DNA of 64,000 nucleotides from Dehalococcoidales bacterium (GTDB taxonomy: Bacteria > Chloroflexota > Dehalococcoidia > Dehalococcoidales > Fen-1064). Of this stretch, positions 1 through 64,000 are shown one piece after another. Numbering within the stretch: the first letter of the stretch is position 1; each line of letters starts with the position of its first letter. The translations under genes and the position numbers were made by a program. The notes under the pieces were generated by a model. The model saw only the letters and a program-made list of their open reading frames with translations. It did not search any database and was not told the DNA's origin. Where the stretch lies: positions 9,071 to 73,070 of the forward strand of contig DASWLM010000021.1 in assembly GCA_036396095.1 (NCBI GenBank), given 5' to 3'.

Positions 1-327
1 CAGAATGCCTATGTTCTTTGTGATGGTTCCACATTTACCTCATATAAGGGGAAGATAACTCTGGTATCTCTGGTTAATAGGCCATCGGCGTCGACTCTAA
101 ACATATATAACGTCTATGCTATTAGTACCGCAAAAGTGAAAACTGCTAAAATAGCGATAGCTGTTGACTTCATAAACTGGCTCATTTCCCCAGAGGTGCA
201 GAAAATTATCGGACAATATGGTGTCAAAGAATTTGGAGGACTGCTATTTAACCCCATAAGTGATGGTGGCTGTACCTATCCAGCTTGTCCTAACTTGACT
301 GACAATATGAAACCAGTTATTCAATAA
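1..327 (+). CDS. ABC transporter substrate-binding protein, C-terminal part (tungstate/molybdate TupA-like); 5' end lies outside the window
   Basis: Frame 1 is open from nt 1 to the TAA at 325-327, so the listed ORF 136..327 is only its tail. It sits directly upstream of the TupB-like permease and ATPase genes. Confidence 0.5.
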   Translation, partial: QNAYVLCDGSTFTSYKGKITLVSLVNRPSASTLNIYNVYAISTAKVKTAKIAIAVDFINWLISPEVQKIIGQYGVKEFGGLLFNPISDGGCTYPACPNLTDNMKPVIQ

Positions 328-355
328 ATCAGTAAAGCGTATTGCATTTGTTTGT

Positions 356-396
356 CTTGGAAGGTCGTCAAGAAGGGCAACCAACGGCCTTCCAAG
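356..396 (+). promoter_or_regulatory. Intercistronic stem-loop between the binding-protein and permease genes
   Basis: 9-bp perfect stem CTTGGAAGG (356-364) / CCTTCCAAG (388-396) with a 23-nt loop. There is no U-run, so this looks like an mRNA-stabilising hairpin rather than a terminator. Confidence 0.35.
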
Positions 397-415
397 ATAG
401 TTTTAAGGTGGTGAC

Positions 416-1102
416 TTGGACGAATTCTTGCAGGGGTTTACCAGAGCATTTCAGCTGATAGTGACACTTGACCCGGAAGTTGTAGAAATTACGGGTAGAA
501 CGCTCGCGATTGCACTTTCTTCATGTCTTATATCGACCATCCTTTGTTTGCCTTTAGGTAGCTTGATTCATTTTAAAAGGTTCCATGGGAAGAGAATTTT
601 AATAAACATAATCCAGACTTTCTACAGCATACCGACTGTGGTCGTCGGTTTGCTTATGTTTGTGCTTTTTTCACGGATGGGACCATTAGGCGTTTTCAAT
701 CTGATGTTTACTCCCACCATCATGGTTATAGGGCAGGTCATTCTGATTTCACCTATAGTATTGGGGCTTGTTATTGCTGCCTTAAGCAATATAGATAAAG
801 GTGTCTTTGAAACCGCGTCTTCGCTGGGCGCCAGCCGGGCTCAAGCGACTTTTCAGGTAATCGAGGAAGCAAGGTATGCCATTCTGTCTGCAGTGACAAT
901 GGGTTTTGGAAGAGCTATTTCGGAAGTAGGTCTGGCTCTCATGGTAGGCGGTAATATAAAGGGATATACCAGAGTACTTACTACCACAATATCGCTGGAA
1001 ACTTCCAAGGGAGATGTCGAACTTTCCATAGCATTAGGCATTATCCTGATTTTTATGGCGTTACTTGTGAATATCGTTCTTAATAGGCTCCAACAAAAGT
1101 GA
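416..1102 (+). CDS. ABC transporter permease, tungstate TupB-like
   Basis: 228 aa, multi-TM. Carries the motif GRAISEVGLALMVGGNIKGYTRVLTTTISLETSKG that I associate with TupB-type permeases. TTG start, in an operon with the ATPase. Confidence 0.75.
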   Translation: MDEFLQGFTRAFQLIVTLDPEVVEITGRTLAIALSSCLISTILCLPLGSLIHFKRFHGKRILINIIQTFYSIPTVVVGLLMFVLFSRMGPLGVFNLMFTPTIMVIGQVILISPIVLGLVIAALSNIDKGVFETASSLGASRAQATFQVIEEARYAILSAVTMGFGRAISEVGLALMVGGNIKGYTRVLTTTISLETSKGDVELSIALGIILIFMALLVNIVLNRLQQK

Positions 1103-1109
1103 GAGACAA

Positions 1110-2192
1110 ATGGCTTTAATTGAAACGGTTAATCTATTCCAGAACTATGATGGCAGGGATGTACTGAAATCTGTCAATCTTAAAATAGATAGGTCTGAGA
1201 TTTTTGCGCTTATCGGGCCAACGGGCGCTGGCAAAACAACGCTGATAAAAATTCTCGACCTGCTCGAGCCTCCTTATTCAGGCACATTATTTTTTAATGG
1301 CATAGATGTAACCACCTCGAAGGTCAAACAGTTAGAAGCCAGACGCCGGATGTCTTACGTCCAGCAAAAACCTCTCGTTTTCACAATGAATGTTTATGAT
1401 AATATTGCCTGCGGTCTCAGGTGGCGTCATATGAAGTCCACTGTCATCAAACAAAAGACAGAGGAAGCTCTGGAGCTAGTAAGTATGACCGAATTCAAAG
1501 GCAGAGATGCTAAAACATTATCCGGTGGTGAGACACAGCGCGTCGCAATTGCTCGTGCCCTGGTGACAGAACCCGAAGTCTTATTCCTCGATGAGCCGAC
1601 GGCGAATATGGACCCGGTCTCCACGGCAAAGATAGAGGAGGTTCTGAGTCATATCATTAATCAGCGGAAAACTACCATCATCATGACGACTCATAACATG
1701 TCTCAGGGACAACGCTTGGCAACCAGGCTGGGTGTGCTGATTAACGGCGCGTTATTGCAGACCGGTAGTGTCTACGACATCTTCAATCAACCTCAAAACA
1801 GAGAGGTGGCGGAGTTTGTTGGAGTTGATAACATCCTTAAAGGTGTTATTGAACAAAAAGATAACGAGCTGGCACGGATTGCCATCAATGGTGAAAGGAT
1901 AACTGCTATCTCGAATCTTGCCGTAGGCGAAACAGTCTATGTGCTTATCAGACCGGAAATCATCGTGTTTTCATTGTCTGGTGAAGCGGGGAGCGCCAGA
2001 AATGTGTTCAAATGTAGAGTGGAAAAGATTAATACGATAGGCTCTCAAGTAAGGATTGAGGCTTCATGCGGATTTCCTCTTATGGGAGTTATTACTACCC
2101 AGGCAGCTCAGGAGCTCAACATATCGATTGGCAAAGATATTTTCGCCAGCTTTAAAGCAACTGCTATCCATGTTATTAAGCGACCACGATAG
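1110..2192 (+). CDS. ABC transporter ATP-binding protein with C-terminal TOBE-like domain (tungstate/molybdate type)
   Basis: Walker A GPTGAGKTT, signature LSGGETQR, Walker B LFLDEPT. About 120 extra C-terminal residues resemble ModC-type TOBE. Confidence 0.85.
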   Translation: MALIETVNLFQNYDGRDVLKSVNLKIDRSEIFALIGPTGAGKTTLIKILDLLEPPYSGTLFFNGIDVTTSKVKQLEARRRMSYVQQKPLVFTMNVYDNIACGLRWRHMKSTVIKQKTEEALELVSMTEFKGRDAKTLSGGETQRVAIARALVTEPEVLFLDEPTANMDPVSTAKIEEVLSHIINQRKTTIIMTTHNMSQGQRLATRLGVLINGALLQTGSVYDIFNQPQNREVAEFVGVDNILKGVIEQKDNELARIAINGERITAISNLAVGETVYVLIRPEIIVFSLSGEAGSARNVFKCRVEKINTIGSQVRIEASCGFPLMGVITTQAAQELNISIGKDIFASFKATAIHVIKRPR

Positions 2193-2315
2193 CAACAACG
2201 AGAGATACTCCAAGTTACAGGATACAAGCTCTACTATCAAGATGCTACCCCCCCCAATTGAATAGCCTCTGCCACTTTATTTTGGATGGCGATTATGGTA
2301 CATTGATTTACGGAT

Positions 2316-2391
2316 AGGAGTGTAGCTCAGTTGGTAGAGCAGTGGTCTCCAAAACCACCGGTCGCGGGTTCGAATCCTGCCACTCCTGCCA
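2316..2391 (+). tRNA. tRNA-Trp (anticodon CCA)
   Basis: Acceptor AGGAGTG/CACTCCT, anticodon stem GTGGT/ACCAC with loop CTCCAAA, T-loop GGTTCGAATCC, encoded CCA end. Confidence 0.9.
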
Positions 2392-2465
2392 CTTGTGGTG
2401 AGCCTTCGGCGTGAGACTTCGGCTGAGCTCAGTCGAACGCTCAGTCGAACGATTGCCGAACCAAT

Positions 2466-2553
2466 GCCGAAGTGGTGGAAGCTGGTAGACACGCCATCTT
2501 GAGGGGGTGGTGGGCGAAAGCCTGTGAGAGTTCAAATCTCTCCTTCGGCACCA
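2466..2553 (+). tRNA. tRNA-Leu (anticodon GAG)
   Basis: Acceptor GCCGAAG/CTTCGGC, anticodon stem CCATC/GGTGG with loop TTGAGGG, long variable arm, T-arm GAGAG-TTCAAAT-CTCTC, encoded CCA. Confidence 0.85.
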
Positions 2554-2567
2554 ATTTAAGATAATAC

Positions 2568-2642
2568 GCGGAAGTAGTTCAGTGGTAGAATGCCTCCTTG
2601 CCAAGGAGGAGGTCGCGAGTTCGAATCTCGTCTTCCGCTCCA
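2568..2642 (+). tRNA. tRNA-Gly (anticodon GCC)
   Basis: Acceptor GCGGAAG/CTTCCGC, anticodon stem CCTCC/GGAGG with loop TTGCCAA, T-loop AGTTCGAATCT, encoded CCA. Confidence 0.9.
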
Positions 2643-2650
2643 GAAGTATT

Positions 2651-2739
2651 GCCGGAGTGGCGGAATTGGCAGACGCGACAGTCTCAAAAACTGTTGAGAG
2701 GCGACTCTCGTGTCGGTTCGACCCCGACCTTCGGCACCA
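2651..2739 (+). tRNA. tRNA-Leu (anticodon CAA)
   Basis: Acceptor GCCGGAG/CTTCGGC (one G-U pair), anticodon stem ACAGT/ACTGT with loop CTCAAAA, long variable arm, GGTTCGACCCC T-arm, encoded CCA. Confidence 0.85.
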
Positions 2740-2774
2740 GTGTTATTCGGGTAACCCCGATTGGTCATAATTAC

Positions 2775-3185
2775 ATGGTACATATGGGTACTAACAATCG
2801 TCCCACGGTTATAAAATCCTGGATCCGATTACTGCTGGTTATCGCCGGGACGGTTTCTGTCGGGCTTGGTATTCTGGGTATTTTTCTGCCGGTTTTACCC
2901 ACCACGCCTTTTCTCTTGCTTGCCGCCGCCTGCTACGCGCGGAGTTCACAGAAACTCTACAGCTGGCTCCTGTATAATAAGTGGTTCGGGAAGTACATTA
3001 GGAACTACATACAGAAAAAGGGTATTCCCTTAACAATAAAAGTCTGGACTATCGGGGTGCTCTGGCTGGCAATCGGGACATCAGCCATATTTGCGGTTGA
3101 AAGCCTGGTTATCCGAGTGGTCTTGGTGGTAATTGCTGTCTGTGTCACGGCGCATCTGTTACTGGTGCCGACTTATAAAGAATAG
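2775..3185 (+). CDS. DUF454/YbaN-like small inner-membrane protein
   Basis: The listed ORF 2598..3185 runs across tRNA genes. The first ATG clear of the tRNAs is at 2775 (residue M60). The product has motifs like LPTTPFLLLAAACYARSS and several TM helices. Confidence 0.65.
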   Translation: MVHMGTNNRPTVIKSWIRLLLVIAGTVSVGLGILGIFLPVLPTTPFLLLAAACYARSSQKLYSWLLYNKWFGKYIRNYIQKKGIPLTIKVWTIGVLWLAIGTSAIFAVESLVIRVVLVVIAVCVTAHLLLVPTYKE

Positions 3186-3224
3186 AAGCTATTAGCTTTC
3201 AGCAATCAGCTATCAGTTCTGGAA

Positions 3225-3280
3225 TATACTACTATCACCACACTGACGGAAGGTCTAGATTTACTCGTAGAAAATTTTGG
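3225..3280. repeat. Degenerate third copy of the promoter-bearing intergenic module (see 4172-4204 and 5448-5505)
   Basis: GGAAGGTCTAGATTTACTCGTAGAAAATT here matches GGAAGGTCTGGATTTACTCGTCGGAAAATT at 5473-5502. The -10 equivalent has decayed. Confidence 0.6.
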
Positions 3281-3334
3281 TTAGGCATGGAATCTGAATC
3301 TGGAATACCAGTCAGTTACTGCCTTAATGACCTG

Positions 3335-4132
3335 CTACCTAACCTCTACTCCCCTTTCCCTGAGTTGAGGAATCGAGACATTGAGCGACTCCTCATTCAA
3401 GGGATTTCCCTCAAGAATCCAGAGGGTACGTAGTTTAGTCAGGGAAATTAATGGCGAGATGTCACTTACCTGGTTGTTAAAGAGCCTTAATGTAATTAGA
3501 TTAGTTAATGAACCCAATGCTTGAATGTCTGTTATCTGGTTGGTTTCAGGACTGCCCATGAGTTCAAGAATGGTTAAGTTGGTTAATGAACCCAGAGGTG
3601 ATACATCGGTTATTCGGTTAAAACTGAGGGAAAGGTATTGAAGATTGGTTAGCGAGGCTAGCGGTGACAAGTCACTAACCTTGTTTGCCATAAGGATGAT
3701 TGAGCTTAGGTTAACCAACGAAGCTAGTGATGAGATGTCGCTGATTTCGTTACGACCAAGACCGAGGTATGTGAGGTTAGTGAGTGATGCTAACGGTGAT
3801 ATGTCCTTTATTTGGTTACCTGTAAGTTCAAGGTCTTCTAGTTTAGTCAGGTTAGCAAGTGGTGAAAGGTCACTAATCTCGTTGCCACCAAGATAAAGTG
3901 AAGTCAGGTTAGAACATTTCTCCAGACCTTTGAGGTTGGTGATATTTCTCTCATTTGCAATAAGTTGGTTAAGTCCCTCTAGGTCTGAGGGATATATTGA
4001 ACCTTCAGGCTTGTTGATAGCTTCTCTGATGGCTGCTTCAAGATTCGGGTCAGGGAACTTGACTGCATTTGAACCACAGCTAACAACAGTCGCCATAATA
4101 GCAACTATGAGAATGCCTATTATTACCTTCAT
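3335..4132 (-). CDS. Leucine-rich-repeat (internalin-like) lipoprotein
   Basis: Signal peptide with lipobox (VVSC). About eight 22-residue repeats of the form LxxLxxLxLxxNxIxDISPLxx. Confidence 0.8.
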   Translation of the reverse strand: MKVIIGILIVAIMATVVSCGSNAVKFPDPNLEAAIREAINKPEGSIYPSDLEGLNQLIANERNITNLKGLEKCSNLTSLYLGGNEISDLSPLANLTKLEDLELTGNQIKDISPLASLTNLTYLGLGRNEISDISSLASLVNLSSIILMANKVSDLSPLASLTNLQYLSLSFNRITDVSPLGSLTNLTILELMGSPETNQITDIQALGSLTNLITLRLFNNQVSDISPLISLTKLRTLWILEGNPLNEESLNVSIPQLRERGVEVR

Positions 4133-4171
4133 TTCAACCTTCCACTTTCAAGTGACTGGAGTCTGTTCCAG

Positions 4172-4200
4172 ATTGTACCACCATAACTGCTTTGTAAGAA
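4172..4200 (-). promoter_or_regulatory. Putative extended -10 promoter of the LRR gene, inside the repeat module
   Basis: The minus strand reads TTCTTA-17 nt-TACAAT with TGg immediately upstream of the -10. It lies 40 nt upstream of the ATG at 4132. The 20-mer TACCACCATAACTGCTTTGT (4176-4195) is identical to 5452-5471. Confidence 0.45.
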
Positions 4201-4273
4201 GGTCAACTGGAATAGGCTTATTATCTCCGGTTATTGTGATAAAAAAGAAGTTTTTAAGTTGGTAAGTATCCAA

Positions 4274-5362
4274 TTAAGCGGATTGGGTAAGTATACTGTC
4301 ATCATTTGTTACCCCTTTTACCCACTCTAGAGCATCAATAGTGATGAAATTCTCGTCAATTAGTTGTGGAAGTGTCTTCCTGTATACATCTTTCACTTTC
4401 TCGTCTCGATTGACGATATGAATTGATGAACCAGGCAATCCAGAGATTGTTTCACTGAAGAGATAGGTAGCTGCAATGTCTGTAATCGGTAATGAATAAC
4501 CGATAAAAGTTACTTTGTCTGCCTGTTTCAAAGCCGTATAAGCTGATGACCAGATAAGTCGAATTATTGGTTGCTCGGTCAATTCACCTTTCACAAGGAC
4601 TGGTGGAATTAAAAATGGATTTGTTGCTATATGACTAGGAATTTTTTCTAATATTTCTTCGTCGATTGGAATCCCATTTTGGTTAGAATAAGGTAGCCAA
4701 GACTCGTAGTGTACGATGGAGTCCAAGGTGAATGGTTTCGTATGCCCAAATCTTGGGAACCAATTTGTGGAACCATGGAGTTTCAATAGCATCATAGAAG
4801 TCTTATCCATTGAGATTATGGTATCTAAAATACAAGAGACCGCAGGGCGACAAAAGAAGCCATAACCTCCATCGGGATGCCAATATGGTACAGGCTGCAA
4901 AGGAATTTGTATTACTCTATTAACGTCAAATAATGCTTTGTCAAACAAATCATCGTGGTTAAATGAGATACATGTTACTCGATTGTCAATACAAAATTTA
5001 GCAAATTTAGTCAATTCCCCAAGAAATACCTTTTGTGTTAGAGCTTCTTTTATTCTGGATAGATAAACTTTTTCAAGGTCAGTATACAATAGACTTAATT
5101 CAGTCTTGTTTTCAATGTCGTGAGGCATACCTGTATGAAGACGAGTGAGTAACCTTTCAATGTTGATTTTATTATCTTGTCTACCACGTTTTTCAGACTC
5201 CAGAATACTCCTAATAAGAGGGAAATTATTAAACTTTTCCAACAAAGTATCAACCCCGTAGTCATCTACCATCAATGGTGCACTCGGACAAAATGCATGG
5301 GTAAAACCTGCACCAAGGACAAATACTTGTCGTGACGGGGTTATTCTCATGGGTAAAGTCAT
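4274..5362 (-). CDS. Stand-alone SIR2-like (SIR2_2-type) protein
   Basis: N-terminal VFVLGAGFTHAF (GAGxS/T-type NAD-binding loop), LLKLHGSTNW (conserved His motif) and VTFIGYSLPITD. Very AT-rich: one line counted by hand at about 28% GC. Confidence 0.6.
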   Translation of the reverse strand: MTLPMRITPSRQVFVLGAGFTHAFCPSAPLMVDDYGVDTLLEKFNNFPLIRSILESEKRGRQDNKINIERLLTRLHTGMPHDIENKTELSLLYTDLEKVYLSRIKEALTQKVFLGELTKFAKFCIDNRVTCISFNHDDLFDKALFDVNRVIQIPLQPVPYWHPDGGYGFFCRPAVSCILDTIISMDKTSMMLLKLHGSTNWFPRFGHTKPFTLDSIVHYESWLPYSNQNGIPIDEEILEKIPSHIATNPFLIPPVLVKGELTEQPIIRLIWSSAYTALKQADKVTFIGYSLPITDIAATYLFSETISGLPGSSIHIVNRDEKVKDVYRKTLPQLIDENFITIDALEWVKGVTNDDSILTQSA

Positions 5363-5424
5363 GGTGAATAATTTCCTTCTGCAAGGGAGAATTTAGGGTC
5401 TCTATCATCATCCCAGATGCTCAT
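5359..5424 (-). CDS. Candidate 21-codon upstream ORF (MSIWDDDRDPKFSLAEGNYSP) coupled to the SIR2-like gene
   Basis: AGGAG lies 6 nt upstream of its ATG (5424-5422). Its TGA overlaps the SIR2-like ATG as ATGA. It is too short for the ORF track. Confidence 0.3.
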   Translation of the reverse strand: MSIWDDDRDPKFSLAEGNYSP

Positions 5425-5447
5425 TATGTACTCCTGAACTTTCAGGC

Positions 5448-5476
5448 ATTATACCACCATAACTGCTTTGTGGGAA
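5448..5476 (-). promoter_or_regulatory. Putative extended -10 promoter of the uORF/SIR2-like transcript, inside the repeat module
   Basis: The minus strand reads TTCCCA-17 nt-TATAAT, preceded by TGg. Confidence 0.45.
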
Positions 5477-5635
5477 GGTCTGGATTTACTCGTCGGAAAA
5501 TTCCAGTTCTTTAACGTGAATTATTAACTAGCCATGTACAATCTTATCAATGATATGGAAAGTTGAGCCAACCAGAAATTGCTTAAAATGTTAAGCAGGG
5601 AATTGATGTCACATGCTATAATAATGAGCGTACCT

Positions 5636-5709
5636 TGCCGCGTTGTGTAGGGGTAGCACAAGGGACTTTGGATCCTTTAGCCCAGGTTCGAATCCTGGCG
5701 CGGCAGCCA
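5636..5709 (+). tRNA. tRNA-Gln (anticodon TTG)
   Basis: Acceptor TGCCGCG/CGCGGCA with discriminator G, anticodon loop CTTTGGA, T-loop GGTTCGAATCC, encoded CCA. Confidence 0.9.
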
Positions 5710-5957
5710 GTTTGGAAGTTTTCCGAACCTTCTTATTGAGAAGAAGGGACTGATTCCACCGCTTTAAGTTTCATTTTCAGAGCAAGTTGTACAAAAGACA
5801 GAACTTTTTCCTTAACTTTCGCCATACCTTAATCGACTAGCCCGAATCCCCGCGGCTCTACCAAATCAACACTCTAATATTGATACAACGAAAAGTCCTT
5901 TATAAATGGGCTTTTCAGCATTTTTAGGCTAAAATGACCATCGCTAAAAGGTCGATT

Positions 5958-5987
5958 TTGCACCTTTGCTTACCCCTTTGCTAAAAT
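5958..5987 (+). promoter_or_regulatory. Putative promoter of the leader-ORF/GNAT transcript
   Basis: TTGCAC-18 nt-TAAAAT, about 40 nt upstream of the leader ORF. Confidence 0.35.
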
Positions 5988-6028
5988 ACATGCACCCGGG
6001 GTGGGCTTTTTTGAAAGGGGGTTATCAC

Positions 6029-6085
6029 ATGAAAAATACAGTTAGAGTTATTTCAAAACATAATAGGAGGGTGACTATACTTTAG
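6029..6085 (+). CDS. Candidate 18-codon leader peptide (MKNTVRVISKHNRRVTIL)
   Basis: The ATG is preceded by AAGGGGG at 7-nt spacing. It contains tandem AGG AGG codons. The stop TAG at 6083-6085 lies inside the hairpin region. Confidence 0.3.
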   Translation: MKNTVRVISKHNRRVTIL

Positions 6086-6104
6086 CCCTCCTGCAAAACA
6101 GGAG
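6065..6104 (+). promoter_or_regulatory. Two mutually exclusive hairpins; the second sequesters the GNAT Shine-Dalgarno (translational attenuator candidate)
   Basis: Hairpin 1 is AGGAGGG (6065-6071) / CCCTCCT (6086-6092). Hairpin 2 is CTCCTG (6088-6093) / CAGGAG (6099-6104). The AGGAG at 6100-6104 lies 9 nt upstream of the TTG start at 6114. Confidence 0.4.
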
Positions 6105-6113
6105 AAAAACACT

Positions 6114-7109
6114 TTGGATAAGCCCCTAATAATTAAACCTTTGGACACAGGCTATTTTGATACCGTAGTTGAGTTAGCTTTAGAAAACTATTTGTTGGAA
6201 AGACATTCAGCAAGAGGTTTGTGTGAGAGAGCCAACAAAAGTTATTTCAGCAAACAGCTTGAAGAATTATTCTCAAAAGGAACAGGCAGAATGGCGTTTG
6301 AGGACAACACGCTCGTTGGGTTCTTAGCTTTTGGCGAGATATTTACTATTAATAAATCAGGTGCGAAAGGAGCAGCTTCACCTTTATGGGGATACGGCAT
6401 AAGACATAATGAGCGCGGAGAGATTATTGGAAGGCTGTTTCAAGATATAGCTGCCGAGCTCTGCGAGAATTTTGCTCAAGGCATGAATGTCAGTGTATAC
6501 GCTCACGATACGGAGGTGCTATGGACGTATATAATGAGTGCATTTTATATGGAACATACGGGTGTTGTGAGAGATGTATCTTCGCCCATAGAAGCGGAAA
6601 TGTCGGATAAGTATTCGTTCAGAGAGGTCGGAAAAAAGGAACTCATTCACCATAAGCACGAAATTGTCGAACTGTATAGGGGTCTTATAAATCATTTACG
6701 CGTGAGTCCGGTATTCTACCATTGTCGGCAATTTCTTCCGATTGAAAATCGCTTCGATGATTTCCTTAAAAACGATATGCGGGTTTTTGCTGTATTTGAT
6801 AGCAACAGACTGGTTGGCATGATAGATTCCGAACCGATAAACTGGGGATTTACTGTAGATGATACGGAAGCGCTTAGTATGGGTGATATTTTCATAGAAC
6901 CTGCTTATCGGGGGAGCGGCATAGCTATTGCTTTGTTAAAGTTTGCCAACGACGAGTTGAAAAGCAATGGTGTAAAACGATTGTTCGTAATGCATGGAAC
7001 GATAAATCCTAGCGCACGCGGATTTTGGGATAAATACTTCACGAATTATTCCTATACAATGTCGAGATTGATTGACCCTGATATGTTGGGAACAATTAAA
7101 CCTGTATAA
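6114..7109 (+). CDS. GNAT-family N-acetyltransferase (two-lobed, 331 aa)
   Basis: C-terminal acetyl-CoA motif IFIEPAYRGSGIAIALLKFANDEL. TTG start. Substrate unknown. Confidence 0.65.
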   Translation: MDKPLIIKPLDTGYFDTVVELALENYLLERHSARGLCERANKSYFSKQLEELFSKGTGRMAFEDNTLVGFLAFGEIFTINKSGAKGAASPLWGYGIRHNERGEIIGRLFQDIAAELCENFAQGMNVSVYAHDTEVLWTYIMSAFYMEHTGVVRDVSSPIEAEMSDKYSFREVGKKELIHHKHEIVELYRGLINHLRVSPVFYHCRQFLPIENRFDDFLKNDMRVFAVFDSNRLVGMIDSEPINWGFTVDDTEALSMGDIFIEPAYRGSGIAIALLKFANDELKSNGVKRLFVMHGTINPSARGFWDKYFTNYSYTMSRLIDPDMLGTIKPV

Positions 7110-7174
7110 ATCTGCAACAGCTAAAACTTAATCTGCTTATTACATGTTAGCAATTTGTTAGCAAAAACAGAATA

Positions 7175-7203
7175 GCCCTCGAAATCTTAACGAAATCGAG
7201 GGC
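7175..7203 (+). terminator. Putative terminator hairpin downstream of the GNAT gene
   Basis: 8-bp stem GCCCTCGA/TCGAGGGC with a 13-nt loop, followed by TATTT, which is a weak U-tract. Confidence 0.4.
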
Positions 7204-7347
7204 TATTTAGCTTCAAAAATTGGTAGTGGGAGTTAGCTTCGAACCAATAACCTCAGCATCGTGGAACGACAGCTAAATCTCCTCCCTACAAATTCTTCTG
7301 TTTGACCTTAATTGGTTCCTTTCGCCTGTAGTATCTATTGCTACGTG

Positions 7348-8622
7348 CTACTTAGCCGGATTCATTACGCGCCCGATAAACAGGATAGCGCCGGTCTTAA
7401 TGTCACGGATGAGGAAAACAAAGGGCTGGTCGAGAGTGACAACGACCGGTTCCGCCGGCATGGAAGTTGTCCCCACGATAACAGCAGTGGCGGCGGCGGC
7501 TTCAGTGCCCTCTTCATCTACGGAAACAAATGCCTTATGTATAACATCGTCAATGTGCAAATCGCTCTCGGTGGACATGCCCGTAAAATCAGCGTTAATC
7601 TCAAAGGGCTCTACCATCCCCATGCTCCGCAAAGTCTCTTTAAGCCCGAACTGCGATTCGAATTCAAATTTAGGCATGGTGAGTGCAACCCTTGTGTACC
7701 TTAAGTTATCAAGAATCGCTTTGACCGTTGGCAATGTTAATGTATTTTCGAAATCGCTGAAATTACCGGTCGTATTTGTCAGGATGACCATCGAAAGCTC
7801 ATTGCCATCGTAGGGTAATTCCACTGCCAGGGTATTCCCCGATTTCGCATAACCGAAGTTCTCAGTCGCTCTCATCAATGGCACGGACACATCTGTACCT
7901 TCTACCAGGTGGAAAGGACCGTTAGCAGTCGCCGATTTTGTGAAAGGGGACTGCCATGCCGCATTGAAGTAGATGGCGTTGGTCAGCACCAGCCGAGTTA
8001 GCGGTGTGATACTGCCTTCGGGAATCAAATCCTTGATGCGCCCTTCTGTCTGGTCGCTCACCCATTTGTTGATTGTCTCTCTGGAAGCATTCGGGTCCTT
8101 AATGAAATCGAGCACCCGCAAGCCAGCCCCGTAGTTTTCGGCAAGCAAGTCAAGAAAGGTTGATAGGAACTTGTAGTCCTTCTGTCCCCAGATGGCGTTG
8201 ACGATATTGAGCCGGAATCCCTTATCATCTTTGCCTTTGGCGCCTTCCCCGCGCTTGCTTAGTTCTAATGCCAGGCTGTTAAACGCCGGATGCAAAGCAT
8301 TTTGCGCTAGCCGGTAATGAAGGGTATCCGCCATCTGCTTTGCAGTTTCGCCGCGGGCGCCGGCATAAGTCATCGCCAGAGCCAGTGAGATGCTGTGTGG
8401 TGAATAGAACAGGTTGCCATCCTCTTTCTTTAGCACCTGATAAAGGTCGAAGGCGAATTCGCTGTTGCCGTTGACCAGCGTGGTCGCATCGGAAGTATTG
8501 ACCACCGGTGAGGTGATGCGGGCTTTATCAGATTTCACCTCTCCCGCCGATGCAGGTTGAGAACAGCCGCTCAGCCCGACTATCATGATAGCCGTGAGCA
8601 GTAAGAACAATAGCTTTTTCAT
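7348..8622 (-). CDS. Serpin-family protease inhibitor, predicted lipoprotein
   Basis: Reactive-centre-loop hinge EEGTEAAAATAV. Serpin-like core (NAIYFNAAW, FHLVEG..VPLM). Signal peptide with lipobox LSGC. I prefer the ATG at 8622, which has GGAGG upstream. Confidence 0.85.
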   Translation of the reverse strand: MKKLLFLLLTAIMIVGLSGCSQPASAGEVKSDKARITSPVVNTSDATTLVNGNSEFAFDLYQVLKKEDGNLFYSPHSISLALAMTYAGARGETAKQMADTLHYRLAQNALHPAFNSLALELSKRGEGAKGKDDKGFRLNIVNAIWGQKDYKFLSTFLDLLAENYGAGLRVLDFIKDPNASRETINKWVSDQTEGRIKDLIPEGSITPLTRLVLTNAIYFNAAWQSPFTKSATANGPFHLVEGTDVSVPLMRATENFGYAKSGNTLAVELPYDGNELSMVILTNTTGNFSDFENTLTLPTVKAILDNLRYTRVALTMPKFEFESQFGLKETLRSMGMVEPFEINADFTGMSTESDLHIDDVIHKAFVSVDEEGTEAAAATAVIVGTTSMPAEPVVVTLDQPFVFLIRDIKTGAILFIGRVMNPAK

Positions 8623-8731
8623 TTTGCCTCCTCTTTGGATAAGCATGTCTGCGTATAATATAACGGTGAAATCTGTAAAAGAGTTAGGTTATCGTTTGAG
8701 CGCCTTATGTACAAACCCAGCGCCTCTAATA

Positions 8732-9508
8732 CTATTTACCCTCGAAATGTGGCTCCCTTTTCTCAATAAAAGCCTTGATAGCTTCCTGCTTATCCTGACT
8801 CTCTTCCTGAGGCAAAATGAAATCCACATACTCTCTTTCCGTTTTCCGGCTGGCTCGCTCGGTGCCCGTATAGTATCCGTATTTCACCGATTTAATATAG
8901 AGGGGTGGAACTCCTTTTAGCATCTCTGCCCACCTGACAGCTTCGTCCATAAGCTCCGAATCAGGCACGACCCTGTTGACCAGGCCTACTTCATAAGCCC
9001 GCTGGGCGCTCATCATCCGGCCGCCTTTCCAGGAAAGTAACATGAACTCCAGAGCTATTTTGAATGGCATGTAGGGGACATATTGCGGCGGCACCTGAGA
9101 AACGCCAGCCTTGCCTTCCGGATACCCAAAAGTGGCGTTGTCAGACGCAATGGTAATATCACAACCCCAGACACCAATCAAATATCCCTGTCCGAGAGCA
9201 TACCCCCGGATAGCCCCGATAACCGGTTTAAAGAGCGATATGCCGTTCAAGGGGTAGGCTTCGTGATATTGCCACGGCTTCCCTGTTTTCCTGTCCTCAT
9301 CCGTAAGGTCGACGCCAACCGAGAAAGATTTCCCATTGCCGCTCAAAATTGCCACCAGAGCTTTCGGGTCGTTCTCAAAACGTTTCCAGGCATCACGCAA
9401 TGCGTAACTCATCTCCAGGTTGAAGGCATTTGATTTTTTCGGGCGATTTAATGTAATGTAGGCAATTTGTTTCTTAACTTCATAAAGAACCGTAGATTCA
9501 GTCATCAT
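8732..9508 (-). CDS. Enoyl-CoA hydratase/isomerase (crotonase) family protein
   Basis: 258 aa with crotonase-fold motifs (ITLNRPKKSNAF, GNGKSFSVGVDL, GYALGQG). Confidence 0.85.
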   Translation of the reverse strand: MMTESTVLYEVKKQIAYITLNRPKKSNAFNLEMSYALRDAWKRFENDPKALVAILSGNGKSFSVGVDLTDEDRKTGKPWQYHEAYPLNGISLFKPVIGAIRGYALGQGYLIGVWGCDITIASDNATFGYPEGKAGVSQVPPQYVPYMPFKIALEFMLLSWKGGRMMSAQRAYEVGLVNRVVPDSELMDEAVRWAEMLKGVPPLYIKSVKYGYYTGTERASRKTEREYVDFILPQEESQDKQEAIKAFIEKREPHFEGK

Positions 9509-9701
9509 TACCCCCCTTACTGATAATTTCCTGCTAGCGATGACTATGTTACTACTAACTCAGGTTATGCACAAGAAGACATCTTAATAAGATATTAATA
9601 TTCATTTGTTATCATCATCTTAACGATAGAGTGAAGGGAGGTGGGAACTAATTAAAAATGTCTCAGAGCATGGCATTACGAAAGAAAGGAGGTGAGAGGA
9701 A

Positions 9702-10124
9702 ATGTGGTTACGTAAAAAAGTCATCCTTATTCCGCTTGTGGTTGCGCTGGTGCTGGTCGGGAGCATAGTCGGAGTAGCTTTTGCTCAGGGGGAAAACGAT
9801 AACCCAGAGAATACCTTGATGGCGAGAGTCGCCGCCATTCTGGGTATTGACCAGACAAAACTGGAAGATGCCTTTGCGCAAGCCCAGAAAGAAATGCATG
9901 ACGAAGCACTGAACAATTATCTGGCAGAAATGGTGGAACAGGGTAAGATCACTCAGGAAGAGGCTGACCAGTACAAGACATGGTGGAATGCCAGACCGGA
10001 CGCCCTCGATAAACTCGGACCCGAATTTGGTTTTGGTGGACGCGGAGGAGGTTTCCATCCTGGCTGTGGTGGCACATGGATGGCACCACCCCAATCCACT
10101 CAATCCACTGAATCCACCCAGTAA
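9702..10124 (+). CDS. Small secreted protein, DUF2680-like
   Basis: N-terminal TM/signal segment, helical repeats (GKITQEEADQYKTWW), Gly-rich tail. Lies upstream of the two-component system. Confidence 0.45.
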   Translation: MWLRKKVILIPLVVALVLVGSIVGVAFAQGENDNPENTLMARVAAILGIDQTKLEDAFAQAQKEMHDEALNNYLAEMVEQGKITQEEADQYKTWWNARPDALDKLGPEFGFGGRGGGFHPGCGGTWMAPPQSTQSTESTQ

Positions 10125-10260
10125 CCGGCAGCCGGGTATCAAGTACTCCGAAGAGAGGGGGTAGTTTTCCTGCTCCCTCTCATTTTTGCTAATATAAATT
10201 AACTATTTCTTAACAATTACGTTCTAGTATTAAGGTACAAAGATATTAAGAGGCACGGTT

Positions 10261-10959
10261 ATGACATCCAGAAGAATCCTAGTGGTTGATGATGATGTAA
10301 AAACAGTCGAACTGGTCAAGCTCTATCTGAATCGTGATGGCTACAAGGTGCTTGCCGCTTACGATGGCATAGAGGCATTGAACCTTGCCCGGCAGAGTCA
10401 CCCCGACCTGATTGTACTTGACCTCATGTTGCCGGGATGCGATGGACTAGAAATCTGCCGCACGTTAAAAAATGAATCGGATGTTCCCATAATAATGCTT
10501 ACTGCCAGAACCACCGAAGACGACAAACTTAAAGGGCTGAACCTCGGTGCGGATGACTATGTGACCAAGCCATTCAGTCCCAGAGAACTTGCCGCCAGAG
10601 TGCGTGCCATCCTGCGGCGTCTGCCCGATGAGACACTCCAGCGTGGTCCAGCCGAAATCAAAAGAGGTGAACTTGTCCTCAATTTCCTCAATCGCGAAGC
10701 CTTTTTAGCGGGCAGAGCTTTACAACTTACCCCTAGCGAGTTCAAATTGCTGGGGGTGCTCGCACGGGAACCCGGACGGGTGTTTAGTCGGCAACAGCTC
10801 ATCGAGATGGTTTTTGGCTATGATTTCGATGGCTTCGACCGCACGATAGATGTCCACATCCTCAACCTGCGGAGGAAGGTGGAGCCGGACCCGGACCGTC
10901 CCAGATATATAAAAACAATCTACGGAGCCGGTTACAAATTTGCCGGGAGAGCCGAATGA
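10261..10959 (+). CDS. OmpR-family response regulator
   Basis: Receiver domain (DDD...[11 protein letters not shown]...K) plus a winged-helix C-terminus ([21 protein letters not shown]). Confidence 0.9.
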
Positions 10960-12344
10960 TACATAGTCTGCAGTTTCGTCTCTTGCTCGCATTTGTCCTG
11001 GTGATACTTGTAGCTATCGGCACGGTATCAATTTTTGTGCTTCAAAACACCGGTAATGAGCTTGAACAGTTCGACATTCGCACAGAGCAGAACCAAGCCG
11101 ATAGAACCGGATTTCTGTTATCCCAGTACTACTATATTAACAACCTTAGCTGGGATGGTGTTCAAACAATTGTTGAGCAGATGGGCACTGCTGAAGGACA
11201 ACATATTGTCGTTACCGATGCCACCGGGACAATCGTGGCTAATTCTCAAGGGAACTCACTGGGGAAGCAATACCATACCACTGCGCCTGGAATAAAACTA
11301 TTTTTACCATCGCCTCCATCACGGGGAGGGAGACCGACATCGTCATCACAGGAAACGGTGATAGGAATGCTCTACATCAACCCAGAGAATGCCCGTCCCG
11401 CCTTAACCAAGAATCTGGCAGACACAATAAACCAGTTCCTTTTGTGGGGTGGCTTGCTGGCGATTGCCATTGCCCTGGTACTAACCCTGGTTTTATCACG
11501 GCGAATCTCCTCCCCGGTTCGCGCGCTTACTACGACCGCTAGAAAGCTGGGGCAGGGCGATTTTTCACAAAGAGTCCCTTCCAAAGGGAAAGGTGAGATG
11601 GCGGAACTAGCACAAGCTTTTAACTCAATGGCTGATGACATTGAGAGAAACGAGAAACTACGGCAGAATCTGGTGGCGGATACGGCTCATGAATTGAGAA
11701 CTCCCCTTTCTAACCTGCGGGGTTATCTGGAAGCGATAAAAGATGATGTGGTAAAACCAGATGCCACCACTATTAACTCACTATATGAAGAAGCGACACT
11801 CCTGACACGGCTAGTCGACGACCTTCAAGAACTCGCTCTTGCGGATGCAAGCGAATTGAAATTGGTTATACAAGCAGAGGACATCTCTGGAGTGATAAAA
11901 CAGGCAGTGGTATCCTCACAATCTCAAGCAAGCGACAAAGGGATAACTCTGCTTACGGACCTGCCGGACAAACTTCCGCTGTGCAATATCGATTCACAAC
12001 GAATTGCGCAAGTCCTGCACAATCTCATAAACAACGCTGCAACCCACACTCCTCGAGAAGGTAGCATCACTATCTCAGCCAGGGAATCAGACAAATACGT
12101 AGAGGTGATTGTAGCTGATACGGGAGAAGGCATTCCGGTAGAGGAACTTCCCAATATCTTTGAGCGTTTTTACCGCGTAGACAGGTCCCGCTCTCGTAGA
12201 ACTGGCGGCAGTGGCTTGGGCCTTACCATTGCCAAGCGCCTTGTGGAAGCTCATGGCGGCAAGATAAGCGTCCAGAGCGAACCGGGCAAAGGCAGCCGTT
12301 TTACCTTCACTGTCCCAGTATCCGCAGATTTAATTAATTCTTAA
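10956..12344 (+). CDS. Sensor histidine kinase (TM-HAMP-HisKA-HATPase)
   Basis: H-box [12 protein letters not shown]-box HNLINNA, G-boxes DTGEGI and GGSGLGL. ATGA overlap with the regulator gene. Confidence 0.9.
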
Positions 12345-12386
12345 CAATTGCCTGCCATACTTTTTATTGGCTATGGAGGTGCATAC

Positions 12387-13889
12387 GTGAAAGGTCTGAA
12401 ACTGTGGCAAAAATTTCTGTTGTTTGTTGTCGTACTGGCAGTAGCGGGAGGCTCGTACGGGATCTATTATTGGGTTACCAAACCAAGCGCCTCGTCTCAA
12501 TCTATCGATGTACAGCTTGTTCAAGTGCAATACGGTAGTATCACGAATTCCGTCAGTGCCAGCGGTAGTCTGGTCTTTTCCGCCAAGGAAGAATTGAGCT
12601 TCGGAATTGCCGGGACAGTCGCCGAAATTAAAGTTGCTGAAGGCGATACTATTACAAAAGGGCAGTTACTGGCTAATTTCGATCAAGCGTCTCTTATACC
12701 ACTGCAGGAGGCGGTAGTCCAGGCTGAAATGGCTCTGAATAATGCATTGGATACTACTGAGGCTGAAGTTGCTGTCACTAAAGCCAGAATAGCGCTAGTA
12801 ACCGCCCAGAAAAATCTTGAGGATGCCGAAAATCCCTACTCTGAGTCAGACATTCTCAAGGCAGAAGTTGCCATTGCAAATGCTAAAATAGCTTTGAAAA
12901 ATGCACAAGATGCTTACGATAAGGCAAAGGAAAAATACGATGACAATCGTACCGTCCCTGAGTGTCGCTGGGACTACGAACTGAAAAAAGCGCAATTAAC
13001 CCTGGCTGAAGTTACTCTCAGTGAGGCGGAAAAAACTCTGGCTGAGATGAAAGCCGGTGCAGACCCTCTCCAGGTGGAGCTGAAAAAGAAAGAACTGGAA
13101 GTTGCGCAACAAAATTTAAATAAGGCAGAAGCCGAACTGGCGGGAATAAAAGGAGTGGTAACTTCACCGGAAGGCGAACTCAAACAGCTACAAATAGCCG
13201 CGGCTCGAGCTGCTTTAGATAAGGCTAATCAGAATCTAGCAAAGGTTACAGTTTTAGCTCCATTTGATGGAGTTGTGACCTCGGTCAATGTTACGGCAGG
13301 TCAGTCAGTGTCTGCCAGCACAGTGGTTATGGAAATAATGGACCCAACAGTTATTGAAATTAGTGCTGTTCTGGATGAAATTGATGTGCCATCCGTGAAA
13401 CTGGGGCAACGAGCAATAGTAACTTTGAGCAGTCTGTCAGACTTGGAACTTTCCGGTGAGGTATCTGCTATCTCCTCTACCAGTAAGACGCAATCCGGGG
13501 TGGTGACATATACAGTAACAATCCGCATCACACCACCCTCTGGAGTAGAAGTCAGAGAAGGTATGAGCGCCACGGCTGATATTATTGTCGAGGAAGCAAA
13601 CAATGTTCTTGTCATTCCCACCCAAGCTATCTCCGAAGTTGCGAATAATTCGGTGGTACAGGTAATGGTAAATGGCGTGATTCAGCAAAGAACGGTGACA
13701 CTCGGACTTAGCGATGGCTCTTACACTGAAATTACCGGCGGTTTGCAAGTCGGGGAACAGGTGGTCTTACCAAAAACTACCAGCACGGCAACTACAACGC
13801 AACAGAATATGCCGGGAACAATAATGTTCCCATCTGATGGTATGCCTGGCGGTGGCGGCGGTATCATCATCAGAGAAGATATAAAATGA
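12387..13889 (+). CDS. Efflux membrane-fusion (HlyD/MacA-like) periplasmic adaptor
   Basis: TM anchor, lipoyl-like and coiled-coil segments, beta-barrel C-terminus. I prefer the GTG at 12387 (GGAGG 7 nt upstream) over the listed TTG at 12348. Confidence 0.8.
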
Positions 13890-14605
13890 TCGACCTAGCG
13901 AGTATCGTTAAAAATTATAAGATGGGTGAAATAGAGGTCCATGTTCTTCGCGGGCTGAGTTTCCACGTTGATCGGGGAGAGATGGTCGCCATTATGGGAC
14001 CATCAGGGTGCGGTAAATCCACCCTGATGAACATCGTAGGTTGTCTTGATACACCCACATCTGGAAGTTATTTTCTAGACGGTGCTGAGGTCAGCAAATT
14101 AACTGACTCCCAGCTTGCTGAATTACGAAACAAAAAGATTGGTTTTGTCTTCCAGACGTTTAACCTGCTCCCGCGCACCCCGGCGGTAACCAATGTGGAA
14201 CTTCCTTTGCTCTATGGAAATGCAATCAACCGAACTAAAAGAGCGATGGAGGCATTGGAGAAGGTGGGATTGGTGGAGCGCGCTCAGCACAAGCCGAATC
14301 AACTATCAGGCGGCGAACAGCAGAGAGTAGCGATCGCCCGCGCTATGGTCAATAATCCATCCATTATTCTGGCTGACGAACCGACCGGAAACCTGGATAG
14401 TAAGGCAAGTCTAGAGATTATTCAGATTATGAAACGATTGAATGTGGAGGAGGGGATTACTATCATTCTGGTGACACACGAACGTGACATAGCCATTCAA
14501 GCACAACGTATTGTCTTCCTTAGGGACGGACAGGTTGTTGGTGAGGAGATAATTTCACCACAAGGGGCGAGACCACTGGCTTCTACAGGGGAGACCAAAC
14601 CGTGA
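13886..14605 (+). CDS. MacB/LolD-type ABC ATP-binding protein
   Basis: Walker [18 protein letters not shown], Walker [16 protein letters not shown] overlap with the adaptor gene. Confidence 0.9.
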
Positions 14606-15846
14606 ACATCATCGAAACAGTGCGGACATCTTTCAGGGCAATTCTGGCAAATAAAATGCGCTCCTCACTCACCGTACTGGGTATCATTATCGGTGTTGCG
14701 GCAGTCATATCGTTGATGTCTATCGGCAGGGGATCTCAGTCGGCTATAACCGCCAATATCGAGTCGCTGGGAACGAATCTACTTTTTGTCCGTTCCGGCG
14801 CTACTACTACACAGGGAGTCAGGGGAGCGCAGGGGAGCTTAAATACATTGACATTAGATGATGCAGAGGCACTGGAGGATTCTTCTCTGGCACCGGCTGT
14901 TAAAGCAGTGGCACCGCAAGTTCAAACATTTGCCCAGATAATAGCGGGAAAGCAGAACACTTTTACACAAGTCCTGGGAGTTACTCCAGAGTATGAGTCT
15001 GTACGGAACTTCCCGGTAGCGACCGGCAGATTTATCTCAGACGCCGATGTGAAAAACAAGACGCTGATGGTAGTCCTTGGCAGTGATGTCGCGGATACGC
15101 TTTTTGGGGAAGAAAATCCGATAGGACAGTCTGTAAAAATCAGCGGACGACAATTTAAAGTGATAGGTGTGCTGGTAAGTAAAGGCAGTACAGGTATGGG
15201 CAGTGCGGACGATATGGTGGTCGCGCCTATCACCACGGTGCAAACCCGTCTATATTCCCAGCGAACTACCTCCGGCAGTGAGAGTGTCCAGACAATAAAT
15301 GTGCAGGTTGTCAGTGCCAAGGACACTGATGCAGCAATTGAGCAGATAACAGCTATCCTGCGGCAACGTCACAAAATTACCGGCGATGATGATTTCACCA
15401 TCAGCAGTCAGCAAGAGACAATCGATACCCTTAAAGCATCGACTCAGGTATGGGTTTTGTTTCTCGGGGCAATTGCTGGAATATCTCTACTCGTCGGTGG
15501 TATCGGTATCATGAATATTATGCTAGTTTCGGTCACGGAGCGCACTCGGGAAATCGGTATCCGCAAAGCAGTCGGGGCGAAACGACGGGACATTCTCCTC
15601 CAATTTCTGGTGGAAGCCGCTCTTTTGAGCCTTGTTGGCGGTGGCATCGGGGTACTCATCGGATGGGGAGTATCTCGGCTTGTCTCAGGAATAAGCCTTG
15701 GGGGAACAGCAATAACTACCGTGATGTCGGCAGACATTCTCATTCTCGCAGTCTCGGTGTCGGCGGCAATCGGTATTGTTTTCGGGATGTATCCGGCGTA
15801 CCGGGCAGCGCGTTTGAATCCCATTGAAGCATTACGTTACGAATAA
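14602..15846 (+). CDS. MacB-type ABC permease (MacB periplasmic domain + FtsX)
   Basis: 414 aa with one N-terminal TM, a large periplasmic domain and three C-terminal TMs containing [16 protein letters not shown] overlap with the ATPase gene. Confidence 0.9.
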
Positions 15847-15858
15847 GGAGATAAACTG

Positions 15859-16323
15859 ATGAAACGTTTTATTATGCTATTGGTGGCGGCAGTATTGCTG
15901 GGAGGTGTGATTGGGGGCACACTCATCGGAGGGATAGCTATCGGTAAGAGTCAAGGAAGGGAAGAAATAACCCAAGAAATGCAAGACCGGACGAGCCAGT
16001 TTACATCACGTTTCGGGCAGGATGGAACAACCGAACAACCAACAGGTATGACACCACCCGCTGGAGCAGGCATGTTTGTTGGGCGCGGAGGCACCATTGG
16101 AACGGTGGGAAAAATAGAAGGTGGCATTATCACCCTCACTACCCCGACTGGCTCTGTGAGCGTCATCACCAGCAGTAGTACCACAGTGCAAAAGATGGAT
16201 AGTGGGAGCATCACCGACATTAAAATCGGGGATAGCATTTCCGTCTCCGGAGAAAGTCAGGACGACGGCTCTATCCAGGCGACCAGTATTTTCATAAATC
16301 TAAACACGGGCACATCAAAGTAG
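15859..16323 (+). CDS. Small secreted DUF5666-like protein
   Basis: Signal/TM segment, then GTVGKIEGGIITLTTPTGSVSVITSSSTTVQK...IKIGDSISVSG, a pattern typical of DUF5666. Confidence 0.5.
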   Translation: MKRFIMLLVAAVLLGGVIGGTLIGGIAIGKSQGREEITQEMQDRTSQFTSRFGQDGTTEQPTGMTPPAGAGMFVGRGGTIGTVGKIEGGIITLTTPTGSVSVITSSSTTVQKMDSGSITDIKIGDSISVSGESQDDGSIQATSIFINLNTGTSK

Positions 16324-16538
16324 CCAAAGCAAGAACAAATACGGTTCTCCCTTCTTTTTTACTTGCCGTGATGTAATGTCTATACAATGATCTGGTTGAT
16401 TGTTGGTCTAGATGGTAACAATTGTCATTCCAACCGCCGACCATATAGTCATACTCAAAATATTCATCTTACCCACCTTGCACCCCTGATAAAACGACTT
16501 CCCATCACATGCAAGTAGCATCCAGCTTACCATCCTTC

Positions 16539-16567
16539 TTGACGGACAACTATGCCTTTGCTATAGT
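16539..16567 (+). promoter_or_regulatory. Putative promoter of the GuaB3-like gene
   Basis: TTGACG-17 nt-TATAGT, about 45 nt upstream of the ATG at 16614. Confidence 0.5.
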
Positions 16568-16613
16568 TATAGTTTAATACCCAGTTGATGGGGGTTTTAA
16601 AGAGAAGATAATT

Positions 16614-17765
16614 ATGACCGCACCAAAGTTTAAACAGTTGAGACCATCTTATGGATTTGATGAAGTTGCCATTGTTCCTGGTGATGTGACAATTAATCCG
16701 GAACAGGTCAATATGGAGCTGAAGATTGGCGCTGTCACTTTGGACATACCTATCCTTGCCTCCGCTATGGATGCTGTGACCGATGTCAAATTTGCCGCTC
16801 TGCTGAGTAAGTTCGGTGGACTGGCGGTACTCCATCTGGAAGGGGTACAAACCCGTTATAAGAATCCTGATGAAGTGCTGACGGAAATTGCGCAGACGCC
16901 AAATGATAAAGTAACTGCCCTCCTCCAGAAAGTCTACTCAGCACCGATTAAGGAAAATCTCATCGGAGACAGAATTCGGGCAATCAAAAAGGCAGGAGGA
17001 ATTTGTGCCGCCGCGGTTATGCCGGCGAATACCAAGAGATTTGCACCGCTCGTAGTTGAAGCCGGGGGGGATGTCCTTGTTGTGCAATCAACGGTTACCA
17101 CTGCCCATCATATTTCCAAGAGTTATCGCGGGCTTATCTTTTCCGAACTTTGCCAGTCAATCAATATCCCTGTTATCGTTGGTAACTGTGTAAGCTATAA
17201 CGCCTGTTTTGAATTAATGCAGACCGGCATCTCCGGGATTCTGGTAGGTGTTGGACCCGGTGCCGCCTGCACCTCACGCGAAGTACTCGGTGTGGGTGTA
17301 CCCCAAATCACAGCTACCATTGATTGCGCCGCCGCACGCGACACCTATTTCAAGGAATCGGGACGTTATGTGCCAATCATCACCGATGGCGGTTTCAAGA
17401 AGGGCGGTGATGTTTGTAAAGCAATTGTCGCCGGCGCAGATGGTGTCATGCTCGGTTCGGTATTCGCCCAGGCAAAGGAAGCCCCGGGGCATGGCTATCA
17501 CTGGGGGATGGCGACTCCGAATCCGGTATTACCCCGTGGCACCCGTATCAAGGTCGGTACGACTGCATCACTGGAGCAGATTCTCTTTGGTCCCACCTCT
17601 TTAACGGATGGCACACAGAACTTCGTCGGGGCGCTGAAAACCGCTATGGGCTTCTGCGGCGCGTCGACAATTCGAGAAATGCACAAAGCAGAAATGGTGA
17701 TTGCGCCATCTATTACGACTGAAGGCAAGTCCTGGCAGTTGATGGGACCGAGCGCCCGGGCTTAG
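16614..17765 (+). CDS. IMP dehydrogenase-family protein, GuaB3-like (no CBS insert)
   Basis: 383 aa. N-terminal YGFDEVAIVPG, TIM-barrel glycine-rich phosphate-binding segments (GVGPGAACTSR, ITDGGF). Confidence 0.8.
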   Translation: MTAPKFKQLRPSYGFDEVAIVPGDVTINPEQVNMELKIGAVTLDIPILASAMDAVTDVKFAALLSKFGGLAVLHLEGVQTRYKNPDEVLTEIAQTPNDKVTALLQKVYSAPIKENLIGDRIRAIKKAGGICAAAVMPANTKRFAPLVVEAGGDVLVVQSTVTTAHHISKSYRGLIFSELCQSINIPVIVGNCVSYNACFELMQTGISGILVGVGPGAACTSREVLGVGVPQITATIDCAAARDTYFKESGRYVPIITDGGFKKGGDVCKAIVAGADGVMLGSVFAQAKEAPGHGYHWGMATPNPVLPRGTRIKVGTTASLEQILFGPTSLTDGTQNFVGALKTAMGFCGASTIREMHKAEMVIAPSITTEGKSWQLMGPSARA

Positions 17766-18511
17766 TCGTCATCATCATCGTCCTCGTCGGGCTCCTCTGG
17801 TTTCTTAGTTTCCGCAGATACTTGTGGCAGAACAGCCATCAGTCTCTCCCGTTTTCTCGGAGATGGATATTGAAGACCGTTAATTAACTTTCTGAGCGCG
17901 TCCAGTGCGGTAACATCCGTATCTCCCTTTATATCCACCACGACCCCACTCACACCCATTTCCCAAAGGAGTTGGAGTTCCTCAGCATTGACGGTGGGTG
18001 GAATGGAAACCAACACAGGCTTCATAAGCATACCGGAAAAGCGGCGTGAAAGCATCAACTTTTGCCACGTGATGGCGCTGCTGTCTTCACTATCTTGCGT
18101 GACCATTACAGCATCTAAAGGCAGATCATTTACTGTACGGAGCATGACATCTGTCACCGACGAGTCAATCTGAAGTATTTTACCGATTTTTTTATCCGAA
18201 GGTACAACAGCGCCTTTGAATTGGAGGATGATAAAATCAGCGCCGGCTTCAATGGCTTTATCAACCTCCCCTAGTGTCCCCTTTTTCTGCTGTAGGCCAC
18301 ATAAGACTTCAGCTGTGATAGATTTAGTGTCTGGAACTACTACGGCGTCCGCGGCGGTAAGCTTGTCGGCTGGAGTATGAGGAAAATCATGCAGTGACGC
18401 CACGAGTTGTATTTTGGGTCGGGCGGATTCCGCACTTTTGGGTCGGAAACCCATCTGGGGCGGGAGTGGTTGGGATACTTTCTTAAGCCTGTCAATGAAT
18501 TTACTCATCAA
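17762..18511 (-). CDS. Hypothetical protein with poly-acidic C-terminal tail (EEPDEDDDDDD)
   Basis: 249-aa ORF whose stop overlaps the GuaB3-like stop region. I recognise no family. Confidence 0.5.
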   Translation of the reverse strand: MMSKFIDRLKKVSQPLPPQMGFRPKSAESARPKIQLVASLHDFPHTPADKLTAADAVVVPDTKSITAEVLCGLQQKKGTLGEVDKAIEAGADFIILQFKGAVVPSDKKIGKILQIDSSVTDVMLRTVNDLPLDAVMVTQDSEDSSAITWQKLMLSRRFSGMLMKPVLVSIPPTVNAEELQLLWEMGVSGVVVDIKGDTDVTALDALRKLINGLQYPSPRKRERLMAVLPQVSAETKKPEEPDEDDDDDD

Positions 18512-18651
18512 TTTTCACCTTTACAAATCGATTGCCTTTAACTGATTGTAGGCAGAATTCTAGATAGAATTCAAGAAATGAGCGTCTGGTTTGCCTGTTA
18601 CCGCCATAAATCGTAAAATCAAGTTACGACAATTCGCTGGAGGGCAAGGTA

Positions 18652-19305
18652 ATGGCTGAGGAACTGGGTAAAATTGAGCGACCGTCGCTAGAAACATTCC
18701 GAGGCGGACGCAAACTGTATATCGTTCCGTTGTTGTTCGCGGGTACCGATGCGCCTGAAGAATTCAAGGAGAAATGCGAGCTGTACTGGCAACAGGTCAA
18801 TGAACAGATTTCCATCCAGGAATCCAAGGTAGGTAGAGTCACTCGTATTTTCCACGAGTCCATTGCCTTTGGTGGTGAAGAAGGTCTCAAGGTCATGGAA
18901 AAGTGGAACCAGCTGAGCTATCTTATCGTAAAAGACAAGGTGGAAAATGGGGCGGTTCTCGAAACCACCGAGCTTGCCGACCTGTCAGATGAATGTATGG
19001 ACTGGGAGCGGTGTTTGCTCCTGGGCTTTTTCAGTCGTAAGGTAGCGGAAATAGTCGCCGAGCACTATCGCGCTTCTGCAAAAGAGCGGTATGAGCACAT
19101 CAGCCGCCGCATCAGCGAAGCCCTGCAAGCGGGGGAAGTGGGCATTCTCTTCATCAGGGAAGGACACGGAATTCAGTTCCCGGCGGACGTGGACGTTTTC
19201 AGTGTCGCGCCTCCAGCGCTTGATGAAATTCACCGGTGGTTGAGAGACCGCTCACGAGGTGCTGATACAGAAGAACCCAGCGAACCGGAGCAGTCTCCAA
19301 CTTGA
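18652..19305 (+). CDS. Hypothetical protein
   Basis: 217-aa ORF, divergent from 17762..18511, with an acidic C-terminus. I recognise no family. Confidence 0.5.
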   Translation: MAEELGKIERPSLETFRGGRKLYIVPLLFAGTDAPEEFKEKCELYWQQVNEQISIQESKVGRVTRIFHESIAFGGEEGLKVMEKWNQLSYLIVKDKVENGAVLETTELADLSDECMDWERCLLLGFFSRKVAEIVAEHYRASAKERYEHISRRISEALQAGEVGILFIREGHGIQFPADVDVFSVAPPALDEIHRWLRDRSRGADTEEPSEPEQSPT

Positions 19306-19319
19306 GCTGTTTAGGTTGA

Positions 19320-20576
19320 TTACTGGGTTAAAGGTGGGCTTTTCTGTGCCGCCTTCTTTTTCCGGTTACGCCACCAGAAGTAGAAACCGATGCCACCACC
19401 GATAATCCAGACGGGGCTGAAAATCCCCAGCCAGATAAGAATATTCACCAGCACCTGCCCGAAGACACTCAGTCCGTTCCAAGCGCTCTGTACTGTATTC
19501 CCTGCATCCCAGCCGACAAGGACGTTTATGTAGTTGTCCCTGGTAGCAGTGGCAGTATTGCCGCGGTCATCGGTGACCTTTAGTTTGATGGTATAATCCC
19601 CTGGAGACTTGTAGCTGTGCGCCGGTTCTGGATTGGTGCTCGTGGAACCATCGCCGAAGTCCCATTCGTAGCTAAACGGTGAAAAGCCACCGGAAATCTC
19701 GGCATAGAAATAAACCGATTCACGTGCCTGTACCACGGCTTTGCTTACTGAGATTTCAGCGTAAAGCTTTGCCTGCTGGAGTTGAATTTGCAAGAGGGAC
19801 ATAGACGCCGTGCGTTCAATGTACTGGATAGAGCCTTTTATACTCTCTATTTCACTACGAGTGTTGGAAAGCTGGCTCTGGACTTTCAGAATATCTTCTA
19901 CGGTGTTTGCCTTTTCCATAATAAGGAGCAATTGCTTTTCCGTAGCTTCCAGATTCGATAATTTTGCTTTCAGGTCGATGTACTCTTCAGTAACATCTGA
20001 TGCGGTTGTGTTTTCCGAATTTACTTCTATGGCGGTATCGCGGATCATCTTCAGAACGTTATTGTATGAGTCTGCCGGTACGCGGATACTGATAGTACCG
20101 TAGAGCGCATTACCCGACCGCCATGTCATTGAGTTTACAACAAACCCCTGCATGCTTTCTGCGAGCTGAGTGATATTGTCAATTGCAACCTGAACATCCT
20201 CAACGACAATGTCGACGTTACCTGTGCGGATTATCATACGGTCTGTTGTTGAAATGGTTTGGCTGATTACCATAGGCGGCGAGGGCTCCGTTGTTACTTC
20301 AGAGGGTGTATAAGGGGTTATTTCAGATTCTGTTGACCCTTTACCAGAAAACAGAGATTCAAAGGGTAAGGGAGATGATTGTGTCACTTCAGCAGGTGGT
20401 ACCGTTAGGGTTATCTCAGGCGGCGGTTGTTCGATTACCCCTGTTGAGCCAGGATACGTTTGCTTGGAGCTATCGACTCTATAAGTATAGCTAGATGGGC
20501 GTTCCTCTGATTTGGAGCAGGCAACCGTGGTTAGAATTAACACCGTAATAAGTATTCCAATGGTAAGTTTTTTCAT
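19320..20576 (-). CDS. DUF4349-like lipoprotein with PKD domain and C-terminal TM anchor
   Basis: Lipobox (TVACS). DUF4349-like core with coiled coil. PKD motif YEWDFGDGSTS...HSYKSPGDYTIKLKVTDDRGN. Two C-terminal TM helices. Confidence 0.7.
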   Translation of the reverse strand: MKKLTIGILITVLILTTVACSKSEERPSSYTYRVDSSKQTYPGSTGVIEQPPPEITLTVPPAEVTQSSPLPFESLFSGKGSTESEITPYTPSEVTTEPSPPMVISQTISTTDRMIIRTGNVDIVVEDVQVAIDNITQLAESMQGFVVNSMTWRSGNALYGTISIRVPADSYNNVLKMIRDTAIEVNSENTTASDVTEEYIDLKAKLSNLEATEKQLLLIMEKANTVEDILKVQSQLSNTRSEIESIKGSIQYIERTASMSLLQIQLQQAKLYAEISVSKAVVQARESVYFYAEISGGFSPFSYEWDFGDGSTSTNPEPAHSYKSPGDYTIKLKVTDDRGNTATATRDNYINVLVGWDAGNTVQSAWNGLSVFGQVLVNILIWLGIFSPVWIIGGGIGFYFWWRNRKKKAAQKSPPLTQ

Positions 20577-20756
20577 TTCTGCACTCCTGTGTAAATTAAG
20601 ATACTACATAATATAACGTGAAACCGTCTTATTAGTTAGGTGACCAAGTAATGTATCAGGATTGTCTTGTATTGTAGACTTGATTATATAGAGTGTCAAT
20701 CAGCCTTGAGGATGAAAGGCTTAGTGCGTTGTTCTCTCATACAGGGGATTCGAATA

Positions 20757-21230
20757 TTAAACCAATTCTGTCAGTTTTTGGTCGATTTCATCGATGTAAC
20801 CTATATCGGAACGACCGTCCCAATAAATGATTTGGGATACTTCACTATTCTCTGTGAACGGCATTACTATATCCTGATTCCCCGAATAGAGTGCACCGTA
20901 GACAACCTGATTTTTCTCTTTTGAGAAGACCTGCATTACACCCTCAAGTTGGATACTCGTCGGTACTTGTCCTGTTTCTTCTTTCAGCTCCCTTAAGATA
21001 CACGTATGTGGAGTCTCTCCCTGTTCTATTTTGCCACCAGGTACTTCCCATCGGTTCTTATATATATCGTGCACCAATAGTGTCGTTCCCTTATATCTGA
21101 GAACAATTAACGAGTGAGTAAAAGGCGCGAACTTCACCATGTCTAACGATTCCTCCCGCCGAATGGGGATGAATGTCAACAGAACGTCTCCGCTTTTATT
21201 TACCATTATACTCATTCGATCTCCACTCAC
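20757..21230 (-). CDS. NUDIX hydrolase
   Basis: Nudix box GGKIEQGETPHTCILRELKEETG. Confidence 0.8.
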   Translation of the reverse strand: MSGDRMSIMVNKSGDVLLTFIPIRREESLDMVKFAPFTHSLIVLRYKGTTLLVHDIYKNRWEVPGGKIEQGETPHTCILRELKEETGQVPTSIQLEGVMQVFSKEKNQVVYGALYSGNQDIVMPFTENSEVSQIIYWDGRSDIGYIDEIDQKLTELV

Positions 21231-21328
21231 ATTACCAGATCAATAGTAGCATAGAGTTTTGTTTCTTATGGATTCCTTCCCGTATCAGGTATGGAATAAG
21301 GCTTCCGCAGGAACGACATGAGGAGGTT

Positions 21329-22159
21329 TTAGCCACCATCTTTTCCGAGGTATTCCTCGACTTCTTTAACCAGCGTTTCGTTTTCGGTCTCGGTAAGTTC
21401 CAGATTGCCTTCCAGTTTTTTAATGGAGCGGTCGATTTCCGGCTGTTCTTGACGCAGGCGGGCGAGTCTTTCATACTGGCGGATGATTTCGGTATCAATC
21501 CGGGCGAAATTGAGACGTAGGTTGAGCCGATTGTCCAAGAATTCCAGGACCGTCTTCTGTGCCACGGGGTCATCTCCATCGACCAAATAGAAGGGAACAG
21601 GCACCCAGAGATTTGCGCCGTGCAGACCACGCTGTTTCGCCGTCCAGAGGAGGAAAGAATTAAGGGTCGGACGGCCGCCCGGTGGTGTCTCATAATCCAT
21701 CTCGCGTGAAAGCTGGTAGGCTGCTAGAGAAATCTTCATTTGGGGTGAGCTGAAAGTCGCCCAGAAATCGCGCGGGGCGGTATGGGCACTCATGGCAACC
21801 ATTCCCCCGATGGTGTACATTTCTCTGGCGTTACAGGTTTCCTGAGCCACATCGACGATAAGATTAAGAAACCTGAACCACTCGTAGCGGGGGATGGAGC
21901 TATGGAGAACGACGATATCGCAGTCGGGGATAGCGTAAAAACTGCTTTGGGGAAAGAGCACAATGTCTTTCTCGATTACTACCCCGCCAAGCGGGAAGAA
22001 TTCCTCTAGATTAATCTCACAGAATTCTTTACCGTTGAGCTCGTGCACAAGGTATTCGGTTACTTTTTCACCGAGCTGACCGGCATCTGATTCCCAGCAC
22101 ACCACAAGAGCCGGATTGTTGAACCTGGGGCGGGAAAGATATTTAAGGGCTTCCGTCAT
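21329..22159 (-). CDS. PAC2 (proteasome assembly chaperone 2-like) family protein
   Basis: N-terminal PALVVCWESDAGQLG motif typical of bacterial PAC2-family proteins, with a C-terminal coiled coil. Confidence 0.65.
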   Translation of the reverse strand: MTEALKYLSRPRFNNPALVVCWESDAGQLGEKVTEYLVHELNGKEFCEINLEEFFPLGGVVIEKDIVLFPQSSFYAIPDCDIVVLHSSIPRYEWFRFLNLIVDVAQETCNAREMYTIGGMVAMSAHTAPRDFWATFSSPQMKISLAAYQLSREMDYETPPGGRPTLNSFLLWTAKQRGLHGANLWVPVPFYLVDGDDPVAQKTVLEFLDNRLNLRLNFARIDTEIIRQYERLARLRQEQPEIDRSIKKLEGNLELTETENETLVKEVEEYLGKDGG

Positions 22160-23061
22160 GCTCCCTTATCACCTTTCTTGAATAAATCATCGATGTGTTC
22201 TTTTAGCCACTGCTGGTCTTCTTCAGTGATAATTGCTTGCTGTCTGGACTCTGCGGCCTGTTTACGCTGTTCCAGTCTATCCCGTATATCCTGCGGAAAT
22301 TGCTGATAAACATTGCTGATAACTGTCTCCATCTGTGAAATCATGTCATCGAGAACATGGGGGTTAATGTTCAGATTTAGTATGCTTGACAGGACGTCAA
22401 TCACCGCTAGAGACGCCTTCGGGTAGGGGAAAGGCACACGGGAAAGGTAATCCGGGATTTCCCCCATAAGACAAATGCCCGGGTACTTCCGACTCTTGGC
22501 AGTGCCTATAAGGAGTCCGTTTAATCCCGTGATGCCGCCCTGATTACCACGCCCCTCCGCCTGACTCATCAGGATAGTATTCGGATAATGTTTGAGTTCA
22601 GCAAGCAAAGATTTCTGGTTGGCTACCGCCCAGACTCCGGGCTTCATAGTATGGTGCGTGATACTAATAGCGGCACCGGAGGTGTAAATACGTCCGCAAC
22701 CGAATTTATCAGCGACATCCAGCACCATATTCGCCATTTCGTAGGCGCGGGGACCCTCTGCATACATGCTTTCTCGTGTCGCGGGTTGCTCCTCCCCAAC
22801 GAAGAAGATGATATCTCGATTAGCCAGTCGCTTATAGTAGAATTTGTTGGTGGGGAATCCCATTTCCGTAAGGATGCTGGCGCGGATGACGACCTTATTG
22901 GGGAAAAAGAATTCCCATGGTACGATTTCGCCCAGTTCTTCCGCTTCTACTGTCTGGCGGATGGTATCCACAGTAATTAGCCCAATGTTGCCGATGCCGG
23001 GCCACCCGACAAGCATGGTAGGGCGATTGAGGTCTGGTTCGTGGTGTAGAATTAAGCCCAT
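22156..23061 (-). CDS. PAC2 family protein (paralogue)
   Basis: PTMLVGWPGIGNIG motif. 4-nt overlap with the downstream paralogue. Confidence 0.65.
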   Translation of the reverse strand: MGLILHHEPDLNRPTMLVGWPGIGNIGLITVDTIRQTVEAEELGEIVPWEFFFPNKVVIRASILTEMGFPTNKFYYKRLANRDIIFFVGEEQPATRESMYAEGPRAYEMANMVLDVADKFGCGRIYTSGAAISITHHTMKPGVWAVANQKSLLAELKHYPNTILMSQAEGRGNQGGITGLNGLLIGTAKSRKYPGICLMGEIPDYLSRVPFPYPKASLAVIDVLSSILNLNINPHVLDDMISQMETVISNVYQQFPQDIRDRLEQRKQAAESRQQAIITEEDQQWLKEHIDDLFKKGDKGA

Positions 23062-23267
23062 AGTCAGATACCTCTAACTTATCATTCTAACGATAAAAAG
23101 GCTGGAGGACAAGTTTAAGAAGCAAACTCGAAATACTAATCTCTAAACTCTAAACAAAATGCCAATTATCAAATTCAAAACTGTAGCACTATCATCCTGC
23201 TATTATTTCGTAGTCTAGATTTAGAGTTTCGGATTTGGTATTTGTGGTGCGGCTGGGAAGCGGCGGG

Positions 23268-24374
23268 CTACAAGCATTTCCAGTAATCTTTCAGGTAGCT
23301 CTTCGCCTCTTTGACCACACGTTTTGTCTCGGGTAAATGTGAGTCAGTGCGCAGGATAGCAGGCACTCGTAGCGGCTCCTCAATTGACACATTCCAATCT
23401 AGAAGCCCGGCGACCAGTGCCAGCCAAGCATAGGGTAGAACGTCACGGTTGTAGCCAGAAGCAATGAGGTCGATTTCCTTCCCGTCACAAATCTCCGCCA
23501 TTTTCCTCACCTTCTCGCCGATCATGTGGAAGCCGGCGACCGTCAGCCCCAGGCTGGTCAATTCGTCACTGAAGTGCGGGTCAGAACCGCCGTTGCGGAC
23601 GATAATCTGCGGCTGGAATTCAGCGGTTAGCGGTTCGATAATCTCTTCAAACACGAGTTTGTAGGAATCGTTGCCGGCGTTTGGTGGTAAGGGAATATTT
23701 ACCGTTTTACCTTTTCCCTCCCCCACCCCGATTTCGTAGACGAAGCCGGTGCCTGGGTAAAGCGTCCGCGGGTCCTGATGAATATCGATGAAAAGCACTC
23801 GGGGGTCGGAGTAAAAATAATCGGCGGTGCCATTGCCGGCATGAGCATCAGTGTCCAAGATTAAGACCCGCTCCAGCTTGTATTGTTCCACCAGATAAAT
23901 ACCGGTGAAAGCGACATCGTTATAGATACAAAAACCCTCTCCGAAATCCCGTTTGGCGTGGTGCAAGCCGCCGCCCAGCGAAATTACTTTTCTGTATCGT
24001 CCCAACTGTACTAAATCGACGGCGAGTTTTGCCTGCCCGATGACGATTCTCGCGGCTTCTTCCAGCTTACCCGGGCGTCCCCGTGGTAGGTTATCCATAT
24101 TATGGTACTGAAAAAAGGCGCTCTCATCCTCAACCTCTCCCATATATGCCGCTTTATAGTATTTCTTCGTGAACTCAATGTAATCAGGGGCGCATATAAG
24201 TTGTAGGTCTTTATCTGTAGCAGGTTCCGCTTTCAGAAAAATATACTTATCATCCGGTCTCATATGTTCTGTCAGGAATTTGGGAAATATCTGATACCGG
24301 TCGCCGCGGAAGGGATGTCCCGGTCCGAAGTCATATTCCTTCAGGTCTTCGCGATAGAGAATGGCGGTAGCCAT
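23268..24374 (-). CDS. Histone deacetylase/acetoin-utilisation (AcuC-like) family deacetylase
   Basis: GGLHHAKRDFGEGFCIYND, DTDAHAGNGT and GGSDPH motifs. Confidence 0.85.
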   Translation of the reverse strand: MATAILYREDLKEYDFGPGHPFRGDRYQIFPKFLTEHMRPDDKYIFLKAEPATDKDLQLICAPDYIEFTKKYYKAAYMGEVEDESAFFQYHNMDNLPRGRPGKLEEAARIVIGQAKLAVDLVQLGRYRKVISLGGGLHHAKRDFGEGFCIYNDVAFTGIYLVEQYKLERVLILDTDAHAGNGTADYFYSDPRVLFIDIHQDPRTLYPGTGFVYEIGVGEGKGKTVNIPLPPNAGNDSYKLVFEEIIEPLTAEFQPQIIVRNGGSDPHFSDELTSLGLTVAGFHMIGEKVRKMAEICDGKEIDLIASGYNRDVLPYAWLALVAGLLDWNVSIEEPLRVPAILRTDSHLPETKRVVKEAKSYLKDYWKCL

Positions 24375-24500
24375 TGCTGCTTTCCTTGTTAGTATTGTAA
24401 GACATTAAGGATGGAGTTTCAAAGAAGATAGGATGAGAGTGACGTGTATTAGTATTTTTGGGATTCAGGGTTCAAATATTCGAGCTTAGATATTAGGAAT

Positions 24501-25361
24501 TTATTTAACAGGAACTATTGGGGGCACATAATCATCTATGCTCTCGTCGAAATAAGCCAACAAGCCCTGCAGACTTCCCCAGTTGTAGCGGTAAATAGCC
24601 ACAACAATAAGGTTTTGACCCTCTTGAATGTCCTCCATTTTAAAGGTTCGCTGAGGCTGCCCCATGGTGGGAGATACAGCGTCTTCCCGCATGGTTATGT
24701 CAAAATCATCGCCGGAACTACTGAGGGTCACTATCCGACCTTCAACCTTTGTAACCTGACCTTTCAAATCTACCCGCAAGCCCATAATCTGCCAGGCGGT
24801 AACAACCTTGGAATTTTGCATCTCGGCTGGAAAGACCGCATCGAGATGAACCTTCAAATCATCTAAATATATCTTGTTCGTATCGTTCGACTCATTCGTT
24901 TCGACTATAGTAATCTTTGATGGTCTATAATAATGCTCGTCGAAGTAGACAATATGGGCTTCTATTTTCCCCCACTCATAGGAATACTGAGCCACAACAA
25001 TAAGGTTTTGACCCTCTTGAATGTCCTCCATTTCAAGAAGTCGCTTAGGCTGACCCTTGATGGGCGCCATGGTGTCTTCCCGCATGGTTATGTCGTAATC
25101 ATCGCCGGAGTTACTGAGGGTTACTGTTCGGTCCTCAATCTTTGTAACCCGGCCCTTCAAATCTATATCTAACCCTGTAATTTGCCAGGCGGTAACGACC
25201 TTAGAATTTTGCATCTCGGCTGGAAAGACCTGATAAAAATGTGAATTCAAATCATCTTTCCCGGCCAATTGACTACTTCGGCATCCCGTCAGAAAAACCA
25301 CCATGGCTGTTAATAGAATAGCCAGTATTGCGCCCACTGCACCTAAAATCTTTATCCTCAC
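24501..25361 (-). CDS. Lipoprotein made of two tandem ~130-aa repeats, function unknown
   Basis: Lipobox LTGC. The block VFPAEMQNSKVVTAWQI.GL..DLKG.VTK.E.R.VTLS.SGDD.DITMRED occurs twice. Confidence 0.6.
   Translation of the reverse strand: MRIKILGAVGAILAILLTAMVVFLTGCRSSQLAGKDDLNSHFYQVFPAEMQNSKVVTAWQITGLDIDLKGRVTKIEDRTVTLSNSGDDYDITMREDTMAPIKGQPKRLLEMEDIQEGQNLIVVAQYSYEWGKIEAHIVYFDEHYYRPSKITIVETNESNDTNKIYLDDLKVHLDAVFPAEMQNSKVVTAWQIMGLRVDLKGQVTKVEGRIVTLSSSGDDFDITMREDAVSPTMGQPQRTFKMEDIQEGQNLIVVAIYRYNWGSLQGLLAYFDESIDDYVPPIVPVK
24598..25032. repeat. Intragenic direct repeat (~392-nt period) with a 43-nt identical core
   Basis: GCCACAACAATAAGGTTTTGACCCTCTTGAATGTCCTCCATTT occurs at 24598-24640 and again at 24990-25032. 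Confidence 0.85.
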
Positions 25362-25728
25362 CTTTTGTCCTTCCTGTATTGTAATTAGCTGTTTTTGGCG
25401 TCAATGGCAATGTATAAACTTCTGGAGATCTGCTTTGTGAGTATTTTAAGACATTTTCGAAGGAGTTACAAAGAATACTATTGACGATGGTACTGGTTAT
25501 TCCGGTACTTAAAGGCGATTGATAGTGTGGTAATCGTGAGATATGTTTGTAATATAGTGGCAACCTTGTAAATGGTGAAAACAATGAGATATTTTGTGGG
25601 GCGTGCCAGATAAAGTAAGAGAAAATAACGGAATGTGCGGACGGCTTTGCGTTTTCTTAATTAAAAATGGTGGGGGATAATAAATGAAAATGCGTTGGAC
25701 GAAATACCCCTATGAAAACTATCGATTA

Positions 25729-26943
25729 TCAATCAGCATCAGTCCTGAACTTGAGAACCGCAATAGTCCCGAAGACAGTCGCGAAGGCAATCAGCACGAG
25801 CATCTCCGGTATCACCGCATCGAAATCAGCGCCGAAGACGAGGAGTTTGTTGAAGGCGGTGTTCGCCCAGGCATGGGGAGTAATTTTCGCGATAAATTGA
25901 TACCAGCGGGGAGTAATGAATAGGGGCCACCAGCACCCACCCAGTGGCGCCATGATGAGCGATGCCAGCACTCCGATGGATGAAGCGCTGCGCTCAGTTT
26001 TGACGAAGGTCGATAGCATTACACCGAAGGCAGAACCCATCAACATCATGAGTATTGAGATGATAAAAACAGCCGCAGGCGCAATACCTAGGTCCATCTT
26101 GAAAACCAGGATGCCTATTCCCCAGAAAATTATCATTTGAATCATGCCTTTGACAACGGTGCCGGTGTAAATGCCGCCGAGTATAGTGCTCCGACTTGCC
26201 GATGTAGTCAATAACCTTTCCATGGTGTGGTTCAAACGTTCTCTCGTAATTAGCTGTGCCGCAAACGAAGCCGTCATAAAGACGAACATCACCAGATAAC
26301 CAGGGATGACGAAATTAGCGGGATTGATGGCTTCTACATCGCCTACCTTTTCAATGGCGAAGGATATCATCGGGGATTCAGCGGTTACGCTCGACTGTCC
26401 AGTCAACATCACCTGGATAAACTGTGATAAATCACCAACTGCGTCTGGTGACACTAATCCCTTTTCCATTAGTGAACCGATGATGTTAGCAATGGCCTGT
26501 GCCATGCCCTCGAGCGGGGCTATTGCTTGAGGGTTTGAGGGATTATAAATCACTTCCAGCTCAGTGCTATAACCCATCAATACTGACTCAGAGAAGTCCT
26601 CCGGGAAAGCAATAAAACCAGACAGTTTATTATCCTCAACATCCTTCTTCGCCTGCTCGTAATCCTCAAGCCAGATAATTTGTGGCTCGCCGGGTTTGAG
26701 TGCGGATTCATCTTTTGTTTCCAGTGCTGTAATAATCTGATAACTGATACCGCCTAGTGGTTCGCGGGTAGCCAGGTTCAGTTGTAATCGACTATCTTCA
26801 CTTCCGACACCTTTCAAAATAAAATTGAACAGGATAACGAACAGAAAGGGGAATAAGATAGAGAAGAAAAATGCACCGCGGTCGGCGGTAAAGATTTTTA
26901 GATCCTTAATTGTCAGAAACCAGATATTTCGTAGTTGTTTCAT
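25729..26943 (-). CDS. ABC-2 type exporter permease
   Basis: 404 aa with an N-terminal TM, a large external domain and five C-terminal TMs. In an operon with 26949..28082 and the ATPase. Confidence 0.8.
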   Translation of the reverse strand: MKQLRNIWFLTIKDLKIFTADRGAFFFSILFPFLFVILFNFILKGVGSEDSRLQLNLATREPLGGISYQIITALETKDESALKPGEPQIIWLEDYEQAKKDVEDNKLSGFIAFPEDFSESVLMGYSTELEVIYNPSNPQAIAPLEGMAQAIANIIGSLMEKGLVSPDAVGDLSQFIQVMLTGQSSVTAESPMISFAIEKVGDVEAINPANFVIPGYLVMFVFMTASFAAQLITRERLNHTMERLLTTSASRSTILGGIYTGTVVKGMIQMIIFWGIGILVFKMDLGIAPAAVFIISILMMLMGSAFGVMLSTFVKTERSASSIGVLASLIMAPLGGCWWPLFITPRWYQFIAKITPHAWANTAFNKLLVFGADFDAVIPEMLVLIAFATVFGTIAVLKFRTDAD

Positions 26944-26948
26944 TTTTA

Positions 26949-28082
26949 TTATTTACCCTGCGGTATAGCTTTAAACAGTAAACGACTCACGACCAACCCG
27001 ATTACAAATACCCCAACCATAATGACCAGTTCCAGCCAGACATCACCGACAGTGCCGCCTTCGCTGATAATCTTTTTAAGGGCGTCGTTTGCATAACCGT
27101 TCACCGACATTTTGCTCAGTGTGTAAAGAAACGTGCCCTTGTTAATGGTGAAGAATGTACCACCGAGCATCGTCATACTCATCGTTACAAAGACTCCAAT
27201 CCAGGTAGCCGAATCTTGAGTGCGAGCAACGGAGGCAATGATAAGCCCGATGGCACTGCCTGCCATTGCGAAAATAAAAGAGATGAGGACGCACGTCAGA
27301 AAAGAGAGCGGTGTGAAAATTTGAAAGACGGCGTATGAAAGCGCCAGCAGGATGAAAGTCTGGACGAAACCGCGGGATACGCTTGCCAGAAACTTGCCAA
27401 AGAACAACTCGCCGACAGTGAGTCGTGTCGTCAGCAGTCGCTCTAGTGTTCCGATACGCCGTTCTTCGACGATGACGGCGGCACCGAGACTGATGGCAAA
27501 GAGGACATACATTGTTATAATGCCCGGCAGGAATTCATTTACTGTATTAGGTTTCTCGCCCACTGCCATCTCTGTAACATCAATGAGAGGGTCCTCTTGT
27601 TTCTGTGATTGCCCGGTAGTGATGACTTGTTCCCCCTGTACCTGTAAGTTCTGGTTTAAGCCACTGACCATGCCGCGGATAATACTGGCAATAATCTGTC
27701 CTTCCTGCCCGCCATTTCCTCTCTGCATGAAAGTAAGCTCAACAGATTGTCCGGCGCCTAATCTGTCCGAAAAATCTGCAGGGATAAGTAACACCAAATT
27801 AACAGCAGAGCGTTCCAATTTTCGCTCCGCGTCGGCAAGCAAAAGGAGTTCGATGTCCAAACTCTCTTCTGCCTCAATATTATCTATCAGTTGCTTCGCA
27901 TAGACACCGTTAGTATCTTCATTGACAATATAGGCAGTACCATGAAAAAGTCCCTGTCCGCCAAAAGCGCCGTAAATCAGGGCAAAAGTGGCAACGGGTA
28001 AGAGCAGACTGAAGGCAAGGTCACCCTTATCTTGCAGGTAGGTTTTAACTTCGCGCAGGGCGATTATCAGGGCTCTTTTCAT
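26949..28082 (-). CDS. ABC-2 type exporter permease
   Basis: 377 aa with the same architecture as its neighbour. Confidence 0.8.
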   Translation of the reverse strand: MKRALIIALREVKTYLQDKGDLAFSLLLPVATFALIYGAFGGQGLFHGTAYIVNEDTNGVYAKQLIDNIEAEESLDIELLLLADAERKLERSAVNLVLLIPADFSDRLGAGQSVELTFMQRGNGGQEGQIIASIIRGMVSGLNQNLQVQGEQVITTGQSQKQEDPLIDVTEMAVGEKPNTVNEFLPGIITMYVLFAISLGAAVIVEERRIGTLERLLTTRLTVGELFFGKFLASVSRGFVQTFILLALSYAVFQIFTPLSFLTCVLISFIFAMAGSAIGLIIASVARTQDSATWIGVFVTMSMTMLGGTFFTINKGTFLYTLSKMSVNGYANDALKKIISEGGTVGDVWLELVIMVGVFVIGLVVSRLLFKAIPQGK

Positions 28083-28089
28083 CGTTTAC

Positions 28090-28836
28090 CTAGTCGCGCA
28101 GGCTCCGGCCGGTGAGTTTCAGGAACACGTCTTCCAGTGTGGTTTTATCCGGGTCGCCGAGCTGAGCTTTGAGAGCGTGGGGCGTATCCATCGCAATTAT
28201 TTTTCCGTCGTCCATGATAGCGACGCGGTCACAGAGACGGTCCGCTTCTTCCATGTAGTGGGTGGTGTAGAGAACAGTCATGCCATTCTTTCGCAGACTC
28301 TGAATGGTCTCGAATATTTTATTTCGTGACTGCGGGTCGATGCCGACGGTTGGTTCGTCCAGGAAAAGCAGTTTCGGATGCCCCATCAGGGCAATCGCCA
28401 GGTTCACGCGGCGTTTCATCCCACCGGAGTACTTGGAGACCTTACCTTTTGCCCTCTGTTCCAGCCCCATTAGCGCGAGGTTGGACATAGCCTGGGCTTT
28501 AGTTTCCTTACCATTCAGTCCCACCAGTCTGCCGAAGAATGTCAGGTTATCCAGAGCTGTAAGCTCTTCGTATAACGCCAGTTCCTGAGGGCAGACTCCG
28601 ATGATGCTGCGGACTTTGTCCGCTTGCTGGCGGGTAGAAAAACCGCCGACGGTTATTTCACCAACATCAGGCTCAAGGACGGTCGCGAGCATACGAATGG
28701 TGGTGGTCTTGCCTGCGCCGTTAGGTCCCAATAACCCGAAGATTTCATTCTGCCCGATAGTAAAAGAGACGCCATTGACGGCTTTGTGGTCATTGAAGCT
28801 CTTGTGAAGGTCTTTGGCAACCAGAAATGCAGCCAT
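28090..28836 (-). CDS. ABC-2 type exporter ATP-binding protein (DrrA/CcmA-like)
   Basis: Walker A GPNGAGKTT, YSGGMKRR, Walker B LFLDEPT. Confidence 0.9.
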   Translation of the reverse strand: MAAFLVAKDLHKSFNDHKAVNGVSFTIGQNEIFGLLGPNGAGKTTTIRMLATVLEPDVGEITVGGFSTRQQADKVRSIIGVCPQELALYEELTALDNLTFFGRLVGLNGKETKAQAMSNLALMGLEQRAKGKVSKYSGGMKRRVNLAIALMGHPKLLFLDEPTVGIDPQSRNKIFETIQSLRKNGMTVLYTTHYMEEADRLCDRVAIMDDGKIIAMDTPHALKAQLGDPDKTTLEDVFLKLTGRSLRD

Positions 28837-29000
28837 GATTTTTCTCCAAGAGTTTTATTACACTGGCATTGACTATAACAGGAAACCATCAAGATGTAAA
28901 TCATACTACAGAGTGAAAACAGTCTAGCTCATATCATTCTTCAGGAGTATTGAATACTAGGCACTTATTGTATACAATAGCCTTTAGGTTGACAATAAAT

Positions 29001-29909
29001 ATGAACGAAGATAATGCAGTCTTGCGCACCTCTCACCTCACCAAATATTATGGGAAGCAATGTGGTGTCGAAGACATCTCTCTTGAGGTGAGAAAGGGAG
29101 AGGTCTTCGGCTACCTGGGTCCGAATGGCGCTGGGAAGACAACGACCATCCGTACACTGCTCGATTTCATCCGCCCCACTCGCGGCGCTGCCACCATCTT
29201 CGGATTTGATAGTCGCTTGGGTAGTGTAGAGACGCGGCGCCGCATCGGCTACCTGCCCGGCGAATTATCGATGTACAGCAATCTTACTGGTGACGAACTT
29301 CTACGTTATGTTGCCAGCTTGCGGGGCGGAATTGACCTGAGTTACGCAATTGAACTGGCGAAACGGATGGATTGTGATTTGACACGGCATCTCAAGACTC
29401 TATCGCACGGCAACCGGCAGAAAATCGGATTAGTTCAGGCGTTTATGCATAAACCACAGCTCATTATCCTCGATGAACCGACTATCGGGCTGGACCCCTT
29501 GATGCAACAAGAGTTCTATCGTCTGATAGCCGAGGCGAGGACCGACGGACGTACGGTGTTTCTTTCGTCCCACATTCTGCCGGAAGTGGAGCGGGTGTGT
29601 GACCGCGTCGGCATTATCCGGGAAGGAAAGCTAGCAGCAGTGGAGACGGTCGAAACCTTGAAATCACGTGCTCTGCGGAGGCTGGAGATTCACTTTGCCC
29701 GCACCGTTCCGCAGGAAAGCTTCACGTCTGTTTCCGGCGTGCGTGACGTAATGGTGCGCGATAGTGTGTTAAGCTGTACGGTTATCGGGTCACTGGATGC
29801 GCTCATCAAGACCGCCGCCCGTTTTGAAGTGGTCAATATTGTCAGCCACGAGCCGAGCCTTGAAGAAGTTTTCTTGACCTATTACGGTGGGGGCAAGTCC
29901 CATGCTTAG
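29001..29909 (+). CDS. ABC-2 type exporter ATP-binding protein
   Basis: Walker A GPNGAGKTT, LSHGNRQK, ILDEPT. The ATG at 29001 (residue M18 of the listed ORF 28950..29909) is a guess, because neither candidate start has a well-placed SD. Confidence 0.85.
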   Translation: MNEDNAVLRTSHLTKYYGKQCGVEDISLEVRKGEVFGYLGPNGAGKTTTIRTLLDFIRPTRGAATIFGFDSRLGSVETRRRIGYLPGELSMYSNLTGDELLRYVASLRGGIDLSYAIELAKRMDCDLTRHLKTLSHGNRQKIGLVQAFMHKPQLIILDEPTIGLDPLMQQEFYRLIAEARTDGRTVFLSSHILPEVERVCDRVGIIREGKLAAVETVETLKSRALRRLEIHFARTVPQESFTSVSGVRDVMVRDSVLSCTVIGSLDALIKTAARFEVVNIVSHEPSLEEVFLTYYGGGKSHA

Positions 29910-30705
29910 AAACGTCTTTCTGAAGACTCTACGCGACCAGCGACGCTCTTTGATTTTCTGGGGTCTCGGGTTGATAGCCATCGCAGTAATCTGGACACTT
30001 TTCTACCCCAGTATCATGAATATGGAATCCATTCAACTGTATCTTGAGGAACTTCCCGAGGGCATGATGGAAATGTTCACTGGTGGTGAGGTAATCGACT
30101 ACACGTCACCGGTCGGTTATTTCAGCACAGAACTTTTTTTCTTTATGGTGCCTCTGCTATTCCTGGTTTTCGGAATCGGATTCGGAACAGGGGCAATCGC
30201 CGGTGAGGAAGAAAAGGGTACGTTGGATTTTCTGCTTGCCAACCCGGTGCCACGGTGGCGTGTGGTAGTGGAGAAATTCGGCGTGATGGTTGTTAGCATG
30301 ATATTGCTGGCATTTGTCTTCTGGGCAAGTCTGGCAATCAGTATAAAAGCAATCGATGTTGAACTCAGCCTGTTAAAACTGGCGGAAGCAACTATTAGCG
30401 TTCTGGTGCTGGGGCTGGTTTTCGGGGCGTTTTCTATATTGCTGGGATGCCTGAAGGGGAACCGTGGTATGAGCCTGGGGATTTCCGGCGGGCTGGTAGT
30501 ACTGACCTACCTCTTGAATGCCCTGGGAAGTATCGTGGACGGACTAAAGGATTACCGCTTCCTTTCGCCGTTTTATCACCACATAGAACCAAATATACTG
30601 AAAAACGGCATCGACCCGGTGCACATGCTGGTGCTGGTAGGATTGGTGGTGGTGTTCTTTGCGGCGTCCATCCCCGCTTTTACACGACGGGATATTGGGG
30701 TGTAG
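29887..30705 (+). CDS. ABC-2 family permease
   Basis: Six predicted TM helices. It overlaps the ATPase gene. An alternative ATG lies at 29902. Confidence 0.7.
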   Translation: MGASPMLRNVFLKTLRDQRRSLIFWGLGLIAIAVIWTLFYPSIMNMESIQLYLEELPEGMMEMFTGGEVIDYTSPVGYFSTELFFFMVPLLFLVFGIGFGTGAIAGEEEKGTLDFLLANPVPRWRVVVEKFGVMVVSMILLAFVFWASLAISIKAIDVELSLLKLAEATISVLVLGLVFGAFSILLGCLKGNRGMSLGISGGLVVLTYLLNALGSIVDGLKDYRFLSPFYHHIEPNILKNGIDPVHMLVLVGLVVVFFAASIPAFTRRDIGV

Positions 30706-30725
30706 AAAACCGTGATAGATTTCCC

Positions 30726-32156
30726 CTATTCTTCCAGTTGTTTTCTGATGCGGGCGTACTCCATCAATGCCCACATTGCCCGGACGCATTGTTCCGGAGT
30801 ATCGTAGCTCGGTATACCGGCATTTCTCACGATATTCCGAACAGTATCCCCGCTCCCACTGCCTCTTCCCATACCGCTTCCCATTCCTCTCAGTGTAACC
30901 ACCGGCTTGCCATATTTTTCAGGGATTGCCGCCAGCATTTCTGCACCTGCAATTGCGCTCCGTGCCATATCACCTGAGGAACCTGCCCCACGAAAGCTCG
31001 GCGAGTTGCAAATGATGCCATCGATATATTCAATTTGCGCGAGAGCGTCAGCTACCATAGCTTCGTCTTCTGCGGAACGTGTGCCACCGGCGAAGTCTAC
31101 CGGATTAGAAGGCACGGGAGCATGAGATGGCAATGCTTGCTTCAAGCGCATCCTCGTTTCCATATCGAGCGCCGGCACTTTAAGACCCAGCATTTCGCAG
31201 TTATCCGAAACCACGACTCCCTGACCACCGCTGCCAATGATGCCCACGCGATTACCTGGAGGCAGGGGCAGGTTGACCAGCGCCTCAGCCATATCGAATA
31301 TCTGAACGGTTTCATTGGCGCGTATAATCCCAACTTGCTTGCACATGGCATCGAAGACTATATCCGACCCGGCAATAGAGCTGGTATGTGACATCGTGGC
31401 ACGGGCGGCGGCTTCCGTTTTACCTGCTTTGTAGATAATGATTGGCTTCCGCCTTACGACCTCACGTGCCAGTTGAAAGAAACGGCGCCCATCCTTAAAT
31501 CCTTCCATGTAGAAAACAATGATGCCGGTGTCGTCATCCTCGGCGAAGTATTCAAGATAGTCTGCGGCTTTCAGGTCGGCTTGATTACCGATGCTAACGA
31601 ATTTACTCAGTCCGTACCCTTTAGCAGTGGCTATCTGGGCAAGCATACCTCCGAAAGTGCCGCTCTGCGATACGAATGCAATCCTCCCTTTTCTCAGTGG
31701 TTCGTCGAAAGTGAGGCTTAGTGAAACCGCTGAAGTATAGATACCATTGCCGTTGGGTCCAACGAAGCGGATGCCCGCCCGCTGAGCGATTCTCAAGACC
31801 TCATCCTGTAGCGCCTGTCCTTCTTTCCCTGTCTCGGCAAAGCCGGCGGTAATTATCACGACGCCTTTTATCCCTTTAGCCGCGCAATCAGCCATCGCCT
31901 GTGGAGCGACGGCGGCAGGAACGACAATAACTGCCATGTCGACATCATGCGGAATATCGCGCACGGTGGCATAAGCAGGCAGACCGCATATCTCTTTTTC
32001 ATTCGGGTTAACCGGATAAATAGCTCCGCGGTAACCGGACGATAGGGCATTGCTCATCATACGGAATCCCCATTTCCCCGGGGAATTGGAGGCACCAATA
32101 ACAGCGATAGCTTTCGGCTTAAATATAGGGTCGAGTTGCTTTACAATCTCCTTCAC
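30726..32156 (-). CDS. CoA-binding / succinyl-CoA-synthetase-like alpha-domain protein (ADP-forming acyl-CoA synthetase family)
   Basis: N-terminal IAVIGASNSPGKWG CoA-binding motif, followed by ligase-CoA domains. I see no ATP-grasp beta partner nearby. Confidence 0.75.
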   Translation of the reverse strand: MKEIVKQLDPIFKPKAIAVIGASNSPGKWGFRMMSNALSSGYRGAIYPVNPNEKEICGLPAYATVRDIPHDVDMAVIVVPAAVAPQAMADCAAKGIKGVVIITAGFAETGKEGQALQDEVLRIAQRAGIRFVGPNGNGIYTSAVSLSLTFDEPLRKGRIAFVSQSGTFGGMLAQIATAKGYGLSKFVSIGNQADLKAADYLEYFAEDDDTGIIVFYMEGFKDGRRFFQLAREVVRRKPIIIYKAGKTEAAARATMSHTSSIAGSDIVFDAMCKQVGIIRANETVQIFDMAEALVNLPLPPGNRVGIIGSGGQGVVVSDNCEMLGLKVPALDMETRMRLKQALPSHAPVPSNPVDFAGGTRSAEDEAMVADALAQIEYIDGIICNSPSFRGAGSSGDMARSAIAGAEMLAAIPEKYGKPVVTLRGMGSGMGRGSGSGDTVRNIVRNAGIPSYDTPEQCVRAMWALMEYARIRKQLEE

Positions 32157-32422
32157 TCTGTGTGCTCCTTCTGTCTTAAAACTAGGCTGTTATTTCCCCT
32201 GCTGAATTCAAATTATAACATTCTGAGAGAAAAATGATAAATTTCATCTGTTAGCAGTCAGCTATCAGCTCACAGTAAACCGATTTTCAAAATCAAACAT
32301 CAAATACTGAAATGAAAATAGATCATGATTCAATTTCGTTAATTTGAATTTGGATATCGTACCCAGGTTATTGACAATTCGAAAGATTACGCGTTGTGTC
32401 AGTGATGGTTCAAAGATTCTTG

Positions 32423-33040
32423 TCAGAGAAGCTTTTGAGCAGTCCTAGGTAGCCCTAAAATTTCACCTAAAAAAGAGAAATCCCCTTTTTGGTCAGCAAT
32501 ACTTCTATAAATGGAGGCTCGAGAGCCAGGATGATACATTGGCATAACCGTATATTTACCCCATTTTGCTAGTTTTCGTACCTGTCGCAGTTCGATTTGG
32601 TGTTCGTTGATAATGTGAAGTGACCGCAGAGCGCATTGACCTAATGGAACTATGAATTCAGGTTCAATAATATCGATTAATATACTTAAATGGAGAGAAC
32701 AGTTCTGGATTTCTGTTTTGTTTGGTGGCGAATTATTACCCTTTTCATCCCTCGGGTTACATAGTACGGCATTTGTGATAAATACTTGTTGTCTTGCTAG
32801 CCCAGCGAATTGAAGTAGCCGTTCGAAATTTGCCCCTGCCTTGTCGCCAAAGAAGGGAATGCCAGTCCGGTCAGCACCTAAGCGTCCAGGCGCTTCGCCG
32901 ATGAACATCACTTTAGAGTCAATGTTACCATTTTTTTCGCTTAGCACCTTGGTTCGTCCTTGCATACGCGAACACAAATTGCATCTATTAACATTTTCAA
33001 TAAGCAGGTCGAATTTCCGCCTTTTATCCGTATGAAGCAT
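32423..33040 (-). CDS. Family-4-like uracil-DNA glycosylase superfamily protein with Fe-S cysteines
   Basis: Motif A GEAPGRLGADRTGIPFFGDKAG, ITNAVLCNP, motif B YHPGSRA, and cysteines CNLC...C...C. I prefer the ATG at 33040, with GGAGG 5 nt upstream; the listed TTG at 33052 is less likely. Confidence 0.75.
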   Translation of the reverse strand: MLHTDKRRKFDLLIENVNRCNLCSRMQGRTKVLSEKNGNIDSKVMFIGEAPGRLGADRTGIPFFGDKAGANFERLLQFAGLARQQVFITNAVLCNPRDEKGNNSPPNKTEIQNCSLHLSILIDIIEPEFIVPLGQCALRSLHIINEHQIELRQVRKLAKWGKYTVMPMYHPGSRASIYRSIADQKGDFSFLGEILGLPRTAQKLL

Positions 33041-33041
33041 C

Positions 33042-34118
33042 TTAACCTCCAACTAGATTTCTTAAACAAAGCGGATCAGCTCTTTTGACTATGTCCCCAT
33101 CTTCCATAGACTCTTGTTCAATAACCTTCTGAGCAAGACATCCTGATTTACATTTCTCTAAATATGAGCAGTTAGAACATGGTTTTTCAAAAGGTGTTGT
33201 TAGATAACGTCTAATTGTTTTTAAATATTCTGATTGTTCCCAACATTCCCTCAAGGAGTGTTTATGAATATTATGGTAAGGATCATTCAACCCAATTTCG
33301 CTAGGCTCAGTATTTTTAAAGGCATCGCATGGATATATGTTACCGTTTGGTCCAATACATAGAGTGTTACTAGCTGCGTTGCAGTCGATCTTTTCATCTA
33401 AAATAAGAATATTATAAGGAGACCCTAAGCGAATATCAACGTTATAATGTCCCCTACATTCTAAGATTAAACTTCTCAATTCCAATGTTTCTTTATGCAT
33501 CAACATTTCATGGCTCTTTTTTAGAATTATACCCCGCCCTTGAGGAACAAATCGGAGAATGCTAACTTTATGAATACCCAAATTTTTGGCAAGTTCTATT
33601 AATCTATATAAATGTTTATAGTTTAGTTTGAGCGGAACAAAATGTATTTCTCTCTTTATATGATTTTTCCCCAACTCTTGTATTACTGCTAATGTTTTAT
33701 CAAAACTCCCTGCTTTTCTTGTTATTCTGTCATGCTGAATCTTTATGGGCGAATAAAGACTAAAAATAACCCTGCTTAAACCATCTTTGGTTAGGGCTAT
33801 AATTTCTTTTGATCCATCACCAGTTAGATTTATCCCCGTAGAGTATATTGAGCTCTGTAAACCATGTGCTTTACATGCTTTTACGGCATGTGCGATCCAA
33901 GGCCATAATAAAGGTTCGCCTCCAGAAAATACGATAGATTTTACGTGTAATTCTGCTGCTTGGCTGATGAGGGACAATACTGCCTTGCGGGTTAACTGAA
34001 TAGGATTACCGGAAGAAGCATCACTGGAACAATGTATGCATGAAAGAGGACAATTCTTTGTCAACTCAATTTTAACTTCTTCTAAATCACCTTCCTTAGG
34101 ATACTCATACATTCTCAT
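33042..34118 (-). CDS. Radical SAM enzyme with C-terminal SPASM/twitch domain
   Basis: CPLSCIHC (CX3CX2C) near the N-terminus. GPNGNIYPCD and CSNCSYLEKCKSGC (CX2CX5CX3C) in the C-terminal domain. Confidence 0.85.
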   Translation of the reverse strand: MRMYEYPKEGDLEEVKIELTKNCPLSCIHCSSDASSGNPIQLTRKAVLSLISQAAELHVKSIVFSGGEPLLWPWIAHAVKACKAHGLQSSIYSTGINLTGDGSKEIIALTKDGLSRVIFSLYSPIKIQHDRITRKAGSFDKTLAVIQELGKNHIKREIHFVPLKLNYKHLYRLIELAKNLGIHKVSILRFVPQGRGIILKKSHEMLMHKETLELRSLILECRGHYNVDIRLGSPYNILILDEKIDCNAASNTLCIGPNGNIYPCDAFKNTEPSEIGLNDPYHNIHKHSLRECWEQSEYLKTIRRYLTTPFEKPCSNCSYLEKCKSGCLAQKVIEQESMEDGDIVKRADPLCLRNLVGG

Positions 34119-34132
34119 GATTATTTTGGATT

Positions 34133-34756
34133 TTAACCTATCTGTTTGTGCAAACTAAATTCCAATGGCATGCCCTGCACTCCCCACTCACCACGATGAT
34201 CAAGCCAAGATTCAAACGCCATAGCGAAATCATGAGATAAGATACGATGTCCCCGGCTAATGCAGCAGAGATCTTCACTAGTCGGTCGGTATGGACGAAA
34301 GCGTTTTGGAATTGGTATAGGGTTATTCCCGAAGTAAACAAAATGTCGGGAAATAAGCAAACGGTTCACCTTTGTGTCGTGATCGGTATTCCTTGAATTT
34401 GGTTGACCTGTGTCAAGGCTATGATGCGAATCAGCTTGAACCCATTGGTAATTGTATCGATAATAGATGTTATCGCCATAAAGTTGCTTTAGGCTTCCGT
34501 TCATTAATGGCCGCTTACCTAGGAATCTAGGATCATTCCAATACGAGTCGAACTCCAAGACCTCATCTACTTTCATAGCGTAGATAAGATACCCCGCAAG
34601 ATTGTATTTTGTTTTTGCTCCAGTTCCGACTACCCAATCACCAACGGAAGCACGTGAACGAATTTGCGGTTTACACGTTGCTAATGTGCAGTATCCGTTG
34701 AAAGGATTCGGTGCGAATCCATAGTCACGCGCAACAATATAGGTGTATAGTTTCAT
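34133..34756 (-). CDS. Nmad2-like (nucleotide-modification-associated domain 2) protein, tentative
   Basis: N-terminus KLYTYIVARDYGFAPNPFNGYCTLATCKPQIR matches my memory of Nmad2-family proteins. The ATG at 34756 shares TAATG with the upstream stop. Confidence 0.45.
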   Translation of the reverse strand: MKLYTYIVARDYGFAPNPFNGYCTLATCKPQIRSRASVGDWVVGTGAKTKYNLAGYLIYAMKVDEVLEFDSYWNDPRFLGKRPLMNGSLKQLYGDNIYYRYNYQWVQADSHHSLDTGQPNSRNTDHDTKVNRLLISRHFVYFGNNPIPIPKRFRPYRPTSEDLCCISRGHRILSHDFAMAFESWLDHRGEWGVQGMPLEFSLHKQIG

Positions 34757-35235
34757 TAGCAACTAAACCTCCTAGGAGCCCATGTAGGATTTCTCGCTTC
34801 GCCGGTCTGCGGATCATCCCATACCACAATATTCCCATTGATTGCATCGACCACGCGGTCGCCCTGCCAGCCGACAATAGCTGCGTCACCACATCTCTCG
34901 AGCTCTTCAGGGATATCAGCATCCGCAGCTCCTCGTGCAAATACACCAATCACCCTTTTACCAAGCTGGTTAGCATATTGAATTTCCCAATTCACATACG
35001 GAGCCTGACCTGTATCGTGTGTGATCAGAACTACTACTGTACTTGCCCACTCGATTCTGGGCGCAAGGATCTGATATTTAATATACTGTTCGTTCTCGGC
35101 ATCGTTGGGTTTGTCGCTGGTGATCGAGCTGTCCCTGACCTCCATGCCGGCGTGCTCAATTAGCTGTTTTAATTCCGGTAGCAACGCGTCATCCTCGTGC
35201 ACATGAGAAATAAAGACGTTCTTCTTATCTACCAT
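34756..35235 (-). CDS. TIR-like domain protein (DUF1863/ThsB-type)
   Basis: NVFISHVHEDD N-terminal strand motif and YVNWEIQYA (conserved Glu). GGAGG lies 7 nt upstream of the ATG. Confidence 0.65.
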   Translation of the reverse strand: MVDKKNVFISHVHEDDALLPELKQLIEHAGMEVRDSSITSDKPNDAENEQYIKYQILAPRIEWASTVVVLITHDTGQAPYVNWEIQYANQLGKRVIGVFARGAADADIPEELERCGDAAIVGWQGDRVVDAINGNIVVWDDPQTGEARNPTWAPRRFSC

Positions 35236-35291
35236 CCCGTTTCCTCCGTCTATGAGGTTTCTTGGCTAAGGTCTAAAAACACGAGTGACGC

Positions 35292-35813
35292 TTAATCATC
35301 GCAACGAGCGCCACAGAGCTTCTTCAGTTCTGACTGGTATTGTTCTAAGTTATGCTGAAGTTCCTTAAATGCTTTCTCAAATTCGTTCAGCTTTGGCCAT
35401 TCTTTCTCATACTCAACTCTGCTCTTTTGCGCAGTATTATATTTGCTTTCATGAAGTTGGAGTTCATAGTGCCATTTGGTGAGGAAAGGGCGTAATCCTT
35501 TGTTTAGAAACTCGATAGCCAATGGTGCAAGAGAATTTCTACCGTGGGCGATAGAAGGTCCCGATTGGCTCAGAATCCTTCGTGTTTCTCCAAATAAAGC
35601 ATAAATAGAATTCAAGGCTTCTCTGATGGAACCATATTCAGGATCAACTGGTTGTACAGGGACTCTTGTGGATATTTCTATATATAACGACCATGCGGCT
35701 CTTATCTCGGAATCCTCGGGTACAAAGGTTGCACTCCCAGCATATGGGACGTTCATCGTGACACTCTCTAATTTTACTCCGGGATGTCCGCTTCTTTTGA
35801 AAGGATTCTTCAC
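35292..35813 (-). CDS. Hypothetical 173-aa, probably helical protein
   Basis: GTG start. I recognise no motif. It is sandwiched between the two TIR-like genes on the same strand. Confidence 0.5.
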   Translation of the reverse strand: MKNPFKRSGHPGVKLESVTMNVPYAGSATFVPEDSEIRAAWSLYIEISTRVPVQPVDPEYGSIREALNSIYALFGETRRILSQSGPSIAHGRNSLAPLAIEFLNKGLRPFLTKWHYELQLHESKYNTAQKSRVEYEKEWPKLNEFEKAFKELQHNLEQYQSELKKLCGARCDD

Positions 35814-35881
35814 GTCCTTTGGACCTCTTTATCCCTTAATATAAGGGCATTTTTACTTAGGGATTAAATGATAAGGATTTT

Positions 35882-36349
35882 CTATTTGTTTGGATCTTGC
35901 TCTATCCATTTATCAATCGCATCTGGATCCCAACTCATGTACATGGTTGATCGACCATTCAATAGAACATCGGGAATCCTAGCATTATCACACCCCTTCA
36001 ATCTCATACCTCGAATACGTTTCCAAGTTTCCCCTGGCAATCTGCTTTTCATTTCATAAAAGGCGTCAACTTCCCACTGAACCCAATCGCTTTGCCAAGT
36101 ATTCTGACCCACGAGAACAACCAACTTGGAGGCGCGCTGAAATTTATCGATAATTTCATCCCTTATGGGTTTAGACCTAGCGTCATCTGGCGGATACTTG
36201 ATAATTTTGCCCGTCCAATCCCTTACAGGTTCTTTCAGTGAATGGTCATGGAAATCAAGGGGATGATTAGGATTTTTAATGAGTGACGTGAATCCATTTA
36301 CTTGGTCAGCGTCATCATGGTCAAAACTGACAAAAACATTCGTAGCCAT
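35882..36349 (-). CDS. TIR-like domain protein (DUF1863/ThsB-type)
   Basis: NVFVSFDHDDAD, KLVVLVGQNTWQSDWVQWEVD (WxxWE glutamate motif). Confidence 0.7.
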   Translation of the reverse strand: MATNVFVSFDHDDADQVNGFTSLIKNPNHPLDFHDHSLKEPVRDWTGKIIKYPPDDARSKPIRDEIIDKFQRASKLVVLVGQNTWQSDWVQWEVDAFYEMKSRLPGETWKRIRGMRLKGCDNARIPDVLLNGRSTMYMSWDPDAIDKWIEQDPNK

Positions 36350-36394
36350 TTTGGGCTTCTCCCGAAAAATTGTCTTGCCGAAGGAGTTGTCCCT

Positions 36395-36423
36395 AGTTTA
36401 GTAGTTAAATTAAAATTTGTCAA
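36395..36423 (-). promoter_or_regulatory. Putative promoter of the TIR-like/Nmad2/rSAM/UDG cassette
   Basis: The minus strand reads TTGACA-17 nt-TAAACT, with the -10 about 45 nt upstream of the ATG at 36349. Confidence 0.5.
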
Positions 36424-36505
36424 CCTAAGAACCATTGCCTGAAGCTGCCACGATCTAGTAAAAAGTTGATTCCCTTTTTGGCTTTTTGTGAAAATTAATC
36501 CCACC

Positions 36506-38083
36506 CTACTCCCGAATCACTTTGCTTTTATGGGCGATGAAGTCCGTCAGAAGATAGCGTCCCAGTGTTTGTGCGCTGGTGAAAAACACTCGTCCCCGGT
36601 TAATCTTTGCCAGTCCGTTGATAAACTCCTCCGTAAAATCAGCCCCTTCGAAAATGAAAGCGTTGATAGTAATGCCATCTTCGGTGCAGTTTCTCACTTC
36701 GGCGAGCGTCATCTGACGGGTATGTTGGGTGGGGGGATATTGAGAGAAAACAGCGCCGTTTTCAATATGGGCAGTGGGTTCGCCATCCGTAATCAGGATA
36801 ATATGTTTATTTGCACTCGCTTCCCTGGCAAGCAACCGCCGCGCCAACCACAACCCGTGCTGGATGTTGGTGTGGCGGTCGCGGTTATCCCAGCCCATGG
36901 TGGGTAGGTCATCCGGCGCAATCTGCCGTGCGTAAGTAGAGAAACCGACTACATACAGGCTATCTGTGGGGAAGCTTGTCCTGATAAGCTCGGTGAGAGC
37001 CAGCGCTACCCGCTTCGCCGATTGAAAATTGCCGTGCCGCGGCATAGAACGACTTAGGTCAAGCAGGAGAACAGTCGCCGCGCGTGTCATCGGCTCAGTT
37101 TTCACCGTTTCGAAATCGGCCGGCGTGAGAGTGAGAGGCGGGTGCTGTGGTTCGCGAAGCAAAGAGTTCATGACAGTATTCAAGAGATGTAGATTGAAAT
37201 CATCGCCGAATTCATATTTTTTGGTCTCCTCGAGGCGCATGCCGCCGACACTGCTACGGTTAAGGTTATGATTGCCCGCACTGTCTCTCCTCAACTGCGC
37301 GTAAATTTCCTCCAGCGCTTTTTGCCCGATTCTGCGGATGGCACGTGGCGTCAGTTCGTGCCCCTTATCTGTCTCCCGAATATAACCGGCATTGAGCAAA
37401 AGAGAGTCAAGACAGCGAAGCCGTTCCATCCCGGCTAATGCTTCCTCACCTAGCACCTCCCCGACAAGATTCGGGTCAAGCCCATCCAGTGAATGACGAC
37501 GCTGATTCTGTTTCAATTGGGCTTCGAGCCTATCCATTCTCTGCAGAAGAACCGGTAACTTCAGAGCATCGTTGGGTGTAAGTTGCTCTTTATTATTCTG
37601 TGATTCCGCACCTTTCTCCATACCCATGTCAGTGGGTTTATTGCCACTACCCCCCAGTGATTCAAAGGAATTGTTTTGCAGAGCGGACAGCAGGCGTTCC
37701 AGTTCCCGGCGGGCATCCGTGTTGGAAAAACGGTGCTGTTTCAGCATCTCCAGTTGCCGGTCGATGTCTTCTGGCAGGTCAGTCAGTTGTTCCTTATCAA
37801 TGATTTTTTCCAGTTGACGACGGATAGCACGAGTAACCGAGGAAAAATCAAAGCGGTTTTGAAGCTCTTGTTTCTTTTGCTCCAGGCGCTGGTAGAGTTC
37901 ACGGTTGCCGGCGAGGTGTCTGCCTTCACTGTCCTCGATGCCCTCTCTCTGCATTTTCCATAACGCAGTTGTCAGGTCACCGTAAGCAGTTAGGTTGCGT
38001 TCAAGCTCAGTAAGCAGCCTGTCTTTATCGAGGTCGGGGAAATCCTGCCGACCATCCCAAGTGGTATAGCGATAGATACCCAT
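36506..38083 (-). CDS. von Willebrand factor A (VWA) domain protein with N-terminal coiled-coil region
   Basis: MIDAS-type VLLLDLSRSM motif and a C-terminal VWA fold pattern (IILITDGEPTAH). Confidence 0.8.
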   Translation of the reverse strand: MGIYRYTTWDGRQDFPDLDKDRLLTELERNLTAYGDLTTALWKMQREGIEDSEGRHLAGNRELYQRLEQKKQELQNRFDFSSVTRAIRRQLEKIIDKEQLTDLPEDIDRQLEMLKQHRFSNTDARRELERLLSALQNNSFESLGGSGNKPTDMGMEKGAESQNNKEQLTPNDALKLPVLLQRMDRLEAQLKQNQRRHSLDGLDPNLVGEVLGEEALAGMERLRCLDSLLLNAGYIRETDKGHELTPRAIRRIGQKALEEIYAQLRRDSAGNHNLNRSSVGGMRLEETKKYEFGDDFNLHLLNTVMNSLLREPQHPPLTLTPADFETVKTEPMTRAATVLLLDLSRSMPRHGNFQSAKRVALALTELIRTSFPTDSLYVVGFSTYARQIAPDDLPTMGWDNRDRHTNIQHGLWLARRLLAREASANKHIILITDGEPTAHIENGAVFSQYPPTQHTRQMTLAEVRNCTEDGITINAFIFEGADFTEEFINGLAKINRGRVFFTSAQTLGRYLLTDFIAHKSKVIRE

Positions 38084-38092
38084 AACTCACGA

Positions 38093-39031
38093 CTATATCA
38101 ATCCGTTTTCCATATCCTGTTTCATCAGGCGGATAAGCTCGCTGTTGAAGTGGTGCAGAAATTTTTTCCCTTTATCACCTGACCAATCGTAAAAACCTTT
38201 TCCGCTCTCAATCCCCAGATCGCCGCGTTCCACGTGCTCGGCGATTGGTTTCCAGGCTTGGCCACCGCGTCCTTTCGCAGCATTGTACGAAAAGTCCAAT
38301 CCTCTCACGTCGGCCTGTTTGAAATAGGCGGTATAAGCCATCCGCCGTCCGAAACCAAACTGGATCACATCGTCAATCATTTCCGGTGTGGCAATACCTT
38401 TATCGACAAGGGTTTGAACTTCTCTGGCAATCGACCCCTGAATGCGGTTGCCGATAAAGCCCGGCAGTTCAATCGGGATGAAAACGACCTTTTTACGCAT
38501 ACCACGAAGTAGTGCAATTGTTTTCTCCGTGAGAGCGGGGTCGGTTTTTTCTGTTGGGACTACCTCAACCAGGGGAACAAAGTGAGGCGGCTGGAAGTAA
38601 TGCGTGGCAAGGACTCGTTCCGGGTGAGCGGTGGCGGAGGCGATGTCTGTCACCCTTAAGCCCGAGGTATTTGTGGCGAGTATGACGGGTGGCGGGCAGA
38701 TTTTATCAAGTTTCGCGAAAACCTCTTGTTTCAGGGAGAGCAATTCCGAAACAGATTCGAGGACGAAATCCGCATCCTTCGCTGCTTCTTCTATATCGTT
38801 GGTGGGGTGCAGTCTTTTATAAGCGGCGTCAGCATCCTGTTTAGTAATGAGTTCCGTCTCTACCATTAAATCCAGCGCTTCCTTTGCCCACACCATCGAG
38901 CGCTGACTTGTTTCTTTGCGTGTATTGTACATGGTCACGTCGTAACCAAACCGTGCGAATTCCGTGGCAACCCCGAAACCCATCAATCCCGCCCCGATTA
39001 CCGCCACACGCTTGATTTCCTTCCCGTTCAT
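38093..39031 (-). CDS. 3-hydroxyacyl-CoA dehydrogenase family protein
   Basis: Rossmann VAVIGAGLMGFG at the N-terminus. 3HCDH N- and C-domain pattern (ATNTSGL, HYFQPP). Confidence 0.85.
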   Translation of the reverse strand: MNGKEIKRVAVIGAGLMGFGVATEFARFGYDVTMYNTRKETSQRSMVWAKEALDLMVETELITKQDADAAYKRLHPTNDIEEAAKDADFVLESVSELLSLKQEVFAKLDKICPPPVILATNTSGLRVTDIASATAHPERVLATHYFQPPHFVPLVEVVPTEKTDPALTEKTIALLRGMRKKVVFIPIELPGFIGNRIQGSIAREVQTLVDKGIATPEMIDDVIQFGFGRRMAYTAYFKQADVRGLDFSYNAAKGRGGQAWKPIAEHVERGDLGIESGKGFYDWSGDKGKKFLHHFNSELIRLMKQDMENGLI

Positions 39032-39180
39032 AATAATTTCCTCGCTTTCCAGACTCCATAAATACTACGATTACTATAGACAGGAGTTAGGTAGCTGTCA
39101 ACAAATTACCACATTTATTGCGTCGTGCTAGAATACGGTTGGTCAGTTTTATGAAGAGGTTTTAATCAGGAGGGAACAGT

Positions 39181-39942
39181 ATGAAAATATATGACCTCAG
39201 TGTAACTCTGGAACCCAGGGAAAAGGTGCAGGCTTTCGGTGTTGAGATTGAGTACCGCTCTCATGACGCGGGTAGCAAAGAGATGTTATCCATCTTTAAT
39301 TGTCTTGAAAGCGATTTACCAGCTGGAAAAGGCTGGGCAACTGAGAGGCTGAAATTGGGCACCCATGACGGCACACACATCGATGCCCCGTGGCATTATG
39401 GACCAACATCTCAAGGCGAAAAAGCCAGGTCAATCGATGAGTGCCCTGTCGACTGGTTTTATGGGGATGGTGTGGTTCTTGATATGAGACATAAACCTCA
39501 GGGAAGTGGTGTCACAGTAATTGACCTCAGAACAGCCCTGAATAAGATTAACTACCGACTCAAACCTGGCGACATCGTCTGTTTGCAGACTGGTGCCGAT
39601 AGTTATTGGTGTACTCGTGAGTACTCGAATATGGGCTGCGGTCTGGTCCGCGAGTCCACAATCTGGTTAATCGAGCAGGGGGTCAGGATTATCGGTACGG
39701 ATGCATGGGGTCTCGACCGACCTTTTTATGCCATCCGTGAAGAATTCATGAAGACGAAAGACCGGAGCATTATCTGGTGCGCACATTACGCTGGAATTGA
39801 GAAGGAGTATTGCCAGATTGAGAAACTGGCTAATCTGGACAAGTTGCCACGGGCATACGGTTTTAAAATTGCCTGCTTTCCGATAAAAATACGTGGCGCT
39901 AGCGGTGCCTGGACACGAGTAGTAGCTATTTTTGAAGATTAG
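39181..39942 (+). CDS. Cyclase-family protein (kynurenine-formamidase-like)
   Basis: HDGTHIDAPWH metal-binding motif. Confidence 0.8.
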   Translation: MKIYDLSVTLEPREKVQAFGVEIEYRSHDAGSKEMLSIFNCLESDLPAGKGWATERLKLGTHDGTHIDAPWHYGPTSQGEKARSIDECPVDWFYGDGVVLDMRHKPQGSGVTVIDLRTALNKINYRLKPGDIVCLQTGADSYWCTREYSNMGCGLVRESTIWLIEQGVRIIGTDAWGLDRPFYAIREEFMKTKDRSIIWCAHYAGIEKEYCQIEKLANLDKLPRAYGFKIACFPIKIRGASGAWTRVVAIFED

Positions 39943-40074
39943 TAAGCTCGGAACTAGAATACAGAATGGGTTGAATTAGTGAGAGATTCGGAGACTTCAG
40001 AAAGTGAAACTAGGCTTGATTGCGGAGCCGTTATTGTGCTAACTTAATAGTCAGCGAATAAAAAGGAGAAAGGT

Positions 40075-40815
40075 ATGGGTATAGTTAATATTTCGTTGAA
40101 AGGTAAAGTGGCACTGATTACAGGCGGTAGCCGTGGCATCGGAGAGGCGATTGCGATGGCATTTGCCGAGCAGGGCGCTGATGTCGCCATTTCGGCACGG
40201 AAACTACCCGACCTCGAAACTGTTGCCAAGGCAATCGAAGCAAAGGGGCGAAGGAGCCTTCCGGTTGCTTCACATATTGGTAAACCGGAGGAAATAAAAA
40301 GCCTGGTAGAGCAGGTCAAAGCGAAGTTCGGACGTATCGATATTCTGGTGAATAATGCCGGCACGAATCCCTACAACGGACCATTACTCGATGCCGAGGA
40401 ATGGGCATGGGATGTCACCAATAATGTCAATCTCAAGGGCCCATTTTTGCTCAGTGTAGCAGTAGCCAGGTTAATGAAAGAGCAGGGAGGCGGTAATATT
40501 ATCAATATCGCCTCGGCGGCTGGTATCTCACCCAGCTCACTCCATATTTACAGCATCACCAAAGCCGCTGTCATCATGATGACGCGGGTGATGGCTCAGG
40601 AATTTGCGTCTCTCCATATCCGGGTGAATGCAATCGCGCCGGGTGTTGTCAAAACCAGGCTGGCTGAGGCATTGTGGAAGAACTCACCGGATACATCGCG
40701 CATTCCCGTACCGGAAGATATCGCCGGGACAGCCGTTTACCTGGCATCGGATGCGTCAAAGCTCGTCAACGGTCAAACGATTATGGTTGCCGGCGGCGGT
40801 GGCTTCCGTGAGTAG
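40075..40815 (+). CDS. Short-chain dehydrogenase/reductase (FabG-like)
   Basis: TGGSRGIG, NNAG and YSITKAA (YxxxK) motifs. Confidence 0.9.
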   Translation: MGIVNISLKGKVALITGGSRGIGEAIAMAFAEQGADVAISARKLPDLETVAKAIEAKGRRSLPVASHIGKPEEIKSLVEQVKAKFGRIDILVNNAGTNPYNGPLLDAEEWAWDVTNNVNLKGPFLLSVAVARLMKEQGGGNIINIASAAGISPSSLHIYSITKAAVIMMTRVMAQEFASLHIRVNAIAPGVVKTRLAEALWKNSPDTSRIPVPEDIAGTAVYLASDASKLVNGQTIMVAGGGGFRE

Positions 40816-40830
40816 TGAATAATTCACTGT

Positions 40831-40898
40831 CTTGTCAGTCATTGCGAGAAAAGCGTGGCAATCTCAGGGAGGGGAGGCTTGAATGTCCTCCTCTCCTG
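40831..40898. repeat. REP/MITE-like intergenic element plus a 10-bp G/C-rich hairpin
   Basis: CTTGTCAGTCATTGCGAG...GCAATCTCAGGG is related to 42206-42288. GGAGGGGAGG / CCTCCTCTCC forms a stem with one G-U pair. Confidence 0.45.
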
Positions 40899-41015
40899 TA
40901 CGTTTAGATGTCATCAGGCTGACAAAAGGGGCATGATTTCGCTCTCAAATCACTACGGTTGTCTTGCTCCACTTCTATCGCTATAATTGTGGTAGAAAAT
41001 CCGGAGTGGTGACAC

Positions 41016-42155
41016 GTGTTCTTTGAACCTTTCGAACAGGGTCCTATCCGTCCCCCGAGCGAAGCTTATTCACTGCTCATCCGAGCGACGCGTAATTGCC
41101 CGTGGAACCGCTGTCGTTTCTGCAGTACCTATAAAGGCAACAAGTTCGAACTGCGACCCGTCGAAGAAATCAAGCAGGACATTCTCAAAGTCAAGCAGAT
41201 TCAGGATGAAATCAAAGCTCTTACTCTGAGGCAGGGTTATGGCATTAATGTGCGACCGGCAGTGCTTGCCGTCTTACGGAATCCCCCCAGCCAGGCACAC
41301 TATAATGTCGCGCTCTGGATGCAATCCGGCAGTCAGAATGTCTTTTTACAGGACGCCAATAGCATCATCATGCGCACACCCGACCTGGTCGAAGTCCTGA
41401 AATTTCTCAAGGAAACCCTACCGACAGTCAACCGCATCACCAGCTACGGTCGCTCTCATACAGCCGCACATAAGACGCCCGATGAATTGAAGGCAATCCA
41501 CGAGGCAGGGCTGAGCCGTTTGCACATCGGGCTGGAGTCCGGGAGTGACACCATCCTGAAAATAATGAATAAGGGTGTGACGGCTGAACAGCATATTGCG
41601 GGCGGGCAGAATGTGGTGGCATCGGGGATTTCACTTTCCGAATATGTTTTGCTGGGATTAGGGGGACAGGGGTTGTGGCATGAGCACGCCCTCGAAACGG
41701 CGAGAGTATTGAGCGCCATCAATCCCGACTTCATCCGCATCCGCACACTCGGCATTTATCCGGGACTGGAGATGTACGCTGATGTCGAGAGCGGTGCTTT
41801 CGTGAGACAGTCCGATGAGGGGATGGTTGAGGAATTACGGCTAATAATTGAGAACTTGGACTGCACGAGTAATCTGGTAAGCGACCACAGTGGCAATCTG
41901 CTCGAGGAGGTTACAGGCAAACTGCCGGAGGATAAGTCAAAGATGTTGGGTATCATAGCACAGTATCAGTCCTTGCCGCCGCAAGAGCGTTTGCACTTCC
42001 GTGTGGGCAGACGTGCCGGTGTTTATGTTAGTCTTGATGAGATGAAAGACCCCCGCAAGCGTGCGACAGTCGCCGGGATAATCGACCGCTTGAGCAATGG
42101 CACGGGTGAAGTGGATGACGACCTCGTTCACCAGATGAGGCTGGCGTATACGTAA
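41016..42155 (+). CDS. Radical SAM family protein with non-canonical CX4CX2C cluster motif
   Basis: RNCPWNRCRFCSTY, read directly from the codons at 41091-41132. GTG start. The TIM-barrel-like remainder includes LHIGLESGS. Confidence 0.7.
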   Translation: MFFEPFEQGPIRPPSEAYSLLIRATRNCPWNRCRFCSTYKGNKFELRPVEEIKQDILKVKQIQDEIKALTLRQGYGINVRPAVLAVLRNPPSQAHYNVALWMQSGSQNVFLQDANSIIMRTPDLVEVLKFLKETLPTVNRITSYGRSHTAAHKTPDELKAIHEAGLSRLHIGLESGSDTILKIMNKGVTAEQHIAGGQNVVASGISLSEYVLLGLGGQGLWHEHALETARVLSAINPDFIRIRTLGIYPGLEMYADVESGAFVRQSDEGMVEELRLIIENLDCTSNLVSDHSGNLLEEVTGKLPEDKSKMLGIIAQYQSLPPQERLHFRVGRRAGVYVSLDEMKDPRKRATVAGIIDRLSNGTGEVDDDLVHQMRLAYT

Positions 42156-42158
42156 AAG

Positions 42159-42193
42159 AAAAGTCAAAAGTTAAAGGTCAAAGGTCAAAAGTG
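42159..42193. repeat. Five tandem heptanucleotide units
   Basis: AAAAGTC AAAAGTT AAAGGTC AAAGGTC AAAAGTG, immediately after the radical SAM stop codon. Confidence 0.8.
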
Positions 42194-42205
42194 AATACCC
42201 ACCAT

Positions 42206-42288
42206 CTTGTCATTCTGAGGTTACGAAGTACCCGAAGAATCTAGTCCCCTCCACCCACGAGACCCATTCGCTTCGCTCAGGGTGACAA
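42206..42288. repeat. REP/MITE-like element with imperfect terminal inverted repeats
   Basis: The left end GTCATTCTGAG and right end CTCAGGGTGAC are inverted with 8 of 11 matching. The internal ATTCT...AGAAT is also self-complementary. Confidence 0.5.
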
Positions 42289-42298
42289 CTAAGAAAAC

Positions 42299-42778
42299 AT
42301 GGAAAACGTAGCACAGGAACTCGTTAATCTTCTCCGTAAGAAAGGACTGACCCTTGGTGTGGTGGAGTCCGCTACCGGCGGCTTGATATCTCATCTCATT
42401 ACCAATGTCCCCGGCAGTTCCGATGTCTACCTTGGCTCCATTACCTCTTACAGCAACGATGTGAAAATCAGAGTGGTGGGGGTGAAGGCAGAGACCATTG
42501 AGAAACACGGTGCGGTCAGTGCGCAGATTGCCAAGCAGATGGCGGCGGGCGGCAGAAAGGTGTTAGGCGCGGATATCTGTGTGGCGGATACAGGCACTGC
42601 CGGACCGACTGGTGCTACACCCAATAAACCAGTGGGATTATTTTACATCGGGTTATCCCACGCGGGCGGGACATTCAGCCGCAAACACCTCTTCCACGGC
42701 ACGCGTGAAGAAAATAAGTTGTTTACGGCGCTGGCGGCGCTGGGGTGGGTGGGGGAGTGGCTAAGCAAATTGCAGTAG
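42299..42778 (+). CDS. CinA C-terminal domain / nicotinamide-nucleotide amidohydrolase (PncC-like)
   Basis: ESATGGLISHLITNVPGSS, G.ITYSN and TGTAGP motifs. Confidence 0.85.
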   Translation: MENVAQELVNLLRKKGLTLGVVESATGGLISHLITNVPGSSDVYLGSITSYSNDVKIRVVGVKAETIEKHGAVSAQIAKQMAAGGRKVLGADICVADTGTAGPTGATPNKPVGLFYIGLSHAGGTFSRKHLFHGTREENKLFTALAALGWVGEWLSKLQ

Positions 42779-42893
42779 GTATTTCATTTTTCATCCTTTT
42801 CCTACATTATAATTTCCAGTAGTTGAGAAAATAGTGTCCGAGTATTAGAATTAAGAACCCGACAGACAAAATAAGTGAATAGGCAGGATAAAG

Positions 42894-43871
42894 ATGGGGA
42901 GCCATATATTCCTGGTAGGTCAAGAAAACTTTAAAAAATGCCTCGAGTTAGGTGTATATGGGGGTGCCTCTCAGCCACTTGAAAGAATCAACTCTGAGGT
43001 TGTAGCCGGTTTTGAAGGCATCAAACCAGGAGATTTCATATTCTTCTATGTTAGAAATGTTGGGGTTTATGGTTTATGGAAAGCCACGAGTTTTTCATTC
43101 TTTGATGAAACTGATATTTGGGGTGGTAATGATCAAAAGTATCCGTATCGGGTCTGTTTTGAACCTTCAATTCGCCATTTCCCAAGACCAATAGCTCTCA
43201 GTGACATTCTTGATTTACAGGACAGAGGCAGAATTTGGACATTCGAATTGGGTGCTATGCGTACGAAAAATCATAATCCTATTACAACTGAGGAGAGCAA
43301 AGAACTAATACGTCTGTTATTGAGGAATAATCCTATATTCCGCTCTGTACAGAGCATAATAAATCCTTATCCTAAAAAGGATGCTGAACTGCCTCTGAGT
43401 CTGGAGACGGATAACAAAGGGCATATCAAATACGAGGGTTATTTAAGCGCTTGGTTTATGAAGAATTTGGCTCTTGGTAAAATGAAGGAAATTATTGGAG
43501 AGTATGCTGACTTTCTGAATCTTGTCCCAACATCTTTCAACAAGGTAATGGATATTTTTCTTACTCATGTTACCTCAGTTGATGGTGTTGACATCCTTCA
43601 CAATTTCACATGTATCGAACTCAAAACAGATATTTGTGTAGAGGAAAACCTGAACCAGATTATCAAATATGAGAATTGGCTTGTAAGGAAGCTCGCTAGT
43701 GGTGATAATGAAATGGTTCAGAGTATATTGGTTGGCTATGATTTCCACGAAAAAGTATTAGAATACGTTCGAAAAAGAAAGCTCATTGAAGAGAAAGTAG
43801 TTAGATTATTTAAGTATAGAGTTAATTCCGCACAAAATGACATTACTCTCCAAGAAGTAATATTTGATTAA
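42894..43871 (+). CDS. PUA-like (EVE/ASCH-type) domain fused to a NucS/DUF91-like PD-(D/E)xK nuclease domain
   Basis: N-terminus: IFLVG...GIKPGDFIFFYV...GLWKATS...IWGG...YPYRV. C-terminus: MDIFL...(21 aa)...CIELKTD...QIIKYENWL. AT-rich. Confidence 0.55.
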   Translation: MGSHIFLVGQENFKKCLELGVYGGASQPLERINSEVVAGFEGIKPGDFIFFYVRNVGVYGLWKATSFSFFDETDIWGGNDQKYPYRVCFEPSIRHFPRPIALSDILDLQDRGRIWTFELGAMRTKNHNPITTEESKELIRLLLRNNPIFRSVQSIINPYPKKDAELPLSLETDNKGHIKYEGYLSAWFMKNLALGKMKEIIGEYADFLNLVPTSFNKVMDIFLTHVTSVDGVDILHNFTCIELKTDICVEENLNQIIKYENWLVRKLASGDNEMVQSILVGYDFHEKVLEYVRKRKLIEEKVVRLFKYRVNSAQNDITLQEVIFD

Positions 43872-43941
43872 TGCTGTTGGCTTAGCATACCAATTTCTCT
43901 ACCTATATTGTCCTCATTTCTCTCCGTAAAGAATTTACCGG

Positions 43942-43969
43942 TTGACAAATCTCTTTTTTCCGGTATAAT
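43942..43969 (+). promoter_or_regulatory. Near-consensus promoter of ORF 44007..44585
   Basis: TTGACA-16 nt-TATAAT. It is overlapped and flanked by CCGGTT/CCGGTA/CCGGTT/TCGGTA repeats. Confidence 0.55.
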
Positions 43970-44006
43970 AATCCGGTTATCATCGTCGGTATCGTGGGGG
44001 GAGTGA

Positions 44007-44585
44007 ATGGACGATTCAATTGCAGAGACCGTAGAGGAAGAACACTCTAAATCATGGGATAACTTTCTATTTAAGAACTTCAAGCCGTTTGTCACCTATG
44101 TTCTTAGGAGAGAAGTGCCCGCTTTAGGGCTAAAATTCGCTGAAATTGGAAAATTTCGTGGAAAGAGGAATAAACACATATCTTTGGAAACCGATAGTGT
44201 GCTGAGACATATACTTGTGGACTACGGAGAGGCAATGCTCATTCCCGATGTGGATATGGCGTTCTATAGGCCTAAGTCGTTCGATGTATTGGCAGTCTGT
44301 ATCATTCGACCCGTTTCAAAAACATCCGTTATTGATGCGATGTATTGGAAAACTAAGTTGTTGGAATCTGAATTGACAAGTCATATCAAGTTATTGTTCA
44401 TTACACTAAGAGAATCATCATTTCTACGTAGTGAGGCATACTTCTCTTTAATAAAAGCCAAGGCTGTTCTATCGCAAAATGTTGATTGTCTGTACATGCT
44501 GTCAGAAGATACAATTGAAGAAACTGAAAATATAAAATCATTTGATAAATTTTTCCCGGACTTGAAGGCATTAGTAAAACAATGA
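44007..44585 (+). CDS. Hypothetical protein (weak hint of a PD-...-SK nuclease-like core)
   Basis: 192 aa and AT-rich. Contains LIPDVDMAFY...(12 aa)...AVCIIRPVSKTS. Its stop overlaps the NUDIX start as ATGA. Confidence 0.45.
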   Translation: MDDSIAETVEEEHSKSWDNFLFKNFKPFVTYVLRREVPALGLKFAEIGKFRGKRNKHISLETDSVLRHILVDYGEAMLIPDVDMAFYRPKSFDVLAVCIIRPVSKTSVIDAMYWKTKLLESELTSHIKLLFITLRESSFLRSEAYFSLIKAKAVLSQNVDCLYMLSEDTIEETENIKSFDKFFPDLKALVKQ

Positions 44586-45010
44586 CCATCGAACCTAATC
44601 TCACCCCCACCCCCGTCGTGACCTGCTTTCTGGAGTCGGAGGGGAAGATTTTACTTCTGCGGCGCAGTGAGCAGGTAAGTAGCTACCGTGGCAAGTGGGC
44701 GGGCGTCAGCGGCTACCTTGAAGGCGAGCCGGATGCGCAAGCTCTCACGGAAATCGCCGAGGAAACGGGTCTGCAACTAAAGGATATTTCACTTGTTAAG
44801 AAAGGTAAACCAGTCCTCATTGATGATAAAGATACAGGCGCGCGCTGGCTGGTTTATCCCTATTTGTTTCACGTCAAAGATAGTAGTAAAATCAAACTTG
44901 ACTGGGAGCACAGAGAAACCCGCTGGGTGAAAACGGCGGAGATTAAGCGCTACGCAACGGTGCCCGGCTTGAAGAAGGCGCTGGCGATGGTGTACGATTC
45001 TACCGATTGA
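44582..45010 (+). CDS. NUDIX hydrolase
   Basis: Nudix-like box GVSGYLEGEPDAQALTEIAEETGL. Confidence 0.75.
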   Translation: MTIEPNLTPTPVVTCFLESEGKILLLRRSEQVSSYRGKWAGVSGYLEGEPDAQALTEIAEETGLQLKDISLVKKGKPVLIDDKDTGARWLVYPYLFHVKDSSKIKLDWEHRETRWVKTAEIKRYATVPGLKKALAMVYDSTD

Positions 45011-45024
45011 AGGGAGGATACGCA

Positions 45025-45495
45025 ATGTACAAACACATCATGGTTCCCCTGGATGGTTCCGAATTAGCCGAGTGCGTATTGCCACACGTGGTCGCGGTTG
45101 CCAAAGGGTGCGCGGTACCGAAGGTGACCCTTATCCGCGTGGTCACGCCAATTCAAATCTACGGCAGTGAGTTCGATAGCGGTATCGCGCTCCCTGAATT
45201 GCAGAAAGTGGAACAGGAAAATGTCGTCAACGCCCGAAAGTACCTGGACAAACAGACGGCGCTATTAAAAGAAAAAGGTATCGATGCGCATACTGAGGTC
45301 TTCTTCGGGAATGTGCTGGAATCGCTCACGGAATTCATCGAGAAAAACCAGGTCGACCTCATTATTATCGCCACTCATGGACGTTCGGGTATCAGCCGCT
45401 GGGTGTGGGGAAGTGTCGCCGACCGCATTCTGCGCTCTGCGAAAGTGCCGGTGATGATGGTCAGACCGCAGGCAGTTCGCGGACAAGGGATTTAG
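45025..45495 (+). CDS. Universal stress protein (UspA family)
   Basis: MYKHIMVPLDGS... and IIIATHGRSGISRWVWGSVADRI. I prefer the ATG at 45025, with GGGAGG 7 nt upstream. Confidence 0.85.
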   Translation: MYKHIMVPLDGSELAECVLPHVVAVAKGCAVPKVTLIRVVTPIQIYGSEFDSGIALPELQKVEQENVVNARKYLDKQTALLKEKGIDAHTEVFFGNVLESLTEFIEKNQVDLIIIATHGRSGISRWVWGSVADRILRSAKVPVMMVRPQAVRGQGI

Positions 45496-45523
45496 CTTTT
45501 CTACTTTACCCTGTGCTTCCCCT

Positions 45524-46705
45524 TTAAGCCGCCGGTTTCGGGGCGTCTGGTTTGGGGGGCGGCGGACCTAAGAATTCGTGCACTTTCTTCATCCATTCGG
45601 GAACATTAATTTGCTGGGGGCATAGTTCAACACAGGTATCGCAGTCGATACACTTGTCTGCCTGCTGGTCCGGTGTCAGTCCTCTACCACCACGATACAT
45701 AGCCCTTCCCATCTGAGGTTGATTATACATTATGGCTTCGTTATAGATTTGAAAGTTTTGTGGGATGTCTACACCATTAGGACACGGCATACAATACCGG
45801 CAAGATGTACAGGGGATGGGACATAAACCCTTGTAGGCATCGCGGATGCGGTCATACATCGCCAGGTCCTTCTCTTTCAGGATACCTACTCCTGACCGAC
45901 CTGCAATTTCCACGTTCTGGACTACCTGTTCCATGGTGGACATACCACTGAGCGCTAGGCTTATTTCAGGTTGATTCCAAACCCAGAGTAAAGCCCATTC
46001 CACAGCATTACGTTTCGGTTGGAAGTCCTGCCAGACTTTTGTCACTGCTTCTGGCGGGTTGCTCAAACGACCACCACGGAGTGGCTCCATGACGACCACG
46101 GCGAGTCCCTTACTGGCGGCATATTGCACACCCTTCGTGCCTGCCTGAATATCGATATCCATGTAGTTGTACTGGACCTGGCACATTGTCCAGTTATCGT
46201 AGGCATCCAGAATCTCTTTTAATGCGTCATAACTGTCATGGAAAGAGAAGCCGATATGCCCGATACGCCCGTCTGCTAGGGCGCGTTCGGCACGATTCAA
46301 AATTTTCAATTCGCGCAATTTATCCCAGGTCCTCTTGGCAAGTCCATGAAACAAATAAAAATCGATTTTATTCGTCTCAAGCTTTTTCAATTGCTCGTCG
46401 AGAGCTTTATCGTAGTCATCTGCAGTTTTCATCATCCACAAGGGGAACTTGGTTGCCACTTTAACTTTCTCACGATAACCGCCTTTTAGCGCCTTCCCCA
46501 CCACTCTCTCACTGTTACCGACATGATAGCCGTACGCTGAATCCACGTAGTTAACACCATGGTCGAATGCATATCTCATCATATTTATGGCGAGTGACTC
46601 ATCGATGTTACTCTGATTTCGGTCTATAACGGGTAATCTCATCGCCCCGAAGCCAAGTGCAGAAGGTTGCCAATCCAATTTGCCGAATTTGCGATACTTC
46701 ATCAT
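45524..46705 (-). CDS. Aldo/keto reductase with C-terminal 4Fe-4S ferredoxin-type domain
   Basis: AKR N-terminus (GFGAMRLP, DSAYGYH) plus CTSCRYCMPCP and CIDCDTCVELCP. Confidence 0.85.
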   Translation of the reverse strand: MMKYRKFGKLDWQPSALGFGAMRLPVIDRNQSNIDESLAINMMRYAFDHGVNYVDSAYGYHVGNSERVVGKALKGGYREKVKVATKFPLWMMKTADDYDKALDEQLKKLETNKIDFYLFHGLAKRTWDKLRELKILNRAERALADGRIGHIGFSFHDSYDALKEILDAYDNWTMCQVQYNYMDIDIQAGTKGVQYAASKGLAVVVMEPLRGGRLSNPPEAVTKVWQDFQPKRNAVEWALLWVWNQPEISLALSGMSTMEQVVQNVEIAGRSGVGILKEKDLAMYDRIRDAYKGLCPIPCTSCRYCMPCPNGVDIPQNFQIYNEAIMYNQPQMGRAMYRGGRGLTPDQQADKCIDCDTCVELCPQQINVPEWMKKVHEFLGPPPPKPDAPKPAA

Positions 46706-46878
46706 CTTACCTTTCTCTAATCAATGTCTTATTATCGCCCTATATCAGTGAGAAACGCAAATAACAGAGCTCACCTGAAATTTTTTGACTTTTGATAGAG
46801 GCGATGTTAGTATTTTGACCATGTTATCAATGAGGGATAGCTTAAAACATTTAACCGAATACCTATGAGGAATAAGGA

Positions 46879-48267
46879 ATGGTAATACGCATACTTTTTA
46901 AAACACTTAATGTCCTATTGGGAACAATCTTGGTGGTAGGTCCAATTGCCTGCTCTGCAACTTCCAAGGGATTGGAATTCAGATATAAAAGCGATGAATA
47001 TGTGTCCTCGCTCCTTGCGGAAGCATCGTCAACCTATCCCTCAACTAACTTCATTGTTTTCAGCGACCCTCATATTTTTTCACCTGAACTAGGCATGGAA
47101 GGAGCGGCACTCGACGAGTACCTATCCGAAGACCGCAAACTGCTCCGTGAGAGTGAAAGAATATTGAAATCACTGGTTGAAATCATCAATCAAGAGGCGG
47201 CAGATTTTGTCATCATTCCGGGCGACCTGACCAAGGATGGAGAACTGGTTTCCCACGAGCTATGCGCTTCATACTTGAGTGAAATTGAAGCCAGTGGTAA
47301 GCAGGTCTACGTGGTACCAGGGAATCACGATATCCTCAATCCACATGCCAATAGCTATCAAGGTGATACTGCAACTCCCATACCGAGTGTTACACCTGAG
47401 GAGTTCTCACAGATATATCAGGCATTCGGATTCAATGAAGCTTTATACCGCGATTCCAATTCGTTAAGTTATGTGGTTGAACCACAGACAGGGCTCTGGC
47501 TTCTGGCACTGGATGCGTGCAGATATAAAGAAAACATTGGTAAAGATGAACCGGTCACCGATGGCGCTTTTAGTGCGGAGACTCTCGCTTGGATCGAACA
47601 GATGCTCATTGAAGCTACCCAACAGCGGAAGGCTGTCATGGTGATGATGCATCACGGTGTCGCTGAACATTACAAAGGACAGGAGAAGTATTTCGGTGAG
47701 TATATTGTCGATGATTATCAGGAGGTTTCACGACTCTTTGCTGCATATAATGTGCGTATGGTTTACACAGGACACTACCATGCTCAGGATATAACCATGG
47801 TAAGTTTCTCGAAGGAAAACAAATTTCTCTTTGATATTGAGACTGGCTCACTGGTAACATATCCGTGTCCCTATCGCCTGGTAAGAGTGACATCGGCACA
47901 GAGGTTGATTATCCGGAGTGGACGTGTGATTGCCATCGAAGGTTACCCTACTGGTTTTCAAGATTATGCACGGGATTATGTTGAAGGTGGTTTGGTTAAT
48001 ATTGCGGCAAGCGCTATCGAAGACTACGGGGTGAAATCAGACGCCGCCGAGAAACTGGCAAAACAGGTCAGTGTGGCTTTTCTGGCACACTATGCCGGTG
48101 ATGAGAATTTACCTGCCGGGCAAGTCGCCATCAGTTCGAAAGGAACTGGATTTATGGGCTGGGTGGTTGTTTTCGTCCGCAAAGGGATGGTAAAAAGCCT
48201 ATGGCGCGACTTGCCACCTTCTGACAACAATGTCATTATCAACCTGAAAACAGGGCAGATAGATTAA
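46879..48267 (+). CDS. Metallophosphoesterase, secreted or membrane-anchored
   Basis: FSDPH, IPGDLTKDGE, GNHD, MHHG and GHYH motifs. N-terminal hydrophobic segment. Confidence 0.75.
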   Translation: MVIRILFKTLNVLLGTILVVGPIACSATSKGLEFRYKSDEYVSSLLAEASSTYPSTNFIVFSDPHIFSPELGMEGAALDEYLSEDRKLLRESERILKSLVEIINQEAADFVIIPGDLTKDGELVSHELCASYLSEIEASGKQVYVVPGNHDILNPHANSYQGDTATPIPSVTPEEFSQIYQAFGFNEALYRDSNSLSYVVEPQTGLWLLALDACRYKENIGKDEPVTDGAFSAETLAWIEQMLIEATQQRKAVMVMMHHGVAEHYKGQEKYFGEYIVDDYQEVSRLFAAYNVRMVYTGHYHAQDITMVSFSKENKFLFDIETGSLVTYPCPYRLVRVTSAQRLIIRSGRVIAIEGYPTGFQDYARDYVEGGLVNIAASAIEDYGVKSDAAEKLAKQVSVAFLAHYAGDENLPAGQVAISSKGTGFMGWVVVFVRKGMVKSLWRDLPPSDNNVIINLKTGQID

Positions 48268-48303
48268 GGACAATCCGCTTACCTTTAATACAAAATGGAT
48301 AGG

Positions 48304-51300
48304 CTATTTTATATCCGCATGATAACTTTGCAGAGACCTGACGTCTGATTTCCCCTCGCGGTAAGCGGCAATACCCTTGGCGGCGGCTATGGCAGCCGTC
48401 AAGGTGGTGATATAAGGTACTTTGTACTTGATTGCCGCTTTCCGGATATAAGAATCGTCGTAACGGCTCAGTTTACCCGCTGGGGTGTTAATGACAAGCT
48501 GGATTTCCTTGTTCTTGATGGCATCTGTGATATTCGGTCGCCCCTCATGCTCTTTCAATATCGTTTCTGCGGTAATGCCCTGGTTCTTCAGGACTTCGCA
48601 GGTTCCTGCCGTTGCTTTAATCTTGAAACCGAGCTTAGTGAACTGCCGGGCAACCTCGCCGGCGGCATTGTGGTCGCGGTCTGCAACCGTGATGAGTACG
48701 GTGCCTTTGGTGGGCAGGATAGAGATAGCTTCTTGTGCTTTCCAGAATGCCAGCCCGAATGAGTTAGCGATACCTAACACCTCACCGGTCGACCTCATTT
48801 CCGGACCAAGCAGGGGGTCCACTTCCGGGAACATACTGAATGGGAAAACGGCTTCTTTGATGCCATAATGCGGGATGTGCCGCCTTTTTAATTTCAGGCT
48901 CTTCACTGTTTTACCAAGCATAAGTTGGGTAGCCAGACGAGCCATAGGGATGGCGCAGACTTTTGAGACCAGTGGTACAGTACGCGATGCCCGGGGATTG
49001 GCTTCCAGCACATAGACAACATCCTTGCAGATAGCGTACTGGATATTCATCACACCGACCACCCGAAGTTCGCTGGCAATACGCCGTGTGTATTCTTCAA
49101 TGGTATCGATATGCTTCTGAGGTATACTGACCGGTGGGATAACACAGGCGGCGTCTCCGGAGTGAACGCCCGCATATTCGATATGCTCCATCACGGCGGG
49201 GATGAAGACATTTTCGCCGTCTGACAGCGCATCGGCTTCAGTTTCAATTGCGTTTTCCAGGTAACGGTCGATGAGAATAGGACGGTCAGGGGTAACGCCC
49301 ACAGCTGCCGTTACGTACATTCTCAGTTCTTCCTCGTCGTGGACAATTTCCATACCGCGCCCGCCGAGTACATAGGATGGTCGGACGATGAGTGGATAGT
49401 CAATGCGCTTCGCTACCACCAGCGCTTCGTCAAGGTTGCTTGCCGTGCCCGATTCCGGCATAGGAATGCCATATTTTTTCATCATCCGGCTGAACCGTCC
49501 GCGGTCGGAGGCGATATCTATAGAGTTTACTGTTGTGCCTAGAATCTTGATTCCAGACTCCTCTAGTTCCGCGGCAATATTCAATGGTGTCTGCCCACCG
49601 AACTGGACGATAACACCGAGTGGCTTTTCTTTCTCATAGATGCTAACCACATCTTCAACTGTCAATGGCTCAAAGTACAGCTTGTCCGAGGTATCGTAGT
49701 CGGTGGAAACCGTTTCCGGGTTGCAGTTGACCATGATGGTCTCATAACCCATGTCGCGGAGGGCGAAGGCAGCGTGAACACAGCAATAATCGAACTCAAT
49801 ACCCTGCCCGATGCGGTTGGGTCCGCCGCCCAACACCATCACCTTACGGCGTTTGCTTGCTGTCGTACGGTCGGGTGCGTTATAGGTGGAATAGTAATAG
49901 CAGGCATTTTCCGCCCCGCTCACCGGCACATAGTCCCATGCCTCAACAACTCCCAACTTAATACGACGTGCACGGATTTCCTTTTCTTTGGTACCAAGCA
50001 ATTTAGCAAGATACCTGTCGGCAAAGCCATCTTTTTTCGCCTGGGTGAGCAGTTTATCCGGAAGCTTCTTGCCCTTGTATTTGAGGACTTTCTCCTCGAG
50101 TTCGACGAGTTCCTTCATCTGCTGGATGAACCAGGGTTTGATAAATGTTCTCCGGTAGAGTTCTTGAATATCAGCGCCTTTACGCAGGGCTTCATACATT
50201 ACGAATTGCCGTTCGCTGGTGGGGCGGTTGAGCATCTGCATCAGTTCATCGAGCGACTTTTCGTAGAAGTTCTTAGCGAAACCGAGACCATAACGGCCGT
50301 TTTCCAGAGAGCGGATTGCCTTCTGGAAGGCTTCTTTATATGTCTTACCGATGCTCATTACTTCGCCCACAGCGCGCATCTGCGTACCGAGACGGTCTTC
50401 CGCATCGTGGAATTTCTCAAAAGCCCAGCGTGAGAATTTGACTACGACATAATCACCGGATGGTGTGTATTTATCCAGTGTGCCTTCACGCCAGTAAGGG
50501 ATTTCGTCCAGTGTCAAGCCTGCCGCCAGTTTCGCGGAGATAAGGGCAATAGGGAAGCCGGTGGCTTTGGAAGCGAGCGCCGATGAACGTGATGTTCGTG
50601 GATTGATTTCAATAATCACCACCCGTCCTGTTTTCGGGTCATGGGCAAACTGGATATTGGTGCCCCCGATAACACCAATCTTTTCCACCACTTTGTAGGA
50701 ATAGTCCTGAAGCTTTTTCTGTAGTGCTTCATCGATGGTGAGCATAGGTGCCGTGCAGTAGGAATCACCGGTATGAACACCCATGGCATCGACATTCTCA
50801 ATAAAGCACACGGTAATCTTCTGATTTTTGGAATCGCGGATTATCTCCAGTTCCAGTTCTTCCCAGCCCTCGACGGATTCTTCAATCAGCACCTGTCCCA
50901 CCATGCTGGCAGCGATACCACGACTAGCGACCACACGTAGTTCTTCCATATTGTAGACCAGACCACCGCCGGTGCCGCCCATGGTATACGCCGGACGGAT
51001 AACCACCGGGAAGCCAATCTCCTTGGCATGAGCTTCTGCCTCTTCCAGACTGTAAGCAATTTTACTCCGGGGCATCTCGATGCCGAGTTCCGTCATCGTC
51101 TCTTTGAAGGCGAGACGGTCTTCACCACGCTTGATGGCATCCGGCTCCACGCCGATTACTTTAACGTTATACTTTTTAAGCGCGCCACATTCTGCCAGAC
51201 TGGCGCTCAGATTCAACCCGGTCTGCCCACCAAGATTGGGGAGGATAGCATCCGGCCGTTCTTTTTCGATTATTTTAATCATGGTGTCCAAGTTTAGCGG

Positions 51301-51501
51301 TTCGATGTAGGTGACGTCAGCCATTCCCGGGTCGGTCATGATGGTCGCCGGATTTGAGTTCACCAGCACAATCTCATAACCGAGTGAACGTAAAGCCTTG
51401 CATGCCTGGGTGCCGGAATAATCGAATTCACACGCCTGCCCGATTATAATGGGTCCCGACCCGATAATCATGACCTTCTTAATGTCATTGCGCCTGGGCA
51501 T
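48304..51501 (-). CDS. carB: Carbamoyl-phosphate synthase large subunit
   Basis: 1065 aa with duplicated ATP-grasp halves (IIGSGPIIIGQACEFDYSG and VLGGGPNRIGQGIEFDYC) and a C-terminal MGS-like domain. Confidence 0.95.
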   Translation of the reverse strand: MPRRNDIKKVMIIGSGPIIIGQACEFDYSGTQACKALRSLGYEIVLVNSNPATIMTDPGMADVTYIEPLNLDTMIKIIEKERPDAILPNLGGQTGLNLSASLAECGALKKYNVKVIGVEPDAIKRGEDRLAFKETMTELGIEMPRSKIAYSLEEAEAHAKEIGFPVVIRPAYTMGGTGGGLVYNMEELRVVASRGIAASMVGQVLIEESVEGWEELELEIIRDSKNQKITVCFIENVDAMGVHTGDSYCTAPMLTIDEALQKKLQDYSYKVVEKIGVIGGTNIQFAHDPKTGRVVIIEINPRTSRSSALASKATGFPIALISAKLAAGLTLDEIPYWREGTLDKYTPSGDYVVVKFSRWAFEKFHDAEDRLGTQMRAVGEVMSIGKTYKEAFQKAIRSLENGRYGLGFAKNFYEKSLDELMQMLNRPTSERQFVMYEALRKGADIQELYRRTFIKPWFIQQMKELVELEEKVLKYKGKKLPDKLLTQAKKDGFADRYLAKLLGTKEKEIRARRIKLGVVEAWDYVPVSGAENACYYYSTYNAPDRTTASKRRKVMVLGGGPNRIGQGIEFDYCCVHAAFALRDMGYETIMVNCNPETVSTDYDTSDKLYFEPLTVEDVVSIYEKEKPLGVIVQFGGQTPLNIAAELEESGIKILGTTVNSIDIASDRGRFSRMMKKYGIPMPESGTASNLDEALVVAKRIDYPLIVRPSYVLGGRGMEIVHDEEELRMYVTAAVGVTPDRPILIDRYLENAIETEADALSDGENVFIPAVMEHIEYAGVHSGDAACVIPPVSIPQKHIDTIEEYTRRIASELRVVGVMNIQYAICKDVVYVLEANPRASRTVPLVSKVCAIPMARLATQLMLGKTVKSLKLKRRHIPHYGIKEAVFPFSMFPEVDPLLGPEMRSTGEVLGIANSFGLAFWKAQEAISILPTKGTVLITVADRDHNAAGEVARQFTKLGFKIKATAGTCEVLKNQGITAETILKEHEGRPNITDAIKNKEIQLVINTPAGKLSRYDDSYIRKAAIKYKVPYITTLTAAIAAAKGIAAYREGKSDVRSLQSYHADIK

Positions 51502-51808
51502 TAATTTCTCCTCCTCAGCAGTCAGTTTTCATGGGATAAGCACACGGATAGAATGGTTTAATAACGGTAATAGCGGAGATTGAAATTTGGTGGGGTGAGG
51601 GAGTGTGGAAAACTTTGAAAAAGTGCAACCTGAAGTTTATTGACCGATACCACATCAGGTAATTTTGCACTATATGAAAGTGTAACTTGTGTGGTAAAAA
51701 ATGTCAAGACATATTACATAGATATAATGGCAGAACATCCGTCGATTTCTTTGGTCAAATTAGAGGACGATAAATGTAAGAAAAATTAGAGGAAAAGGAC
51801 AGATTTCT

Positions 51809-52873
51809 CTACTTTAATTTCGCTTGGAGGAAACTGATTACTTTTTGCTCCGAATCTGCTACTGCTTGGGCATTGTAAGTCGACGCACCTTGTATATTGA
51901 AGGCATGCCCTACTCCGGAGTAGACGTAATACTCATTTAGCTTGTTGCTACTATCTAGTAAACCGTGAGCCGCATCTGCAGTTGAAATTGGCACCAGGGC
52001 ATCCGCATCCCCGTGAAACATCAATACTGGCGTTTTTATCTGAGTGACTATATCAATGAACTTGTATCTGACGAGGCGGTCATTCTCCGGTTTATATGGG
52101 GCACTGAAATAATAAGCACCATAATAGCTAACGATGCCTTTTACATCATCCCGCGTCGCAAGGATGAAAGCATAATAACCACCGAGGGAAAACCCTACCA
52201 CTCCTATCCGGTTCGAATCAACATAAGCCAAAGATTTGAGACTTTCCAAGCCATCCCCCTGAATTTCGCGTATCCGGTCTGTGTACTTGCCACAGTCAGA
52301 AATAGTCCATGCCTGACTGGCTATACCAACGGGAGTCAAATAGTCCGGAGCTAATACCACGTAGCCCTGCTTCGCCAGCCAGGACGCGTATGAACGCTGA
52401 TACTCCTGCAATCCATCCTTCCCGTGTAGCATTAAAATCGCTGGGAAAGGTCCAAACCCTGCAGGTTTATAGAAGTATGCAGAGATTTGTGCCCCACCAC
52501 TCTGGTATGCGGCACGGTTGGTCGATTCATCCACGGTAAGAGTAATGGGATTGCTCGGTGCCGTCCAGACAATCGGCACAAAAGAAGGGGTTGTGGTCGT
52601 GGCTGGGGTCGTTGTAGTCGTGGTTGGCAGCGTGGTTGTAGTAGTTGTGGCGGTTGTGGAAGGTGTGGTAGTTTCAGGTGCAGATTCGGTGGATGTTGGC
52701 GACGTCGATTGGTTCGTCGGCTCGGTGGGTGGAATTGTCGTGGTCGATTCGTGTGCTGTAGTTGCTGTCGAAGATGTTGTAGAGGTATCGGCTTTTTGTC
52801 CGCAACCGGTGAAAGGCGTGAATATCATCAGGAAAATCATGGCAACCGCAAGAAATAAAGATGCTTGTTTCAT
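51809..52873 (-). CDS. Dienelactone-hydrolase-family lipoprotein with Thr/Pro-rich linker
   Basis: Lipobox (FTGC), a roughly 90-aa T/S/P-rich linker, an alpha/beta-hydrolase core with GFSLGG, and HGDAD. Confidence 0.75.
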   Translation of the reverse strand: MKQASLFLAVAMIFLMIFTPFTGCGQKADTSTTSSTATTAHESTTTIPPTEPTNQSTSPTSTESAPETTTPSTTATTTTTTLPTTTTTTPATTTTPSFVPIVWTAPSNPITLTVDESTNRAAYQSGGAQISAYFYKPAGFGPFPAILMLHGKDGLQEYQRSYASWLAKQGYVVLAPDYLTPVGIASQAWTISDCGKYTDRIREIQGDGLESLKSLAYVDSNRIGVVGFSLGGYYAFILATRDDVKGIVSYYGAYYFSAPYKPENDRLVRYKFIDIVTQIKTPVLMFHGDADALVPISTADAAHGLLDSSNKLNEYYVYSGVGHAFNIQGASTYNAQAVADSEQKVISFLQAKLK

Positions 52874-52901
52874 AGTAGCACCTCCCTCAAACTGGGGTAG
52901 A

Positions 52902-55586
52902 TTATTCTTTTGTTAGAAACTCTCTGATTCTCTTACTGTATCGCTGATAGAGATAGCCGCTGGCAAGGAGCAGTAATCCCAGCCCTATAAAAGCAACAAT
53001 CCGGTAGACCATTGCCAGCGTGAAGACATCATAAACAAAAACTTTGCCGATGGCGATAAGGAGTAAAGCCAACGCACCCAGTCGCAAGAAACGGATTCTG
53101 TTGACGATACCGATTACCAGCGCAATCACCGCATAAAATGCCCAAAGACCAGTGATGGACAGGTTCTGGAAATTCCGAAGGGAGGTGCCCAGACTACCGA
53201 TGCTATCAGTGGTAGACAGATTATACAGAGCACGGTCGAAGGCATTCAGGATTTCGGCGCTGAAAAGCCAGAGCGTAAAGAAATTTGCCGCGATGAAGAA
53301 AATCGGTATAGTGACTCTACCTTCTTGTTCATCCAACTTGTTTTTAGCCTTGACCATTAAGTAGCCCGCTAGGTATAAGCCAGCAATCCCGAAAAGGAAT
53401 GCCAGAAGCCTTTCGTTAAGTAGGGGTTTAAAGCTGGAAATTTGAACAGGGGTGTCAAAAAAGAGCAGGCGTATCGCTGTAGTCGCAAAAATTCCATAAG
53501 CGAACCAGCGCAGTATCCGGGTATCCTTGAAAAATGATAACCAGACCAGAAGAGCGCCTTCCACAGACCAGACAATGGTTGTCCACATTTTATCACCGAA
53601 TTGAATTGGAATGGCAGCAGTAAGCAGTACTACTGAAATACCTAGAGCACAATCCACGAACATAGGGTTACCAGTTTGTTTCCTTATAAAATAAGTGGCT
53701 AATACGCCATGACATAGAGCCAGTGTAAGGAAAAGGCAACCCATCCAGTCCTGTAGCTGTCCCCACAAGAAGGCACTGAAAATAGATATAATAATTGCAT
53801 TTACAAACAATAGGGCTAAATCGACTTTCGTCAGAGGGTCTCGCCTCCAGACCAATTGATTAAGTATTGTGACCACGGCTAAAGCAAGAAGAAACAGCAG
53901 GCTGAGGTTAGCCCCAACTGTCGGGTTGGCAATATTTAAGTAGTCGACAAGTTCAATCCCAATTAACCACAGTGTAAAAATGTTGCCCGCAACAAAGAAA
54001 ACGGCGTGTTCAATTTGCCACTGTTCCTCTTTGTACCGTCGGATGAGATAGCTGGCGATGTACACGGCGATAATCCCGACCATGAATGCGAGCATTCGGT
54101 CATTGAAGACCGGACGGTAAACATCTATCCCCAACACATTTCCTAACCACGAATCGAAGAACAGCAGGCGGATGGCTACAAGTCCGAAGCTGATATAGGC
54201 AGAGACTCGGAAGAATCTGCTTTTTGTAACCAGTGAAAGCCATATTAAGACTGCAGCCTGTGCCGCCCAGGTACCGGTTGTCCACACTACATCACCAAAT
54301 TGCACAGGTATAGATGTCGTGAAAAGTACAATTGCTATCCCCAATGCAAACTGGCTTAATAGTCTGTCATTCGTTCGTTTGAAGGCAATATAGGCAAGCC
54401 CGGCAAAGAAAAGAGACAATAAAAAGAAGAAAGCGCCCATCCACGAACGGTAGTCATCCCAGAGTAGACTTGCGCTAATAGTCGCGTAACTCGTCGCGTT
54501 GAGCACCATGAGGGAGTAATCAAATCCTTGAGGCCTTCGCTTCCAAACGATGTGGAAGAGGCTGGTGGCTCCAACAAAAATCAGGAATAGTATTGTCAAA
54601 CTTATCTCGATGGGAGCAATCCCAGTGGAATACCCGTAAGAACCATACCATACCCCGAAAAATATTAAGGAACAGACTAATCCGAATAAGGTAAACCAGC
54701 GCCAGTTTCTAAATGTGGATGTCGCTAGGACTCCAAGGTCAACTACCAGTATGTACACCAGCGCCCAGTATCCGGTGGCTGTACCGTTTGCTCCTGGAGT
54801 GTTAGAACCTGTCACCCCTAATATCAAAGGACCAAGAAACGCACCTATAATCCCAAGAAGCGCGAGTGACATTGAATTATATCGCAAAGCCATCAATACT
54901 GAGATGGCACACACAATCAATAGCAGTATCACAGCCAGTACGAGTGGTATGAGTTGATATGCCGCAAAAGCGGCGAAGATGGAAAGGTACATGATACCGA
55001 TACCACCACCCGTCAGTGCCTGTGTCATCACGGGGTATTTCTTCCGCCAGAGATAACCCCCGCCCAGCATGATTAAGCCAGCGACAACACCCAGAAGAAT
55101 ACGTATGACTGGCAAAATCCAGTTTCTGTCGAAGGCATATTTCAAGAAGAAGCCGACACCGAACAGTAGCGCCAGTACGCCGATTCTTGCCAGCCAGTTC
55201 CCGCCAAGTATCTGCTCCCATTCCCCGGGAGGTCTTGGCGGTTTTGCTTCGCGTGGTGCAGATGGCGCTATTCCGATAACAGGTGGTTGCCAGTGTTCAA
55301 CCGGAGGGCGGACAGGTTCTACTTGCACCGGTGGCTGACGGCGTTCACCCTGCGGCCGAATAGGTTCTACCGGTAAGGGGATAGCTTCAATTCCCTGTCT
55401 CTGCTCCAGCACGGTCAAGCGTTCGTTGATTTGGCGAACGGAGGCACGGAGACGTTGAACTTCTTCTTCGAGTGATTGGGCGGGCGGTTCCTGGGATTCA
55501 GAACTAAACGGTAGCAGACGGGCACCACAGAAGATGCAAAATTGGTTGGATGGCTGGTTCTCCCTTAAACAGTTGGGGCATTTCAC
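52902..55586 (-). CDS. DUF2339-like polytopic membrane protein with N-terminal zinc-ribbon and Pro-rich repeats
   Basis: CPNC...CIFCG zinc ribbon, a coiled coil, then more than 25 TM helices with an internal duplication (FGDVVWTT... and FGDKMWTT...). Confidence 0.7.
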   Translation of the reverse strand: MKCPNCLRENQPSNQFCIFCGARLLPFSSESQEPPAQSLEEEVQRLRASVRQINERLTVLEQRQGIEAIPLPVEPIRPQGERRQPPVQVEPVRPPVEHWQPPVIGIAPSAPREAKPPRPPGEWEQILGGNWLARIGVLALLFGVGFFLKYAFDRNWILPVIRILLGVVAGLIMLGGGYLWRKKYPVMTQALTGGGIGIMYLSIFAAFAAYQLIPLVLAVILLLIVCAISVLMALRYNSMSLALLGIIGAFLGPLILGVTGSNTPGANGTATGYWALVYILVVDLGVLATSTFRNWRWFTLFGLVCSLIFFGVWYGSYGYSTGIAPIEISLTILFLIFVGATSLFHIVWKRRPQGFDYSLMVLNATSYATISASLLWDDYRSWMGAFFFLLSLFFAGLAYIAFKRTNDRLLSQFALGIAIVLFTTSIPVQFGDVVWTTGTWAAQAAVLIWLSLVTKSRFFRVSAYISFGLVAIRLLFFDSWLGNVLGIDVYRPVFNDRMLAFMVGIIAVYIASYLIRRYKEEQWQIEHAVFFVAGNIFTLWLIGIELVDYLNIANPTVGANLSLLFLLALAVVTILNQLVWRRDPLTKVDLALLFVNAIIISIFSAFLWGQLQDWMGCLFLTLALCHGVLATYFIRKQTGNPMFVDCALGISVVLLTAAIPIQFGDKMWTTIVWSVEGALLVWLSFFKDTRILRWFAYGIFATTAIRLLFFDTPVQISSFKPLLNERLLAFLFGIAGLYLAGYLMVKAKNKLDEQEGRVTIPIFFIAANFFTLWLFSAEILNAFDRALYNLSTTDSIGSLGTSLRNFQNLSITGLWAFYAVIALVIGIVNRIRFLRLGALALLLIAIGKVFVYDVFTLAMVYRIVAFIGLGLLLLASGYLYQRYSKRIREFLTKE

Positions 55587-55764
55587 AATACACCCCCTAT
55601 GTCCTTTTTGCTTCCACTCTCACCACAGAAATCTTGCGGTGATAAGCGTGCACAGGATATGAAAGTCTGCGTATTATGGCACAATTATGTATTATAGTCA
55701 ACTTATTGCTGTGCAGTGCTTAGAGTTACCTGATTCCAATATGTTATAATTGTTTCACCCCATC

Positions 55765-57530
<1,766 letters not shown>

Positions 57531-57542
57531 AAGGGGAAAAAA

Positions 57543-58544
57543 ATGGCGACCGCAATCATACCCGCCGTTTACGAGCTTGTGATACCCCTCCCTTATAATC
57601 CGCCAGGAGCCACCAACATTTACCTCCTGCGTGGTGATGATGGTTACCTGCTCATTGATGCCGGCTGGAACAACGACCCGGCATTCCATGCTCTCGGTGA
57701 AGGATTGTATGATGTTGGTGCCGATTTTAAGGACATTAAGCAAATTGTAGTCACTCATGCCCATCCCGACCATTACGGGCTGGTCGGGAAAGTGCACGAG
57801 CTCTCTAAAGCAAAAATCTACATGCACCGCAGGGACGAGGAAATTTTCCACCGCTATGCCGCCAGCGAAGAATACATGCGCCAGAGCGAAGAGTGGTTTT
57901 ACAGTAATGGCGTTCCACATCGCGAAATACCCATCACCCGTATGCCTTCTGGCGGACCACGACCTACGGCTCAGTTACAGCAACCTGATGTTTATCTTGA
58001 TGGCGGTGAGACTATCTCCACCGGTATCTTCGACCTGAAGGTTATCTGGACACCGGGGCATTCTCTGGGACATATTTGTCTTTACGAACCCAAGCACAAA
58101 CTGCTATTTGCCGGCGACCATGTCCTGCCGGTCACTATTCCTAATATAAGTCTGGCACCAGGTTCTACAGGTAACCCCCTCGCCTCCTTCCTCAAATCGC
58201 TAGCACTGATTAGAAATCTGGATATTACCACTGTATTACCTGCCCACGAAAACATTTTCCATGACCTCAGAAAGCGCGTCGACGAAATCATTGAACATCG
58301 TGCAGTGCGGAGTGATGAGATAATGCAAGGACTGGGTACAGGTTCTAAGACTGCCTACGAAGTATCCAATTTGATTACCTGGATGCCGCAGTTTGGTGGT
58401 GTCAGATTCCACGACCTCATGCCTATGGACCAGCGTGCCGCCGTCTCCGAGACCCTGGCTCACCTCCGCGCCTTGACTGTCAACGGCAAGATAAAAATCA
58501 TCACTCGAAACAATATGTTCTATTATCAACGTACACAGGCGTAA
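57543..58544 (+). CDS. MBL-fold metallo-hydrolase
   Basis: VVTHAHPDHYG (HxHxDH), TPGHSLGH. Confidence 0.85.
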   Translation: MATAIIPAVYELVIPLPYNPPGATNIYLLRGDDGYLLIDAGWNNDPAFHALGEGLYDVGADFKDIKQIVVTHAHPDHYGLVGKVHELSKAKIYMHRRDEEIFHRYAASEEYMRQSEEWFYSNGVPHREIPITRMPSGGPRPTAQLQQPDVYLDGGETISTGIFDLKVIWTPGHSLGHICLYEPKHKLLFAGDHVLPVTIPNISLAPGSTGNPLASFLKSLALIRNLDITTVLPAHENIFHDLRKRVDEIIEHRAVRSDEIMQGLGTGSKTAYEVSNLITWMPQFGGVRFHDLMPMDQRAAVSETLAHLRALTVNGKIKIITRNNMFYYQRTQA

Positions 58545-58584
58545 TCCTAAAACTTGGTGTTGTATAATGGAACTGTATTCCTGA

Positions 58585-59625
<1,041 letters not shown>

Positions 59626-59760
59626 TCGCTACGAGCTTTCAGAGTTCGTAATTGGTAACCGGAAGCTAGTCGCGATACCTTTTGGTTTATTGTGAAATGT
59701 CTTGAGAACAGGTATTCTCTATGTATACATTCAAGGCTAATAACAATTTAGAGGCAAATC

Positions 59761-60666
59761 ATGAATGAAATTATGTCCATAGAAAGGCGCTTTCGCTATG
59801 ATTGTTCAGGTAAATGGTTTAAGGGTAGTGTCCACGTACACACAAACAGGTCCAGTGGCCGCCTGACTCTGGCTGAGGTGACTGCTTTCTATGCCGAGGC
59901 AGGCTACGACTTCATCTGCATTACGGATAAAATAGTCCCCTTTATCGGGAATTCAGATGACAAGCATCCCCTTCTGGTGCTGAACGGGATAGAAGTGGAG
60001 GGAGAAGATGACCAGGGCTCTTTCTACCATGTTGTTTGTATTGAAGGTGTTGATGGTATCACCGGGGACACAAAGTTAACGGAAGTTATTTATAGAGTAC
60101 GGGCACAAGGAGGTATCCTTATCTGGGCTCATCCGCACTCAGTCAATAATACAGTAGAGGAAGGGCTTCGCCATGGTTTTCATGGTATTGAGGTATTCAA
60201 CTCTATCAACCAGGTAGCCTTCGGAAAAGGCACGGCGGTTTATCATTGGGATGCCTCACTGGTACATCAGTCTGATATGCTCGGTTTTGCTACCGATGAT
60301 GCCCACTTTCTCAAGGGAGTTCCAGCCGAAAAAGGTGGGTGGATTATGGTTAATGCACCGGAGCTCTCCCGTGATGCGATAATGGCATCAATCCATAAGG
60401 GGAACTTCTACAGTTCTACTGGCCCGCTATTCAAATCAATATCTATCGAAGAAAGGAATCGGATAGTGGTTAAGACTTCTCCCATCATCTACGCACGTTT
60501 GGTCGGTACCAGAGGAGAGAGTAAGTTCAGAGGCACTTCTGACAGGGAACAGATGACTGAGATGCATTTCAGGCTTTCCGACGACTGGCATTATGCACGC
60601 CTAGAGATTGAAGACGCTTTCGGTAAAAAAGCGTGGAGTAATCCTCTCCTTGTCGGTAAAAAGTAA
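59761..60666 (+). CDS. PHP-like / CehA-McbA-type metallohydrolase family protein (tentative)
   Basis: GSVHVHTNRSSG N-terminal His motif, ICITDK, WAHPH. Confidence 0.5.
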   Translation: MNEIMSIERRFRYDCSGKWFKGSVHVHTNRSSGRLTLAEVTAFYAEAGYDFICITDKIVPFIGNSDDKHPLLVLNGIEVEGEDDQGSFYHVVCIEGVDGITGDTKLTEVIYRVRAQGGILIWAHPHSVNNTVEEGLRHGFHGIEVFNSINQVAFGKGTAVYHWDASLVHQSDMLGFATDDAHFLKGVPAEKGGWIMVNAPELSRDAIMASIHKGNFYSSTGPLFKSISIEERNRIVVKTSPIIYARLVGTRGESKFRGTSDREQMTEMHFRLSDDWHYARLEIEDAFGKKAWSNPLLVGKK

Positions 60667-60700
60667 TGACTCTTTGCAGTTCATACCGTACACACTCAAG

Positions 60701-60729
60701 TTGCCTCAAATTCACGCCTGTGCTATAAT
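60701..60729 (+). promoter_or_regulatory. Putative promoter of tRNA-Gln(CTG)
   Basis: TTGCCT-17 nt-TATAAT, ending 12 nt upstream of the tRNA 5' end. Confidence 0.55.
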
Positions 60730-60741
60730 TTCACTCGTCAC

Positions 60742-60815
60742 TGGGGATTAGTCTAGTGGTAGGACAGCAGACTCTGGATCTGTGAGGAGAGGTTCGAATC
60801 CTCTATCCCCAGCCA
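60742..60815 (+). tRNA. tRNA-Gln (anticodon CTG)
   Basis: Acceptor TGGGGAT/ATCCCCA with discriminator G, anticodon loop CTCTGGA, T-loop GGTTCGAATCC, encoded CCA. Confidence 0.9.
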
Positions 60816-60910
60816 CTACTAAGGTGATTTTATTACCATCATAGGACAAGCGGTATTTTCCGCTCCAGTGCGGTAGCAGATATGAGAAGCTGTCAATGAG
60901 GAGGTGAAAC

Positions 60911-62320
60911 ATGAAGGGTAGTATGGCTCTTCTAATAGCCTGTATTCTGGTTTCAGTCTCAGTTCTCGGTTGCCGAGCAAAGCCAACTACAACACCGTCG
61001 ACTACAACCCCTGCGTCTGCTCCAACGTCGACAACTGCCACAACAACTGAACCGATTACGCCGACTTCAACAGCACCACCGACAACAGCACCACCTCCAA
61101 GTGATGGAAAATACCGACCGCCTCAGGGTAATTATGCTTATGATTTTTCTCTTGCAAAAGGTACTGGAGTCAGATTGGACGAGCATTATTGGCCGACTTT
61201 TGAAGGTGAGCCTGATAGTTTTGAAACTGTCCAATCAAATGATTTTGGGGGCTGGAAAAGTATTGAGTTCGTGCGTATTAGCGATGCAGATTTGCCCGTT
61301 CCAGCAGAGTATCTTGATGGGTATCTTGAGTTCGATCTCAACGCTCTCATGGAGCACCATATCACACCAGAAATTCCCCAAGGAAGAATCGTTTACCAAG
61401 AATACCTACAAAAAGACACGACCATTCTGTTTGCTGTTCTTGTTCTTCCTGGTGGCTCAAATATGCTCATGAATGGGGAACACCTCGATGCCATTCGAGG
61501 TGTTTATATCGTAATTCAGGGAGCTTACAGTTACGTCATTAGTACGCAAATTTCCACGGGAATGTACCCATCATCCCAAAGTAAGACTCAAAAAGAATAC
61601 ATCCAGCAATTGAAACAAGATCTGGAAAGTTTTTACGGTGGAATTGAATTCGAAACTGACTTGGATGTCGGGAGAGATTTTGTCCCACCTCCGCCAACAC
61701 CAGCTCCCAATCCAATCGACTGGATCCCAGATATGAAAATTCCGACCGGGCTGTTCTTCCCAGATATGGAGAGCAGCAATTTTTCTCGTTATGGTGGTAA
61801 AGCCTTAATGACCAAAGGGGACTGGATTCTGTACATGGCTAGTATACGATCAATTTTGCCCGTTCCTAAAGGTTGGACAACTGAAGAAACTGGACAAGGA
61901 ACTTATATCATGTTCATCCCTACAGGCGACCCCCAAGGAGAATTTGCGATTCGAATCAGCTTAGGTTTTTATTGCTATTATGAGGATGACTCAACAACTA
62001 GCAATGACCCCATCGCCGAAATTCTTGAATCCGCCAAGGACCAAACAGATATCGCCGTGATAAAAAGGGAAATCATAGATGCAGACAGAGGGTATTTATT
62101 CCTAAAAGTCAAAACCGACTTCGGAACGAACCGATACCTTTTGTATTATGCTACTAAAAGTGCCATGTTTAATGATGGCTGGGGATATACTTTTTCGGTT
62201 TACACTGATGAGAAAGATTGGGGTCGGTACTACCCAATTATCGTAGCGATTGTGAAAAATTGGTATACCTCTGATGGAGTGTTTATCGGTGCCCAGTTGC
62301 CAGATACGCTCGTCAAGTAA
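60911..62320 (+). CDS. Hypothetical lipoprotein with Thr/Pro-rich linker
   Basis: Lipobox (VLGC), a T/P-rich linker of about 60 aa, and a 380-aa globular part with no motif I recognise. Confidence 0.55.
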   Translation: MKGSMALLIACILVSVSVLGCRAKPTTTPSTTTPASAPTSTTATTTEPITPTSTAPPTTAPPPSDGKYRPPQGNYAYDFSLAKGTGVRLDEHYWPTFEGEPDSFETVQSNDFGGWKSIEFVRISDADLPVPAEYLDGYLEFDLNALMEHHITPEIPQGRIVYQEYLQKDTTILFAVLVLPGGSNMLMNGEHLDAIRGVYIVIQGAYSYVISTQISTGMYPSSQSKTQKEYIQQLKQDLESFYGGIEFETDLDVGRDFVPPPPTPAPNPIDWIPDMKIPTGLFFPDMESSNFSRYGGKALMTKGDWILYMASIRSILPVPKGWTTEETGQGTYIMFIPTGDPQGEFAIRISLGFYCYYEDDSTTSNDPIAEILESAKDQTDIAVIKREIIDADRGYLFLKVKTDFGTNRYLLYYATKSAMFNDGWGYTFSVYTDEKDWGRYYPIIVAIVKNWYTSDGVFIGAQLPDTLVK

Positions 62321-62394
62321 TATCAGGCAGATGATTGGCGGATTTTCAGGTCAGTCGTTTGTTGTTGTTTTTTAATAAGCAACTGCTGCAGCGC

Positions 62395-62444
62395 CGAAAT
62401 AAGTCGTTTCTTCTCGAAGAAAGGTTCGGAATGTTTCCAGTGCG
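62395..62444. repeat. Copy 1 of a ~50-nt element in the purH-like upstream region
   Basis: 36 of 50 positions are identical, without gaps, to 62592-62641. It contains the small hairpins TTTCTT-CTCG-AAGAAA and GGAA-TGT-TTCC. Confidence 0.6.
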
Positions 62445-62591
62445 CGTAGTGGATTGGATTTGAACTACCGCATGAATTTGGCTTCTCACAAAAACAACCG
62501 GCCTTGTGCTCTAATCATTTGACGAACACGTCTGGGTATAATAGACTTATGTAGCTGGTCGTGTAGAGGATACGAGTAGTTCCTGTAACAT

Positions 62592-62642
62592 CGGAATAAA
62601 TTGCTTTTTCTCGAATGAAAGTTCGGGAACTGTCCAGAGTGG
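62592..62642. repeat. Copy 2 of the ~50-nt element
   Basis: See 62395-62444. This copy lies 197 nt downstream of copy 1 and ends about 80 nt before the ATG at 62723. Confidence 0.6.
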
Positions 62643-62722
62643 CCAGCCAGTATTTTTCTAACGTTACTCTAAATATAGAATTTTAACCTGCATTGCGGGG
62701 TTACTTAGGAGGTCGCTGAATA

Positions 62723-63826
62723 ATGTCCGCTCCAAAAGAGATGAAACTGGTCATTACATTCGAGGATGGGAGTAAAAAAGAGGTTAAGTACACCCTGAGT
62801 CCTCTGAGAAGCGGTGATAATCCGCACCAGGCTGGTTATGTAGGTGAGCCGGGCGGTTCTTACACGGAGGTCATCGAGGGGCGGGGCATGGGATTCACCA
62901 ACCATATCGACCTGAACGGTTACGCGGTCGCTGTGGAAATCAGTAAAACTATGGCATTCCTGAAAGATAAGCGCACTGAGGCGGTTGTTATCAACAAACA
63001 TACCAATCCCGCCGTCTACGCCGCGCGTACTAAACAAATCGATGCCCTTTTAGCCGCACTGACAACCGATAAGAAATCGCCGTTCGGCGGCGTCATGGCA
63101 ACCTCGTCCAAACTTACCCGTGAGACTGCCAACCATCTGGTGGAAAAGAATAAAGCGGAAGGATTCGTGCTGGATGTCCTCGCGGCGCCGGGTTTCGAAG
63201 CTGGCTGTGTAGATATGCTGGCTGATGTGATGAAAAACCTGCGCATTATCGATGTTTCACCGCTCGATAGCTGGGATAAAATACATTCGGGTGTCTTCGG
63301 ATACAACATGAAATGGACAATCGGCAATAAGCCGGTCGTCACTGAGGTTGACAGGACTTCGTTCTTCAATTCGAAATACGGCATGGAAGTGCTCTCGAAA
63401 CGCAAGCCTACCGATAGCGAAATGAAAGATGCTCATCTGGCATGGATTGGCGCCAAGGCAATACAGTCGAACTCATTCGCTTTCTGTAAGGATGCTGTTC
63501 TGCTGGCGCAGTGTGGCGGACAGACCAACCGTGAGGACTCGGCGAAATTTGCCAGTGAGCGCGCTACTGAGTTTGCGGTTTCTTTGAAAGGTTCGGCGGC
63601 GGCAACCGATTCCTTCATCTTTGGCCGCGATAACATTGATCTTCTGCAGAAAATGGGGGTAGCGGTTGTTATCCACCCAACCCGCAAACTGCTGACTACC
63701 GGCAGTCTCAAACCGGACGAGGACATCCTGAAGGTAGTCAATGAATACAACATGGTCATGCTGCGACCGTACCTGACTGGCGCTGACGGACAGCAGAAAG
63801 CCTGGAGAGTGTTCCGTCATTTGTAA
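62723..63826 (+). CDS. purH: AICAR formyltransferase domain protein (PurH-like, lacking the IMP cyclohydrolase/MGS domain)
   Basis: LRSGDNPHQ (compare LRYGENPHQ in PurH) about 40 residues from the N-terminus. At 367 aa it has the length of the AICARFT half only. Confidence 0.7.
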   Translation: MSAPKEMKLVITFEDGSKKEVKYTLSPLRSGDNPHQAGYVGEPGGSYTEVIEGRGMGFTNHIDLNGYAVAVEISKTMAFLKDKRTEAVVINKHTNPAVYAARTKQIDALLAALTTDKKSPFGGVMATSSKLTRETANHLVEKNKAEGFVLDVLAAPGFEAGCVDMLADVMKNLRIIDVSPLDSWDKIHSGVFGYNMKWTIGNKPVVTEVDRTSFFNSKYGMEVLSKRKPTDSEMKDAHLAWIGAKAIQSNSFAFCKDAVLLAQCGGQTNREDSAKFASERATEFAVSLKGSAAATDSFIFGRDNIDLLQKMGVAVVIHPTRKLLTTGSLKPDEDILKVVNEYNMVMLRPYLTGADGQQKAWRVFRHL

Positions 63827-63877
63827 GATTGTCCGCAATGACGGTGAACTGATATAATCATAGCTGTCTTGATACAA

Positions 63878-63954
63878 GGCGCATTCGTCTAGCGGCCTAG
63901 GACGCGTCCCTCTCAAGGACGAGATCATGGGTTCGAATCCCATATGCGCTACCA
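63878..63954 (+). tRNA. tRNA-Glu (anticodon CTC)
   Basis: TTCGTCTAGCGGCCTAGGAC D-arm typical of tRNA-Glu. Anticodon stem CGTCC/GGACG with loop CTCTCAA. GGTTCGAATCC T-loop and encoded CCA. A possible promoter TTGTCC-18 nt-TATAAT lies at 63829-63858. Confidence 0.85.
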
Positions 63955-64000
63955 AACTTTCTATTTCGTATCTAAAATGACTGATTGTTATAATTGCCTC

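Follow-up and report, generated by a model that had tools for sequence, protein, structure and literature searches.

Background

Among the closest described systems is DS-4 of Escherichia coli (working name NTTI), whose protection against phage has been validated (DeWeirdt, Mahoney & Laub, Science 2026, PMC13092281). DS-4 consists of a TS-like protein, a dNMP kinase, HMUDK_hel, a TIR protein and Nmad2, and protects E. coli when cloned alone; one quantitative row of its plaque assays shows a weak effect, in which lambda was affected by about 0.9 log10 and its plaques were small. The same paper presents NMAD+UDG systems as unvalidated predictions. Thoeris systems, of types I-XI, combine a ThsB TIR signal synthase with a ThsA-type effector (bioRxiv 10.64898/2025.12.03.692087); in the survey text covered, none of 'nucleotide modification', 'radical SAM', 'glycosylase', 'MazG', 'thymidylate' and 'PUA' occurs. 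Phage thymidine hypermodification relies on a dUMP hydroxymethylase, 5-HMUDK, aGPT-Pplase/AADT and an rSAM isomerase (PMC8989533). Two further cases concern radical SAM enzymes: the rSAM_link_UDG/UdgX pair (TIGR03916/TIGR03914), in which genes for a radical SAM enzyme and a UDG-superfamily protein are genomically linked, and the prokaryotic viperins (pVip), found in a defence context and possibly acting on nucleotides.

We analyzed a window of 64,000 nucleotides from a Dehalococcoidales bacterium, in which a six-gene cassette had been proposed as a conflict or DNA-modification system matching no named one. The latter statement is now outdated: the TIR-Nmad2 core of the cassette is orthologous to genes 4-5 of DS-4, with 38% identity between the TIR proteins and 43% between the Nmad2 proteins.

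Results and discussion

Gene layout and base composition

The cassette lies on the minus strand and encodes, in order of transcription, TIR-A (35882-36349; a ThsB-type TIR protein of 155 aa), a 173-aa protein from an unnamed domain family (35292-35813), TIR-B (34756-35235; ThsB-type, 159 aa), Nmad2 (34133-34756/62; 207 aa from the ATG overlapping the TIR-B stop), a radical SAM/SPASM protein (rSAM; 33042-34118; 358 aa) and an Fe-S family-4-like uracil-DNA glycosylase (UDG; 32423-33040/52; 205 aa from ATG). ORF analysis recovered the tight junctions of the original prediction: gaps of 68, 56 and 14 nt, a TAATG overlap between the TIR-B stop and the Nmad2 start, and the rSAM/UDG junction GGAGGTTAAGATG, where the last two Gly codons of rSAM form the Shine-Dalgarno sequence and stop and ATG are 1 nt apart. 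All domain calls hold in Pfam profile searches, with PF08937 for TIR-A (3.9e-18) and TIR-B (7.1e-19), PF18753 for Nmad2 (2.7e-67), Radical_SAM PF04055 (2.6e-16) plus SPASM PF13186 (7.1e-07) for rSAM, and PF03167 for the UDG (7e-28).

A putative promoter-like site, TTGACA-17-TAAACT (36395..36423, minus strand), does stand upstream of the first gene and matches the consensus at 10/12 positions, but it is not the only strong one: TTGATA-17-TATAAT, inside the rSAM gene (33439-33411), matches at 11/12. Promoter-like sites in the region show no excess over chance (15 vs 12.2 +/- 4.1 in shuffles). The reported dip in GC content is real, at 41.4% against 47.7% for the remainder of the window, a drop of about 2.6 SD among same-size windows, and with 35.7% in the rSAM gene, but not unique, as a second patch at about 3400-7300 falls to 40.0%. 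AT-richness relative to the host counts in favor of a horizontally acquired defence system; the flanks of the cassette in the window, which are metabolic genes with no defence island, count against a defence reading.

A TIR-Nmad2 core pair

TIR-B matches the PADLOC ThsB1 model (PDLC00418, 2e-53). In 82 of 84 non-redundant loci it is the gene immediately upstream of Nmad2, and in one locus (L018) the two are fused in a single ORF. TIR and Nmad2 form an invariant core pair, translationally coupled and occasionally fused. Conserved features of TIR-B include W83-E84, with the Glu kept at 98%, and a C-terminal R-[YF]-x-C end. That the TIR could be a nucleotide N-glycosidase and make no signal counts against a signalling role. 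Relatives of Nmad2 are numerous (1995 clusters at 90% identity, many of them 60-80% identical) and occur in at least 572 species of many phyla, with some 50 near-invariant residues, including a CX4C motif and an HH pair. Its AF2 model (pLDDT 74) gave weak top Foldseek matches (E about 0.05-1, best 0.047; TM 0.3-0.45), mostly to PUA-like proteins (ASCH, EVE/THYN1, PH1033, McrB-N and YTH), which points to a likely PUA/ASCH-like fold. Among 2.9 million viral contigs, Nmad2 was found in 6 and the rSAM of the cassette in 0.

The TIR genes also invite comparison with Thoeris. The cassette and Thoeris both have a TIR of the ThsB family that keeps the conserved Glu, type III Thoeris is reported with several TIR genes per locus, as in the window, and ThsA contains a SLOG domain, as do the partner proteins in most relatives of the window cassette. 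In contrast to Thoeris, SIR2, Macro and caspase-like effectors are missing from the window, and the only SLOG-containing query, the TIR-SLOG protein of locus L004, gave no match in its 64 kb; the cassette also has nucleotide-modifying genes and a partner, Nmad2, that is obligatory. The predicted lack of SIR2, Macro, methyltransferase and nuclease genes in the cassette was borne out.

Interchangeable accessory genes

Across the 84 non-redundant Nmad2 loci, three slots around the core pair are filled by mutually exclusive, interchangeable genes. The first holds TIR-SLOG (44 loci) or the 173-aa protein (26), never both; the second MazG_C (52), a TS-like gene (12) or rSAM (7), with zero overlaps; the third HMUDK_hel (53) or a UDG-like gene (19), again with zero overlaps. 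In the window, the 173-aa protein, plus the extra TIR, holds the TIR-SLOG place of most relatives, rSAM/SPASM stands where relatives have MazG_C or the thymidylate-synthase-like enzyme, and the Fe-S UDG stands where they have HMUDK_hel.

The gene order recurs in relatives, in agreement with the view that the cassette genes belong together: a syntenic five-gene unit, unknown-TIR-Nmad2-rSAM-UDG, is found with unrelated flanks in L001-3, L104-106 and L107-109, and is conserved in four different flanks. By synteny, the arrangement is far beyond chance. A six-gene unit was however too large a claim, since the closest relatives do without TIR-A, which is 27% identical to TIR-B. A second TIR occurs in 32 of the 84 loci, and true TIR-A orthologues adjoin TIR-SLOG genes in L058 and L061; TIR-A is an optional add-on to the five-gene unit.

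The 173-aa protein has no match to any Pfam, NCBIfam or PADLOC model, and its AF2 model (pLDDT 85), a beta-hairpin plus four-helix structure, has no significant fold match in the PDB. Its relatives nevertheless form 2053 clusters (50% identity, E<=1e-3), with fusions to TIR, SLOG, patatin and metallophosphatase domains and with tandem copies; E46, R50, S69, F74, R78, L103, N104, R108 and P109 are invariant, and W114 is kept at 92%. That it here stands alone, with no recognisable catalytic domain, counts against a defence reading.

The rSAM has invariant CPLSCIHC and SPASM cysteines, and among solved structures PqqE and BlsE come nearest to it. The UDG retains the motifs of family 4 along with four Cys; its best solved relative is the Thermus thermophilus UDG 1ui0 (2.5e-24), and GEAPG, T-N, Y-H and the four Cys are invariant across 10 rSAM-linked UDGs. 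With these active-site motifs intact, it is predicted to be a catalytically intact uracil-DNA glycosylase that flips bases in DNA. Such affinities could suggest a housekeeping or biosynthetic cluster, in which a SPASM peptide or cofactor maturase and an ordinary repair UDG lie beside functionally unrelated TIR-like proteins: the best NCBIfam matches of rSAM are NirJ2, PqqE, AhbD and peptide maturases, and the UDG is near repair UDGs. We regard this as very improbable, given that every rSAM match is far below its family cut-off (the best, NirJ2, at 99.6 vs 500), that no precursor-peptide gene was identified in the cassette, that the cassette is AT-rich and sporadically distributed with defence-island neighbours, and that the genes are strictly linked to TIR-Nmad2 or TS-like genes.

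As had been proposed, the rSAM is not a viperin. Like the viperins it is a radical SAM enzyme in a defence context that could act on a nucleotide, but it shares only the generic rSAM core (49 bits vs a cut-off of 180 in NCBIfam) and carries a SPASM domain, which viperins are not known to have. Nor is the pair that of rSAM_link_UDG/UdgX, again as predicted. On the NCBIfam models the UDG stays under each cut-off (105 vs 250, 96 vs 125 and, for UdgX, 74.9 vs 189.95) and its GEAPG motif places it nearer classic family 4 than UdgX; TIGR03916 is not among the best 25 NCBIfam matches listed for rSAM.

The original prediction had coupled rSAM with Nmad2; the actual partners are Nmad2 with TIR and rSAM with UDG. 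In six further loci with neither TIR nor Nmad2, rSAM is always followed by UDG. One might then see two or three independent neighbours, either a Thoeris-like TIR/unknown/TIR set beside a separate Nmad2-rSAM-UDG, or TIR-Nmad2 beside an autonomous rSAM-UDG pair. The dispensability of TIR-A fits this, as do loci L089-L097, where rSAM-UDG lies beside a TS-like gene without TIR or Nmad2 and the UDG frequently carries a fused Panacea antitoxin domain. A split between TIR-B and Nmad2 is excluded by their adjacency, overlap and fusion. As for a split of rSAM-UDG, in Nmad2 loci rSAM is never found with MazG_C or TS-like genes, nor UDG-like genes with HMUDK_hel, and this absence of overlaps implies that the pair fills defined slots of a larger system. 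One operon is favored by the 14-nt gap and by the gene order kept in four contexts, and overall independent neighbours seem quite unlikely.

Defence or self-modification

Since TIR-B and Nmad2 are orthologous to those of the validated DS-4, the cassette is assigned to the TIR-Nmad2 defence family. We consider it probable, by analogy with DS-4, that it was acquired horizontally and works as an anti-phage defence system of this family. Both have a TIR gene directly followed by Nmad2 in a multi-gene operon whose accessory enzymes are nucleotide-directed; where the window has rSAM and UDG, DS-4 has a TS-like protein, a dNMP kinase and HMUDK_hel, and DS-4 lacks the 173-aa protein, TIR-SLOG and a second TIR. 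The likeness is one of family membership only, not of mechanism. The small effect of DS-4 on lambda and the weak fold match of Nmad2 weigh against this reading. The earlier conflict-cassette reading finds further support in the surroundings of relatives, which include type I RM plus GmrSD at one locus, GmrSD at another, and RM/Schlafen neighbours in at least 14 loci. PADLOC has no model for Nmad2, UDG or the 173-aa protein.

Alternatively, rSAM, the UDG-like protein and Nmad2 might put a modified pyrimidine into the host chromosome, or exchange one there, to serve as an epigenetic or self-marking signal; the TIR-like proteins would then be nucleotide N-glycosidases or enzymes of base exchange, and not immune signalling proteins. 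The accessory genes of the family (TS-like, HMUDK_hel, MazG_C, dNMP kinase, Nmad3 and DCD-like) belong to the thymidine hypermodification tool-kit (PMC8989533), the NCBI name for HMUDK_hel proteins is 'putative DNA base hypermodification protein', and the predicted base flipping by the UDG and the resemblance of Nmad2 to modified-base readers agree with it. Phage hypermodification pathways share with the TIR-Nmad2 family TS-like, HMUDK-related and rSAM enzymes acting on 5-substituted uracil, and are a precedent for rSAM action on DNA bases. They are however phage-borne, with P-loop kinase, AADT and PLP enzymes, and their rSAM is SPL-like, whereas the cassette is cellular, coupled to TIRs, and has a SPASM-type rSAM. 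Self-modification is in our view unlikely: such pathways are known from viruses, which almost never carry these genes; neither the cassette nor DS-4 has a nuclease or other discriminator; DS-4 protects by itself; the TIR keeps the catalytic-type Glu of its NAD-cleaving counterparts; and abortive-infection systems, unlike modification pathways, typically have a slot held by TIR-SLOG or fused to effectors (patatin, TIR, metallophosphatase).

Most likely, judging from these comparisons, the cassette is an anti-phage system based on TIR, with an accessory module directed at uracil. In a tentative order of steps, the slot-2 enzyme, here rSAM, would make or alter a uracil-type pyrimidine nucleotide, and the resulting base would enter, or be read from, newly made (phage) DNA. 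The slot-3 protein, here the UDG, might then engage the altered base in DNA, with Nmad2, as a PUA/ASCH-like base-binding module, coupling this engagement to TIR; TIR would consume NAD+ or make an ADPR-derived signal, and the slot-1 protein, here the 173-aa protein with TIR-A, would execute growth arrest. The rSAM chemistry and the sensor and effector roles are putative in the same way. Signalling and base modification, previously offered as separate readings, would each capture part of this picture.

Conclusions

The cassette is real and horizontally moving, and comes from a widespread bacterial anti-virus family built on TIR and Nmad2. Its rSAM+UDG variant represents a new form within this recently validated defence family.

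Layout and composition of the cassette

Six minus-strand genes fill positions 32423-36349. Their order in the operon is: a first TIR gene (TIR-A, 35882-36349), a gene for a 173-aa protein (35292-35813), a second TIR gene (TIR-B, 34756-35235), Nmad2 (34133-34756), a radical SAM/SPASM gene (rSAM, 33042-34118) and a gene for an Fe-S uracil-DNA glycosylase (UDG, 32423-33040). The original prediction had announced these reading frames, their junctions and their domains, and all were recovered: read on the minus strand, the gaps of 68, 56 and 14 nt are there, the stop of the second TIR gene and the start of Nmad2 share TAATG, the rSAM/UDG junction carries GGAGGTTAAGATG, and profile searches return ThsB_TIR twice, Nmad2 (2.7e-67), Radical_SAM with SPASM, and UDG. 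The cassette is also AT-rich, as had been proposed: it has 41.4% GC where the remainder of the window has 47.7%, a deficit of about 2.6 SD relative to windows of equal size. By gene, rSAM is lowest (35.7%) and TIR-B stands at 49.4%.

The claim of a single strong promoter did not stand: TTGACA-17-TAAACT exists (10/12), but the rSAM gene contains a closer match, and such sites are no commoner than in shuffled sequences. This best sigma-70-like match of the region, TTGATA-17-TATAAT (11/12; 33411-33439, minus strand), could be an internal promoter for UDG or a mere effect of the AT-richness of rSAM. As evidence for a single transcript, promoter and terminator scans were no better than chance; only gene spacing and synteny argue for co-transcription.

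No direct repeats flanking the cassette were found, and proteins identical to Nmad2, the 173-aa protein and rSAM are recorded from a Dehalococcoidales MAG. The flanks are metabolic, with an ADP-forming acyl-CoA-synthetase-like gene, a VWA protein and a 3-hydroxyacyl-CoA dehydrogenase. The gene just upstream (36506-38083) has a 525-aa product whose N-terminal region is long and charged and whose C-terminal domain is VWA. We found no evidence for membership of this gene in the cassette: its GC content is host-like and it is missing from relatives. A housekeeping or biosynthetic role for the cassette is very improbable.

The cassette is not the lowest-GC stretch of the window. A second patch (about 3400-7300, 40.0% GC; wider region 3335-8646) may be an acquired island; its genes code for a protein with leucine-rich repeats (3335-4132), one of 362 aa that has no match in Pfam (4274-5362) and one with a GNAT domain (6114-7109), and it adjoins a bacterial serpin gene (7348-8646).

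An obligatory TIR–Nmad2 pair

A one-genome-per-species scan revealed at least 572 species with an Nmad2 relative. Eighty loci from many phyla were fetched and, together with loci on metagenome contigs, annotated by phmmer, giving 84 non-redundant loci for counting. A ThsB-type TIR gene lies directly 5' of Nmad2 (PF18753), in the same orientation, in the window, in 82 of these 84 loci and in DS-4, an anti-phage operon of Escherichia coli: the pair is obligatory. Where the two are adjacent, the TIR-B gene, encoding about 160 aa, usually overlaps Nmad2. One 384-aa ORF in a Fermentibacteria MAG (L018:7509-8663) spans both regions, so that either the pair is naturally fused there or the assembly has a frameshift.

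Nmad2 homologues form 1995 clusters at 90% identity, many of them 60-80% identical to the window protein, and have about 50 nearly invariant residues in common, with GFAPNPF, C-x4-C and DSHHS among them. No relative was found among PDB sequences. The AF2 model (pLDDT 74) has only weak Foldseek matches (E 0.05-1, TM 0.3-0.45); most of the best ones are to PUA-like proteins that read modified bases (ASCH, EVE/THYN1, PH1033, McrB-N and YTH).

In TIR-B orthologues, the Glu of the W-E motif is kept in 98%. Moreover, these proteins, the DS-4 TIR included, end in [KR]-R-[YFH]-x-C plus zero or one residue, with the Cys at the final or penultimate position in nearly all of 84 orthologues (34756-34773 in the window); the motif persists where the gene does not overlap Nmad2. 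Judged by alignment, both the TIRs and the UDG keep residues of catalytic type.

Three positions with exchangeable occupants

Around the pair, the 84 loci present three accessory positions. The first is held by a protein of about 680 aa combining TIR_2 and SLOG cluster 2 (44 loci) or by a homologue of the 173-aa protein (26), and never by both. The second is held by MazG_C (52), a thymidylate-synthase (TS)-like protein (12) or an rSAM of the window's family (7), with no pairwise overlap. The third is held by HMUDK_hel (53) or a UDG-superfamily protein (19): 15 of the latter are divergent, always accompany MazG_C and never occur together with HMUDK_hel, and four are family-4-like and always accompany rSAM. 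A second ThsB-type TIR is found in 32 loci, and rarer recurring genes are DCD-like (7 loci), dNMP or thymidylate kinase (5) and Nmad3 (1). Non-core functions of the family are interchangeable, and the window's set reads as the 173-aa protein, TIR-B/Nmad2, rSAM, a family-4-type UDG and a second TIR. Relatives that contain rSAM carry further accessory genes (L010:6798-7676; L046:4834-5451; L080:9007-9657; L061:347-952 and 3204-3704): Nmad3 replacing UDG, dCTP-deaminase-like proteins, thymidylate kinase, and an 8xMP membrane protein 5' of the TIR.

Could the cassette consist of independent systems that are merely neighbours? The closest relatives are five-gene units without TIR-A, and true TIR-A orthologues adjoin TIR–SLOG genes at two other loci (L058, L061). 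The five-gene unit itself recurs intact in four unrelated contexts, counting the window: between Lon-like and TspO genes (L001-3), adjoining GmrSD (L104-106) and adjoining MerR/DUF4007/AAA_16 (L107-109). We regard independent neighbouring systems as quite unlikely; the cassette genes are a conserved, mobile unit.

The radical SAM enzyme and the glycosylase

The rSAM protein has CX3CX2C at C23/C27/C30 and a C-terminal SPASM domain with its full set of cysteines (PF13186, 29.9 against a cut-off of 21.5); C246, C264, C314, C317, C323, C327 and C351 are conserved. Its best named NCBIfam matches, NirJ2, PqqE and AhbD, all fall far under threshold; among solved structures, PqqE and BlsE, which modifies a nucleoside, come closest. 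Three known assignments were rejected. Viperin does not fit a protein that scores 49 bits against the 180 of NF038283 and has a SPASM domain; the PADLOC pVip models cover the N-terminal rSAM core only. A role as RiPP or cofactor maturase has no supporting context. As for the rSAM_link_UDG/UdgX association, the UDG reaches 74.9 against 189.95 on the UdgX model, and TIGR03916 is not among the best 25 of 76 rSAM matches.

Family-4 UDGs are recognized by motif A, GE(A/G)PG, motif B, HP(S/A/G), and four Cys for a 4Fe-4S cluster. The window protein has GEAPG and YHPG, its C20/C23/C94/C114 align to 1ui0, it also keeps the T-N motif, and it aligns to the Thermus thermophilus family-4 UDG (2.5e-24). 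Scores stay under the NCBIfam cut-offs (TIGR00758, 96.4 against 125.3; NF040953, 105.1 against 250). By these sequence features it is a divergent family-4 subfamily and, because motifs, Cys and alignment are kept, a predicted active uracil-type glycosylase.

Both enzymes also occur elsewhere. The rSAM subfamily comprises at least 120 clusters, and all six further loci examined have neither TIR nor Nmad2 and share one triad: a protein of about 250 aa comes first, then an rSAM with 45-75% identity to that of the window, then a UDG of 331-374 aa, which in four of these loci carries a fused SocA/Panacea antitoxin domain (L089:5234-8200, locus L089/90; L091:5415-8150, locus L091/92; L093:5219-8194; L094:5256-8020; L095:5219-8182; L097:5219-8201). 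Some triads have CBASS-like, HEPN or methyltransferase genes around them. The upstream protein is TS-like on weak PF00303 matches in four of five members and on an hhalign comparison of its family with the DS-4-type TS-like family (probability 71%, E 3.7e-5, 214 columns, P-C catalytic motif aligned); its profile found no match in the PDB. rSAM and UDG are thus a portable pair, either joining a TS-like gene or plugging into TIR–Nmad2, and the triad, taken by itself, has the look of a candidate system not yet described.

A large family of helical proteins

The 173-aa protein (35292-35813) has no match in Pfam, NCBIfam or PADLOC. Its AF2 model (pLDDT 85) shows a beta-hairpin followed by a four-helix bundle, with no significant PDB fold match. 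A profile search of 1.84 billion representatives returned 2053 clusters (50% identity) at E<=1e-3 and 1257 at E<=1e-10; with more than 2000 clusters and no Pfam model, the family is both large and unnamed. The domain (P0291-P0439) occurs alone, as two to four tandem copies, or in fusions with TIR (P0301, P0341), SLOG cluster 2 (P0403), a calcineurin-like phosphoesterase (P0380), patatin (L081, L047) or BTAD/TPR (P0333). Its fusions to TIR speak for a functional connection of the 173-aa protein with TIR-A. In the middle of helix 3, R108-x6-H115 (R108 invariant, H115 nearly so) gives a hint of HEPN. Taking a HEPN protein to be defined by a four-helix fold, an Rx4-6H motif and a HEPN profile match, we found no HEPN Pfam match in 32 family members at E<=1, and Foldseek matches of the model to HEPN-MNT reach a probability of only 0.14-0.18.

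Relation to known systems

TIR–Nmad2 systems are of a kind already known, predicted earlier and with one member, DS-4, validated in 2026. DeWeirdt, Mahoney & Laub (Science 2026; PMC13092281) validated 42 predicted E. coli systems and credit earlier predictions to Burroughs et al. 2015. One quantitative plaque-assay row of that article gives DS-4 a reduction of about 0.9 log10 on lambda, with small plaques; DS-4 is the only family member assayed against phage, no mechanistic study of it appears, and figures 6F and S12 show predicted, unvalidated systems with MazG/MazG-C, NMAD and UDG. TIR-B (38% identity, E 6e-30) and Nmad2 (43%, E 6e-55) are orthologous to the DS-4 proteins. The TS-like protein, dNMP kinase and HMUDK_hel of DS-4 are all missing from the 64-kb window, where rSAM and UDG fill the corresponding positions.

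Thoeris, in which an ADPR-derived signal made by the TIR activates an effector, was compared as well. TIR-B belongs to the ThsB family (PADLOC ThsB1, 2e-53) and, by alignment, keeps the catalytic Glu. Scanned against Pfam and PADLOC, the six proteins of the cassette lack SIR2, SLOG and Macro domains. A TIR–SLOG query had no match in the 64-kb window; relatives carry TIR–SLOG where the window has the 173-aa protein. Thoeris types I-XI are set out in a survey of TIR signalling systems from 2025 (bioRxiv 10.64898/2025.12.03.692087), which also refers to a 'type III Thoeris' (van den Berg et al. 2024) where several TIRs accompany a SLOG effector. The accessory-gene terms searched for in the survey's main text are all absent.

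A phage-borne hypermodification pathway was rejected: Nmad2 is found in none of 50,697 phage records, and 2.9 million viral contigs contain six Nmad2 loci and no rSAM. The cassette genes are cellular, not viral. Full-text literature searches returned no mechanistic paper on Nmad2, on the base hypermodification protein or on TIR with radical SAM and UDG, and in the literature searched we found no description of the rSAM, UDG and helical-protein configuration, of the slot grammar or of the stand-alone TS-like–rSAM–UDG(-Panacea) triad.

Proposed mechanism and significance

We lean, with some confidence, towards an anti-phage system of the TIR–Nmad2 family that would work through TIR activity and a uracil-directed module. 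The common currency is probably U or a 5-substituted U base, because UDG and HMUDK_hel replace each other and TS-like, DCD-like and thymidylate-kinase genes recur. Such enzymes could also be read as hypermodifying the cell's own DNA, an unlikely explanation for a cassette whose sister system, DS-4, protects against phage. In the anti-phage system that we favour, the second-position enzyme would supply or alter the uracil-type base, the third-position protein would engage it in DNA, Nmad2 would read the base or nucleotide and control the TIR, and the first-position protein would be the output: TIR–SLOG in most relatives, the helical protein with TIR-A in the window, and elsewhere the helical domain fused to patatin, TIR or phosphoesterase. 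This particular order of steps is tentative, and rather doubtful in its detail.

A bolder proposal, which we rate as a long shot, makes the modified or excised uracil-type base, delivered by swappable enzymes (here rSAM and UDG), a second substrate of TIR–Nmad2. In one version, base exchange by the TIR would build a previously unseen ADPR–nucleobase immune signal; in the other, the TIR would be primed covalently at its conserved terminal Cys (the R-[YF]-x-C end), by analogy with the nucleobase–protein conjugation reported for type IV CBASS. If true, either version would connect TIR signalling directly with how much uracil an infecting phage has in its DNA.

TIR–Nmad2 systems are present in hundreds of species of many phyla, and one has just been shown to stop phage. 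Their combinatorial grammar, an invariant pair and three slots with exclusive fillers, makes the notion of a 'nucleotide-modification neighbourhood' testable. It predicts that UDG and HMUDK_hel do equivalent jobs on uracil-type bases, that rSAM, the TS-like enzyme and MazG_C supply equivalent products, and that the large unnamed helical domain stands in for TIR–SLOG. An answer to how TIR–Nmad2 works could bring to light new nucleotide chemistry by radical SAM enzymes, a part for base excision in bacterial immunity and, perhaps, a TIR product not seen before.

Follow-up and report, generated by a model that had tools for sequence, protein, structure and literature searches.

The window, a 64-kb stretch of DNA from a Dehalococcoidales bacterium that was analyzed as a whole, contains a cassette of six genes in the order TIR, an unannotated 173-aa protein, ThsB-type TIR, Nmad2, radical SAM (rSAM) enzyme and UDG (Table 1). 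The cassette is a horizontally acquired, foreign island with a GC content of 0.35-0.43 (one 400-nt bin in TIR1 reaches 0.51), while the flanking housekeeping genes have 0.51-0.55. The rSAM–UDG pair, which the earlier note had described without these neighbours, lies at the end of this TIR–Nmad2-containing cassette. No convincing repeats and no tRNA-like or Rfam features were detected in the island flanks, Rfam found no RNA element at the locus, and promoter and terminator scans of the island did not exceed shuffled expectation.

Table 1. Genes and other features of the low-GC island, with positions in the window
Feature	Position	Strand	Basis
Low-GC island with six genes	32157-36505	.	GC content
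Family-4-like Fe-S UDG, short form, 205 aa from ATG, no Panacea domain	32423-33040	minus	Pfam UDG
Coupling junction	33038-33050	minus	Read from sequence
rSAM/SPASM enzyme, 358 aa, uncurated family	33042-34118	minus	Pfam Radical_SAM + SPASM
Nmad2 protein	34133-34762	minus	Pfam Nmad2 E 2.2e-67
ThsB-type TIR protein, 159 aa	34756-35235	minus	Pfam ThsB_TIR 7e-19; PADLOC ThsB 2e-53
Conserved 173-aa protein, 5' of TIR	35292-35813	minus	Homologue / same-position genes elsewhere
Second ThsB-like TIR protein, 155 aa	35882-36349	minus	Pfam ThsB_TIR 3.9e-18

The 159-aa TIR protein keeps an 'NWE' motif with the TIR catalytic Glu, and its gene overlaps that of Nmad2 by 7 nt. An AF2 model of Nmad2 (pLDDT 76.5) gave weak fold matches (E 0.01-0.1) to PUA-like modified-base readers (ASCH, EVE, YTH, McrB-N). 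The 155-aa TIR protein has a close homologue (E 2.5e-70) beside the rSAM–TIR–Nmad2 cluster of locus L023. Nothing in Pfam, NCBIfam, PADLOC or PHROG matched the 173-aa protein; a homologue is present at the equivalent position in L011, and an unannotated gene of 173-180 aa occupies this position in L074-76.

At the junction of the pair the letters read ...GGA GGT TAA g ATG, with GGAGG at 33050-33046, the rSAM stop codon TAA at 33044-33042, a single nucleotide and the UDG start codon ATG at 33040-33038. Since the stop codon, the 1-nt gap, the ATG and a GGAGG ribosome-binding site 5 nt before it can all be read here, the translational coupling proposed in the earlier note is sound. An alternative UDG start, TTG at 33052, would create an 11-nt overlap with the rSAM gene. 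The same 1-nt gap is found in loci L006, L009 and L074-76.

The rSAM enzyme carries the full seven-cysteine signature of the SPASM subgroup (CX3CX2C + CX9-15GX4C ... CX2CX5CX3C ... C), completing the cysteine motifs that had been reported from a first reading of the sequence. The cluster motif CPLSCIHC provides C23, C27 and C30, CNAASNTLCIGPNGNIYPC spans C246...G-X4-C264, and the C-terminal part contains C314-X2-C317-X5-C323-X3-C327 followed by C351. Cluster and SPASM cysteines are invariant in alignments of 13 and 38 sequences, down to 44% identity. Pfam detects both domains (Radical_SAM E 2.6e-16; SPASM 29.9 bits, cut-off 21.5), and the rSAM core begins at residue 14-17 according to Pfam and an AF2 model with pLDDT of 89. 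Foldseek searches with this model returned SuiB, PqqE, SkfB, CteB, BlsE and anSME as top matches at 13-19% identity, with viperins also among the structural neighbours; spore-photoproduct lyase (SPL) was absent from the top 50 fold matches, and no RRE domain was found. Known SPASM substrates are peptides, cofactors and sugars.

Comparison with curated SPASM/twitch families (NirJ2, AhbD, PqqE, MftC, anSME-type, sactipeptide and ranthipeptide maturases, MoaA) left the enzyme far below every NCBIfam cut-off. The best match was NirJ2 (99.6 bits vs a cut-off of 500), and PqqE and MoaA scored 91.6 vs 381 and 65.7 vs 325 bits, respectively. TIGR03916, the rSAM linked to UDG, was not among the best 25 NCBIfam matches, and PADLOC v2 holds no model covering an rSAM–UDG system. 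Placement in a curated family was rejected, as NCBIfam and PADLOC gave only generic, sub-threshold matches. Identity with prokaryotic viperin (pVip) was also rejected: the NCBIfam viperin model NF038283 scored 49 bits (cut-off 180), and PADLOC pVip matches, with E down to 1e-19, were confined to the generic rSAM core at residues 18-198.

The UDG is, by its motifs, a family-4-type protein (Pfam UDG, E 7e-28) with all the elements by which we recognized this family, namely four [4Fe-4S] Cys, GE(A/G)PG, a stacking Phe, the Asn of TN(A/I)V and His-Pro. A phmmer alignment with the family-4 UDGA of Thermus thermophilus (1ui0; E 2.5e-24) places C-X2-C, GEAPG, PF(F)G, ITNAVLCNP, the fourth Cys and HPG in register. 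Residues C20, C23, C94, C114, GEAPG, N90 and H170 are invariant in a 23-sequence alignment (A4), consistent with the family-4 motifs and Fe-S cysteines first noted. With catalytic and Fe-S residues all kept, the protein looks active. It shares the fold, the four-Cys [4Fe-4S] site and the GE(A/G)PG, PF, N and HP motifs with family-4 UDGA (1ui0; TIGR00758), yet differs in its place in a cassette, its distinctive GEAPGRLGA motif and its scores, which are under the cut-off in all of the NCBIfam models UDG_fam4, Arch_udg and UdgX (TIGR00758 96.4 vs 125.3 bits; NF040953 105.1 vs 250; UdgX model TIGR03914 74.9 vs 189.95). Because these curated cut-offs are not reached, it represents a distinct subfamily of family-4-like UDGs. 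At the motif level its active site is the same as in stand-alone relatives with 48-51% identity, so the UDG may simply be an active uracil-type glycosylase. One of these relatives is located in a pyrimidine-biosynthesis (carA–carB) operon, suggesting that the window UDG may excise plain uracil without needing a product of the rSAM enzyme.

The rSAM family comprises 1382 relatives, and no curated family matched it. Its pairing with UDG, a point on which the earlier note had staked its proposal, is conserved: of 57 genomes at species level, from more than 10 phyla, 39 have the UDG gene after that of rSAM, the two genes overlapping or lying 1 nt apart. The UDG of these loci usually carries a Panacea domain at its C-terminus (34 loci). 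A 5-hmdU DNA kinase (HMUDK) precedes rSAM in 14 of the 57 genomes (E 5e-113), and UDG and this kinase never co-occur at rSAM loci in this set. Other partners include dCTP-deaminase-like genes in five loci, thymidylate kinase, MazG/MazG_C fusions, and IrrE/XRE switches in 12-13 loci. The most frequent partner is a thymidylate-synthase (TS)-like gene in about 48 of the 57 loci, whose motifs PC..Q, R-x-x-D-x7-N and SHAY have thymidylate-synthase spacing. Six of 18 members matched Pfam Thymidylat_synt, below its gathering cut-off and with no other family recurring, and a profile search of PDB gave no match; the assignment of this upstream partner as a thymidylate synthase, which relies on the motif spacing and the repeated weak Pfam matches, is therefore weak at the profile level. 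A comparison with the TS of the anti-phage system DS-4 by hhalign was also insignificant.

Carriers of the rSAM family are distributed patchily across phyla and are mostly anaerobes. CD-NTase, HEPN and methyltransferase genes flank L006, BREX/Dnd-like genes flank L074-76, and TIR–Nmad2 loci are surrounded by genes for type I R-M, GmrSD and Mrr. In certain loci, L001 for instance, no defence genes are evident nearby. Phage homologues of rSAM had at most 28% identity in a tblastn search of 50,697 GenBank phage records, and two distant relatives, one of them beside replication genes, were detected in the 2.9 million viral contigs of IMG/VR. PHROGs contained no match for UDG, Nmad2 or the 173-aa protein. 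A phage origin was rejected, the phage homologues being distant and close ones essentially absent.

DS-4 (working id NTTI) is an E. coli anti-phage system validated in DefensePredictor, with the gene order thymidylate synthase – dNMP kinase – 5-hmdU DNA kinase-like – TIR – Nmad2 (PMC13092281). Its gene 4 (TIR) is 38% identical to the 159-aa TIR of the window (E 6e-30) and its gene 5 (Nmad2) is 43% identical to the window Nmad2 (E 5e-55); the two genes overlap by 7 nt in both systems. DS-4 has neither a radical SAM enzyme nor a UDG, both of which are present in the window. Conversely, the window has no counterparts of the thymidylate synthase, kinase and 5-hmdU DNA kinase-like genes of DS-4: a TS-like profile search of the 64-kb window detected no TS-like gene, and Pfam searches of the neighbouring genes found no thymidylate synthase, dNMP kinase or 5-hmdU DNA kinase near the cassette. 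Gene rows similar to DS-4 that include the rSAM family of the window are found in L048 and L023, in the form TS-like – (TMP kinase) HMUDK – rSAM – TIR – Nmad2. TIR–Nmad2 is thus joined to this rSAM family in three arrangements, those of the window, L023 and L048. We rejected as the main reading that TIR–Nmad2 and rSAM–UDG are two unrelated adjacent systems, because the two occur together again and again, on many independent contigs and with the genes in three different orders. In an NJ tree, the TS-like gene and the Panacea domain are swapped for TIR–Nmad2 inside one narrow rSAM clade.

Similarities to other known systems are partial. The cassette shares ThsB with Thoeris through its two ThsB-type TIR proteins, but Pfam and PADLOC searches of the island detected no ThsA-type effector (SIR2, Macro, TM or SLOG), and Nmad2, rSAM and UDG occupy the place of ThsA. 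Operons of a SplB-like rSAM, a UDG of UdgX type and DUF4130 have been proposed to act on thymines (PMC3765255), and they link a radical SAM enzyme with a family-4-related UDG as in the window. The rSAM of these operons is, however, spore-photoproduct-lyase-like and without SPASM, the UdgX KRRIH loop is missing from the window UDG, and Pfam found no DUF4130. We therefore rejected membership in this TIGR03916/UdgX/DUF4130 family, and the pair is indeed distinct from the previously known linkage, as the earlier note had held.

Phage thymidine hypermodification involves gp53, 5-HMUDK and aGPT-Pplase, where gp53 of M6 is a radical SAM isomerase acting on DNA-borne thymidine adducts (PMC8989533). 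A radical SAM enzyme acting on C5-substituted uracil together with a 5-hmdU DNA kinase matches the partner set of our rSAM family, but gp53 is SPL-like while the window family is SPASM-type and cellular rather than phage-borne, with no aGPT-Pplase or PLP enzyme in its neighbourhood. A precedent for base excision as a defence is set by Brig1 and Brig2, UDG-fold anti-phage glycosylases which excise modified pyrimidines, Brig2 countering phages with hypermodified thymidine (PMC11078745; bioRxiv 10.1101/2025.10.29.685425). They resemble the window UDG in belonging to the UDG superfamily and differ from it as single-gene systems that have no radical SAM partner and are not reported to carry an Fe-S family-4 signature.

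Domain identities, intact motifs, gene order, partners and island context were observed directly. In our preferred reading, to which we give a probability of roughly 0.55, the rSAM–UDG pair would supply the central enzymes of a cassette that moves horizontally, probably serves against phages and works on deoxyuridine-type bases. An anti-phage module acting on uracil-type bases seems the most likely role since the family is partnered by uracil and thymine enzymes and the cassette includes the TIR–Nmad2 of a validated system. Gene context strongly favours the chemistry on a nucleobase or nucleotide that the earlier note had proposed, since TS-like proteins, 5-hmdU DNA kinase, thymidylate kinase, MazG/MazG_C, dCTP-deaminase-like proteins and UDG are the partners. 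The note's more specific idea, a base presented or exchanged by the UDG fold for the rSAM, is a hypothesis.

The scheme that follows, from the bases acted on to the sequence of reactions and the resulting defence, is inferred. Candidate bases are uracil, 5-hydroxymethyluracil and other C5-substituted uracils, in DNA or in nucleotide precursors. The SPASM rSAM would use a 5'-deoxyadenosyl radical and two auxiliary clusters to alter the base or nucleotide, and the UDG, judging from its intact active site, would flip out and excise the uracil-type base, leaving abasic sites which block replication of the invader. In most genomes the TS-like enzyme may supply or activate the C5 position, and the antitoxin-type Panacea domain on UDG probably restrains the system. 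The window variant would use TIR and Nmad2 in place of the TS-like gene and the Panacea domain, with the possibly PUA-like Nmad2 as a reader of the modified base and TIR as an NAD-consuming or signalling effector. Since the TS-like gene is absent there, any step that makes the base must differ in the window. A fully specified version, in which the SPASM rSAM makes a new DNA lesion or modification on a uracil-type base or on dU/hmdU nucleotides, the Fe-S UDG excises it, Nmad2 reads the product and TIR amplifies the response, is a tentative proposal only; it would give prokaryotic immunity a new arm based on 'radical base-damage and excision'.

Some of the same observations can be read differently. 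The rSAM, TS-like enzyme, kinases and 5-hmdU DNA kinase could build hypermodified thymidine in the DNA of the cell or of a mobile element, with UDG removing unmodified or intermediate bases or exchanging bases, and the product could serve as an epigenetic or anti-restriction mark and not as an effector. DCD, MazG, TS-like proteins, kinases and HMUDK do correspond to the phage hmdU-hypermodification toolkit, in which radical SAM chemistry on DNA-borne thymidine adducts is carried out by M6 gp53 (PMC8989533). We consider this reading unlikely: genes for a TS-like protein, a kinase or HMUDK are missing from the window cassette, gp53 is SPL-like and not SPASM, and hardly any members of the rSAM family occur in the viral contigs and GenBank phages searched. 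The TIR, Panacea and IrrE/XRE partners suggest a conditional toxic or defence function instead, and DS-4, with a related parts list, protects against phage (PMC13092281). An improbable alternative is viperin-like antiviral nucleotide synthesis, where rSAM would act on a pyrimidine (deoxy)nucleotide and yield a chain-terminating or antimetabolite product, and the glycosylase or the N-glycosidase-like TIR would release or detoxify the base, comparable to MilA/MilB/MilG and BlsE in the pathways of peptidyl-nucleoside antibiotics. Viperins and BlsE, a cytosine nucleoside enzyme, are among the Foldseek neighbours, PADLOC pVip matches cover the rSAM core, and the TS-like and kinase partners work on mononucleotides. 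The low NCBIfam viperin score speaks against this, as do the constant, mutually exclusive partners UDG and 5-hmdU DNA kinase, which are DNA-directed; moreover, viperins are without SPASM domains, and no free-nucleotide activity is known for the family-4 UDG fold.

A housekeeping role in anaerobic DNA repair, with the pair mending a uracil- or thymine-derived lesion in the manner of the SplB-like rSAM–UDG–DUF4130 operons of repair or mutagenesis and TIR–Nmad2 being an unrelated adjacent defence system, appears more doubtful still. It would agree with the mostly anaerobic carriers, with the closeness of the UDG to a stand-alone family-4-like UDG of a pyrimidine-biosynthesis operon, and with the separate rSAM–UDG linkage known in repair contexts (PMC3765255). 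It is difficult to reconcile with the patchy spread across phyla and the location in a low-GC island, the antitoxin-type domain fused to UDG in 34 loci, the IrrE/XRE switches and defence-island neighbours, and the threefold linkage of TIR–Nmad2 to rSAM. Finally, it is very improbable that a RiPP or cofactor maturase merely adjoins an ordinary UDG. The closest solved structures (SuiB, PqqE, SkfB, CteB, anSME) are indeed RiPP or cofactor SPASM enzymes, but at 13-19% identity only. The enzyme is far from the cut-off of all curated maturase models and is missing an RRE domain, no plausible small ORF for a precursor peptide was found at the locus, where genes abut or overlap, and nucleotide enzymes are its partners in one phylum after another.

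With uracil- and thymine-directed DNA or nucleotide enzymes as its sole constant neighbours, this large and phylogenetically broad rSAM family would add nucleic-acid base chemistry to the SPASM repertoire. The observations also connect three recent lines of work, on TIR–Nmad2 of DS-4, on glycosylases of the UDG fold in defence and on the hypermodification of thymidine in phages, and suggest that immune systems of a 'pyrimidine-modification' type form a modular family. Novel activities that modify or excise DNA may also have potential as tools. Nmad domains are reportedly defined in a 2013 NAR paper by Iyer and Aravind. Literature searches, which covered publications other than that paper, returned none joining SPASM, anti-phage and glycosylase and none joining Panacea, radical SAM and glycosylase; a search on 'Nmad2' found no relevant paper. 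Cultured carriers of the rSAM family include Moorella mulderi DSM 14980, Desulfitobacterium sp. THU1 and Heliomicrobium undosum, and the presence in such strains makes the family tractable.

The rSAM and uracil-DNA-glycosylase-like (UDG) genes form the end of a six-gene island whose four further genes lie upstream on the same strand, abutting or overlapping. GC content is 0.35-0.43 across the island (32.0-36.4 kb) versus 0.51-0.55 in the CoA-ligase-like and VWA/dehydrogenase genes on either side. Immediately upstream (36506-38083, minus strand) lies the gene for a 525-aa VWA-domain protein whose long N-terminal half is coiled and charged; since its GC content is that of the host genome, it is probably outside the cassette. 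Two divergent ABC-transporter pairs (ATPase and ABC-2-type permease) at 26949-30705, arranged around intergenic 28837-28949, have no relation to the rSAM–UDG finding.

Genes of the island and the main support for each assignment
Feature	Position	Strand	Support
UDG-superfamily protein, 205 aa	32423-33040	-	Pfam E 7e-28
Radical SAM/SPASM protein (rSAM), 358 aa	33042-34118	-	CPLSCIHC motif and complete SPASM signature
Nmad2	34133-34762	-	Pfam E 2e-67
ThsB-type TIR	34756-35235	-	PADLOC ThsB E 2e-53
Conserved 173-aa protein, function unassigned	35292-35813	-	
Second ThsB-like TIR (TIR2)	35882-36349	-	

The earlier note had read radical SAM and C-terminal SPASM-type cysteines in rSAM, and Pfam agrees (Radical_SAM E 2.6e-16; SPASM 29.9 bits versus a cut-off of 21.5). 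The SPASM cysteines are C246...GNIYPC264, C314-X2-C317-X5-C323-X3-C327 and C351, and none of the ten cysteines varies in alignments with 13 and 38 relatives that reach down to 44% identity. rSAM falls in no curated family, the top NCBIfam score being 99.6 bits versus a cut-off of 500. For the confident rSAM model (pLDDT 89), the closest solved folds are the SPASM/twitch enzymes SuiB, PqqE, SkfB, CteB, BlsE, anSME and DesII, with viperins and MoaA ranking after them and identity at 13-19% throughout.

Family-4 motifs and four cysteines had also been proposed for the UDG protein. Among solved structures its best match is Thermus thermophilus family-4 UDGA (1ui0, E 2.5e-24), with which C-X2-C, GEAPG, the PF stacking residue, ITNAVLCNP, the fourth Cys and HPG align in register; all are invariant among 23 relatives. 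The junction reads GGA GGT TAA g ATG, with GGAGG 5 bases upstream of the ATG, so the genes are indeed 1 nt apart, as noted earlier, and well placed for coupled translation. The UDG active site is indistinguishable from those of stand-alone relatives that share 48-51% identity with it, one of them in a carA–carB operon, and UDG may therefore merely remove uracil. That short protein (L072:4920-7385, Dehalococcoidia SHYL01000003.1; 48% identical, sharing GEAPGRLGA) lies between carA and carB, and this member of a pyrimidine-biosynthesis operon may represent a housekeeping ancestor of the cassette UDG.

At E < 1e-10, rSAM has 1382 relatives. Scanning a single genome per species gave 57 loci in Chloroflexota, Planctomycetota, Bacillota, Desulfobacterota, Acidobacteriota, Verrucomicrobiota, Zixibacteria, Nitrospinota, Actinomycetota, CPR and Bathyarchaeia. 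Gene order shows rSAM followed by the same UDG clade in 39 of them, and the pairing is thus conserved well beyond the window; UDG carries a fused C-terminal SocA/Panacea domain in 34 of these 39. Fourteen other loci have no UDG and encode a 5-hmdU DNA kinase (HMUDK; Pfam HMUDK_hel, E 5e-113) upstream of rSAM, mostly directly, sometimes fused with thymidylate kinase or with MazG and MazG_C. UDG and HMUDK co-occur in none of the 57. A thymidylate-synthase-like (TS-like) protein of ~250 aa is encoded upstream in about 48 loci, with PC(L)..Q, R-x-x-D-x7-N and SHAY spaced as in thymidylate synthase; Pfam Thymidylat_synt matches 6 of 18 members (best E 7e-5), and no other family recurs. This gene is absent from the window. 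Some loci add a dCTP-deaminase-like gene (5/57) or an XRE repressor with an IrrE/ImmA protease (12-13/57). Judging from this repertoire, every recurrent enzymatic partner of rSAM is predicted to act on deoxyuridine/thymidine nucleotides or uracil-type bases in DNA.

Seven HMUDK-type cassettes (L034, L040, L042, L052, L053, L056, L062; ~2600-4130 in each) have three genes before TS-like: a ~100-aa protein with an acyl-carrier-like 'FDSL' motif and no Pfam match, an XRE HTH repressor and an IrrE/ImmA (Peptidase_M78) protease, the latter two resembling a damage- or infection-triggered switch. One HMUDK-type subclade (L053:7026-8525, L054, L056, L064) encodes, directly after rSAM, a conserved ~500-aa protein with no Pfam match, in the place UDG takes elsewhere. 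Aerobic Sphingopyxis carries TS-like, UDG-Panacea and MazG_C genes but no radical SAM gene at all; the order is MazG_C – TS-like – UDG-Panacea in L069:2249-4890 and in L068 (Sphingopyxis macrogoltabida CP012700.1), where a transposase splits the row. One of only two rSAM relatives on viral contigs (L077:3951-5015, IMGVR_UViG_3300017991_000200; 34% identity, SPASM kept) adjoins UvsW-like helicase, DnaB-like helicase and primase genes and has neither UDG nor TS-like beside it.

The row 173-aa gene – TIR – Nmad2 – rSAM – UDG recurs in two Dehalococcoidia loci, L010 and L011 (rSAM identity 64-76%). In a third, L008 (uncultured Dehalococcoidales MAG), rSAM is interrupted (5732-6830) and no UDG follows; it is likewise interrupted in L062:6001-7028 (Geotalea toluenoxydans JCM 15764), these being either decaying copies or assembly errors. 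Contigs L074-76 carry the row next to BREX/Dnd-like genes (DUF4007, AAA_16, PAPS reductase, BrxC). Contigs of identical size (e.g. 6936, 9822, 4626, 17603, 6804 and 3939 nt) recur across the Nmad2, rSAM and UDG homolog lists, which suggests that the three genes occur together on many further independent metagenome contigs. In a neighbor-joining tree the window-type cassette, with loci L006 and L009 as its sisters, is nested in a clade whose cassettes are TS-like – rSAM – UDG-Panacea. Around the rSAM–UDG core, the TS-like/Panacea and TIR/Nmad2 modules are thus interchangeable.

Domain identities, intact catalytic motifs, conserved coupling, partner repertoire and island context were all observed directly. 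In the mechanism we propose as most likely, rSAM would target a uracil-type base or nucleotide with radical chemistry, a precedent being the SPL-like gp53 of phage M6, a radical SAM enzyme that acts on thymidine adducts in DNA (PMC8989533). The Fe-S glycosylase would cut a uracil-type base out of DNA, leaving abasic sites that cripple the invader; the UDG-fold defense glycosylases Brig1 and Brig2 offer a precedent, Brig2 being directed against phages with hypermodified thymidine (PMC11078745; bioRxiv 10.1101/2025.10.29.685425). Panacea, or TIR–Nmad2, would provide control, read-out or amplification. The Nmad2 model (pLDDT 76.5) bears a weak resemblance to PUA-like modified-base readers and hydrolases (ASCH, EVE/THYN1, YTH, McrB-N, VcaM4I; E 0.01-0.1, TM-scores 0.4-0.53), a structural lead only. 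Its many invariant polar residues, among them C25, C30, K31, R35, H113, H114 and D129, make a catalytic role possible.

Other readings were weighed against this defensive one. Hypermodification of the cell's own DNA would draw on the thymidine-directed partners seen at other loci; the window lacks TS-like, kinase and HMUDK genes, TIR partners point to defense, and we consider this reading unlikely. Equally unlikely is viperin-like nucleotide synthesis by rSAM. Anaerobic repair by the pair, whose rSAM carriers are nearly all anaerobes, seems somewhat less probable still. RiPP maturation is very improbable, as rSAM has no N-terminal RRE domain and a search nearby found no precursor-like ORF.

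The cassette is not canonical Thoeris, since ThsA is missing, and none of the PADLOC v2 models describes this cassette. The rSAM–UDG linkage described previously, which the earlier note rightly assigned to a non-SPASM family, involves SplB-like rSAMs, UdgX-type UDGs and DUF4130 (PMC3765255), none of which is found in the window. The E. coli system DS-4 (working name NTTI), validated in the DefensePredictor study, comprises thymidylate synthase, dNMP kinase, 5-hmdU DNA kinase-like, TIR and Nmad2 proteins (PMC13092281). The window TIR and Nmad2 are 38% (E 6e-30) and 43% (E 5e-55) identical to its last two genes, with a 7-nt TIR/Nmad2 overlap in both; however, the window lacks thymidylate synthase, kinase and HMUDK, and its cassette is therefore not DS-4. 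Our literature search, which did not take in the 2013 Aravind-lab paper said to have defined the Nmad domains, found no SPASM rSAM with UDG or Panacea in defense. We place the cassette with the DS-4-type nucleotide-modification defense cassettes, its own putative enzymatic core being rSAM and the Fe-S glycosylase. Large, coherent and so far unexplored, the rSAM family gives concrete access to new DNA chemistry and to how TIR–Nmad2 systems work.

DS-4-like rows with rSAM inserted (TS-like – kinase/HMUDK – rSAM – TIR – Nmad2) occur in loci L048 and L023, and the TIR–Nmad2 pair is also found with MazG_C and HMUDK within R-M/GmrSD/Mrr islands. In Thoeris, the signal is sensed by the SLOG domain of ThsA. 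In L023:3204-7295, from a planctomycete single-cell genome, the order is rSAM – 8xMP (octameric membrane protein) – TIR – Nmad2 – AAA+SLOG protein – TIR2 homolog, and locus L065 similarly has a TIR-SLOG protein ahead of TIR–Nmad2.
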